NCBI GenBank assembly: GCA_963514005.1
Contig: OY740781.1
Coordinates: 35,526,001-35,590,000, forward strand
Length of the DNA stretch: 64,000 bases
Source: Raja brachyura
Lineage: Eukaryota
Direction: 5' to 3'
The translations under genes and the position numbers were made by a program. Positions 1-64,000 of this stretch are shown in pieces. Positions within the stretch are counted from its first letter, which is position 1. Each line of letters begins with the position of its first letter. Below the pieces are notes generated by a model. The model had not been told where the DNA came from. It worked only from the letters and a program-made list of their open reading frames with translations, and did no database searches.

Positions 1-59
1 AGCACCTCTGGAGAGAAGAGATCGAGACCCTTCTTCAGACTGAGAAAGACAATCCCTTC

Positions 60-620
60 ATGTGGCGACGCGACGGCCCGAGCTCAGAGTTATAGGCCGC
101 AAAGCCTGGGCCTCCAGCAGGAAATGCGCCCCGCCCCGCGCCGGGCCGGGCCGCGGTGACAACTCACCCTTTCATGGTGAACTTCACCACCGTCAACCTG
201 CAGCCGGCGTTGCTCAGCTCGGGCTGGAAGTCGGCGTCCGCCGCCATCACTTTCACCCTCATCGTCGCACGATTGTGTCCCGCTGATAACAACAATAATA
301 CACCAAAAAAAACGGCCTGCTCCCTCTCCAAGGCCTCAGGAAAAAATCATCTGATTTTTTTTTTAAATTAACAAACAAAAAACGCGCTTCGGCCGCAAAG
401 ACACAAAACAATCTCCAGCCTCAAGTGGGCCAACTGGAGCCTATGTCCCGCCCCCTCCTGCCGCCCATTGGCCCAGCGGCGCCCATGACGTCCGATTTCC
501 ACCAGCGCCACCGCTGAATCCGTGCCCTGAGTGGTGGATGGAGCTGTCACTCGCAGTAAGTTCAGGCCTCCTTGCGTCCGCACAGGTGGCCCAGAGCTCT
601 TTGCTAAGTCATGGCCCAGC
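60..620. promoter_or_regulatory. CpG-rich TXNL1 promoter/first-exon region
   Basis: High CpG density; GC box CCCGCCCCC 447-455, CCAAT on minus strand (ATTGG 467-471), CRE-like TGACGTC 486-492, about 200 bp upstream of the TXNL1 ATG. Confidence 0.7.
168..262 (-). CDS. TXNL1: Thioredoxin-like protein 1, first coding exon (gene continues left of window)
   Basis: Minus strand reads MRVKVMAADADFQPELSNAGCRLTVVKFTMKG then GG|GTGAGT donor; matches recalled TXNL1 N-terminus (DFQPELSGAGSRLAVVKFTMRG, just before CGPC). TXNL1 is head-to-head with WDR7 in other vertebrates. Not in the ORF track (too short). Confidence 0.95.
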
Positions 621-829
621 ACCAGCGGCCAGGAGCTTCAGCAGACATTTAGGTTGTTCTTTTTTGGGGGGTTCGTTCTTATTCTCTGGGTTCAATTTGT
701 TCTCTGGCATTGAAGTTATTCAGACCAAGTACTTAGGAAACATTAGTTAGGGGGTTGCTCCTATTCTCTTGATCTTATTCCCACATTTCCATCAATTCTA
801 TAACACATCTACTCAAGGCATAATTTACA

Positions 830-1140
830 CAATCTTATAGAAGTGTATAAAATCATGAGAGGAATAGATTGGGTAGATGCACAGAGTCTCTTGCCCGGAG
901 TAGGTGAATTGAGGACCACAGGATATAGGTTTTACGTGAATGGGAACAGATTAATAGAAATCTGATGGGTAACTTTTTCACACAAAGGTTGGTGGGTGTA
1001 TGGAACAAGCTGCCAGGGGTAGTTGAGGCTGGGACTAGCCTAACGTTTAAGAAAGTTCGAAAGGTACAGAGATATGACAGGTTAGGAGGGATTTGTTGGC
1101 TAAAGGGCCTGGTTCCACGCTGTATAACTGACTCAATGAC
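830..1140 (+). mobile_element. CR1-type LINE 3' fragment
   Basis: Encodes decayed CR1 ORF2 C-terminus (LIEVYKIMRGID...FFTQRLVGVWNKLP). Confidence 0.75.
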
Positions 1141-1896
1141 TTTGGAATCAATTTATCTTCTCTGGATTTGAAGTTATTCTCCAACCCCTGGCTTATTAAC
1201 ACAAATACATGTTGGAAATGTGAGTCAAGTGTGTTTTATTGTCATATCCAAATAGAACAATGACATTCTTACTTGCAGCAGCACAATAGACTATATAAAC
1301 ACATGATTACAAATGAGTAATAAATGCAATTTCTTGTTTGAACGGTTGATTAAGCTGTTCCCAATTCTATTCCTTATAAAGAATGAGAAGAACGTGGTTA
1401 GAAAAAAAGTTGGAAAATGCAGCTGGTCAAATAGCAGCATGGCTGGGAAAGATGTCTTTGAGTTTAAGGATCAAAAAATCTGATGGATGAACACCATTTT
1501 TAAAAAAAAGAACATGGGAGTAGGAGAAGAAAATGCCGTGTGCACTTGTAAGATATATACCTTGTGATAAACTCATGTTTAAATGTTAGGAGGTTAAAGG
1601 AGGTAGAAACAAAATTGTTGATCACATAACAGATAGCTCAATGGGATGAATGATATTCTCCATTTCCGTACCACATAGAAGGAGGTTATTCACCCAGCAA
1701 GACCCACAGAGCAATCTCATTCTCCCAATAATTTTCCCACATTCCCATCAATTCTATAACACATCTACCCAAGGCACATTTTACTTTGGCCAACTAACTT
1801 ACTAATCTGCATGTCTTTGGCATTTTGAAGACATTGGTACACCCAGGGAAAACCTACAGGGCAAAGCGAGAATGGTTTAAAGTCAAGTTTATTGTC

Positions 1897-2043
1897 ATAG
1901 AAACATAGAAATTAGGTGCAGGAGTAGGCCATTCGGCCCTTCGAGCGTGCACCGCCATTCAATATGATCATGGCTGATCATCCAACTCAGTATCCCGTAC
2001 CTGCCTTCTCTCCATACCCTCTGATCCCCTTAGCCACAAGGGC
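1897..2043 (-). mobile_element. CR1/HER1-like LINE 3' tail
   Basis: catagaaacatagaaa-ttaggtgcaggagtaggccattcggccc tail shared with many copies in the window. Confidence 0.8.
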
Positions 2044-2565
2044 ATGCACAAGTACAGTGAGGTGCAGGTACAATAAATTTTGCTTGCAGCAGCATCACAG
2101 CCACATTGACTCAGACGCTTTCAAAAATATAAATTGCATATAATTCTACAAGGCAGTGAAAAGAAAAAAAAACTGCAAAGTAGAATTAGAAAAGAATCCA
2201 TGGTAGAGCAAGAGGTGGTCAATAGTCTTCCATTGCTGAGGTAGGATTAGGATTGTACGGGTCAGTTCAAGATGGTTGTCGGAAAGTAGCTGCTCTTGAA
2301 CCTGGTGTTGGAGAACTCGAGACGTCTGTACCTTATTCCCAAAGGTAGCAGTAAGATGATAGCAAGGCCTGGATGGTGGGGATCTTTGAAAATAGATTCT
2401 GTCTTCTTGAGGCACCACCTCATGCAGATGTTTTCAGTGGAGGGGAGGATTGTGCCCATGCTGGACTGGGACGAGTCCACTACTCTTTGCAGTTTCTTGC
2501 ATTCTTGGGCATTAAAATTGCTTTACCAGGCCATGCTGCAGCTAGTCAGTACACTCACCATGTAA
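2044..2565 (-). mobile_element. Rex1/Babar-type LINE 3' fragment
   Basis: ORF 2262..2480 (IFKDPHHPG...LLPLGIRYR...TRFKSSYFPT) is the typical Rex1/Babar C-terminus. Confidence 0.75.
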
Positions 2566-2934
2566 CAATACCATCATGGCTGATTTAATGTAGAAAAAAA
2601 TGCTGGAGAAACTTAGCGGGTGAGGCAGCATCTATGGAGCGAAGGAATAGGCGACGTTTCAGGTTGAGACCCTTCTTCAGACTGATATGGGGGGGAGGGG
2701 GGCAGGAAATGAAGAGGCGAAGACAGGCTGATTTAATTGTAACTTTAGTTCTGTATTCTTGTTTACTTGTGTGAACCTTTTAATTGTTACTTATTCCACC
2801 ATTAGAAGCACTCACATTACTTGGATTTCAAAGCAGATGGTTCCATTTCACAAGGAATGATGCCAGAGATTGAAAATCCTCTAGAATGCGATGATTTTTC
2901 TTTTAAAACCTACAGAATGATCCTGGAAATGAAT

Positions 2935-3158
2935 TGCTGTCTGTATGGAGTTTGTACGTTCTCCCCGTGACCTGCGTGGGTTTTCTCCGAGATCTTCGGT
3001 TTCCTCCCACACTCCAAAGACGTACTTGTTTGTAGGTTAATTGGCTTGGTAAATGTAAAAAATGTTCCTCGTGGATGTAGGACAGTGTTAACGTGCGAGG
3101 ATCGCTGGTCGGCGCGGACCTGGTGGGCCTGTTTCCGCGCTGCATCTCTAAACTAAAC
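2935..3158 (+). mobile_element. V-SINE/HE1-like SINE, 5'-truncated
   Basis: Core ggagtttgtacgttctccccgtgacc...ttcctcccacactccaaagac and tail ctctaaactaaac, shared with 51597-51900. Confidence 0.75.
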
Positions 3159-3539
3159 CAGAATCCCCTGCATCCAGTGCTCTCAGCCATTTCTTAATAT
3201 CACATAAAATGAATCAAATTGACTGGAGATAAGTCTCTGTGATGGTTTACGTTTAAGTTAATTTTTGTCACATGGACTGAGGAAGAGTCACAATAGATAG
3301 AGCAAACGGGAAGATACAGAGTGCAGAATATAGCCCTTAGCGTTCCAATGTCTTCAACGGGGTGAATCAAACAGTACCCTAGCTTATGAAAGGATTGTTT
3401 AGATGCCTGATAATAACAGAGGGGATGCTGTTCCTGAGTCTGGTGGTGCACGCTGTCAAGCTTCTGTACCTGCTGGTTGGGAGCAGGGAAAAGAAGGAAG
3501 GACCAGGATGGAACAAGTCTTTGATTATGTTGTCTGCTT

Positions 3540-4610
3540 ACCTGGTGGAGGTTGCTGTATGGGAACAGGCTGTAGGTGGGAGGTTGCTGAAGGTTGAGAT
3601 TGCTTTAGGTTGTGGTTGCTGTAGGTTATGGTTGCTGCAAGGGAACTGGCTGTAGTGAGGGGGGGAAGGTTGCTGTCATCTGAGGTTGTTGCAAGGGAAC
3701 TGGCTGTAGAGGGAGCAGGCTGGGTGATTGGGGCTGCTGTAGGTTGAGGTTGCTGTGGGGAAACTGCCTGCGTTGAGGGGGTAGCTGGCTGTAGTGAGGG
3801 GGGGACTGACTGGAGGGAAGCTGGCTGTAGGTTTAGATTGCTGCAGGAAGCTGACTGTAGTGAGGGGGGGGGGAGCTGGCTGTAATGACAGCTGGCTGTA
3901 TGTAGTGAGGGGGGAGCTGGCTGCAGTGAGAGCTAGGTGTTGTGTGGGGGGATCTGGTTGTAATGATTGGTGCTGGCGGTAGTGAGGGGGGGGAGCTATG
4001 TAGTGAGGGGGGAACTGGCTGTATGTAGTGAGGGGCAGAGCTGGCAGTAATGAGGGGGGAGCTGGTTGAGGTTGCTGCCAGGGAGTGGGAGCTGACTGTA
4101 TTGAGGGGGGAGCTGGCTGCAGTGAGAGCTAGGTGTTGTGTGGGGGAGCTGGTTGTAATTAGGGGGGAGCTGGCTACATGTAGAGACGGGGGGGGTGCCT
4201 GTCATGAGGGGGGAGTTGGCAGTAGTGAGGGGGGGAACTGGCTGTGGGGGGAGCTGGCGGTTGTAGGGGGGAGCTGGCTGTGAGGGGGGGAGCTGGCTGT
4301 GAGGGGGGGAGCTGGCTGTGAGGGGGGAGCTGGCTGCGAGGGGGGATGTGACTAGGGGAGCAGCCAGCTGCAGGGGGGAGCTGGCTGGCTGTTGGGGAGG
4401 AAGCTGGCTGTGGGGGGGAGATTACAAGGGGAGGGAGCTGGCTGTGTGGGGGGGGGGGCAAGCTGTGGGGGGGGCTGGCTGTTGAGGAGGGAACTGGCTG
4501 TAGGGGGGGGCTGGCTGTTGAGGAGGGAGCTGGCTGTAGGGGAGGAGGGAGCTGGCTGGGGGGGAGGGAGCTGGCTGTAGGGGAGCAGCCGGCTGTAGGG
4601 GGAGCTGCGG
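3540..4610 (+). repeat. Degenerate G-rich minisatellite (G4-8)AGCTGGCTGT
   Basis: Dozens of GGGGGAGCTGGCTGT-like units of about 15-22 bp with strong G skew on the plus strand. Confidence 0.9.
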
Positions 4611-4744
4611 CGGGAGTTGGCCACCAGTGGTGTTGACGGGGAGCGCTGCTCCGCGGAGTGAGGGCAGCTGTTGCCGGCAAAGACGAGCCAGTGGGAGCCG
4701 GGAGATGGAGTGAGATGGAGGTTGATCAGCAAGCAGCTGCCGAG
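4608..4744 (+). other. WDR7: Putative non-coding first exon of WDR7 (start approximate)
   Basis: CpG-containing unique sequence ending in strong donor GAG|GTGAGT (4744/4745). The first coding exon has an acceptor 13 nt before the ATG, so an upstream exon is required. Identity of this exon is inferred. Confidence 0.55.
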
Positions 4745-5299
4745 GTGAGTGAAAGAGACAGTCGGCCACTCCTGTCAAAGTAGAGCTAAGGATCCCCTAG
4801 TGATCCCGACCGACCGAGCACGGTGTTTATAAACTGTGACATGTGTTATTATGTGGCTGGCGAGGGTGGCGACAGGTTCCATTCCGGCCTTTACCTGCAG
4901 CCTGGGCTGCAATGGAAATAATTGCAATGTTTTGAAATGTGGTTTCCACAACCTATGCACATTGCTCATTTATTTGTGGTTTAATTAAGGAAATATGTTT
5001 ATTATTTAGCCATACCCCGTGTCCTTTATGACTGTGTTAGTATGCTAGCCATGCCAGTAACTCTGGGATTGACTCAATTTAAAAATATATATATATATAA
5101 AGTTCTGTCAGCACATTTAAAATAAAATCAAAGTTTAGATGGCGCACCAAAAGCATCAATTTAAAAAAATCATTCAAAACTGATCTGTTTGCATTTTGTT
5201 TTGAAAGTTGCTCTGTGTTCTGATCTCTCCCTTGGTTTAAAGGGCTTTTTCTAGGATCAAAAACAATTTATGGTGCCTTTTAAACACAGCAATATATTA

Positions 5300-5395
5300 C
5301 TGAAGAAGGGTCTCGACCCGAAACATCACCCATTCCTTCTCTGCAGAGATGCTGCCAGACCTGCTGAGTTACTCCAGCATTTTGTGTCTACCTTC
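5300..5395 (+). mobile_element. Penelope-like element tail with hammerhead-like motif
   Basis: CTGAAGA-A-GGGT-CTCG-ACCC-GAAAC-ATC followed by the conserved tail seen downstream of GIY-YIG remnants elsewhere in the window. Confidence 0.7.
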
Positions 5396-6199
5396 AACAT
5401 ATTACATGGGATTGTTATCAGGCAAATTTTAAATCGGAGCCACAGGTGATAAAGCTGAAGATTGTTCAAAGGTACATTTTAAAGGAAGAAAGACATGAAT
5501 GAACGGAAAGACATGAATGAATGGTTTAGAGAGAGAAATTGCAATGAAACATATCTCGAATTCACAGGAGACAACAAGAGAATCTGGAGCAACAAATGAT
5601 GTACAGGAGGAATTTAGTAGGTTGAACATCATCGGTGAGGGGAAATCCATTTTCTCCACCACAGATGCTGCTCAACCTGCTGAATACTTTCATCACATTG
5701 CTTGTTGCTCCAGCTTTCAACTTTGTTAAAGAAGCTCAGTTTCAGGATGAAAAGAACAGAAAACCTGTGGTTGAAATCTGAAATAAAAACAGAAAGTGCT
5801 GGAAACACTCAACAAATCAGGCAACAACTGTGGATATTGAATATTAAGAAAATCAACGGACGTGGAATTCATGCAGAAATACTGTGATGACGAGGCAACA
5901 TATAATTAACATAATTATTAAGAACTTAATTCGGTACTAAATTTGTATTTTTGTTTTAAATGTTACCTTCCCTTTTCACCTGCTCAATTGTATAAATAAG
6001 TTGCAATTCAAAGGATAACAGTTTGTCACTCGTCCAGTATAGTCAATCTAAAATTGTGTAATGAAGTAAACTGTCTGGATTTCACCCAACAAAATCCAAG
6101 ATTACAGAGTCATTGAGCAGGCCAGCAGTTTTATCCAGGTTATATCTCAAAGCTAAACAAAACTAAAATTAATGTCGATCAAGGTAAATAATTATCACA

Positions 6200-7546
6200 C
6201 TGTACCCTCCATAATGTTTGGGACAAGGACCCATCATTTATTTATTTGCCTCTGTACATCACAATTTGAGATTTGTAATAGAAAAAAAATCGCATGTGGG
6301 TAAAGTCAACATTGTCAGATTTTAATAAAGGCCATTTTTATACATTTTGGTTTCACCATGTAGAAATTACAGCAGTGTTTATACAATGTATCCCCATTTC
6401 AGGGCACCATAATGTTTGAGACACAACAATGTCATGTAAATGAAAGTTGTCATGTTTCGTATTTTGTTGCATATCCTTTGCATGTAATGACTGCTTGAAG
6501 TCTGCGATTCATGGACATCACCAGTTGCTGGGTGTCTTCTCTGGTGATGCTCTACCAGGCCTGTATTGCAGCCATCTTTAGCTTATGTTTATTTTGGGGG
6601 TTAGTCCCCTTCAGTTTTCTCTTCAGCATATAAGAGGCATGCTCAATTGGGTGATTGACTTGGCCACTGAAGAATTGACCATTTTTTAGCTTTGGAAAAC
6701 TCCTTTGGTACTTTAGCAGTATGTTTGGGATCATTATCTTGCTGTAGAATGAACTGCAGGCCAATGAGTTATGAGGCATTTGTTTTAACTTGAGCAGAAA
6801 GGATGTGTCTATACACTTCAGAATTAATTTTGCTACCACCAACAGCAGTTGTATCATCAATGAAGATAAGTGAGCCAGTACCTTCAGCAGCCATATATGC
6901 CAAGGCGATAATGCCCCCAACACCGTGTTTCACAGATGAGGTGGTATGCTTTGGATCTTAGGCAGTACCTTCTCTCTCCCATACTTTGCTCTTGCCATCA
7001 CTCTGATACGTTAATCTTTGTTGGACAGGTGTTTGGGATTTTTCTTTATTATAGAGAGAATTCTTCTGTCATCAGCTGTGGAGGTCTTCCTTGGCCTGCC
7101 AATCCCTTTGCGATTGGTAAGCTCACCAGTGTTTTTCTTCTTAATGATGTTCCAAACAATTGATTTTGGTAGGCTGATGTCTCTAACGGTTTCATTCTTG
7201 TTTCTCATTCTCATAATGGCTTCTTTGACTTTAATTGACACAACTTTACTGCTTGTGTTGATAAACAGCAATAAAAGTTTCCAAAGGTGATGGAAAGACA
7301 AGGTGCTGAGAGCTCTCTTATACCTGCATTAAGGAGGCAATGTGTCCCAAACATTATGGTGCCCTGAAATGGGGGGACTATGTTTCAACACAGCTGTAAT
7401 TCCTACATTGTGAAACCAAATTGTATACAAATGACAATGTGCACTTTAACCACATGTGATTTTCCTATTACAAATCTCAAATTGTGGAGTACAGAGGCAA
7501 ATAAATAAATGATGGGACCTTGTCCCAAACATTATGGAGGGCACTG
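6200..7546 (-). mobile_element. Tc1-family DNA transposon (IR/DR type), internally deleted
   Basis: TIRs cagtgccctccataatgtttgggacaa at both ends, TA at 7547-7548, inner direct repeat ccataatgtttg; transposase remnants (VKEAIMRMRNKNETVRDIS, GRPRKTS, MLKRKLKG). Confidence 0.92.
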
Positions 7547-7669
7547 TAATTAGTATTATTGGCAGTGGGATACTACTGAAACTAGCTATATTAATTTTTG
7601 ACTTGTATATTGCAAATTTCTTTTGGCATACTCTGTTGACATTGTAATCATGGATATTTTAGAACATAC

Positions 7670-8850
7670 ATGGATCAGCACAGAAACAGGCCGTTCGGAC
7701 TGCAATGTTTGTGCCAAAAATGATGCCCATTTAAACTGATCTCACCTGCCTGCCATATCCCTCTATTTCCTGTACTTCCATGTACTTATCTAAAAGCGTC
7801 TTGAATGCCACTATCATATTTGCCTCCACCATCACCCATGACAATGTGTTCCAGCCCCCCGCCGCTCACTGTGTAAAAGAAATGCCCTGCATATCTCCAT
7901 TAAACTTTCCCCTTCTCACTTTAATGCTTTCAAGAAAGAATTAGATAGAGCTCTTAAAGATAGCGGAGTCAAGGGATATGGGGAGAAGGCAGGAATGGGG
8001 GTACTGATTGTGGATGATCAGACATGATCACAGTGAATGGAGTTGCTGGCTCATCGGGCTGAATGGCCTACTCCTGCACCTATTGTCTATTGCAGAGGTG
8101 AATATGACCTGGTTTAATATTTAATCGAAGAGAACCATATATATTGCCCTCTCATATTGGTCATTTTCATCCTGGGAAAAAGGTTCCGACTGTCTATCCC
8201 ATCAATGCCTCTTGTAACTTTTCATATTCCATCAAGTCTCCCCTCAACCTCCAACGTTCCAGAGAAAACAATTCAAGCCTATCGAACCTTTCCCTGTAGT
8301 TGAATAACTTCTAATCCTGACGACATTCTACTCAACCTACTCTGCACCCTCTCCAAAGTTTCCACATCTTTCTTGATATGGGGTGATTAAAACTGCATTA
8401 TTTACTCCAAATGTGGCCTAACCAGAGACCTGTGGAGCTGCATTTTGACTTATTTACTCTTATATTCAATGCCCCTGGCAGTAAAGCCAAGCATTCCATA
8501 TGTGTAGGAAAGAACTGCAGATGCTGGTTTAAATTGAAGGTGGACACAAAATGCGGGGGTAACTCAGCGGGTCAGGCAGCTTCTCTGGAGAGAAGGAATG
8601 GGGCACGTTACGGGTCGAGACCCTTCTTCAGACATTCCATTTGCCTTCTTTACCACCCTTTACTTGTGCTGCCACCTTTAGTGGGCTATGAACTTGGACT
8701 CCATGATCCCTCTGTACTTCAATACTGTCGCGGATGTTGCTATTAACTGCATACACTCTCCTTACATTCAACCCTCTTAAGTGCAACACCTCACAATTGC
8801 TTGGTTTAAACTCCAACTGCAATTTCTTTGCTAATTTCTGCAGCTGGTCT
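7670..8850 (-). mobile_element. Decayed CR1 LINE with nested CR1 tail (7920-8090, +) and Penelope tail (8501-8633, -)
   Basis: ORF 8628..8822 (MQLEFKPSNCEVLHL...QRDHGVQVHSPLKVAAQV) is CR1 RT C-terminal region. Confidence 0.7.
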
Positions 8851-8864
8851 GTTTTTATAGAATA

Positions 8865-9765
8865 TTAGACTAAGTGAGACTAGTCACACAGGAGGTCTGG
8901 TCCCCCAACGCAACTCATTTCCCAATGCAATGTTCCACCACTCACCTATTTTTCCCCAACGCAACGGCTGGAGTGTTTTGTATCCGGGGGACGGCTTCTG
9001 GTGGGGAGCGCCCTGCAGCCAGGGGAGGGGGACGGCTTCAGGCGGGGCCGGTTTGGGGGAGGAGTGGTGTGGGGGAGGAGGGCGGGGAGGAGGGTGTGTG
9101 GGTGGGGGGTGTGGGGGAGAGTGCTGTGGGGGTGGGGGAGGGAAGGATGGGGAGAGGGTGTGGGGGAGGAGGGGGCACGTGGGGGGTGCGGGGGAGGGGT
9201 GCCTGAATGGGGGAGGGGCTTGTGTAGGGAGGGGGGTGTATGTTGTGGGTGTGGGGGTTTGTGGTGGCGGGGGGGGGGGGGGTGGGGCGGTGGTCACCAC
9301 AGACACAGCCCACACTCTGCTCACTTTGCTCCTTCACCTTTCGGCCTCACTCAGTGGTCCCGGCGCATCGTTGTGGTCGCCGCAGAAGCAGCCCTCACTC
9401 GCTCTCTCCGCAGTTTGCACTTCTGCACTCCGCTCCCCGGCTCCGGCCTCACTTTGCTCACTTTGCACATGCTCTCTGTGCTCTGCTCACTCTGCTCCTT
9501 CAGCTTTATTCTCCCCGCCGCTAGTGATTGTCAGTGGGTGCTGGAAGGGGCGGTTTTTACGTTTTGTTAAACTTGCATAACTTTGGTAATATTCCACCGA
9601 TCGGAACAAAACTTGATGGACTTGCAGCACAGGTGAATGGCGAGTAAGGCGGCAAAAAATCGTAGCGCTATCGGATACCATTTTTGCTGAAATGTAAAAA
9701 CAACGCAAACCGAAAGAAGACAAGATGAGAGTTTTAGTTAGGTATATAGATAGTTAGATAGAAGA
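8865..9765 (-). mobile_element. Non-autonomous Helitron-like element (copy A)
   Basis: Both termini homologous to 14992-19784 (tagactaagtg.gac...tggtcccccaacgcaa; caagatgaga.ttttagtta..ataga); degenerate CTAG end with short hairpin; G-rich interior. Confidence 0.6.
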
Positions 9766-10009
9766 TGTTGTTACTATCACTATGAACTTGACTAAGATTA
9801 AGCTATGGGAATGTGCTCTGCTATTCTGCAAGTTCATAGATCATCTGATCATTGGCAGAAAAGTGGAGTTGAAGCCAAACGCCCTAACTCTTGATTTTTC
9901 CCGTAGTTTAATGGAACATCTTTCCTAGTACTGAGTATACTGAGGATCCACTGTAGATGTTATAAAAGTTTTATAACTTCTCCACGAAATAAGTTATAAA
10001 AGCTTGCAA

Positions 10010-10370
10010 AAGGTGGCACTGTGACACAGCTACCAGGGCTGCTACCACACAGCTCCAGCAACCAAGGTTCAATCCTGATTTCTGGTACTTTTTTATGTGG
10101 GGTTTGCACATACTCTTTGTGACTGATTTTTTTTTCCCAGCTGCTTCCCTCTTTTCTCACCGATGATTGGGATGGTGTTAATTGGACATTGTAAATTGCT
10201 CTCAGTATAAAGATAAATGATGGAATATAGTGTGAAATTGGGAATTTTGTAGAATAATATGGGATATGGTAGAAATAGTAAAAAAAAAAATAGTGTTTGA
10301 TGATCAGCAAGTAATTGGTGGGCTGAAGAGCTTATTTCTGTGCTCGACCACTATGAATCTCTAACTCCAG
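10010..10370 (+). mobile_element. Degenerate tRNA-derived V-SINE
   Basis: A/B-box-like head (ggtggcactgtgacacag...ggttcaatcctg) and V-domain remnants. Confidence 0.55.
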
Positions 10371-10569
10371 AACTTTGCGGGAGATGTTTTTTTCTGCTCT
10401 CAGTATTAACTGGTCTCCCTATTAACATTCAGATTGTGCATGCCAAATACTTGCTGAATGATTGGCAAGCAATTGGAAAGCAATTATTGGGATGTTGCTT
10501 TTATTTCTATGAATTCAGATAGTTGCAGAATAATACAACTATTCATATTCTAGATTTATAATCCAAAAT

Positions 10570-11640
10570 TCTGTGTTAACACCCCTTCCCATTTACAACC
10601 TGATCTTTCTGTCCTGTGCCTCCTCTGTTGCCAGAGGCCACACATAAACTGGAGGAACAGTACCATATATTCTGATTGGGCAACTTGCACCCCAATGGGA
10701 TAAACATTTTATTATCCAATTTTAGGTAAACAATCACATCCTTTTTCCCCTCTCTCGTCCAGGTGTGCCCCACTTGGATGCACATCCCATTTCACAATTT
10801 CCTCTCCTACCCCGCACCGTCCCATTCCACCTCCCAATCTCCTTCCACCAATATTCCGTTCTCTGGGTTCATATTTTATGCTGCTTTTATACTTATCTCA
10901 GACACTTTGTCTTTTCATCCCAGGCCTTTGTCCATCTGTCTATCAAGCATCCCCCTTACCTGAATCCACCTATCACTTGTGTGGGAAGGAACTGCAGATG
11001 CTGGTTTAAACCGAAGATAGACAAAAAATGCTGGAGTAACTCAGCGAGATAGGCAGCATCTCTGGAGAGAAGGAATGGGTGACGTTTCGGGTCAAGACCC
11101 TTCTTCAGACTGAGGGTCACGGAAAGTGAAATTAGAGATATAAACGATGATGTAGAGAGTTATCAAATAAATGAATAATAGATATGCAAAATAGTAATGA
11201 TGATAAAGGAGTTGTCAGCTGTTTGCTAAGTGAGAAAGAGAAGCTGGTATGACCTGGGTGGGGGAGAGATGGATGGAGAGAAAGAGAATGTAGGGGTTAC
11301 TTGAAGTTAGAGAAATCAATATTAATACCACTGGGTTGTAAGCTGCCCAACTGAAATATGAGATGCTGTTCCTCCAATTGGCGTTTAGCCTCACTGACAA
11401 TGGAGGAGGCCAAGGACAGAAAGGTCAGCGTGGGAATGAGAAGGGGAATTAAAGTGTTGACAACCAGAAGAGTTTCGCTTGGGCAGCTTACAACCCAGTG
11501 GTATGAATATTGATTTCTCTAACTTCAAATTACCCCTGAATTCCCTCTCTATCCCTCCATCCCTCCCCCACCTGAAATGTTGCCTTTTCATGTCCCCCAG
11601 AAATGCTGCCCTTCTCATTGAATTGCTCCAGCACTTTGTA
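10570..11640. mobile_element. Cluster of Penelope-like fragments in alternating orientation
   Basis: GIY-YIG C-terminal remnants (HFNSPSHSHADLSVLGLLHCQ; KLEEQYHIF.LG) on + (10570-10980), - (10981-11470), + (11474-11640); intact hammerhead-like core on minus at 11081-11108. Confidence 0.75.
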
Positions 11641-12419
11641 TCATTATGATTGTTGCATTATTTATTCCACCACAAGTACTTTCTGCATGAAATTGAAATG
11701 AGCAATTTTCTTCCTCATTGACCATGCTAACAAAATTAGTACAGGTATCAGAGGTTATGGGGACAAAGCAGGAAAATTGGATTAGGAGGCAGAGAAAAGC
11801 CATGATTGAATGGTGGGGTAGATTCGATGGGCTGAATCCTAAAACTTGTGAACTTGTGAAATATATCTGTAGTCTAAAGCTTTCCCTCTAGTTTTTATTT
11901 TTCAATCCTCAAAGTTCAAATTTATCCGTCACATGCACCAATGAAGGTACAGTGAAATGAATTTGCCATGCAGCGATGCAATTGAAAGAAGAACACAAAA
12001 TACACAATAGAATTTAACATAAACCTATCGCCCATATTTAAATCTAAATCATTTATAAACATTTCCAGAGATGACTGTATATTGAGCCCTGTGAACGACA
12101 ACTATAAACATAGTTAACACAACTATTAACATCCATGCAGTTACAAAATCATCTGTCAACCATTACTTTTTGCTTTCTTCTACAGTGCTAGTTTTCGATT
12201 CTTTGACACTTGTTCTTGGTTGTATCCCATGAACGTTTATCTTTTTGTCCTCTTTGTCATGTAATACCAATCTAAAACCATGATAACATATTTGCAGATA
12301 TATCAAACACACAACATTCATTGTGCTTGTTATCTTTTCAATAAACTATTAAGGTGGTCAGATATGACCTGTCTTTAACAAATCCACATTGACCATTCAT
12401 TATTAATTTGGGCCCATTT

Positions 12420-13068
12420 AGACAATAGGTGCAGGAGTAGGCCATTTGGCCCTTCGAGCCAGCACTGCCATTCAATGTGATCATGGCTGATCCCCAATCA
12501 GTACCCCGTTCCTACCTTCTCCCCATATCCCCTCACTCCGCTATCTTTAAGAGCCTTATCTAGCTTTCTCTTGAAACTATCCAGAGAACCGGCCTCCACC
12601 GCCCTCTGAGGCAGAGAATTACACAGACTCACAATTCTCTGTGTGAAAAAATGTTTCCTCGTCTCCATTCGAAATGGTTTACCCCTTATTCTTAAACAGT
12701 GGCCCTGCTTCTTGACTCCCCTAACATTGGGAACATGTTTCCTGCCTCTCGCATGTCCAAACCCTTAATAATCTTGTACGTTTTAATAAGATTCCCTCTC
12801 ATCCTTCTAAACCCCAGAGTATACAAGCCCAGCTAATCCATTCTTTCAGCATATGACAGTCCCGCCGTCCTGGGAATTAACCTTGTGAACCTACACTGCA
12901 CTCCCTCAATAACAAGATTGTCCTTCCTCAAATTTGGAGACCAAAACTGCACACAATACTCCAGGTGTGGTCTCACTAGGGTGTTGTACAACTGCAGAAG
13001 GACCCCATTGCTGTTATACTCCTCTTGTTATGAAGGCCAACATGCCATTCGCTTTCTTCACTGCCTGC
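12420..13068 (-). mobile_element. CR1/HER1-like LINE 3' fragment
   Basis: Antisense of LYNTLVRPHLEYCVQFWSP and the family tail. Confidence 0.85.
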
Positions 13069-14611
13069 ATGGTACAGCAATAGAATTTTCATTTATTGCT
13101 TAGAATTTATTTTAACAATTATTCAATTTTGTTTATTTGTGAAGGATTTGGAGTAAATGCTCATGGCACTGTCCTAGACAATGTTTGCTGATGCACCTTC
13201 TACATCTCTTGCCAAATGTTTTGTTAATGCATTTTTATTTCAAAATTAGTGGTTTTGAGCCATTGAATCTCGCAGTGATTACTAAATTGTTCAGTTCATT
13301 ATTATTATTTTTTTTTACCGAAGTCTTGCTTTACATTTAGTTTTGTACTGCCAGCTGTGATTAAATTTGTGGCACTATCTTATCTTCATGAAAATATTTG
13401 AGGTTGAAGCTTGATTGTAGACTATCATGTGATATGTTAAATCAAGTTTCTAATCACAAAAAGCTGTGTCATCACAAATAGATTCTCTGGTATGATTCTG
13501 AACAAGAGCAGGGGACTTCCTTATTGTGCCTTGACCAATATTTCTCAATCAACATTACAAAAGCAGATTATTTGAGCGTAACAAACAACTCTGTTTATGG
13601 GACTATACTCTGTGCAAACTTTCCTTTTTTCTCCATGCAAAGATAACTGCACTTCAATAAGTCTAAAGTGCGTTATTGCTGATTGCAGTTCCCCAGATAT
13701 CTGATGCCACATTCTGATGACTTTATTTTTCTTCACGTTCTTTCTATTTTCTATGTGACCTTCTTGACAATTCTATCAGCCTGCTGCTCCTTTAATTTCA
13801 CTTCCACTAAATGCTAACCACCCAACTTATTTTCCGGGAGCATCTTAGTTGATATTATTACTCGTGATCACTTCTTGGATACCGTTGTTTCCCTCTTTGA
13901 ATAGTCTTTGTGCTGGCCTGGAAAATTAATGCCCTTGCTTTTCTCTCCACTTGTAGTGTCTGACCTTCTGAGTATTTGACAATTTGTTGTTTGTATTTTG
14001 ATCAGTGGCTCTGAATTTGTAATATTGTGGCTTTGGTAAATTCTTACATTTTTGGCTTTGTATTTCATCAGCTAGGGTTCTTTATTGTATTATATGAGAT
14101 TCAGGATTGGGCATCAGTGACCGTAAATTTATGTCACTTAAAATGTGAAAAAAAGATTGCACTTGTGTGGAATATTTTCTTTAGATTGTTATGGTGTATA
14201 TATAAGGATTGACTTGGAACTTTTGAATACTGAATTTTATTCACTTTTTTTCTGTAGAAAAACGTCCATTTACTTGAACGTTGATCAGTACTGGAGTCCC
14301 TTATTGCTGCGTTCACTGATATTTTACAAACTTAAAAGTGCGACCACGCTGATATCAAGTAAGTCATCCAGTTTCCTTTAATATATTTATGCTTGTATTT
14401 TGATATGAGACTCTGCTGTCTAACATGAGAGAATATGTGAAAGCATTATCAGACCTTGCTGATGACATAAACACATTTGTATTTTCTGTGGAAAAGTGAT
14501 ACACATTCTAATGTTACTTATCCAAGGAGATTAATGGAAAATATGCTGCCAGTTATGAGGTATATTTTGCCATATCGTGAAAGTAAAAATATATCATATA
14601 TTTGTTGCTAA

Positions 14612-14985
14612 ATGTAAATTGGAGGAACAGTATCTCATATTTCGCTTGGGCAGCTTACAGCCCGGTTGTATGAATATTGATTTCTCTAACTTCAAGTAAT
14701 CCCGGCATTCCCTCTCTCTATCCTTCCCCCACTCAAGTTGTACCAGCTTCTCGTTTTCACCCAACAAACAGGCAACAATGGCCTGTTTTCTTTATCATTG
14801 TTACTTTTTTACATATCTTTCATTCATTGTTCTTTATCTCTCTACCACATCATCTATATCTCCTGTTTCCCTTATCCCTAACTAGTCTGAAGAAGGGCCT
14901 CGGCCTGAAACATCAGCCATTCCTTCTGTCCAGAGATGCTGGCTGTCCCATCAAGTTACTCCAGCTTTTTGTGTCTATCTTCAAT
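14612..14985 (+). mobile_element. Penelope-like 3' fragment
   Basis: KLEEQYLIFRLGSLQP..MNIDFSNFK remnant, tail and hammerhead-like motif at 14887. Confidence 0.75.
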
Positions 14986-15192
14986 ATATAACTAGACTAA
15001 GTGGGACTCGTTGGGTCCCATGTTCACACGGGAGGGCTGGTCCCCCAACGCAATATTCCACCTCTCCACTAATTCCAATATTGGTGGCATCGGGGGGGTG
15101 GGGCGATTTCTGGAGTGCTAGAATGGGTGTTGTGGGCCAAAGGGACTGGTTTCCAGAGGGCTAGTATGGACATTGTGGGCCAAATGGATTCT

Positions 15193-15690
15193 TGGGCTGG
15201 CAGCTCAGTCTCTCAGGCCTGGTGGGCTGGCAGCTCAGTCACTCAGGCCTGGTGGGCTGGCAGCTCAGTCACTCAGGCCTGGTGGGCTGGCAGCTCAGTC
15301 TCTCAGGCCTGGTGGGCTGGCAGCTCAGTCACTCAGGCCTGGTGGGCTGGCAGCTCAGTCACTCAGGCCTGGTGGGCTGGCAGCTCAGTCACTCAGGCCT
15401 GGTGGGCTGGCAGCTCAGTCACTCAGGCCTGGTGGGCTGGCAGCTCAGTCACTCAGGCCTGGTGGGCTGGCAGCTCAGTCACTCAGGCCTGGTGGGCTGG
15501 CAGCTCAGTCACTCAGGCCTGGTGGGCTGGCAGCTCAGTGACTCAGGCCTGGTGGTTTGGCAGCTCAGTCACTCAGGGCTGGTGGGCTGGCAGCTCAGTC
15601 ACTCAGGCCTGGTGGGATGGCAACTCAGTCACTCAGGGCTGGTGGGCTGGCAGTTCAGTCACTTGGGGCTGGTGGGCCGGCAGCTCAGAA
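15193..15690 (+). repeat. 30-bp minisatellite, about 16.5 copies
   Basis: Unit GGTGGGCTGGCAGCTCAGTCACTCAGGCCT, near-perfect centrally, diverging at the right end. Confidence 0.97.
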
Positions 15691-16154
15691 CTCAGAGGGT
15701 GGAAAATCAATTTTAGCCATTTTTCATCTTTCTGCAGAGATCACACCAATGAAAGAGGAAAGTCTATCCTGGCCTGGATCTCACCGGGAGCCAATAAAGG
15801 GAGTGAGAAAAATACTGGAGTGAGGTTTAATACTTGCAGGGGGAATACTTACTGATGGATCGAAGGGACTCCTCCTGGGCTAGTACAGGCCAGGTGGGCT
15901 TAAGAGACTCTTTAAAAAAAAATTATTTTAATATCTCAGTGAAATGTCAGTGAAATGCACTTTTTCTTGACTTTTCCTGGCCTGGCATGGGCCTTTTGGG
16001 CCAAAATGCTCGTCCTGGGCTAATACGGGCATTTTGGGCAAAAGGGACTGGTTTCTTGGCTAATAGGGGCTTTGTGGGCCGAAATGAGTGGTTTCAGGCA
16101 GGCCAAACAACTAATTTCATTTCCATTTCAGTTTCAAGCGCAGGACAGGCCAAA

Positions 16155-18650
16155 TGTTGTGATTCTGCTGTTGGAATAACCAAAGTCTCACCGTGATTAA
16201 GGTCGAAATATTTTATTAATGTTACAGCATAGGTAACTTCATACTAGCAAGTTACCCTAAAAGTGTGAGAACAAGGCAGGGTAGCTTTCTGTTAAATTAG
16301 TGGGCGTAGCTACAAAGTATGACTCTCAACATGAGTGACACTGATCTAAATTCTCCCTCTTGAAGAATTAAACATCAGTACAAAACTATTAACTAAGTAA
16401 GGCATGCATAATAATTGATAATAAACTGGAAGAAAGTCAAACATAGCCCGGGTACTTCACAACCGGCTTGCAAACACGACCAGCACGTGTGTGATAAAGA
16501 TCATCTCAGTTTTGCCACTGGGAACAGAGCGGGTTGCTTCACAAGTGAGGGAAACTGAACCAGCATTCCCGGTGATGAAACAGGAGACTGTGGCGTGGGC
16601 AAAGTCACCACTGGCAAATCAGCCGCTGCAGACATGGGTTGTTGTGCTGGTATAGGTGGATTAATGCCGCTGGACACAGACGGAAGTACACTTGTACGGT
16701 CTGGATAATACGGAGGTGGAACTGGCTCGTTCACAGGTAGGATATGTTGTTTGTTACGCCTGTAGATACCGCCATCGACACTGACCAGATATGAGCGTAG
16801 CTCAGAAGCAGTTCCAGAAATTACACCAATACGGTCATGGCCTTTGTCAGTTTGCAAATGAACCACCTGCCCCTTGGTTAACGGTGGCAGTGGCCTACTT
16901 GTTTTGTCATACCATTGTTTTTGAATGTCACGCTTTTGTTGTAATCTGGACTGGACTTCTGATGGTAGAACCACCTGAGGGATCAATGCCTGATCCGCCA
17001 CAGGCACCGTGGCTCGGGTCTGCCTCGATGTCTGCTCAGCTAGTCCACTTGATTGTGAATATTCAGGGCTGCTGGAAATGTGGCAAAAATTCCAGCATGC
17101 AGCAAACTCCTTGAAGTGTTGGCTGGTAAAGTGACTGCCGTTATCAGATAACAGTAAACCCAGAGATCCGTGGACTGTAAAATGGCGAGATAGCTTTGAA
17201 ACCACCCCGCGAGAAGTGCTGCTGCTGACAAAATCAATGTCAAACCATCCTGAATACGAATCGACGAGTACCAGGTATTACTTGCCATGCCACTCAAATA
17301 TGTCAGTTGCCACTGTAGACCACGGGAGTGCAGGAACCGGATGTGAAAGAAGTGGTTGCTTTTGTTGGTGAGGTGCCAAGCTGTTGCACACTGCACAGGA
17401 CGCCACATTCTCGGTGATGTATTCGGCCATGCCAGGCCAGTAAAACATGCTTTTTTAAGAAGGAACTGCAGATGCTGGAAAATCAAAGGTAGACAAAAAT
17501 GCTGGAGAAACTCAGCGGATGTGCAGCATCTATGGAGCACTAGCTCATCACGGATGGCAAAGAAAGGCCGGACTGGCAGTGGAACGTTGTAGCGTTTGTC
17601 TGGCCAGCCGCGCTTAATGACAAGTGACTGTAGAGTACTGTCAGCAGCAGTGTGGGCAACCAAGTCCTCCACACAGGACGAGGGAATAAAGGACACAGTC
17701 ATTATGATAAAATCATCATCCGGCGAGGGCAGACCCTCGCAGGTCTTCTGGGGTGCATGTGAGAGAGTGTCAGCCAGGTGCATGTCCTTACCACGTTTGT
17801 GGATTAGAACAATGTCATATTTTTGAAGTTGCAGCAACATCTGCTGTAGGCACGCTCGAGAAGCATGGATTGGTTTGTTAAAGATGCTGGTCAGAGGTTG
17901 GTGGTCAGTTTCAATCGTGACCATGTGTCAAAGATAAAGTTGTTAAATTTCTTGCAGGCGAAAACAACCACCAACAGCTCTTTCTCAATTTCGGCATATC
18001 GTTGTTCTGTGTCAGTCATAGAGCGCGAGGCACAGGCAACAGGCTTATAGCCGTTACCATCATTTTGAAGGCATGCTGCGCCTAGTCCATATTGTGAGGG
18101 GTCACAAGGCAGTGTGACCAGTCGTTCAGGATCAAAGTAAGCGAGAGTAGGAGCACAAGACATCTGCTTAAGAGTGTCGAAAGCCCTCTGCTGTTGCTCG
18201 TGCCAGGTCCAAGTAATCTCTTTGCGTGTCAGCTGGCGCAATGGGCCGGATATTTCACTAAAACCCGGAATGAATTTGCTCAAGTAGTGAACCATGCCAA
18301 GGAATCTCTGCAAACTTAGCACGTGTGTGGGCGCTGGGAGCTCGTTGATAGCACTAGTTTTCGCCGGATCAGTTTTTAGACCGTCTTTAGTAAACACATG
18401 GCCTATGCATTTCATTTCATTTACCCTGAATTTGCATTTTTGAGGGTTCAGCTTGAGTTTGATGGCCTTGGCGTGATCTGGGACCTTTATCAGTTTAGCA
18501 TTGTGTTCTTCGACAGTTTGTCCCGCAACGAGGATGTAATCCACTACGATGGAGCATGCGTAGCCTGCAAACATCTACTCCATAGCTTGTTGAAATACTT
18601 CACCAGCAGAGCTTATTCCAAAAGGCATGCAAAGAAATCTGTAATGCCCG
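16155..18650 (-). mobile_element. Gypsy/Ty3 LTR retrotransposon fragment (RT-RNaseH-IN plus 3' LTR), degenerate
   Basis: RT ([18 protein letters not shown]), RNaseH (CDPSQYGLGA, YAEIEKELL), integrase (SDNGSHFTS); PPT aagagggagaa at 16351-16361; probable LTR 16155-16350 with AATAAA; multiple frameshifts; Penelope tail inserted near 17455-17540. Confidence 0.88.
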
Positions 18651-19290
18651 AATTTGGAGATGTTGCATTGAATTCCCTCGTCCAAATCATTAATATATAT
18701 TGTAAATATCTGGGGTCCCAGCACTGAGCCTTGTGGTACCCCACTAGTCACTGCCTGCCATTCTGAAAAGGACCCGTTTACTCCTACCCTTTGCTTCCTC
18801 TCTGCTAGCCAGTTCTCTATCCACATCAATACTGAACCCCCAATACCATATGCTTTAAGTTTGTATGCTTTAACTGTGGGGTTTGCAGAGATTCCTTGGA
18901 TGTGTTATATCTCGACTTTCAGAAGGCTACCCCACCTCCTTTTCCTTTTCATCTATCCCTCCTGAATATTGAATATCCCTGGATGTCCCTGGATGTTCAG
19001 CTTCCAGCCTTGGTCACCCTGGAGCCATGTCTCCGTGATCCCAACTATAGCATAGTCATTAATCGCTATCTGCACCTTCAACTCATCCACCTTATTACAA
19101 GTGCTCCTCGCATTGAGATACAAAGCCTTCAGGCTTGTTTTTACAACACTCTTACTCCTTATACAATTATGTTGACAAGTGGCCCCTTTCACATCGATCC
19201 CTATTACACTTGGCCATACTCTCCTATCCCTTTGTGAGCTTTCTTTCCAGTTAATTCTGTGGTCATTAACCATCCCTTTACTCTCTTTCC
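18651..19290 (-). mobile_element. Rearranged CR1 ORF2 pieces (RT segment and endonuclease N-terminus)
   Basis: WIENWL..RKQRV...[20 protein letters not shown] (18651-18830) and LYLNARS..NKVDEL....YAIVGITETWL (about 18960-19130). Confidence 0.85.
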
Positions 19291-20059
19291 CTTTAACTCC
19301 GTCCTCGACTATCCCATTTGACACCCCACCCCCCTTATTCAGTTTAAATAAGAGGGGTGGGGTGTCAAATGGGATAGTCGAGGACGAAGTTAAAGGACTC
19401 TCAGCAGAGTCCTTTAGTGCAGCACAGTTCAGTTGACTCACAGCAGAATTACAGTTGTTGCCTCTTCCTCGCGATCTTTCAGAGTGACTAACACGTCCAG
19501 GCAAAGGGGTTTTATAGTCCTGCCCCCCCCCCTCGGAAGGGGCGTTACCTTCATCATGGTGATTGACATGCGAGAGGACCAATCAGCTGAACTCAAGATT
19601 TTTTTAAACATTCATTACTTTTTTATGTTTCACCGATCGGAAAAATCCTTGCAGCTGCCTCAGTGGAGGAGGACTGAGTAAGATGGCCAAAAATCATAGC
19701 GATATAGGGTAGCGTTTATTCTAAAATAAATATACAGCGCAGATGGGAAGTGGCCAAGATGAGACTTTTAGTTAGATAGATAGATATAACATGAGCAGAA
19801 CCCACTCTAGAAAGCAGAAGGGACTGCAGATGCTAGAATCAATGGCAAAAAATACAACTTTGCAGATCAGGCAGGAACTTTGCAGATCAGGCAGCATCTT
19901 TTGATGAGCTGGTAGAGCTGCTGTCTCACAGTGCGAGAGACCCAGGTTCAAACCTGACCTAGGGTGCTGTGTCTGTGTGGCGTTTTCATGCTCGCTCTGT
20001 GACTGTGATGAGACCCATCATTTTGAGTCTTGATGAATTTAGTCAAGATAAATGGTCTG

Positions 20060-20782
20060 AACCTGAAGGGATCACTTCACTCTCGTAAAGAAGTCACAGC
20101 AGCGGCTATATTTCCTGAGGGCTCTGCGGAGAGCAAACGTCTCACAGCAGCTGCTGCTGTCCTTCTACCGGTGCGCCGTGGAAAGCATCCTCTCCTATGG
20201 CATCCTGGTGTGGTTTGCTAGCTGCACTGTGGCTGGAAGGAAGGCACTACAGAGGGTTATTAAAACAGCACAGAGCATCATAAACACTCAACTACCCTCC
20301 CTGGAAGACATTTACAAGGCCCGATGTTTACGCCGGGCGACAAACATCACACAGGACTCATTCCACCCTGCCAGCCACCTTTTCACTCTGCTACCCTCTG
20401 GGAGGCGATACGGGTCTTTGAAGGCCCGCACTTGCAGACTAACTAACAGTTTCTACCCACGTGCCATTAGAGAACTTAACTCAAACAGATAACTCTACGG
20501 GCAACACTACACAATTCGGGGTGCAAATAAAAATTTGTCTGCTAGAATGTGCAATATAATGTGCATTTTTAAATTATCTATTACTTATTTTATGCATTGA
20601 TCTTGTAGTAACTGTAAATGTGAGAGTAAATGGTTGTTTGTGTTATTGTGTTTTGTTCTTTTTTTAATCTTTTTATCCTGTGTCTTTTATTGTTTACCAT
20701 TGAAGGGGATGCACATGAAATTTCGTTGTACAGTTGATGTGCAATGACAAATAAACGTATTTGATTTGATTTGATTTGATTG
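20060..20782 (+). mobile_element. Rex1/Babar-type LINE 3' fragment
   Basis: ORF 20178..20492 (ESILSYGILVWF...HPASHLFTLLPSGRRY...NSFYPRAIR), tail aatgacaaataaa plus (ATTTG)n. Confidence 0.85.
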
Positions 20783-21753
20783 AACAAAACTGACTCTAGA
20801 ATGTGAGTTCAAACATCAAGAGCGCATGCACAATCTACTTGTTTTTTTAGTCTCTGGGACTGTGAGACAGCAACTCTACCAGCTGCACTGTTGTGCTGCC
20901 CCTGTGCTAACATATATTCCCATAGATATGAAATACTAATTCGGAATCAGAAAAGTGGAGGGTGCAATTAAAAGCATTCACTTATGAAGTGCTTGACTTG
21001 TTGAGTATTTCTGTTATTAGAATCTGAAACAGAACTTAATATATCTGCAGACTAACGTTCATTATTTATAGCATGAGTACAGCCGGCATCTATGTACTGG
21101 ACTTGTTTTTAAGCTTTATTTGAGTTCTAATTTGAATTTTGCTAGATAATCTCTGCAAGTTAAACAACATTTAAATATTGTTTGGTTTAAATACTAAAAA
21201 ACAATTTTGACTGATAAATGCCATTTTTGTATTAATAAACCCATTTTATGGTATTGCTAAACAATAATTTTCAGCTTGCTTGGCACAAATGAGAATTGTG
21301 GTGAATGTTTTATTAAGCTTGTCCTTGCCTCTATGTACCGCATCATAACATAAAGGTTACTGGGTTCTCATCTAAGAAAATACTGTAACTAGCATTCCCA
21401 TTGCAAATCAATTAACCTTGGCATAGTGACATGGTATTTTTATCTTTTTCAAAAATAAAATACTTTCTCTTTAAGTGTGTATCTCTGTAGGTGAGGAAGG
21501 GATTTGTCAAAATGTTCATATAGAAATAATGTAAGCTCTATTTATTGCTCCGCACAGTGATCACCAAATAGATCGATTGATTTCGTTGATAGTTAATTTA
21601 TTTATGGACATAACATATTGGAGCTGTTGGAGATGAATTGCATGGACTTGTGTCTTCCCTTCTGAACTTAATCTGATACCCAGCTGACACAAACAGAAAT
21701 ACCTATTATTGAGCTTAATTATTGGGAGAAGTTCTATTGATCATAAGGTCATA

Positions 21754-24570
21754 CAGGGCTCTCACTTAACTTTTTTTCCCTGTTGCCAGCCGGGCAACCT
21801 GGGCAGCTTTTTAGGTTGCGAAATGACATTTTATGTGGTCATTTAAGGCAGTTTGCATGATGCGTGCGATAATGTGTTCGGCCGAAGTGCGTAGTTTCCA
21901 GTCGGAATTATGCTCAATGAAGCATTCACATATTATTTCTGCTTCAAACAAAGTTACAAACTAAACATATTCACCAATCAAGACATGATATATACCACAA
22001 TGACATTCAGCAAAATTATAATACAGTATCTCAACTCTTTTTGTACATTGCAATTAATGCAATTTCTATTAGTTCTTTCCACTTCCAAACTAAAATGTGG
22101 TTGGATTATTCAGCATATGATCAACCTGTGTCAATAAATCCTGGACCATGGTAACATATATGCTTAACCATGCACACTCCAGATTGATACAAGCATGTTT
22201 TCTGTAAAGGACCGAAAATTACCATGACATGGCCATAGCATGGGTCGTTATTGCTATTGGTACAGAAACACTCTCGCTTCCCACATAATTTATCCACAGC
22301 AAAATATACAGGTTGCAAGGCCATTTTATGATAATAGCTGTTAAAACCGACTATACCCATCTGACAGGTTAAACATTACACTAACTGACAAGAGATGCAT
22401 AACTGCAGCAAATGTTCTTTTGATAATATGTTTAAAGGTGTCAAAACGCCACATTATCGGACATTCAGATTAGATGTATGTGTTGTGAACAGCAATGAAG
22501 ATACCCAGTTTGTACGCACCAGATTTAAAAAAAAATATTGATAAACACTGTTTCCATCATTCTCACTTCAGAATTAACGTTAAAATCTCAACTGAAATAT
22601 CTCCTGACCAAATTTGCGATGTATATGATCGACTGTAGAAGTAAAACCTGGATAAATCCAACGTATAGTTGTGAATGTTGCTCATTAAATAACTACAGTA
22701 CTGATACTCCATGTTAAGAGCATTGATTTGCCATTAAAATGAATTCTGTAATAACGTGTCAAAGTCAAGTCAAACAAACTTTATTGTCATTTAGAAATAC
22801 ATTGATATATGTAGTTCCAAACGAAATTACATTGCATTTGGCTCCCTGTGCAACACGATAAATTAACAGAAGGATAGGCATGGATAAAAGGATAAATAGA
22901 CAATGGTGGCAGCCCATTACATGGCATTCAGGAGTCTGATGGCTCGTGGGAAGAAGCTGTTGCAGAACCTTGATGTTCTGCTCCTTATGCTGCGATATCT
23001 TTTTCCCGAGGGCAGCAGAGTGAACGTGATAGAGATGTGTGGGGTCTTTTATAATACTGCTGGCCTTAGACACGCAACGTTTGGTCGCAATATCCCCGAT
23101 TGAGGGGAGAGAGGTCCCGATGATTTTTTCCGCTGTCCTCACCACTCTCTGCACAGACTTCCAGTCGGAGGCTCTACAGTCCCCAAACCAGACAGAGATA
23201 CAGCTGGTCAGAATACTCTCTATGGTGCCCCTGTAGAAAGTAGTCAGGATGGGATGGGGGAGATGAGCTCTTCTCATCCGGCGCAGAAAGTGCAACCGCT
23301 GCTGCGCTCTCTTAACGGTAGCAGTGACAATCGAACACTGTGGTTTCACGTGTTCACAATTTAATTAATCCATCTTTATGGACTAAAACAAATAATAACA
23401 TTGGGAATTAAAACACATTTGATTGCATTCCGTTATCAAACATAATCAATGTTCGCTCTGAAGACATTTCCAGCACAGGGTCGGGGGGGGGGGGGGGGGG
23501 GGCGTGAATCAGTACAGGATGGATAGATGGCGGGGGGCGGGGGGCTTTAGAAGGCAATCAGTGCGGAATGGATGGATTGAGGCAGGTGAATTAGTATGTG
23601 TTGGCTGGAGTAGGTAAAATTGTGAGGGGAGAGGATGGGGGATGTCAGTGGTGTTGAATGGGGGGGGGATCAGTACGGGATGGATCGGGGTAGACAAAAG
23701 TGCTGGAGAAACTCAGCGGGTGAGGCAGCATCTATGGAACGAAGGAAATAGGCAACGTTTCGGGTCGAGACCCTTCTTCCGATTGTTCCCCCCATTCTTC
23801 AGTACAGGATGGATGGGGGGGGGGGAAATCAGCGCAGGGTGAATGGGGGGGGGGGGGGGGTTGTCAGCACAGTGTGGATTGGAGTGGTCTGTGCAGGATG
23901 AATGGAGAATCACTACAGGATGAATGAGGGATGGTGCAGGGTAAATGGAGGGTGGGTCAGTGAGGGATGAATGGGTGGAGTAGTACAGAATGGATGGGGG
24001 AATCAGTACAGGATGAATGGAGGAGCAGTGCAGGATGGATGGGAAGGGGAGGTATGTACAGGATGAATTGGGGGACCAGTGTAGAGAGAGAGAGAGAGAG
24101 AGACACGAGGTGGGGAGGAAGGAAGGTCAGCGCTCCTTGGACAACATCGCCCCGCTGCCTTGGCCGTCCCTGTCCATTGCCAAGTGCCGCCGCCAAAAGG
24201 GGAGGCAGTTGGGATCTGCTCGCCACCGCCTCCCCTCCTCCGCCAGCCAACAGCAAGGTGCGGGGCCGAGTGGTGCAGTTCAAAGATTCTATAGCTATAG
24301 GATCTTTGGTGCAGCTGCTTCAGACGGCGGAAGGAGGCCTCCCCCTCCCTCTCTCCTCCCGGCCTCGGCGTGCGGGAGGGTTTGTTTTGGAAGCGCTGTT
24401 AGCGGATTTGCAAGCAGCGGCCGCTATCAGGGCGGGCGGGATGCGGGAGGAGGTGGGGATGGAGCCGCTGTCGCGGCCGCTGCTGCCGCTGTTCGAAGCC
24501 CGTCATACGCTCCGACCCTTCGTCACCACGCACCTAGTATCTTTGCCCCACAATGCAGTCGTCGCCGACA
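21754..24570. mobile_element. Possible non-autonomous hAT-like DNA element (right end not identified)
   Basis: Begins CAGGGCTCTCAC with subterminal GTTGCC..GGCAAC palindrome; AT-rich body then G-rich and CpG-rich segment; no matching second TIR found. Confidence 0.35.
22760..23345 (-). mobile_element. Rex1/Babar-type LINE 3' fragment
   Basis: ORF 22765..23349 (KRAQQRLHFLRRM...FYRGTIESILTSCISVW). Confidence 0.85.
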
Positions 24571-26369
24571 CGAAACATCACGTTCCTTTTCTCCAGAGAT
24601 GCTGCCTGACCTGCGGAGATCAAGTGTAGTGAAGTTAAGGATCACTAAGAGTCTGACAATTTAATAAAATTATAAGGGATTTAAATTCTTCAGTGACCTT
24701 GGTAAAAGGGGAATTTTCATTGGTGAATTCCAACTGTACATTGTTTAAATATTTAGTGTTCTGGGGTAATTTTATAAATGAGAACTTGTCTTTTGGGCTT
24801 GTTTAGGAAAAGTGAGTTTGCTTCCTAGATTATGAAAGCAGAAATTAAACTCGCAAAGCTCTCATTCAGCTTGGAATAATGACAAAAATTACTTTTCAAA
24901 ATACTGATCAAGCAGTGCACTTTAATGTGGTACAAATGTTATGATGTTTCGTTGAACATGCCTCGCCACCCATAGCTCTATGTATTGATTTGCCTGGTGG
25001 AGAATGATGCTGATGAATCCGTTCCTCAACTTCTCAATTAATCTGAGGCTGGAGTATTCTAGCCCTGTTAAATCAGAGTGGGTTATACTGTATCTCTGAT
25101 TTAATCATGCACTCCTTTGTTTGCAAGAACATGAAGAAAATATTTGTAAAATCTCGGTATTTTGCTTCTGTTAAAGGGAAATGGCCAGTGCCAGACAGGT
25201 AGATCAGTATCTTTTTTATGACAATGTAAAATGTTGTTATTTGATAATGAACTGTGGAGTTTGGCTCATCATATATTTGTCTTTTCAATTCTAATTCTTT
25301 GGTAGTGCAATGTTTGTGAAAAAATGTTTCATGACCTTCATTGAGTGTTGCTTTTGTTTGCTTTGCACTATTTCTTTCTCGGGCTGGCTAGAAAACAAAT
25401 GTCATTGTGCCTTGTGAGGTTTTGTGAATATGTAAAGTGGCACATTATCTAATATAATGGGTGCAATGATTATTTTTGTGCACTTATCCCATTGTATTTT
25501 GAGAAACTGGCATTTATGAAATAATCCTGTTGTAATTGTAAAACCATGTTTATTAAATGTTATGGAAGAATGTTTAGTGATGTTTCAATTAGATTGATTA
25601 ATTTGGGAAACTAAAACGAGAAAATATTTTATTTGCTGATTTGTTTGAGTATTCATATTTTTTTTTAAAAAGTGATGTTACGGACAATCCCTGTTCTTAA
25701 CTGGAAATGTTTAGAATTGCTGCAAATTAAGCACAGTAAAATGAAACGATGAAAATTGAGTCTGATTCTATTTTAGTTGTCAAAAAGTGGGTTTTATTTT
25801 AGACAGTTGCATTTTTGATTAGATAGATCATCAAGGCGATACTTAGAAGATATTCCCGTTGAATCGTTGAGTGAGGCCATATGGGTGAAATTGAGAAATA
25901 TGAAGGGATTGATTACTTTGATGGGATTGTGCTATCTGTCTTCGATAGTCAACATGATTTAGAGGAGGAAATATGTGGGGAGTTCACAGACACCTGCAAG
26001 AATAAGGGGGTTGTAATAGTGAGGGATTTAACTTTCTAAATATCGACTGGGACTGCTACATTGCTAAGTGCTTGCATGGGGTGGAATCAAAAGGAAATGT
26101 TGTCAATCAATATCAAGACTTGAGTGTTTAATTGTCAGAAAGTGTCGAGTCAAGTCACTTTTATTTATATAGCACATTTAAAAAACAACTCTCGTTGGCC
26201 AAAGTGCTTTACATTGGTACAAGAATAGTATAAGTGTGTAGGAAAGAACTACAGATGCTGGTTTAAATTGAAGGTAGACACAAAATGCTGGAGTCACTGA
26301 GCGGGACAGACAGCGTCTCAGGTGAGAAGGAATGAGTGACGTTTTGGATCGAGACCCTACTTCACACTG

Positions 26370-26945
26370 AGGCTTTAATTGTCATATGTGCTGACAACGG
26401 AATAATGAAATTGCTGCAGCATAACAGGCTGTAAACTCAATTAAACACATAATTTATAATAAAGCAAAAATCCAACACATTAATAAGCATGATACAAGTG
26501 CTAAAGTCCTGAGTGCTACCAAAGACAGTGCATAGAAGATCACGGTTAAGGTTGTTATTGTGTAGCATTCAAGCAATTGATTGTGTTGGGAAGAAGCTGT
26601 TCTTGAACCTGGTGGTTATGGTTTTCAGATTCCTATACCACCTTCCCGATGGTAGGAATTAAATGAGAGCGTGGCCAAAGTGGTGTGGGTTTTTGACGTC
26701 TGCTAACTTTTAGAGACGGCACCTCCAATAGTCCCTCCGATGATGGGGTGATCGGCACTTGTCATGGACTGGGCAGTGTCTCCTACTCTCTGTAATCTTC
26801 TACATTCCTGGCAGTTGAGTTGCTGAACAAGACTATGATGCAACCAGTCAGTACGCTCTCTACCATACACCTATACGAGTTCAAGAACGTATTCGTTGAA
26901 ACATCAAATATCCCCAATATATTGAGGAAACAGAGTCATTGATGC
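26370..26945 (-). mobile_element. Decayed Rex1/Babar LINE fragment
   Basis: Antisense of LPSGRWYR...TRFKNSFFP, similar to 2044-2565. Confidence 0.6.
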
Positions 26946-27029
26946 AAGTGGTGTCTAATGCATTATCCTCTGACATGTCTGTCACGTCCTAGATGATCCA
27001 ACCACCAGTCACATCTTCCCATCAATACC

Positions 27030-27860
27030 TCTTTTCACCTTCCACAGTGACCACGCCCTCTGTAATTCCATGGTTCACTCATACCTCCCGACCCAAATCA
27101 CCCTGCTTTCCCCTGCAATCACAGGAAATCCAACACCTGTATCTATATCCCCTTCCTCGCCTCCATCCATAGACGCCAGCAGTCCTTTCAGGTAAGAATG
27201 AGGTTTGCGTGCATCTCGTCTAACTTTATCTACTGCATCTGCTGTTCCCGATGTACGCTGCTGTGCATTGGTGAGACAAAGCGTAGAGTTGGCAACAGTT
27301 CTGTTGAACACCTGCACTCGGTCCGCCAAGGTCAGCAGGATCTTCCGATTGCTTTCCATTTTCACTCCTCTTCCTATTCCCATACTGACCTTGCTGTCCT
27401 GGGCTTCCTCCAGTGCCAGTGTGAGACCACACACAATCTGGAGCACCAGTTCATATTCCACTTGGGCAGCATTCATCCCACACTATGAATGTTGAATTCT
27501 CCAATATTAAGTAACTATCTCTCGCTTCTTCCCCCATATAATTTCCCCCCCCCTCCCCTCCATCATTTAGACTCACAATTATTTCTCCCCTTCCACCTAC
27601 ATTCCTTCCTCTAGCTTCACTTCGCAACTCTGCAATCCTTTTGAATTCAACCTTTTGTCAAGCCTGTAGAACCATCTGCCTTTCAAGTAACCCTCCTCAA
27701 CTGTGTTAGCCTATTACCTGCCAGACCTTGAGCTGCCCCTCCTCTCTTCAAGCCTTCTTGAGCCACCCCTCCAATCAGTCTGAAAATTAGTCCCGACCCG
27801 AAATGTCACCTATCCATGCCCTCTTGAGATGTGCTTGACCTGCTGAGCTACTCCAAGCCT
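27030..27860 (+). mobile_element. Penelope-like element (Neptune-type) GIY-YIG endonuclease remnant and tail
   Basis: ORF 27198..27488 FACISSNFIYCICCSRCTLLCIGETKRR...EHLHSV...HFHS is a GIY-YIG domain with CxxC and His residues. Confidence 0.85.
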
Positions 27861-28700
27861 GCCTGACCTTCTCGAATAGCTCAGCCCCTCAAGTCCTGGC
27901 AATATAGAAACATAGAAAATAGGTGCAGGAAGGGGCGAGCAAGCACCGCCATTCATTGTGATCATGGCTGATCGTCTCCAATCAATAACTCAATGCCTGC
28001 CTTCTCCCTTGTGAATCTACTCTGCTCTCTGTCCAACTTATTGGCAACATAAAGAGTACACCACCCAGCAGGGTGACCAAATCTGAACACAATACTTCAA
28101 ATGCAACATTAACCATAACTTAATACCCTGCCTAATAAAGGCCAATGTTCAGTTCAGTACCAACTGCTGGGTTACTTTTTTATTCTGAAAAAGGGTCCCA
28201 ACCCAAAACATCAACTATCCATGTACTCCAAATATGCTGCCTGGCCTGTTGAGTTACTCCAGCACCTTATGTCTTTTTTTTGTCAGAAGTCACCTTGTGC
28301 TGCTTATCGACCTCTGACACTACATTTATGGAACTATGTACTTACACTCCTTGATTCATTTAATGTACAGCACGCCCCAGGGCACCCCTGTTCTCTGTGA
28401 AGTTCCTGCCCTGGTTTGACTTCCCAAAATACATACTGATCTGAATTAAACACCATTGCCACTCCCTGGTCCACATGCCCAGCAGATCAAGAGCCCGCTG
28501 TAATTCTGATTACTATCTTCACTGTCTACAATGCCACCTATCTTAGTGTCCCGCGAACTTACTAATCATTCTCATCCAAGTAATTGATACAGATGGCAAA
28601 TGGCAATGGGGTCAGCATGAGTCACTGGCCTCCAGTCTGAAAAACAGCCTCCACTACCACCCTCTGCTTCCTATCATGGAACCAATTCTGTATAGAGTTA

Positions 28701-29505
28701 TGTGTAAGAAGGAACTGCAGATGCTGGTTTAAATCAAAGAGCCGGACACAAAAAGCTGGAGAAACTCAGCGGGACAGGCAGCATTTCTGGAGAGAAGGAA
28801 TGGGTGATGTTTCGGGTGGAAACCCTTCTTCAGACTGGTTTGGGATAAGGGAAATGAGAGGTATAGATGGTGATGTGGAGAGATAAAGAACAATGAATGA
28901 AAGATATGCAAAAAAGTAAGGAAACAGGCTGTTGTGACGGTTGGGGGAGGGATAGAAAGAGAGAGGGAATGCCCGGGCTACCTGAAATGATGACCCCCTT
29001 TTCCGGTCTCCAGTCCTTTTTCTATGGGAAGGAATCCTCACCACCCAGTGATGACCCCTTCTCCCATCAGAGAAGATTCACAAGGTCAGATTCGGAATGG
29101 GAGGAGGAGTTGAAGTGGTGAGCCACCGGGCGATCAGGTTCCTCCGCTTGGTTCTCAACAACCAACCTGATCTCCTGGTAGCTCAGCACTTCAACTCCTC
29201 CTCCCATTCCGAATCTGACCTTTCTGTCCTACATGGCCAGAGTGAGGTCCACCGTAAATTGGAGGAGCAGCACCTCATATTTCACTTGGGCAGTTTGCAC
29301 CCCAGCGGTATGAACATTGACTTCTCTAATTTTAGGTGGTCCGTACTATCTCCTCCTCTTCTCAGCTCTCCCTCAGCCCACTGGCTCCACCTCTTACTTT
29401 CTTCTTCCTGCCCCCCCCCCCCCCCCCCCTCTCATCAGTCTGAAGAAGGGCTTCGGCCAGAAATGTTGCCTATTTTCTTCGCTCCATAGATTCCGCCTCA
29501 CATGA
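28701..29505. mobile_element. Inverted pair of Penelope-like 3' fragments
   Basis: Minus-strand tail 28701-about 29120 joined to plus-strand GIY-YIG C-terminus (DLLVAQHFNSSSHS...KLEEQHLIFHLGSLHPSGMNIDFSNF) and tail; hammerhead-like motifs at 28807-28833 and 29440. Confidence 0.8.
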
Positions 29506-30604
29506 AGATGTATTTCCTTCATTAAGCTTTCGATAACCAATCATTGAAAACAATGCATTGGTTAAACTTAGATGATGATTGTATCAAACCATTTGAGATA
29601 TTTTCCCTTAAAAAAATACAGTTTAGGATGTAAATATTCACATGAATGAATTTTGAAATACTTCTAATAGATTTCGCAAATTGCCTCAATTATATTTAAA
29701 AAAAATCATCACAATGACTATAGATTATTTTAGCTCTTAACTGATCTTAGCTCTTAACATCCATCCTGCTGTTCAGCCGCGGCCACACTATGTTCCATGC
29801 CCAGGGCTAAATCATTAACTGGGAGTGTGTAGGATTGATATGAGCAATGGAAATTCACAGCAACATATTGAGCAGGGATGTGAAGAGATGCAAATAGACA
29901 GTTGTTGCAATGTACGCATGTTGAAGGTGCCATATTAAAGCAAGTTAGTGAATAATAGTTGTCAGTTCTAAAAAGCCAGAACAGTTGCTATATTCTTCAT
30001 GAAGGCTTATTGCAACCTGCGTAAAACTTCATAATTAATTTACACAACACATTTTGGTGTAGAAACAAAGGATTGCAGATGCTAGTTAATGCACAAAAGG
30101 ACAAAATAAAGCAAACCAGAGGCTATAATTCATTTGCAGTAGGGTTCTTTGAGACATTGTGACCTATTCAGCTCTTGACGCACCTTGTTAACCTCATGTG
30201 CTTTCAATCACAGAAGTAGCCTCCTTCATCCTCATCATTATTGCTTGGTTTTGAATCATCCTTCTTGATTTTTGATACAATCACTCATGCTTTTAACTAT
30301 TTCCACACCGCTATTCTGGATAATAGTCAGGGCTCCCCTTCCATCCAGATGAGGGACAGGGGAGAGGAGGAAGGTGTTGTTGGATTGTAAGCAACCCAAG
30401 TGGAAAATGAGGCACTGCTCCTCCAGTTTGTTTGTGGCCATACTCTGTCAATGAAAGAGGCTCAGCATGGGAATGCGAAAGGGAGTTAAAATGGTAAGCA
30501 ACTGAGAGTACCAATAGGCCTTGGCAGACCGAGAGCAAGGGGTTGACAAACGGTTGCTGAGACTATGCTTGGTCTTAAAGTCAAGTAACTGGTTCGTGAA
30601 TAAG

Positions 30605-31895
30605 TAGAACCTAGAACGGTGCTGCATGGGAACAGGCCCTTCAGCCCACAAAGTCTGTGTGGAGCATGCTGTAAAGGCCAACTCTTAAATGCCTGCATAT
30701 AATCCAGATCTCTCCATACCCTGAATATCCATGTCGCTATCCAAAAGTATATTAAATGTTACTGTCGTATCTGCGTCCACCATAACCCCAGCAGCACTTT
30801 CTAGGCACTCGCCACCCTCTGTGTGTAAAAAAAAACTTGCCCCGCACTTTGCCCCTCTTTCCTTAAAACTATGCCCTCTAGTATATGACATTTCCACCCT
30901 GGGAAAAATGTTTTGACTGTCTTCCTTCTCTATGCATCTCATAATTATATATACATAGAAACATAGAAATTAGGTGCAGGAGTAGGCCATTCGGCCCTTC
31001 GAGCCTGCACCGCCATTCAATATGATCATGGCTGAGCTGATCATCTAACTCAGTATCCCGTACCTGCCTTCACTCCATACCCTCTGATCCCCTTAGCCAC
31101 AAGGGCCACATCTAACTCCCTCTTAAATATAGCCAATGAACTGGCCTCATATACTTCAATCGTGTCTCCCATTAACCTATGGGATTCCAGTGAAAACAAC
31201 CCAAGTCTGTCAAAACTGTCCCTGAAGCTAATACCCCCCCTAATCCAGGCACCATTCTGGTAATCCTCCTCTGCACCCTTTCCAAAGCCATCACATTATT
31301 CCTGTAATGGGACGGCCAGAAATGCACATCATATTCCAAATGTTGCTTGACCAAAGTCTTATAAAACAGAATCATGACCTCCTGACACTTGTACTCAATG
31401 TCCTGACCAATGAAGACAAGTATACCATATGCCTTCTTTACCACTCTATCTACTTGTGTTGCCATTTCCAGGAATTTATCCTTCTGTAGATTAATGCAGT
31501 TAATGGTCTTATATGGCCATATATTTTCCCCTTGAATTCAACTTCCCAAACTCAACACCTCACTTACTCAGCTTAAACTCCATCTTCCATGTCTGTAGCT
31601 GATCTGTACCCTGCTGTATACTTTGACAATCATCCTCACAGTCCATGACCCCAGCACTTTTAGTATCATCTACAAATGTACTAACTGACTCACCTACATT
31701 CACGCCCAAGCCATTTATATCACAAACAAGAGGTTCTTGTGGAACTCCACTGGTTTCAGACCTTCAGTGTGAATTTTCTCCTTCCACCACAACTGTCAGT
31801 AAACCAGTTCTGAATCGATACGATCAAGTCACTGTTAATCCAGTGCATCTTAATCTTCCGGAAAAGCCTACCTTGGGAGACTTTATCAAATGCTT
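30605..31895 (-). mobile_element. Older CR1 LINE fragment with a younger CR1 tail nested at 30955-31148
   Basis: ORFs 30685..30942 and 31172..31465 (QVDRVVKKAYGIL.FI...LERVQRR.TRM.PGL). Confidence 0.8.
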
Positions 31896-32109
31896 AACTG
31901 TTCAATTGTGGTTTCAATAGGAACCTGAGGAGCAACCTTTTTATACAAAGGATGGTGGGAATATGGAATTAACTGCCAGAGGAGGTAGTTGAGGCAGATA
32001 CTATCACAATGTTTAAAAATATCTGGACAAGTACATGGATAGGATAGGTTTAGAAGTCTTTGACTCTGACATCGGGAGGAGAATGGGGGGTGCAAGGGAG
32101 AGATAAGAC

Positions 32110-32424
32110 TCTCCAGAACAAGGGGTCACAGTCTAAGGATAAGGGGGAATTCCTTTAGGACCGAAATGAGGAAAACATTCTTTACACAGAGAGTGGTGAG
32201 TCTCTGGAATTCTCTGCCACAGAAGGTAGTTGAGGCCAGTTCATTGGCTATATTTAAGAGGGCGTTAGATGTGGCACTTGTGACTAAAGGGATCAGGGGG
32301 TATGGAGAGAAGGCAGGTACGGGATACTGAGTTGGATGATCAGCCATGATCACATTGAATGGCGGTGCAGGCTCGAAGGGCCGAATGGCCTACTCCTGCA
32401 CCTATTTTCTATGTTTCTATGTTT
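32110..32424 (+). mobile_element. Young CR1/HER1-like 3' fragment
   Basis: Nearly identical to the reverse complement of 49120-49435; ends in tttctatgtttctatg tail. Confidence 0.9.
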
Positions 32425-32599
32425 GCCTTCCATCACAGTGAGGAGGAGATTCACTGTGATGGATGCTTGTGTAAATTGTGTTGTGTCTTGGTTCTTTTCT
32501 TGTTTGTATGACTGCAGAAACTAAATTTAGTTTGAACCTCAATGAGGTTCAAATGACAATAAACGGTATTGTATTGTATTGTATGTTGATGAGTCAGAG

Positions 32600-33421
32600 T
32601 ATAGAAGTAAGATCGACAAATTGACTAAATGGTGACAGCACAACAACCTGGCTCACAACACCAGTAAAACCAAGGAACTGATTGTGGAGTTTCGAAGAGG
32701 TAGGATAGGGATCCACAATCCCGTTTATATCCCGACGGTAGAGAGGGTCAAAAACTTCAAATTCCTGGGCGTGCACATTTCCGAAGATCTTTCCTGGTCC
32801 CAGCACACTGATACAATTATAAAGAAGGCACATCAGCACCTCTACTTCCTGAGAAGATTATGGAGAGTCGTTATGTCAAGGAGAACTCTCTCGAACTTCT
32901 ACAGGTGTACAGTAGAGAGCATACTAACTGGCTGCATCGTGGCCTGGTTTGGTAACTTGAGCGTACAGGTGCGGAAAAGAATGCAGAAAGTTGTGACTAC
33001 TGCCCAGTCCATCACCGACTTTGACGTCCCCACCATCGAAGGGATCTATCGCAGTCGCTACCTCAAAAAGGTTGCCAACATCATCAAAGATCCACACCAT
33101 CCTGGTCATACACTCATCTCACTGTTGCCATCAGGAAGAAGGTACAGGAGCCTAACATCTGTAACATCCAGATTCAGGAACAGCTGCTTCCCCACAGCCA
33201 TCAGGCTATTAAACATGACATCAAATAAGCTCTGAACAATAACAGTCTATTATTATTGTTTGCACTTTATCTGTTTATTTATTGTGGTCTATGGTATATA
33301 GACACACTGAACTTTTATCTTCCACTTTGTATTATGTTTACATATTCTGTTGTGCTGCAGAAAGTAGCAATTTCATTGTCCTATCTGGGACACATGACAA
33401 TACAATTCTCTTGACTCTTGA
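32600..33421 (+). mobile_element. Rex1/Babar-type LINE 3' fragment
   Basis: ORF 32684..33235 (FKFLGVHISEDLSW...KKAHQHLYFLRRL...LLPSGRRYRS). Confidence 0.88.
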
Positions 33422-33578
33422 CCAAATGAAGGAAGGTGGGACTGTTGTTGATGGGGCATGCTGGTCGCCATGGGCAGGTTGGGCTGAAGGGCTAGTTTTC
33501 ACGCTGTATATACTGAACGCAAGTTGCCTTTTAATCTGGATATATATTTTGAAGTTTTGAGATTTGTACTATAATTAG

Positions 33579-33848
<270 letters not shown>

Positions 33849-34873
33849 TGACAAAATACATTTTCAATTTCTATATTGAAACATATCAAATTTGTATTTA
33901 TCGTTGCATGAAATAAAGAGTAAGTATATGGTGACTTTGGATTGGCAGAAGATTTCCTGAGATATTACACAGGCTGTGATGTATTATAGAGTCATTGTCA
34001 TGACATCTTAATGTTGTTCTTTCTCTGTTCACTTTGATTCTGTCTGTCCTTGTCCCTACCTTTCTTTTGTTTTCTCCCCCTCCACAGAACAGTTTATTTC
34101 TCCTATTTATTTATTTATTCAATTTTGTTCTTAATGTTTGTATTGGTAGGGAAAATTGTAGTAGCACTTAACCACATAGGTTTGTTTTCTCCCTTGCTTT
34201 CTCCCTCTCCTCCCAATTTTAATCCTTACCCCAATGCCTCTTCACCCATCCTAACCACATGAGGGCAGATAAGAGAGCAGAGATTCTCTCATCCCTAACC
34301 AGTTTTCCCCTACTGTCCCTAATATTTTCAATAAATTCAACATAAAAAATACTGGAATAAAGACATTTTGGCTCTGTCTTTCTTTTAAATGCCACCTAGT
34401 GACATTTTTTTAAAACAGTCTGTTCACCACCACAATATATTTAATTCCCCAATAGTTGGTTCTCTCCTTTTTTTTCCTGTTACTCTTAATGCCTTATCTT
34501 ACCTTTCTATTTTTCCTCCTGCCTGGGTCTCCTTTATTGTACAATAACTATTTTTGTGGAGAATATCAGACATCTATACCAGTTTATTGCATTCATTTGT
34601 TTTAAGAGCTGGAAGATACTTTTTTTAATTAAGATTATTAAGAAAAAAACTTGCAGGAAGTAATAAATGCCATTATATTTTGTAGGTTGACTATTTTATT
34701 CTAGAATAGTTACTTTGATAACCTTTTGAAAAGCAGATTGTGTGCTTGTTTTTTTTTAATAATGAGACCCAGAGCATCATAAGCTTAATTTACTGTAGTT
34801 TAAAATGAATCACAAACGACTTTATTGACAGAAATCTTTGATTATCTGTTTAATTATCAAAACCTGATTTTAA

Positions 34874-35050
<177 letters not shown>

Positions 35051-35374
35051 TGAGTAAATTAGTAATTGGAAGAAATTGAATTTGTGGTAAAACCTATATA
35101 ATAGGGGTGGCAGAGTGGCGCGAGGGATGATAGATTATTCTTAGCATTTTTAAGCTAAGAAGATATGTAAATTGATACCGCTGGAGTTAACCTTTTCTAG
35201 AAGAAACACTTTTCAATGAATGGAGCACATTCGAATGCTGCAATTGAATGGAATGTTTTCAGTTCTAAGAACAAAACACTAATTTGCAGAGTTCATATTG
35301 CATTTGCAGAGTTCATATTAAGGCATTGACTAATCCCGCATGGAGATGATTTGTATTGGTTCAATGATTAGAAT

Positions 35375-35640
35375 TTAGAGACACTGCATGGAAACAGGCC
35401 CTATGGCCCACCGAGCCCAAGCCAACCAACAATCAGTAGTATCTTATACACTAGGGACAATTACAGAAACAGATTAACCTACAAACCTGAAATGTGGGAG
35501 GAAACCAGAGTACCCGGAGAAAACCTACACGGTCGCAGGGAATACATACAAACTCTGTAGACAGCACCCAGAGACAAGATCATACCTTGGTCTCCGGCGC
35601 TGTGAGGCAGCAATTCTACCGCTGCGCCACTATGCAGCCC
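35375..35640 (-). mobile_element. V-SINE/HE1-like SINE
   Basis: Antisense of the SINE at 51597-51900 including the tRNA-like head. Confidence 0.75.
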
Positions 35641-36888
35641 CAATTATTTTTAAGTGAATCTGGTTATCTCATCACCGAACAATATTTTCCTCTTTGAGAA
35701 GACAGGGTGAACAAAGAGCATGATTCTAGATTTCAGAAATTCATTATTGGGTAAATGAAATTGAGGCTGTTTTATTTTGCAAAAGAGATTCCAAAGTACC
35801 ATAATAGAAATGTTCAAGTTTTTATCTTAAAAATATTACAGCACATAAATAAGCCATTTAGCATGGATTGTTTGTTCATGCTGGCTCATTATGGGGCAAT
35901 CTGTTCTGTCTCCATTTTCAAGAGTTAAGAGTGATTAATTGTCATCAACCCGAAATAGAATAATTAAATTATTACTAGTACAATTTTGCAGTCAGATTTA
36001 AACATAGCGTGAAAAATAAATATAGAATAAATTATCAGTTAGCCTAGGTAAATCAGACCATGAGAGTTCAAACCAAAATACAAGGAAACTTTTCAGGTTA
36101 TCTCCCCTAAAGTGGTCAGTGCTGTTTTAATTTAGAATTGGGAGTGTTTGATGGAAAACTTATTTATACTGTACCAATAAATCAGAGTTTGATACCAGAA
36201 GTCCATGATTGTGCAAGCTAAAGTATTATGAGACCTCAGACTGGCACAAAAGGCTGGAGCAACTCAGCGGGTTAACTCAGCAACCATAATCAAGGAAATG
36301 TGGGGAACAAAATAGGCCGTTGCCTTTTGCATATTTATTCCATTTATTTCTCCTGTGTACTGTTATATCTCTGGTTTCTCTTTCCCCTGACTCTCAGTCT
36401 GAAGGTCTTGACCCGCAACATCACCTATTCCTTTTCTCCAGAGATGCTGCCTGACCCGCTGAGTTATTCCAGTCTTTGTGTCTGTCTTTAAACCACCTAC
36501 ACATCTTATGAGACCTTGCAAATTATTCCCCCATAAATGATGAAAACTATGATTGAATCTGTTTTCATTACCAATGTCGAGTCAAGAACAATCTTTGTCA
36601 CAAATATCTACACAAGTTATCTTGGAATCAAAATGATATTGTAGTCCCAAAGAAAATACTCCCATTGTTGCAATGGTCCCACTGAGTTCAGACAATTTGG
36701 ATGTAATATTCTGCAAAATTCTGGGACATTTATTTTGTTCTTTCTGCTTTTGCTAAAGTTAGTGTAGATTGGTTACTGCATGTGCACCAATTAGAGTAAT
36801 GTACTAACACTAGCTGCACCTTGTAAAAGCCAGTGCATGGTTAGTGCATGTGCACCAATCAGAGTAATGTACTAACACTAGCTCCACC

Positions 36889-37575
36889 GTGGTAATAGCT
36901 AGCTTCTTTCAGCTTTGGATGATAGCTAAAATAAAGCAATTCCTCCAGTTTGATGACCTAGAAAAGATCATCCATATATTTATCTCCTCCCGCCTAGATT
37001 ACTGCAACTCCCTTTACACTGGCATCAGCCAATTTTCCCTGTCCCGCCTGCAACTGGTCCAAAACGCCGCAGCGAGACTCCTGACGGGCACCCGAAAAAG
37101 GGATCATATCACCCCGATCCTGGCCTCTCTCCACTGGCTCCCTGTGCGGTTCCGACTAAATTTCAAGACCCTCCTCTTTGTCTACAAAGCCCTCAATAGG
37201 CTTGCACCCACCTACATTAAAAGTCTTCTCACCCACTACACCACCTCCAGGTCCCTCAAATCGGCCGACTTGGGGTTGCTGAATGTCCCGCAGTCTAGGC
37301 ATAAGCTCGGGGCAACCGCACCTTTGAGATCGCAGCTCCTAGACTGTGGAACAGCATCCCCCCCCTCATTAGAACTGCCCCCTCCATCGACTCCTTTAAG
37401 TCTAGTCTAAAAACGTATCTGTTCTCCCAAGCCTTTCCTGACGTCCTCTGAGTGAGGGCTATTTGTATATATGTATGTAGCCTGCTTGTGTATACTACAC
37501 TTATAACAAATGTAAAGCACTTTGGTCAACGAAAGTTGTTTTTTAAATGTGCTATATAATTAAATGTGACTTGAC
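36889..37575 (+). mobile_element. L2-type LINE 3' fragment inserted in the Gypsy 5' LTR
   Basis: ORF 36889..37410 (FISSRLDYCNSLY.G...LQLVQNAAARLL...HITPILASLHWLPV); LTR sequence resumes directly after the tail. Confidence 0.92.
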
Positions 37576-37711
37576 CTTACTGTACACTTTATATCAACAC
37601 TCACGTAGTTACTCCGGTGGTAGAGATGAACTAACAACGTATTGTACTGCACCATGACTGATGATTAAAGCTGACTTTGAACACCAGACTGTGTCTGTAC
37701 AGTTATTTACA

Positions 37712-37761
37712 TGATGTCAGAAGTGGGATTCAAACCCACGCCTCCAATTGGAGACCAGAAC
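37712..37761 (-). other. 50-nt copy of the 3' part of tRNA-Leu(CAA) at the PBS position (not a tRNA gene)
   Basis: Reverse complement GTTCTGGTCTCCAATTGGAGGCGTGGGTTTGAATCCCACTTCTGACATCA folds as anticodon 3' strand, long variable arm, T-arm, acceptor strand and (T)CA; matches recalled vertebrate tRNA-Leu(CAA). Confidence 0.85.
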
Positions 37762-40246
37762 ACAGCTATTAAACGCCTACACTACCCAATGAGAACTATT
37801 GAAGACGTTGCAACTCAAATCGGTCGTGCAACAGTGTTCTCAGTACTAGATGCCAAAAGGTCATTTTGGCAGATACGTCTCGATGACGCATCCTCAGACC
37901 TCACCACATTTGCCACACCATTTGGCAGATTCAAGTTCCTCAGAATGCCATTTGGAATTAACTTGGCCAGCGGGGTCTTTCAGAGAACTATGGAACAGCT
38001 GTTCGCAGGCTACCCATGTGCTATCATCGTTGATGACATTCTGGTGTACGGCCATGACTTAGCGGAGCACGATTCTAATTTAAAAATGATTCTGGACAAG
38101 GCACGTAAGATCAACCTAAAGTTCAACCCCATGAAGTGCAAGTTTCATGTCTCAGAGGTTACTACGTCGGACATGTGTTCACAACCGAAGGGTTAAAGCC
38201 AGACCCCAAGAAGACTGCAGCCATCAATGAACTACCCGATCCCACAGACGTCCACGGCCTCCAGCGTTTCCTGGGTATGGTTAACTATCTGGGCAAGTTC
38301 ATGCCCAACCTCAGCGAACCTATCTCGCCACTGAGACAGCTCACTCACAAAGACACTGCCTGGACCTGGTATCAGCAACACCAACAAGTGTTCGACTCTT
38401 TAAAACTTCAGCTAGCCAGCACCCCCACCTTGACGTATTTCAACCTCAAGCTGCCAGTCACTATCACCTGTGATGCCTCGCAGTACGGTTTAGGTGCAGC
38501 CTGCTTGCAAACATCAGCCGATGGCACTGTGCTACCTGTATCGTACGCCTCTCGCACCATGACAGAAACCGAGCAGCGCTATGCTCAAATTGAAAAGGAG
38601 CTGCTAGCCGTTGTTTTAGCATGTTCGAAGTCTAGAGACTTTATCTTTAGGAAAACTATTACAATTGAAACTGACCACCAACCGATGGTAATCATCCTGA
38701 ACAAGCGTATATTCACACAGCGCCTGCACGTTTGCAACGCATGATGACGCAGCTCCAGCGTTTTGATTTCCAAATTGTTTACAAAAAGGGCAAAGATGTG
38801 CTCATCACCGACACTTTCTCTTGAGTGCCACAGGCGTCCTGTGAACACCATCCATTTGCGTGCAACGAGCTTGCTGTGCTTAAAGTCGACTTCGTTCCCA
38901 CGGAACGATTGCTTCGCCTTGCGGAACACACAGCTGCTGACAGAACGCTACAGCTGCTCTCCTCCATTATCAAGAGTGGCTGGCCCACAAAACAGTCCAA
39001 CACACCACTAGACATACAGCCATTCTTCTTAGTTCACGATGAACTGGTGATACAAGATGGGATCATTGTTAAGCGTCACAAAGTTGTGATTCCTTCATCC
39101 CTGCGAGATGAATACTACAAAGAGGTCCACAGCAGCCACCCAGGTACCGAGGCTACGTTTGCCCGTGCCCAAAGCATGTTTTATTGGCCAGGAATGACCA
39201 AATAGATACGTGAAAAAACGGCATCCTCCTCCATTTGCAACAACTTGGCAACCCACCAACAGAAACAGCATCTCCTGCAACAACCCGCTCCAGAACTACC
39301 TTGGTCAACCGTCGCTGCGGATATTTTTGAATGGCATGGTAAACACTATCTAGTTCTGGTCGATTCCTATTCCAATTGGCTCGAACTTGATCTGCTGCCT
39401 ACCATTAGGTCTGAGATGGTTATACAAAAGCTTCAGAGACATTTATCTGTACACGGCGTACCAGTTCGACTGCAAACTGACAACAGGAGACAGGTCACCA
39501 GCCAGGCATTTAAAAACTTTGCCAAACGTTGGAACTTTCAGCATGTTACCAGCAGCCTCGAATACCCTCAATTCAACGGCCTCACTGAGCATGCTATCAG
39601 GAGCGCAAAACAGTTAATGGAACGTTCGCATCTTCCCAATTCCGACGTCTACCTGGATCTGTTAAACCTGAGAAACATTTCCAGGGTTGGTGATCTAGGC
39701 TCTCCCGCCCAGCGGCTGATGTCTCGCACGACACGGCCTTATGCACCGCTGTTGATTTTCAAGGCACCTGCTGCCGTTGTCCGCCCCAGACCCCCTGACC
39801 CCAGCACATATTCCCCGCGTCATTCGGTTCCCTCGTCCCCCAGTGCCCCTAGTCCTGCATGCTCACCCTGCCGCTCCTCTCCGGGCTCCCCGGCTGTGTT
39901 CTCCTTCTTCGGTTCTCCACCACCCAGCCCTACTAACTCTTCCGGAATGGAGGGGGAAGGGTTTGTCCGTACACGTTCGGGTCGGGTCAGCAGACCGCCC
40001 AACAAGTACGGTCAGTATGTTTAACCGCATGTGTTTTAAAAACTGTTTAACAACTCTTTTCTCTATGGGGAAGGATGTAGATTGGTTAGTGCATGTGCAC
40101 CAATCAGAGTAATGTACTAACACTAGCTCCACCTTACTGTACACTTTATATTAACAGATGAACTAACAACGTATTGTACTGCACCACCATGACTGATGAT
40201 TAAAGCTGACTTTGAACACCAGATTGTGTCAGTACAGTTGTTTACA

Positions 40247-40565
40247 ATACAATACAATAATACAGTTTTATTCGTCACATTACACATAAAGTGTAAGTGA
40301 AATGAATTTGCCAGCAGCGGTACAATGATAAAGAAAACACAATACACAATAAAAATTTAACACAAACATCCACCACAGCATTCATTACTGTGGTGGAAGG
40401 CACAAAATTTGGCCAGCCCTCCTCCATTTTCCACCATGGTCAGGACCTCCACTCTCCGCAGCCGTCGCTGCGGGCGTCCAGATGTGCAGACAGGTAAAAA
40501 GTCCAGGTAAGTCCTGAATCGGTGCCTCCCCCACCGGAGACCGCAACTTCAGGCTGGTGTAAACA
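40247..40565 (-). mobile_element. Short non-LTR element inserted at the end of the Gypsy 3' LTR
   Basis: (ATACA)n tail and ttttatt.gtca motif like other LINE-dependent tails; separates the LTR end from its TSD. Confidence 0.6.
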
Positions 40566-40583
40566 GTTAGTTTAACTAAATAA

Positions 40584-40769
<186 letters not shown>

Positions 40770-40775
40770 TAATTT

Positions 40776-42296
40776 TTTTTTTTTGGTTAATATTTTTTAT
40801 TAGAAATAAATACATATTGATACATATTAAGACAATTTTAAATGTGAAAGAAAAACAAAAACAAAAGAATTTACTATTCATCACATACATTCTTAATATT
40901 TATAAAATTTACAGTCATTCTTGTTTATACTTCTACATATTTTTTTATTATTTTTAATAAAGGGGGAAATTAACAGAAAGAAATAATAAGAGAAATTAAA
41001 ATAATAATAAAAATAGAAAATCATTAATGTGAGTGGAGTTTTAAACATTCTGTACTACGTTGGAGATATATCAGTGATCTATTATATATAATTCTTCATC
41101 CATTCCCCGTCCAGGTTTCAGTCAGGCCCTCGAACCGAGCCAGTTTGTCCCTTTAGATAATCAATAAATGGAGACCATGTTCCTCTAAACTGATCTAGCC
41201 TGTCCGAGAGGACAAGTCTTAATCTTTCCAAGTGAAGTGTCTCCGACATTTCTGTAATCCACATTTTAATAGAGGGGTTGGTAGGACCTTTCCAAAATCT
41301 TAATATCAATTTTTTACCAATTATTAAACTATAATCGATAAAAATTTGTTGTTTTGTTGTTAGTGATTGATCAGTTTCTAATATACCTAATATAATTAAT
41401 TTAGAATCTGGATACAGATTTGTATTAACTACTTTCGAAATTATCTTAAAAATTTCTGACCAAAAATTAGTAATTTTAATACATTTGGTAAATGAGTGCG
41501 TTAGGTTGGCTTCTAGGTGTTGACATTTGTCACATATAGCAGAAACATTTGGGAAAATTCTATTTAGTTTGGACTTTGAGAGATGTAATCTAGATAAATT
41601 TTAAATTGTATCAGAGAGTGTCTGGCATTTAATGAACAGTAGTGTATATGTTGTAAACTTTCCTCCCATACTTCTAAACTGATTGATTGTCCTAATTCAC
41701 TTTCCCATGCTTGCCTATATATTTCCGACGGTGGTGCATCATTTTCCAATAAAATATTATAAATATATGATATTAATTTTTCTGTGTTCGGATGTTTATT
41801 TAAACATTCATCTAGAATTTCTGTCTTTCTATTTCTAAGTTCTTGTGTATTTGATTTGACGTAATCTCTAATTTGTAAATATCTAAAATATTCTTTTGAG
41901 TGTAGTTCATATTTTTGTTGTAATTCTTGAAATGAAAGAAAAAGGTTTTCCCTATAGAGATCCCGTATCTTATTAATTCCATAATTTTTCCATTGTGAAA
42001 AACCTTTATCCATCCTAGAGGGCTTAAAAGTGATATTGTTTGCTATATGAAGATCCAGTGGTATACATTCCAATTTTAAAGATTTTTTTAATTGTTTCCA
42101 AATACGTATCCCATTTTCTATTATTGGGTTTCCTCTGTAAGTTTTTTAATGTAATTTGGTATTAGCAAATATAATCGAGCTAATTTTAAAAGGTAGGCAG
42201 TCTTCCTTTTCCAATTTTAACCAATTCGGTTGTATATCTAATTCTTCCAACCAAAAATTCATATTTTTAATATTAACTGCCCAATAGTAGAACATA
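40776..42296 (-). mobile_element. 5'-truncated L1-clade LINE with poly(A) and 15-bp TSD
   Basis: ORF2 C-terminus (FQELQQKYEL...FRYLQIRDYV...LIQFKI; CDKC...H...C knuckle); poly-T at 40773-40784; TSD GTGTCCTATTAATTT at 40761-40775 and 42297-42311. Confidence 0.9.
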
Positions 42297-43898
42297 GTGT
42301 CCTATTAATTTGTGTCATGAAATGTAACATGACACAAGTGACAACATGATGCAAACATTTTTCAAATTTTGGAGCAGGGAGTATACATTGCTTGGAGATG
42401 TTGAGATATTAATTTGTACATAATTTTAGCATATTTGCATTGATCATCTGGATACTTGCTAATAAATAATCATATGAAGAGATGTAACTATTGTAAATGC
42501 TTTATCTTTGAAATGTTTAAAATTTGATGTTCAATGGGGTTTTACACCTGTGCAAGAAGGTGGGTTCATATGCGATGATACCAGTGAATAAGGTGGGGAA
42601 AAAACAAGCAAGGTGAGTGCAATGTTGGAATGGCGGGACAGTTGAGCTTGATTTAGTAAACGGAGATTCAACATAAAATCAGAAGTGTATAGATCTGGAA
42701 GTTATAAGGAGGCGGTCGGGTCAGGAGAGGTAGTAATTAAATGAAAACTGAAGTTGTGCAATCTGGTTTAATCAGTAGCAATCAATGGCTTTAATTTATT
42801 GTGTGATAATGGAGTGAATGAGTGATATTCAAGGCAGTTTATTTTGTCCTGATTTTGTATATAACCGATAGAATTTGAATTTCAACCAAGACTTGACACA
42901 AGACAGACAAAACTATCTGAAAGAATAGCAGAGGGGGATATCGGAGGTGGTGGAGTGATCGAATTATGGCATCAGTGTACGTGTGAAAATGACTCACAAT
43001 AGTGTGAACGTTATTACCAAAGGGCAGCTTATGGATGAGGAGAGGGTGAAGAGTATTGAGAAACAATTGTTTCCAGTCAGCAACTTCATAAAAGGATGGC
43101 ATAATTAAATTACAGAAACTGCTATTACAATTATTTGCATTTGTATGTTGGAGGATATTCCAAGCCATTTGAAATGGACGTATATTGCCTTCATAGCACA
43201 AGTGAAAAATGGTACATCTGAAGAGCAGCTTGAGAAAAGAGGTGAATGGTGACAAGGCCCTTAAAGAGGGCTGAGGCTTTGTTTGGGGGGGGGGGGGGGG
43301 GGAGTTGTAGATATTACAGTCCAAAAAATCATGGTTGAGGCACAAAATCAAAAACTGAAGGAACTCTTGTTGGGGCATTGCAGGGCAGCACAGAGAAGAA
43401 AGTGCTAAATCTTGAAGTATTTTGACAAGAAGATCTAATTTATTTTTGAAATGCAGTACAGAACTGAAATTTCATAAAGCAGACATTGCAGAAAAGAAAT
43501 GTTGGTAAGGGATGTTAAGGTAACAGATCAATTGACTAGTTTGGGTTGAATAGCTTCCTTTTCCACTCTGGAGGTAATGATATTGGCATAGAGATAAACA
43601 ATCTAAGATTACGCCACTGTCATCAGATAGCTAAGGTTGGAATGAGGAGAGGGCAATGTTGGACATTGGAGAAGATGTATAGGGAAAAAGCTGGCACAGT
43701 CAGTTGTGCCAAAGGTTGACAAGCACTATGTTTGAAAAAGTTTGTTGGGTATGGCAGAGGGTGTAAATCTGATTGAATAATGCTTAGACATACATGACTG
43801 TTGGAATAAGATTGTTATGAAAATATTGGTAAAGTTATTAAACATTGGTGCTGAAATTATAAGTTTTAAACTTTACCATTGTGATTTTTTAATAATAG

Positions 43899-44162
<264 letters not shown>

Positions 44163-45685
44163 TGATATTTTTTTCTGTTACTATTGGATTTTAATTATCT
44201 CAAGAATGGCTGTCTTGAGTTACACATCGCCCAAGTTGCTTGCTTGTTTGCTAAATGTATGAGGCGTTATAAATTTATGATATATCTTGCACTCCAAATG
44301 TCACTTATTTGCATGACCCATTTCAGTATTTTGCAGTTAATTTGGAAAAAAAATTAACAGCCATCAAAGCAGGATAGGCCCTCGATAAAATTGTTTATTT
44401 ATGCAATTTTCTGTTTCTTTTAAACAATTGGGAAGGCATATTTTAGGTAAAATTTCACAAAATTGAGTATTATCCCAAAATCGAGTAATGGAGCATTATC
44501 CCAAAAGAGTTTTTCCTGTCTGTTGATGAAATTAGAAAACAAATCTTTGTCCATGCATGGAGAATTCTTTGACGTAGAAATGACAGAGAAAGTCTGTCAA
44601 CATATATGCCTGAAATATACAAGTCTTTTGTTGGTGGTTTGGAAGAGCTGTGCGGGAAAAGTGCTGCTCACAGTTGAGTTTTTTTCATAACTTGTGCCCC
44701 TGAGCATTGGAGAAGAGATTACATACAGCATATGTCATTCTGCCCCTGATCCCTGGGGGAGTTCTTGATCTGTCGTAGCTGAGGCTGGATAAATTTCTTA
44801 TCTGGCAACATAGCTTTATCGAGCATGTCCCATTAATTTGATAGGGGGTTGCTGAACTTCATTGCAAAGGTAAGTTAAGGTTAAGACTTCAATGTGGAAA
44901 CACCTTGCAAAGATTTTTGACAGCATGAGCAATCAAGAAGTAATCAGGGTGGTGTCTCAGGATCTTCCACCAGAGATAGTCATAGGTCATGGACAGATGT
45001 GACAGGAAACTTTGAATATTTGGAGACACAAGGACACTGCAGGTGCTGAAATCTTGCATAGAACACAAAGTGCTGCAGTAACCTAGTGGGTCAGGCAGCA
45101 TCTCTGGAGGAGATGGACAGGCAACAATTTTGGGTCACAAACTTTCTGGTAGCTATCTGGCCACAGATGTTACGTGCAGGTAGCATGGTGGTGTGCACTT
45201 GAAGTGGTGCATCTTTCTCAAGGATGCCTTGGGCTAAATTATCTAAAATAGTGGTGCTAAAGTTATGGTGAATTGGATTTGGATTTTGTTGACTGGGAAA
45301 AGGTTTTCATGTAGAAGAGTAAGATTTAATTGTATAACATGGTAGTGAGGATGCGAGGAAACATTACAATTTTGCTCTGTAATCTATATTTTTTGCATTC
45401 ATATTTAATGTAAAATCTGTTTAAAAGCCATGGCATTCTTCAATGGATTGCTTTTTGAATGTATCAGAATAGATAAACACACTTGATGGCATTTGTAAGA
45501 TTGGTATTCATAGAACCTAAAACAGTACAGCACAGGTACATGCCCTTACCTGTCTGGTGCTAACTCTTATCTGTCTGTACATAATTCGTCCCTTCACTCT
45601 AAAAGTCGCAAATGCTCTATTAACTTAGTTGCACCATGATGCTAATGGTCTCTATTAATTTAATGATCATATAGCACTTAAATAA

Positions 45686-45793
<108 letters not shown>

Positions 45794-46057
45794 TGATTTT
45801 GAAGATATGGATTGAGTAGTTTTGTAAGTTAACAGGGTTTCCATGTTCTTTTTGAATCTAGTGGAGTGGTTCACATTTATCACAAGGGATTATAAAATCA
45901 GTGCAGTGTTGGTGTTCCAACGCGTCTCATCAGAATATATTCTTGGCTGATAATTTTCTTGTTTCTGACCTTAAACTTATTTATATTTAACTATCATCAC
46001 ATTTTTGAATTTCAAGGTTGCTTGTAATTTTAATCTGCCAATGCTTATCCTGTAATA

Positions 46058-47671
46058 CGGTGCCCTCCACAATATTTGGGACAAAGACCCATAATTTATT
46101 TATTTGCCTCTGTGCTCCACAGTTTGAGATTTGTAATAGAAAAAATCACATGTGGTTAAAGTGCACATTTTAATAAAGGCCATTTTTATACATTTTGGTT
46201 TCACCATGTAGAAATTACAGCAGTGTTTATACATAGTTCCCCCATTTGTGCACACCATAAAGACCACAGCATTGTCATGTAAATGAAAGTAGTCATGTTT
46301 AGTATTTTGTTGCATATCCTTTGCATGCAATGACTGCTTCAAGTCTGCGATTGTTGAATATCACCAGTTGCTGGGTGTCTTCTCTGGTGATGCTCTGCCA
46401 GGCCTGTATTGCAGCCATCTTTAGCTTATGTTTGATTTGGGGGCTAGTCCCCTTCAGTTTTCTCTTCAGCATATAAAAGGCATTTTCAATTGGATTCAGA
46501 TTGGGTGATTGACTTGGCACTCAATAATTGACCATTTTTTAGCTATGAAAAACTCCTTTGTTGCTTTAGCAGTATGCTTGGGATCATTGTCTTGCTGTAG
46601 AATGAACCGCCGGCCAATGAGTTTTGAGGCATTTGTTTGAGCTTGAGCAGATATGACGTGTCTATACACTTCAGAATTAATTATGCTACTTCCATCAGCA
46701 GTTGTATCATCAGTGAAGATAAGTGAGCCAGTGCCTTCAGCAGTCATGACACCCCCACCACCGTGTTTCACAGATGAGGTGGTATGCTTTGGATCTGGGG
46801 CAGCTCTTTCTCTCCTCCATACTTTGCTCTTGCCATCACTCTGATATAAGTTAATCTTCGTCTCATCTGTCTACAAGACCTTTTTCCAGAAGTGTGGTTG
46901 TTCTTTTAAGTACTTCTTGGCAAACTGTAATCTGGCCATCCTACTTTTGCGGCTATCCAATGGTTTGCATCTTGCAGTGTAGCCTCTGTATTTCTGTTCA
47001 TGAAGTCTTCTGCGGACAGTGGTCAATGACAAATCCACACCTGACTCCTGAAGAGTGTTTCTGATCTGTTGGACAGGCGCTTTAGGATTTTTCTTTATTA
47101 TAGGGAGAATTCTTCTCTCATCAGGGGAGGTCTTCCTTGGCCTGCTTATCCCTTTGCGATTAGTAAGCTCATCAGCACTCTTGCTTCTTAATGATGTTCC
47201 AAACAGTTGATTTTGGTAAGCCTAAAGCTTGGCTGATGTCCCTAACAGTTTTATTCTTGTTTCTCAGTCTCATAATGGCTTCTTTGCCTTTCATTGGCAC
47301 AACTTTGGTCCTCATGTTGATAATCAGCAATCAAAGTTTCCAAAGGTGATGGAAAGACTGGAGGAAAGACTAGGTGCTGAGAGCTCTCTTAGAACTGCAT
47401 TAAGGAGGCAATTAAACACACCTGAGCATTTCAAACACCTGTGAATTCAAGGTAGACAAAATACAACATAACAGTGTCTAAAACATTATGGTGCCCTGAA
47501 ATGGGGGGATTATGTATAAACACAGCTGTAATTCCTACATGGTGAAACCAAAATGTATAAAAATACCCTTTAATAAAATCTGACAATGTGCACTTTAACC
47601 ACATGTGATTTTTTCTATTACAAATCTCAAATTGTGGAGTACAGAGGCAAATAAACAAATAATGGGTCTTT
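46058..47671 (-). mobile_element. Tc1-family transposon (DD34E), near full length, right TIR clipped by Penelope insertion
   Basis: TA at 46056-57 plus TIR; transposase motifs VKHGGG, QQDNDPKH, SPNLNPIE with 34 residues between D and E after repairing a frameshift. Confidence 0.92.
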
Positions 47672-47802
47672 TCGGGCCAACGTTTTAGGCCAAAACCCTT
47701 CTTCAGACTGATGTCTGAAGGCCCGAAACTTTGCCTATTTCCTTCGCTCCATAGATGCTGCCGCACCCGCTGAGTTTCTCCAGCACTTTTGTCTACCTTG
47801 AA
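47672..47802. mobile_element. Penelope tail with short inverted duplication
   Basis: cttcagac-tgat-gtctgaag inverted junction, then plus-strand tail. Confidence 0.65.
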
Positions 47803-48426
47803 TGACAGAATCATGGGTGTGAAGGCCAGAATGCTTATTTGTTTGCAAACACATGTCATTAGCCAGTGGTGCACTTTGCCATAAGTGGCAGTTGAAACTA
47901 ACATTACCTGTCAGTGGCATACATTTCGTTTTTTGTTTAGTTTATAGATACAGCGTGGAAACAGGCCATTCGGCCCACCGGGTCTGCACTGACCAGCGAT
48001 CCCCGCACTTAATTTGACTTCTTTGGGTTCTGAAGCTTTATAAATCTGTGCTGTGAAGGAGCTAGATAATCAGGAAGTTAGAAGCCTGCATTCAAGCTGC
48101 TTCCTGTTATGCCCAAGTAAAATACATTTACAATGGTGGGAGAGGATGTATTTCCTTTGGAGTTGGTAGTCTTTGTAAACAGTAACTTCTGTGGGTAGCT
48201 GACATTAATGTGATCAACAGTTGTGATTGATAGAACCGCAAGATGGCAAGTGTATTGTGTTACTGCCAAGAATACTTTGAATGCCTGTATTGATTTGTAT
48301 TAAACGTCATTGCTGCCTCTCTGTGTAACCATGTGACTATGTTTCCAAAACACTATAAAAATATGTTGTATGACTTTATTCGTTATAGTGGTAGCCCAGG
48401 GAAGTCAATAATCTGTTATATATTTA

Positions 48427-48897
48427 GAAACATAGGAAATAGGTGCAGGAGTAGGCCATTCGGCCCTTCGAGCCTGCACCGCCATTCAGTATGATCATGG
48501 CTGATCATGCAACTCAGTATCCCTTAACTGTCTTCTCTCCATACCCCCTGATCCCTTTAGCCACAAGGACCACATCTAACTCCCTCTTAAATGTAGCCAA
48601 CGAACTGGCCTCAACTACCTTCTATGGCAGAGAATTCCAGAGAATCACCACTCTCTGTGTGAAAAATGTTTTTCTCATCTCGGTCCTAAAAGATTTCCCC
48701 CTTATCCTTAAGCTGTGACCCCCTTGTCCTGGACTTCCCCAACATCGGGAGCATGCATCTAGCCTGTCCAACCCCTTACGGATTTTGTAAGTTTCTATAA
48801 GATCGCCCCTCAGTCTTCTAAATTCTAGCGAGTACAAGCCGGGTCTATCCAGTCTTTCTTCATATGAAAGTCCTGACATCCCAGGAATCAGTCTGGT
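48427..48897 (-). mobile_element. CR1/HER1-like 3' fragment
   Basis: ORF 48622..48879 (GLSYEERLDR.GLYSLEFRRLRGDLIETYKI). Confidence 0.88.
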
Positions 48898-49112
48898 ACA
48901 ATGCTTAACTTTACAAAATACTGGTACAATACTTGACTTTGTATCCCTGGCACTCTCGCTGGCTAATGATCAGTAAAGCTTGTGTTGGTTTACCTAACCT
49001 ATTGTGAGTTGTCTGTTTTAAGAAATGAACCTTAACAGTAAGACCGTAGCTCTACCGCTACGTTACCGTGCCGCTCAAATCCTCAGTTTATTCCAAATAT
49101 GTGAGCCAAGAT

Positions 49113-49653
49113 CATAGAAACATAGAAACATAGAAAATAGGTGCAGGAGTAGGCCATTCGGCCCTTCGAGCCTGCACCGCCATTCAATGTGATCATGGCT
49201 GATCATCCAACTCAGTATCCCGTACCTGCCTTCTCTCCATACCCCCTGATCCCTTTAGCCACAAGTGCCACATCTAACGCCCTCTTAAATATAGCCAATG
49301 AACTGGCCTCAACTACCTTCTGTGGCAGAGAATTCCAGAGACTCACCACTCTCTGTGTAAAGAATGTTTTCCTCATTTCGGTCCTAAAGGAATTCCCCCT
49401 TATCCTTAGACTGTGACCCCTTGTTCTGGACTCCCCCAACATCGGGAACAATCTTCCAGCATCTAGCTTGTCCAACCCCTTAAGAATTTTGTAGGTTTCT
49501 ATAAGATCCCCCCTCAATCTTCTAAATTCCATCGAGTACAAACCGAGTCTATCCAATCTTTCCTCATATGAAAGTCCTGACATCCCAGGAATCAGTCTGG
49601 TGAATCTTCTCTGTACCCCCTCTATGGCAAGGATGTCTTTCCTCAGATTTGGA
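49113..49653 (-). mobile_element. Young CR1/HER1-like 3' fragment
   Basis: Uninterrupted ORF 49212..49583 of CR1 ORF2 C-terminus plus (catagaaa)n tail. Confidence 0.92.
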
Positions 49654-50459
49654 TCTCACCCAATGCACTCATAAATTGAAAGTTCAAATTGTGTTTGTGG
49701 TCAGGGAAATATCAGTTTGAACTCTGGACCCTTTTCTGCATAATATCATTTTGACCCCATTTGAGCAGCGAGCTGCAAATTGATGCACTATCCAATCTAA
49801 AAGTTGATGCTTCTGAGAATGCACCAATCTCTCCGACAACATTAAAATCTCACCATTGTTTATTTCCTGAAGTCTTAAGCAGGTTTTGAACCCATAGCAA
49901 TCCTACGCAGGCAATAGTGCTATAAACTGATCCCAAGTTGACACAATCAGAGAGCATGTTGGTAGAATTTGTAACGCATCAGTGATTAGGATTGGTATAA
50001 AGGCTTCTATTGAAGATGAGAATTTAGATTTGGTGCATATAATAGATTCATGAAAACAAATTGAAGACACACAACATATGCAGTAGAACGTTGAGTCAGT
50101 AGGATGTTGTAAAGCTAGGAGAATGGGAGCTTGACAAGAATATTGGAAACATTAACTCTTGATGAACAAGGTTACAATGTAAATAAAGACCATCCACAAA
50201 AAGTGGTAAAATTCAATGTACCGGAGAGGTATTGAGAAAATTATTTCTTGTACTTATCAGATCAATTAAATAAATGGAATCATAATGAATGTATAAGCTT
50301 TATGGTTTCCAGAAAGCAATAGGACAAACACACGGTCAGGAGATAAGTTGATAATACTTTTTGTAAAATGTAGATGCAGGCAATTGTATTCATGTACCTA
50401 CATTGATTTACCTGTATATATCTATTTCATTGATATTGGGACATGCACTTACATTATAG

Positions 50460-50618
<159 letters not shown>

Positions 50619-51195
50619 TAAAAATAAGACATTTTGAAATTAAAAGTTTAAATACAAATCTCACGAAGTCAACATGCAAGTTTACCTTTAAATTGTGCAC
50701 GATGCAAGAGATGCTATCCCTTTGAATGCTGTTCAGCGATTTTTTTTATTTTTGATGTCTTTCTCTTGTGCTTCCATGTTTTGTGTGGCTTCAAACCGTA
50801 TTATCCAAGCAAATAATGACTACTGATCTCTGAAGTACTTTTTACCCCCTCATGTACAACAACTTAAAATGCTATTCTATGAAACTTAGCTGTAAAACTT
50901 ATTTTCTTAAATTTCTACTTTTCCATGATGTCTGACCTTCTCAAGGGCTTTACTCTCCCTTTTTGTGATTGACCAGCTTTGCTTTTAAAGACCCTTATAT
51001 GTTTAGCTGCAGTCTGTTGCAACAATAATTTGCAATTCCATTGTCTAGTCTTGCCCATTCAGCTTGCTTGTCCACATCTCCTTGAAACCTCTACATTAAT
51101 AAGTTTCTGACCAAAATTAGATCTCATATATCTAATATTTTAAATCTTCATCCATCCACTGGAATTAGTTCTTAATTTTACTAGTTCATAATTAG

Positions 51196-51420
<225 letters not shown>

Positions 51421-51596
51421 TAGCTCTTGACAGCAGATGATCTTTGGTCCTGTTTCACTTATTAGATAGTGGGATGGAAATGAATTCCCTGTTGCTCCAC
51501 TGAGCATACAATATCTTAGCAAGTCTGCCTTCTGAGTTTTCTTCTGACTATTTTTGTGTGCAGCTGCTAATCTGTTGTTTATTCAATAGGAACACA

Positions 51597-51900
51597 GGGT
51601 GGCCAGGTGGCGTAGCGGCTGAGTTGCAGCCTTACAGCGCTTGAAGCGCTGGAGACCAGGGTTCGATTCCGACAATAGGTTCTGTCTGTATGGAGTTTGT
51701 ACGTTCTCCCCGTGACCATGTGGGATTTCTCCAATATCTTCGGTTTCCTCCCACACTCCAAAGACTTACGGGGTTGTTGGCTTGGTATAAGTGTAAATTG
51801 TCCCTAGTGTGCGTAGGGTGGTGTTAATGTGCAGGTATTGTTGGTCGGTGTGGAGGAGCCGAAGGGCCTGTTTCTGCACTGTATCTCTAAACTAAACTAA
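51597..51900 (+). mobile_element. Full-length tRNA-derived V-SINE (HE1-like)
   Basis: A box tggcgtagcgg, B box ggttcgattcc, V-domain core, tail ctctaaactaaactaaa. Confidence 0.85.
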
Positions 51901-52775
51901 ACAAATGGCCAAAGGTGCATTTGTACCTGTTGCATTTTAACATGTATCTTCCTGATGCTTGTGGCTATAATTGACAATTGATCAGTGTTCATAACAATGT
52001 GTGGAAAAGATAAATATTCCAATTTGTGACATAATGTAAAATACATTTGTTTGAGTTAGAAGGAATGATATGAGTTAACATAATTCAAGTTGGCCCCTGT
52101 GCGTTACCTGTTATATTGAATGGCGTCAAAGATAAACTCAGGACCATTTTCATGTACGAGCGAAATTAGCATTTAAAATTTGGAATGTTCTTTTCTTGGC
52201 TATGTGGGCCATTACAATGAGATATATTATCAATGTATTTATATTCAGATCTAATAGTCGAGTTTATTGTCATGTACAAGTATGGTAAGCGACAGGTGCA
52301 ATGAAAGCCTTGCTTATGGCAGCATCACAGACTCATAGACTCTGACAGCACCCAAAAGCACAAATTGGACATAAATTACATATGAAAAGAAAAAAGGCTG
52401 CAAAGAAAAAATCGAGTTTATGGTAGTGCAAGAGGTGAGGTATAGTGTTCTGTTCCCAAGGTAGGATCGGGGATGTGTGGATCAGTTCAAGAACCTGAGT
52501 TATTGGAAAGTAGCTGCACCTGAAGCTGGTAGAATGTGCAACATCAAGCCTGATTTAACTATTAATGTAGTGACCGTTGAAAATAATATTTTCATGAGGG
52601 TTCTCACTTTAAAACAGTTTTGTACCAATCGCTGCTGTTTCTTGTTGCTGTCGCTTGAACATGATTAAACTGTTATCTTTTTAATCTTTTAAATTACAAT
52701 AAATTATGGTATGTTTTTACTCATGTCAAGTTCATTGGATTTGGAAATTGTACAGTACATTGTGGCCTTGTATAA

Positions 52776-52952
<177 letters not shown>

Positions 52953-53895
52953 TAGATAAATTATTTATTTTGTCCAATACTTTGGTTGCACTGATTTTTT
53001 TCCATTGCATTTATATCGGTCATGCATGCTGGTGAAGGAACCCTTCCAATTTTGACCCTAACGTGATTGCGAATTAAGCTTCCTGTGACATCAGAAGGGA
53101 TAGGAGTAGAATTAGGCCCATCGTCTACTCCACCATTCAATCATGGCTGATCTATCTCTCCCTCCTAACCCCATTTTCCTGCCTTCTTCCCTTAACCTCT
53201 GACATGATCTATCAACGTTAAATTATTATGGATATAATGAGGATATTTCAGGGTTCAATGAGAGGACACTTTCATATTATCGGCCCTCATCTAGGTCTGA
53301 GTCCAGTTTCCAAATGTAGGTTACCTTCCAAACATGACCTATATCATTGCTGTATTGTTATATTTTGTGCAGTATATTTTGGAATGTGCCCAATAGACAC
53401 TCTGTCGTGTCTCTTCAATTATTCAAAACAAAACTTTTCAATGACCTGTTGCTGTTGCATTGCAAAGCCCTTTCTTTCAGCAAGACTTTCAGAAAGTCTA
53501 ACCTGAAAGATGTTTTTCTTCCATTATTTTACAACTCAACTTATTGATTTGAATTTGTCACATTTACTCATTTAAACTGGCCAGATTTTGAAAGTTTATT
53601 TTTCATATAATGAGATGGCTTACATAAAAGTTGGTGATGCAAGGAACTGCAGATGTTGGAATCTTGCTTAGAACACAAAGTGCTGGAGTAACTCAAAGGG
53701 TCAGGCAGCATCTCTGAGGGACATGGATAGGCAGCATTTCAGGTCATGTCCTTTCTTCAGTTTTGTATAAAAATTGCTTGTTTTATTTGTATTTGTCTTC
53801 TATCTCTTGCCTGTAGGTTGTGTAATTGGCACCATACCCTAAATTTGCTTTGGCGTAATGACAATATGTCAATGAAAATGGAATTAGAGGTAAGT

Positions 53896-54176
53896 AGATA
53901 GGGGACTGAGGTGAGAAAAAAAGGTTTTCACCCAGAGAGTTGTGAATTTATGGAATTCCCTGCCACAGAGGGCAGTGGAGGCCAGATCACTGGATGGATT
54001 TAAGAGAGAGTTAGATAGAGCTCTAGGGGCTAGAGGAGTCGAGGGATATGGGAAGAAGGCAGGCACGGGTTATTGATAGGGGACGATCAGCCATGATCAC
54101 AATGAATGGCGGTGCTGGCTCGAAAGGCCGAATGGCCTCCTCCTGCACCTATTTTCTGTGTCTCTATGTTTCTATG
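53896..54176 (+). mobile_element. CR1 3' fragment
   Basis: FTQRVVNLWNSLP remnant and family tail. Confidence 0.85.
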
Positions 54177-54364
54177 GACCAGTTGGAGCTGGGGCATGGG
54201 GTGGGTGATGCCATTTTCTTTTTGCAGTGTTACCCATTGCTTATGTTTTAGCTGTCAGTTTATGTCTTTAACATGAGGTACTGTCATTGTTAATTAGCAT
54301 GTAACAATGGTAATGCCACTGTGGTTATGGGAAATTTCAATATGCAGGTAGACTTCGCATTTGA

Positions 54365-55987
54365 ATTTGTGAGAAATAGTATTGGGTAAACTGATGGGAC
54401 TGAAGGCTGATAAATCCCCAGGGCCTGATGGTCTGCATCCCAGGGTACACAAGGAGGTGGCTCTAGAAATCATGGACACATTGGTGATAATTTTCCAACG
54501 TTCTATAGATTCAGGGTCAGTTCCTGTGGATTGGAGGGTAGCTAATGTTATCCCACTTTTCAAGAAAGGAGTGAGAGAAAAAACAGGGAATTACAGACCA
54601 GTTAGCCTGACATCGGTGGTGGGGAAGATGCTGGACACAATTATTAAAGAAGTAATAACGGCGCATTTGGATAGCAGTAAAAGGATTGGTCCAAATCAGC
54701 ATGGATTTATGAAGGGGAACTCCTGGTTGACTAATCTTCTGGAGTTTTTTGAGGATGTGACAAGTAAAATGGATGAAGGTGAGCCAGTGGATGTAGTGTA
54801 TCTGGACTTTCAGAAAGCGTTTGATAAGGTCCCACACAGGAGATTAGTGGGCAAAATTAGAGCACATGGTATTGGGGGTAGGGTCTTGACATGGATAGAG
54901 AATTGGTTGGCAGACTGGAAACAATGAGTAGGTATAAACGGGTCCCTTTCAGAATGGCAGGTAGTGGCGAGTGGAGTGCCGCAAGGCTTGGTGCTGGGGC
55001 AGCAACTATTTACAATATATGTTAATGATTTATGATGGGATTAAAAGTAACACTAGCAAATTTGTAGATGACACAACGCTGGGTGGCAGTGTGAACTACG
55101 AAGAGGACGCAAGGAGGTTGTAGGGTGGCTTGGACAGGTTGAATGAGTGGGCAGATGCGTGGCATATGCAGTATAATGTAGATAAATGTGAGGTTGTCCA
55201 CTTTGGCGGCAAGAACAAGGAGGCAGATTATTATCTCATTGGTGTCAGATTTGGAAAAAGGAAACTGCAACGAGACCTGGGTGTCCTCGTACACCAGTCA
55301 CTGAAAGTAAACATGCAGGTACAGCAGGCAGTGAAGAAAGCTAATGTCATATTGGCCTTCATAACGAGAGGATTTCAGTATAGGAGTAAAGAGGTCCTTC
55401 TGCAGTTGTACAGGGTCCTGGTGAGACCACATCTGCAGTATTGTGTGCAGTTTTGGTCTCCTAATTTGAGGAAGGACATCCTTGCTATTGAGGCAGTGTA
55501 GCGTAGGTTCACGAGGTGAATCCCTGGGATGGCGGGACTGTCATATGAGGAAAGATTGGAAAGACTGGGCCTGTATTCACTGGAATTTAGAAGGATGAGA
55601 GGATATCTTATAGAAACATATAAAATTATAAAAGGATTGGACAAGCTGGTTGCAGGAAAAATGTTCCCAATGATGGGGGAGTCCAGAACCAGGGGCAACA
55701 GTTTAAGAACAAGGGCTAGGCCATTTAGAACTGAGACGAAGAAAAACCTTTTCACACAGTTGTGAATTTATGGAATTCTCTGCCTCAGATGGCAGTGGAG
55801 GCCGATTCACTTGATGCATTCAAAATAGGGTTAGATAGAGCTCTTAGGGCTAGCGGAATCAAGGGGTATGGGGAGAAGGCAGGAACGGTGTACTGATTGT
55901 GGATGATCAGCCATGATCACATTGATGGGGGTGCAGGCTCAAAGGGCTGAATGGCCTACCCCTGTACCTATTGTCTATGTATCTATG
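54365..55987 (+). mobile_element. CR1/HER1-like LINE, 1.6-kb RT-containing fragment, inactive
   Basis: KSPGPDGLHPRV, GNYRPVSLTSVVGK, VYLDFQKAFDKVPH, KFVDDT, LVRPHLQYCVQFWSP; several stops and frameshifts; tail present. Confidence 0.95.
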
Positions 55988-56837
55988 TAAAATGTCTGCT
56001 GAGGCGTGAAGTGACAATGGTGCAGTGTCATTGGTAGACCCTGGTATACTGTCCATTTTAATGTGATCCGTGAAATGTTCGCTGGCTTGCAAAGGGTTGC
56101 AACCAAAATGTAAATGTCAAATAATCTGTTGGAGGCAGTGGTATTTCATTTAGTATTTCATTGGCTATCTATTTTAATGGCAGTAACATTTCAACATTAA
56201 TTGCGCAAATTGAAGTGGAGTTACTTTTCTTTGTTGGTGAGGCCATTGCATTACTGCAGTGTTAACAGTTAGCCAGTAGAGGGTGCTATGGTATCACCAG
56301 GACTGTATACTGTATTTCAGAATCATGGCATTTGCAGTTTTAATATTGATTTCAAGCCATCGTCTCGATAACTTTGATTTTTGTTTACTGAGGGGAAAAA
56401 ATGAACAGCAGTACAAATATCAAGATGTTATTCCTATTCTCAAGCAGTACTAATATACAATAGTAAAGAACTAAAATTCCTGAAACATCTATTAGTTAAC
56501 TGGCGTAAATATATCACCATTCCAGGTATTCCCATTTAACTTTTCAGTAACTCCTCAATACATTTATTTAGTTTCTCAGCACAAAATAATGCTGCTTTTT
56601 TGGATATCATGGGCAGGCAGAACAGGTTACAGTGTCAGTCGTCTCCATACAGCTTTCTTTTTCAGGTGGACATAAAGAACTGCAGGATTAGGTTTATTAT
56701 TGTCACGTGCACCGAGGTGCAGTGAAAAGCTTTGTTTTGCATGCTATCCAAACAGATCATACACCTTGCTTAAACACAATCAAGTCAAACTGAAGGACAA
56801 TAAATGGAGCAAAGGGCCAGATACAGAGTGCAATAAA

Positions 56838-58388
56838 CAGTGCCCTCCATAATGTTTGGGACAAAGACCCATCATTTATTTATTTGCCCCTGTATCCCAC
56901 AATTTGAAATTTTGTAATAGAAAAAAAAATCACATGTGGCTAAAGTGCACATTGTCAGATTTTATTAAAGGCCATTTTTATACATTTTTGTTTCACCATG
57001 TAGAAATTACAGCAGTGTTGAAACATAGTTCCCCCCCCCCCATTTCAGGGCACCATAATGGCTTCACAGGTGTATGTAATGGCTCAGGTGTGTTTAATTG
57101 CCTCTTTAATGCAGATATAAGAGAACTCTCAACACCTAGTCTTTCCTCCAGTCTTTCCATCACCTTTGGAAACTTTGATTGCTGTTTATCAACATGAGGA
57201 CTAAAGTTGTGCCAATGAAAGTCAAAGAAGCCTTTATCATACTGAGAAACAAGAATAAAACAGTTAGAGACATCAGCCAAACGTTAGGCTTACGAAAATC
57301 AACTGTTTAGAACATCATTAAGAAAGAGAACACTGGTGAGCTTACTAATCGCAAAAGGACTGGCAGGCCCAGGAAGACCTCCACAGCTGATGACAGAAGA
57401 ATTATCTCTATAATAAAGAAACATCCTAAAGCACTTGTCCGACAGATCAGAAACACTCTTCAGGAGTCAGGTGTTTGTCAATGACCACTGTCCCCAGAAG
57501 ACTTCATGAACAGAAATACAGAGGCCACAGTGCAAAATGCAAACCACTGGTTAGCCACAAAAATAGGATGGCCAGGTTACAGTTTGCTAAGAAGTACTTA
57601 AAAGAACAACCACAGTTCTGGAAAAGGATCTTGTGGAAAGATGAGACAAAGATTAGCATATCAGAGTGATGGCAAGAATAAAGTATGGAGGAGAGAAGGA
57701 ACTGCCCAAGAAAGCATACCACCTCATCTGTGAAACACGGCGGTGGGGGTGTTATGGCCTTGGCAAGTATGGCTGCTGAAGGTACTGGCTCACTTATCTT
57801 CATTGATGATACAACTGCTGATGGTAGTAGCATAATGAATTCTGAAGTGTACAGACACATCCCATCTGCTCAAGTTCAAACAAATGCCTCAAAACCCATT
57901 GGCCGTCGGTTCATTCTACTGCATCCCAAACATACTGCTAAAGCAACAAAGGATTTTTTCAATGCTAAAAAATGTTTAATTCTTGAGTGGCCAAGTCAAT
58001 CACCTGATTTGAACCCAATTGAGCATGTCTTTTATATGCTGAAGAGAAAACTGAAGGAGACTAGCCCCCCAAAACAAAACATAAGCTAAAGATGGCTGCA
58101 ATACAGGCCTGGCAGAGCATCCCCAGAGAAGACACCCAGCAACTGGTAATGTCCATGAATCGCAGACTTCAAGCAGACATTGCATGCAAAGGATATGCAA
58201 CAAAATACTAAACATAATTACTTTCATTTACATGACATTGCTGTCCCAAACATTATGGTGCCCTGAATTCTGACAATGTGCACTTTAACCACATGTGATT
58301 TTTTTAATATTACAAATCTCAAATTGTGAAGTACAGAGACATATAAATAAATGATGGGTCTTTGTCCCAAACATTATGGAGTGCACTG
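56838..58388 (+). mobile_element. Tc1-family transposon, near full length, inactive
   Basis: Both TIR ends, TA at 58389-90; transposase from ATG near 57194 (DETK, VKHGGG, WPSQSPDLNPIE) with stops, frameshifts and deletion of the QDND motif. Confidence 0.93.
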
Positions 58389-58681
58389 TATACGCCACTT
58401 CTTCATCCGGTGGCGCTGTTGCTAGCTGCCTCCGCCTTCAGTCCGGTATATTTTTGTTTTTTTTGTTATGTTTGAACGTTTTTTTGTGTTTTTTTTAATG
58501 TCTTTATGTGGGGGAAGAGGGTACGGTAAGGGGGGTACCGTCCTCCAGTCGCTTCCTGGAGAGGATGCGACTATAATTCGAGCCGCGTCCTTCCCCCCCC
58601 CCCTCCCCCCCGCCTACCCTTTTATTATCACGTGTACAAGGCTGCATTGAATTTCTTTTTTTACATACAGATCAATATGAA

Positions 58682-59820
58682 TATAGAATAGAATAGTTTC
58701 TTTATTGTCATTGTAACATGGACCATGTACAATGAAATTTAAAAATGTCAACCAGTCAGTGCAACATTCAAACCATAAAAGCTAACGATACATACAAGGT
58801 AAAATATTAAAAAAGATAAATAACTAAAATAATTATGAAATATGAAAATGGCACGCATATACACCCAACCCTACATCCTTCTGTCGATTTCACAGTGTAC
58901 CAACCACAGTCCCTTAGTCCCCCCGTTCCATGGCGGCTACATTTAGTGCCTTTATAGCAGTGGGGTAAAAACTGTTTTAAAATCTGTTTGTCCTTGTCCT
59001 TGTAGATCTGTACCGTCTGCCTGACAGCAACAGTTCAAACAGGGAGTGTCCGGGGTGGGAAATGTCCTTTATAATATTCTGGGATTTTTTGATGCAGCGG
59101 GAACTGTGTAAGTCTTCCAAGGTAAGGAGAGGGCAGCCGACAATCCTCTGGGCGTTGTCAATGGCCCTCTGGAGCGCTTTCCTCTGAGCCGCTGTGCAGC
59201 TGGTGTACCACACGCATACACAGTATGTTAGGATGCTCTCAATGGAGCACCGATAAAAGGACAGCAGCAGTCTCTGTGTGATGTTATTCTTCCTGAGCAC
59301 CCGCAGGAAGTGCAGTTTCTGCTGGACCTTTTTCAGCAGCACAGAGGTGTTCACGCTCCACGTCAGGTCCTCCTCAATATGGATTCCCAGGAAGCGGAAA
59401 TCCGCCACCCTCTCCACACAGTCCCCTCTGATGATTAGTGGTACCAGTTCTGTTTTGTTCTTCCTGAAGTCTATTATTATCTCCTTGGTCTTTAAGGTGT
59501 TCAGGAGCAGCTTATTTTCTGCACACCACACTGTCAGCTGCTCCACCTCATCCCGATAGGCGTACTCGTCCCCCCCGGAGATGAGCCCCACCACCGTAGT
59601 GTCATCTGCAAATTTGACAATGGTGTTGCTGTGATGGGCGGAGGTACAGTCATGTGTGTAGATGGTGTAGAGCAGGGGGCTCAGCACGCAGCCCTGTGGA
59701 GAGCCAGTACTGAGGCTGAGGGCCGTGGATATGTGATGGCCCATTCTGACTCTCTGGCTGCGGCCCGACAGGAAGCTATTTATCCACATGCAGGTGGATT
59801 GTGGAAGTCCCAAGTCCCCT
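58682..59820 (-). mobile_element. Rex1/Babar LINE RT fragment
   Basis: ORF 58977..59834 (GSPQGCVLSPLLYTIYTHDC, KFADDTTVVGLIS); (ATAGA)n tail. Confidence 0.92.
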
Positions 59821-60009
59821 TGGGACTGCCACAATTGCTATACATATTGCTATACATTTGTTTTCTTTTGTTCTGTTGTTTTAGTTTTTCTTCTTCTTCG
59901 TGTAGCATGCACAGCCTAAAGTTGTTGGGCAACTTGTTCTATTTGATCTTCTGTTTGTGCACGTTGAGTTGATTGCATTAGTCGAAACAGGGCGAACCAC
60001 GTGAAGGTT

Positions 60010-60780
60010 GCAATCTTCCACCCTGTTGTTTTAGTTTAGTTTTAGTTTATTCAGTTTATTTTAGTTGTGTATGTGTGGGGCGGTGAGAGAAACTTGTTTT
60101 TAGTCTCTTCCTTCGGGGGGAATACGACCGTTTCTTGTCGTATCCCCCCATCTCCGTCTCCGTCTGCGCTGAGGCCTAATTGCGGAGCTGGCGGCCTCCA
60201 ACTGGGACTGACCTTGAGGCTCCAGAGGCAGAGCCAGGACTTACCAACGCGAGGCTGGCGGACTTCGGGGCTGTGGTGGGGTTGCAGCGGCGGCGACCTG
60301 ACTTTGGAGGCTTGGTCGTGGGCCCAATGGACTCGGCCGCGGGCCCAGTGGATGACATCGTCGGGAGCTCGCAGGTCCCAGGTTGGTGACCGGTTCTCCG
60401 GAGCTCCCGCAACAACAGCTTCGTCTGCTGGACTGGAGGATGGCAGCTTCGTCCGCCCTGGGCCACGGAGTTTGAACAGGGCCGTTCGCGGAGCTCGGAT
60501 TCAGCTGCGGGATTTACCATCACCCGGCGGGGACCCAACATCGAAAGCCTGGATTGCCTCGACACACAGGGAGAACAAGGAGGAAAGAGACAAGGACTTT
60601 AAGATTTTTGCCTTCCATCACAGTGATGAGGTGTCTAGTAGACTCACACCACTGGTGGTGGATGTTAAACTGTGTTAATTGTGTGTTTTGTTATTTTATT
60701 CTTTGTTATGACTGCAAGGTTTGTAATTTCGTACAGACTGAAAAGTCTGAATGACAATAGAGGATACTTCGACTTTGATA
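60010..60780 (+). mobile_element. Unclassified GC-rich non-autonomous retroelement
   Basis: 3' part (gccttccatcacagtga...tgtatgactgca...aatgacaata) also occurs at 32424-32585; 5' part resembles 58405-58620. Confidence 0.5.
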
Positions 60781-62269
60781 TGCACAATCCCTGATTAGGT
60801 ACCAAATGTATAAAAACAGTTTACAGAGTCCACATTCAAGAGTTGCTGGGCTTTTCGCATCAATTTCAAAGTCCCAGCTGTAGCTGGTCATAATGGCTCA
60901 TTGCAGCCGTCACCTCCATCTGTTTCGCTAGCGAACCGCCGTCTCCTTGCCCAGCCTTCAGCCTTCATACCCCAGGGGTAATCTTGCAGCCTACCTTGAG
61001 GGCGGGGAAAGTAAGAGCCCTGGTTCTCCGAACTGCAACTTTGTTCAGCATCTGCCACCATCACTGACTCAATCCACCCTCCGTTTCCTGGTTTTCTTGG
61101 GAGTGGGTCGGACACGAGCCTCGGACCCACTCCAAGAGGGATCCCCGTTTTTTCACAGGATAAGCCCAACCTGCTGCTTGCCGGGATATGGCAGTGACCC
61201 ACGCCCCTGCAGGAGCTTCTGCTGCGAGCGGCTCTGTGGGAGCTTTCCTTAGTAGGTGGTGCGTACGTTCAAGCTTTTGTACCTTTGTCTTTGATTCCGT
61301 TCGCCGCTTTTCCTTGGCAGTGTAAATTGTAGATTACGTCACTGGTGGAAATTCTGGTGTCTGTGATGGATTGGGGTACATCAACAATTCTGCAATTTCT
61401 TGCTTTGCTGAGCAGAATTCCATGCTATCCAGCCAGCAGAAAGACCACACAGATTACAATCGAGGAGTCTTTAGCGTTTAGACACAGGATAAAGGGAATA
61501 AAGTTTAGTGCAAGGTAAAGTCCGAAGGTCTCCATTGAGGTAGATGATAGGTCACGACTGCTCTCTGGTTGGTGATAGAATGTTCAGTTAAAATTTCAAA
61601 TAATTTCTTATTGCACCACCATCAACAGGTCCTGCAAAAGTCTAAATCTGATGCAATAATATGTTGCCAAGTATGATGTTTATATTGTTCATAAGTTAAT
61701 TGAAATGAATTTAGATTCAAATGGCTATTATTTTGATACAAAGTTGTTGGTTGTACCGTCGAATGCTTGAAGTGTGACCTGGATCTTTAGCTAATGTGCC
61801 AGCAGACAATGTAAATGATAAGGAGCTAAGTTTAACAGGGCATGTTACCAAGTACATTGTAACTTTTACTGGCACTTGGGAGTCCAATTCATGTTCATGT
61901 CAGCAACAGAAGTTAAAGTAATTTTATAAGATAGCAAGTTAGGTTAAACTTTTGTGAATTAGTTGATGAAATGATCTGAATGCTCATATTTAATTTATAG
62001 CATCCATATTTCTGATTCAAAAACCATTGGGTAATCCCCCATACCAGGATTTAAGTACATAAAACAATTAATACTATTCTCAGCGAGTAAATTTCCACAT
62101 TGAGCTAAATATTTTAATTTTAAGGTGCGCAAAGAGATGAATTTATAGTTTGAAAATTGATGTAGTAGGATTGGTTAAAGATCACAATTCTTCATCCAAA
62201 GAGACTTTTTCTGACAAAAAAGCCAGAAATCTCCAGGACCTGACAACATTGTTTCTCCCTCTACTCTTA

Positions 62270-63248
62270 AGCTCTGTGCCAAACAGCTGGCACCGGTCTA
62301 TACAGACATTTTTAACCAGTCCCTGCAAACATGTACTGTCCCTGCCTGCTTCAAAGTCTCCACTATTGTCCCTGTACCCAAAAAGGCAAGGATTACTTGT
62401 CTTAATGACTACAGGCCTGTCGCACTGACCCCAGGAAGACACTCGAAAGGCTTGTGTTGGCCAAGCTGAAAAATATCACAAAAAAAACCCTCTGCAGTTT
62501 GCATATCGGGCCAATAGATCTGTGGATGATGCAGTCAACCTGGGCCTGCACTTCATCCAACAGCACCTAGACCGCCAGGGGACCTATGCGAGGATCCTGT
62601 TTGATGATTTTAGCTCTGCATTTAACACCATTGTGCCGGAGCTACTACACTCCAAGCTTTCCACGTTGACTGTGCCTGAACCCCTCTGTTGGTGGATCAT
62701 CAGCTTCCTGACAGACAGGAAGCAGCATGTGAGGCTGGGAAAGCACATCTCGGACCCGCAAACGCTCAGCATAGGAGCGCTGCAGGGCTGCGTACTCTCT
62801 CCTCTCCTCTCTCAATGACTGCACCTCCACAGACACCTCTGTCAAGCTTCTCAAGTTTGCGGACAACACAACCCTGATTGGACTGATCCAGGATGGGCAG
62901 GAATCTGCTTACAGACAGGAAGTGTCACAGCTGGTGTCCTGGTGCCGTCGCAACAACCTAGAGTTCAATGCTCTTAAGACAGTGGAAATGATTGTAGACT
63001 TTAGGAGAGCTCCCCCTCCCCTCACCCCACTCACCATCAACAACACCACAGTCACATCTGTGGAGTCTTTTAAGTTCCTGGTAACCATCATCTCCAAGGA
63101 CCGTAAATGGGGGACCACCATCGACTCCACAGTCAAAAAGGCACAACAGAGGATGTACTTCCTACGGCAGCTGAGGAAGCATAATCTGCCACAGGTAATG
63201 ATGGTCCAATTCCACACGGCCATCGTAGAGTCTGTACTCACCTTCTCT
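62270..63248 (+). mobile_element. Rex1/Babar LINE RT fragment
   Basis: [54 protein letters not shown]; frameshifted; cut by CR1 at 63249. Confidence 0.9.
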
Positions 63249-64000
63249 GTTTATACTCTCTAGAATTTAGGAGATTGAGGGGGGATCTTAGAGAAACGTA
63301 CAAAATTCTTAAGGGGTTAGACAGGCTAGATGCAGGAAGATTGTTCCAGATGTTGGGGAAGTCGAGAACAAGGGGTCACAGTTTAAGGGTAAGGGGGAAG
63401 CCTTTTAGGACCGAGATGAGATTTTTTTTTTTTATAAAGAGAGTGGTGAATCTGTGGAATTCTATGCCACAGAAAGTAGTTGAGGCCAGTTCATTGGCTA
63501 TATTTAAGAGGGAGTTATATGTGGCCCTTGTGGCTAAAGGGATCAGGGGGTATGGAGAGAAGGCAGGTAAAGGATACTGTTGGATGATCAGCCATGATCA
63601 TATTGAATGGCGGTGCAGGCTTGAAGGGCCGAATGGCCTACTCCTGCACCTATTTTCTATGTTTCTATGTTTCTAAGAAAGCTGATGGAATGTTGGCCTT
63701 CATAACAAGATTTCAGTATGGGAGTAAAGAGGTTCTTCTGCAGTTGAAAAGAGCTCTGGTAAGACCACATCTGGAGTATTGTGTACAGTTTTGGTCTCCT
63801 AATTTGAGGAAGGACATCTTTGTGATTGAGGCAGTGCAGCGTGGGTTCACGAGATTGATCCCTGGGATGGCGGGACTGTCAAATGAGGAAAGATTGAAAA
63901 GACTAGGTTTGTATTCACTGGAGTTTAGAAGGATGAGGGGTGATCTTCTGGAGACATATAAAATTATAAAAGGACTGGAAAAGCTGGATGCAGGAAAAAT
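63249..64000 (+). mobile_element. Two tandem CR1/HER1-like fragments
   Basis: 63249-63675 C-terminus plus tail; 63676-64000 restarts upstream (LVRPHLEYCVQFWSP) and runs off the window. Confidence 0.9.

Follow-up and report, generated by a model that had tools for sequence, protein, structure and literature searches.

Gypsy elements in Raja brachyura carry probable integrated read-through copies of their primer tRNA-Leu(CAA), with errors and stops at putative modification sites

At least 400 loci in the genome of Raja brachyura matched a pattern in which an LTR end is followed by an extended DNA copy of tRNA-Leu(CAA), and such copies show systematic mismatches opposite A58 and C47d. Very probably they arose by read-through of m1A58 in the primer tRNA, a microhomology join of the product to an internal site of the element, and then integration. 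In the steps we propose, plus-strand strong-stop DNA would often pass m1A58 and m3C47d of the mature primer tRNA-Leu(CAA), with errors, and synthesis would then stop at m1G37. The over-long tail would be unable to pair with a primer-binding site (PBS) of 10-18 nt, would often be trimmed, and would be joined by microhomology wherever the minus strand ends, which for the copy described below would be inside the reverse transcriptase (RT) gene; strand-displacement synthesis would rebuild two LTRs and integrase would insert the product. That copy lies in the window, by which we mean the whole stretch of 64,000 nucleotides analysed. The initial annotation had proposed read-through of m1A58, which is supported, but had missed the class of mismatch-bearing loci to which it belongs.

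The element in the window has the following layout.

36758..36762, + strand: target-site duplication (TSD) GTTAG, 5' copy; 5 bp, and relatives likewise have 5-bp TSDs
36763..36888, + strand: 5' LTR part 1, LTR positions 1-60, with positions 8-58 repeated at 36838-36888
36889..37573, no strand assigned: later repeat splitting the 5' LTR, a LINE fragment of 685 bp (86% over 702 nt to locus L078; ORF 36868-37410), possibly L2-like
37574..37711, + strand: 5' LTR part 2 with terminal TTTACA
37712..37760, + strand: 49-nt DNA copy of mature tRNA-Leu(CAA), from A76 back to U38, non-genomic CCA included
37730, + strand: base opposite A58, correct (T) in the window copy and wrong in 62 of 100 sister loci
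37747, + strand: base opposite variable-arm C47d, an A where every host gene predicts G
37751..37761, + strand: junction microhomology, 10 of 11 nt common to the family RT sequence, with the crossover within the last 4-5 nt
37762..40024, + strand: remaining pol, comprising RT (N-terminus missing), RNase H and integrase, the frame disrupted by frameshifts and stops
40067..40075, + strand: polypurine tract
40076..40246, + strand: 3' LTR, 171 nt (relatives' LTRs are about 208 nt)
40247..40561, no strand assigned: later 315-bp repeat at the 3' LTR end, 92% to locus L085
40566..40570, + strand: TSD GTTAG, 3' copy, with ACA directly before it

The coding sequence after the tract matches Pfam RVT_1 (E 3.7e-21), and the closest named homologue of the element is a skate protein (77%). 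Residues 1-533 of a 1357-aa relative are absent, confirming that gag, protease and the RT N-terminus are missing, as had been noted. Two LTRs, 97.6% identical over the 165 nt compared, and a GTTAG pair are present as described earlier, but the TSD is displaced, the second GTTAG lying beyond the 315-bp repeat and not flush with the 3' LTR. The product is a dead copy and not a functional module. At the start of the 5' LTR (36763-36888) positions 8-58 occur twice, with a 15-nt filler, adjoining the inserted LINE fragment. Two other features of the window are long arms in inverted orientation (83 nt, 98%; 119 nt, 92%) flanking about 1.1-1.3 kb at 30953-32422, possibly a non-autonomous DNA transposon, and reading-frame pieces of 160 and 193 aa on the minus strand at 41118-42145, which in translation give the impression of a LINE ORF2 3' part. 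No sequencing run contained half of the words of the stretch searched, nor was any RNA run listed; contigs from four runs matched it only as short pieces of relatives, with none of those listed spanning the junction, a result that is neutral for the junction.

In the window RT, RNase H and integrase stand in this order, with protease upstream of RT in relatives that are 72-77% identical, which is the PR-RT-RH-IN order of Ty3/Gypsy (Metaviridae). The TG...CA LTRs, the PBS, the polypurine tract and the short TSD (displaced by the later insertion) are also those of this group, and homologues bear only the database names Gypsy or K02A2.6-like; the clade may be Mag-type. We rejected a canonical provirus with an 18-nt PBS (here 49-50 nt lead into RT, with no family UTR), an amplifying non-autonomous derivative of the TRIM, LARD or Helenus kind (four shared pairs among 92 loci, and no second window junction among the 40 best-scored of 1477 candidates), and a tRNA gene, pseudogene or SINE (ARAGORN called no gene in the window, and the tract has CCA, lacks the intron and adjoins the LTR).

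The tract at 37712-37761 adjoins the LTR end TTTACA (37711) without a gap and is identical at 47 of 50 bases to a host gene (L135) spliced in silico with CCA added, a match far longer than 18 nt; the three mismatches are at 37714 (CCA tail), 37732 (CpG) and 37747 (opposite C47d). Because the tract includes the non-genomic CCA, its template was RNA. Host tRNA-Leu(CAA) gene loci numbered 14 (12 by pattern search and two later), all of which have A58 and C47d and are interrupted by an intron between G37 and U38. These intron-bearing genes were read by hand, ARAGORN having miscalled most, and we take 47d to be the Sprinzl label of the variable-arm position. With CCA added, the 3' exon comes to exactly 49 nt. 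Opposite G37 the copies show no preferred base (C21 G18 T17 A13, n=69; C versus 25%, p=0.33), so the unit is 49 nt, and the 50-nt copy first described keeps its identity and its place at the LTR end but loses one base. Seven intron-bearing tRNA-Leu(CAA) genes are clustered at 9.44-9.49 Mb of C13 (L131-L137), several of them with the T-loop TTCAAAT, and such variant genes may explain some of the A bases near position 20-21 of the tracts that were otherwise put down to CpG decay.

Patterns combining an LTR end with an extended tract gave 281 exact matches, and 258 with a base other than T opposite A58 (two sub-patterns), the wider pattern giving the lower bound of 400 loci stated above. Reversed-pattern controls gave no match, and chance matching was rejected on this ground. 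A set of 92 distinct loci fell into 44 LTR clusters, with only four pairs sharing a junction, and further junction mapping showed that one trio also does so. When 30 loci with a 49-nt tract were checked, 25 started at the LTR-end CA followed by the CCA copy, two were genes and three were degraded. In the metagenome, 28 loci in 17 junction groups matched the pattern, several stopping at 49 nt; A stood opposite A58 in 3 of 29 matches, and Gypsy coding sequence followed in five loci. One metagenome locus (L197) has two tandem tRNA tracts, with a few bases of the LTR end in front of the second.

A loose pattern for other primers returned 22 matches (one in the control), which resolved into six unrelated repeats and 16 Leu-type tracts. 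No non-Leu read-through was present among these matches to a pattern that excluded spacers and tRNAs giving A at position 10. In three or four of the 16 Leu-type matches the arm resembles what we take to be that of Leu(CAG). Tracts with such a Leu(CAG)-like arm (L351, L355, L358, L363) belong to a separate LTR family, two of them with A opposite A58.

The share of extended copies was estimated in two other families (A and B) from the first 30 matches of each family pattern (85 and 238 matches in all). Among these 60 PBS-bearing copies, 29 have tracts of at least 34 nt (30 if one with a 1-nt insertion is counted), shares that are conditional, as solo LTRs, mutated motifs and copies that have T at one position escape the two patterns. 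The remaining tracts of this sample, which was not length-selected, measure 10-21 nt, with none ending between 22 and 33 nt. In family B a 10-nt PBS occurs in 3 of 30 copies and 15-18 nt rejoined to the same UTR in 6 of 30: the PBS is being lengthened in this family. PBSs of 10, 15, 17 and 18 nt stand before one common UTR (L309-L338), and in family A inserts of 1-6 nt occur at the point between PBS and UTR (L164, L185).

We mapped 48 of 108 extended loci onto natural reference copies. In dozens of unrelated families the left breakpoints cluster 34-60 nt from the LTR, and right breakpoints range from the UTR to beyond integrase, over 4 kb. The mapped junctions comprise 23 that are insert-free, six with a 1-nt gap and 19 with an insert of at least 5 nt, five of the 48 being inverted; some of the inserts and gaps probably reflect divergence of the reference. 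Overlaps of at least 2 nt were found at 19 of the 23 insert-free junctions (16 of 20 with shared sites merged) against 17.5% under the null, the commonest overlap being 2 nt (8 of 23). Several copies are multi-jump mosaics. Junctions at 8-9-nt microhomology recur with different tRNA errors (L041/L043/L286 and L038/L059), and these are either hotspots or deleted copies that were re-mobilised and re-copied the tRNA.

Integration was assessed in 44 long stretches chosen from the match lists, of which 24 could not be scored (21 whose stretch did not contain an intact 3' LTR end, three with an unclear 5' start). The 20 scorable copies have LTRs that are 90-100% identical and comprise 13 with perfect TSDs, four with 4/5 and three worse; three deleted copies have LTRs that are 100% identical. 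Outside these 20, two mini insertions, L227 (C1 near 185495600) and L228 (C2 near 13605800), consist of an LTR, a tract of 39-46 nt and the last 6-9 nt of the LTR (the U5 tip), with perfect 5-bp TSDs. LTR-tip repeats after the tract also occur in the metagenome (L194, L200, L205, L209). The join came before integration, since synthesis must follow it to yield two LTRs and a TSD.

As to what made the join, host alternative end joining (alt-EJ) of the Pol theta type stands at roughly even chances, RT template jumping is possible but less probable, and a mixture or some other route is rather improbable. Pol theta junctions would combine short microhomology with locally templated inserts; the microhomology is enriched here, but few inserts (2 of 19) are significantly templated from nearby sequence, a pattern that favours neither alt-EJ nor RT. 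The same read-through could also be followed by a join inside the particle, with the element's own RT clamping or jumping between 3' ends that share at least two complementary bases and no host repair, and we regard this as a tentative second choice. RTs clamp 2-nt 3' overlaps in vitro (PMC3035444). The commonest overlap of 2 nt, the inverted joins, the mosaics and the scarcity of locally templated inserts all suit such a join; however, most tracts that were not length-selected end before 49 nt, for which trimming or internal priming is needed. Non-templated RT additions are usually shorter than 5-17 nt, and inserts of that size exceed them. A microhomology-guided strand transfer deleting gag and protease had been proposed at the outset; the microhomology join with this deletion stands, but for its RT-based part host alt-EJ fits at least as well.

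Tract ends cluster before A58, G37 and G26, with a pile-up at 49 nt, just before G37. A block at position 37 had been anticipated; there is a stop near 37, but it falls before G37 and not on it. Five LTR-linked tracts continue past the splice junction as spliced sequence, three of them with a mismatch opposite G37, and four of the five end at 60 nt, just before G26. If the primer were instead a 3' tRNA fragment (the 3' exon or a half), which the initial annotation had offered as a second option, the 49-nt end would be a run-off and not a stop at m1G37. This is disfavoured and seems to us unlikely: the intron does lie exactly at 37/38 in 14 of 14 host loci, so that the 49-nt 3' exon plus CCA coincides with the observed end, but the five spliced copies extend as far as the anticodon or beyond, mismatched in part opposite G37 and with a further stop ahead of G26, no LTR-linked tract enters the intron (the 12 matches that continue into it are all gene loci), and stops at 18 nt occur in this population too. 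Copying of pre-tRNA was likewise rejected.

Read-through with misreading would account for the base composition along the tracts. Opposite A58, the first 100 listed matches, read by eye, have A51 T38 C6 G5, so that 62 of 100 are wrong, compared with 5 of 500 at five flanking non-CpG positions (Fisher p ~1e-51). The 38% of copies that are correct at A58 may reflect unmodified tRNA or correct read-through. For C47d, 81 tracts reaching U38 were listed and 12 intron-bearing gene loci, all correct at 47d, were set aside; the other 69 have A52 G11 C3 T3, with 58 wrong; copies that have T seven bases further along, among them the window copy and the spliced read-throughs, fall outside this U38 pattern. 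In two family samples 26 of 26 copies are wrong opposite C47d. The errors and stops thus fall at particular positions, putative sites of Watson-Crick-face modification, as expected of read-through strong-stop DNA. We presume m3C47d and m1G37 to be present on tRNA-Leu(CAA). The errors and stops would accordingly mark RT at m1A58, m3C47d, m1G37 and m2,2G26, judging by position and precedent, and the A at 37747 would be a misreading of m3C. The precedent is zebrafish, where two sources give m1A58, m1G37, m2,2G26 and m3C47d as misreading sites (bioRxiv 2024.01.30.575011; PMC8062790), with m3C47d given for Leu-CAG and Ser tRNAs and not for Leu-CAA in the accessible part of the former (bioRxiv 2024.01.30.575011).

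Variant tRNA genes missing from the assembly, or descent from a few founder elements, might also explain the mismatches, with no RT error involved. Arrays of tRNA genes can be collapsed in assemblies, and four pairs and one trio do share a junction. All three wrong bases are nevertheless found at both A58 and C47d, the same error shift appears in all three isodecoder backgrounds and in many LTR clusters, and copies with a common junction differ at positions 19 or 36 (L038/L059, L043/L286), which makes this origin very improbable.

Within the window copy's own family, 11 of the 14 LTR-PBS junctions matching the family pattern have a PBS of 10-11 nt followed by the family UTR, as had been expected of relatives (18 nt or less), in two a PBS of 14-18 nt leads into other sequence, and the window copy alone (1 of 14) has an extended tract. 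In relatives 1.06-1.62 kb separate the LTR from the RT site. This site reads GAGACCTGAAC in 14 of 25 distinct relatives, 10 of its 11 nt being identical to the tract end, and ends in GAAC in 21 of 25; the GAAC overlap noted initially is thus real but part of a longer microhomology of 11 nt with one mismatch (37751-37761). The suggested count of copies sharing the window junction yielded no second one among the 40 best-scored of 1477 candidates or the 14 family matches. That the long tract is a family trait followed by a later deletion in the chromosome is scarcely credible and already largely refuted, for although one near-full-length copy (L115/L254) has a 45-nt tract and a 4/5 TSD, most window-family copies have the short PBS with the family UTR, left breakpoints cluster at 34-60 nt from the LTR with right ones scattered over 4 kb, and the three deleted copies have identical LTRs.

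Several known systems resemble what we propose. HIV-1 strong-stop over-extension products (P3-P5) include one ending at position 37, a minor in vitro product that is stated not to be an active template (PMC13191261), and over-extension past 54 is stated not to integrate (PMC8599865). The likeness would lie in RT getting past m1A58 and being halted at a modified base further on, position 37 among them; the difference is that the HIV-1 products are described as minor ones, formed in vitro or in TRMT6 mutants, whereas the Gypsy over-extended products sit in the genome at hundreds of loci, with TSDs and with their misreading signatures preserved. Ty1 and Ty3 have a short genomic PBS, and their first plus strand enters the tRNA but is normally discarded (PMC5371799), so the tRNA copy is not inherited there, whereas it is fixed in the genome in the Raja copies; also unlike Ty1/Ty3, the PBS of full-length family B copies is lengthened from 10 to 15-18 nt (6 of 30). 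Retroviruses, too, inherit only a PBS-length copy (PMC7472051).

Second-strand transfer of Drosophila HMS-Beagle needs alt-EJ (bioRxiv 2022.09.25.509424), which would be alike in that host microhomology joining of both strands precedes integration. It differs in that the PBS supplies the homology there, while the Raja copies would use 2-9 nt of chance homology at internal sites. In mim-tRNAseq (PMC8062790) and zebrafish tRAM-seq (bioRxiv 2024.01.30.575011) RT errors and stops likewise mark m1A58, m3C, m1G37 and m2,2G26; those are laboratory methods, whereas in Raja a natural RT would have written the signature into germline DNA. In Helenus TRIMs, an amplifying family, tRNA-like sequence lies within the LTR (PMC10886601), and HIV proviral deletions include a non-primer tRNA-Gly at the 3' end (PMC12220202); they share tRNA-derived DNA in or beside an LTR element, and deletions, but each Raja event makes a fresh copy of the actual primer, at the PBS. 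The literature that we covered, which left aside most subscription journals, Repbase and supplements, contained no description of integrated read-through copies or of genome-fixed modification signatures.

The process is known in kind; its integrated scale is surprising and usable as a record, and it has no function of its own. In the retroviral model m1A58 must stop the plus strand and longer products neither transfer nor integrate, yet in Raja such products make up 29 of 60 PBS-bearing copies in two families. The junctions form a large natural sample of the outcomes of second-strand transfer, a step whose catalyst is still debated, and they reveal both the growth of a PBS from 10 to 18 nt and the origin of internally deleted copies; the tracts can also mislead the annotation of PBSs and tRNA fragments. 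On balance, we lean towards a tRNA-Leu-primed Gypsy lineage, present across animals, whose RT routinely bypasses m1A58 and whose ends are joined independently of the PBS, so that about half of the PBS-bearing copies in some families would be read-through products, leaving a datable archive of tRNA modification (including the unreported m3C47d on tRNA-Leu(CAA)) and of RT error spectra, together with a mechanism for changes in PBS length. Each extended copy amounts to a single sequencing read from one germline tRNA molecule, with the LTR pair supplying the date, and tRNA modification could in this way be read from assemblies alone, including those of species without RNA data.
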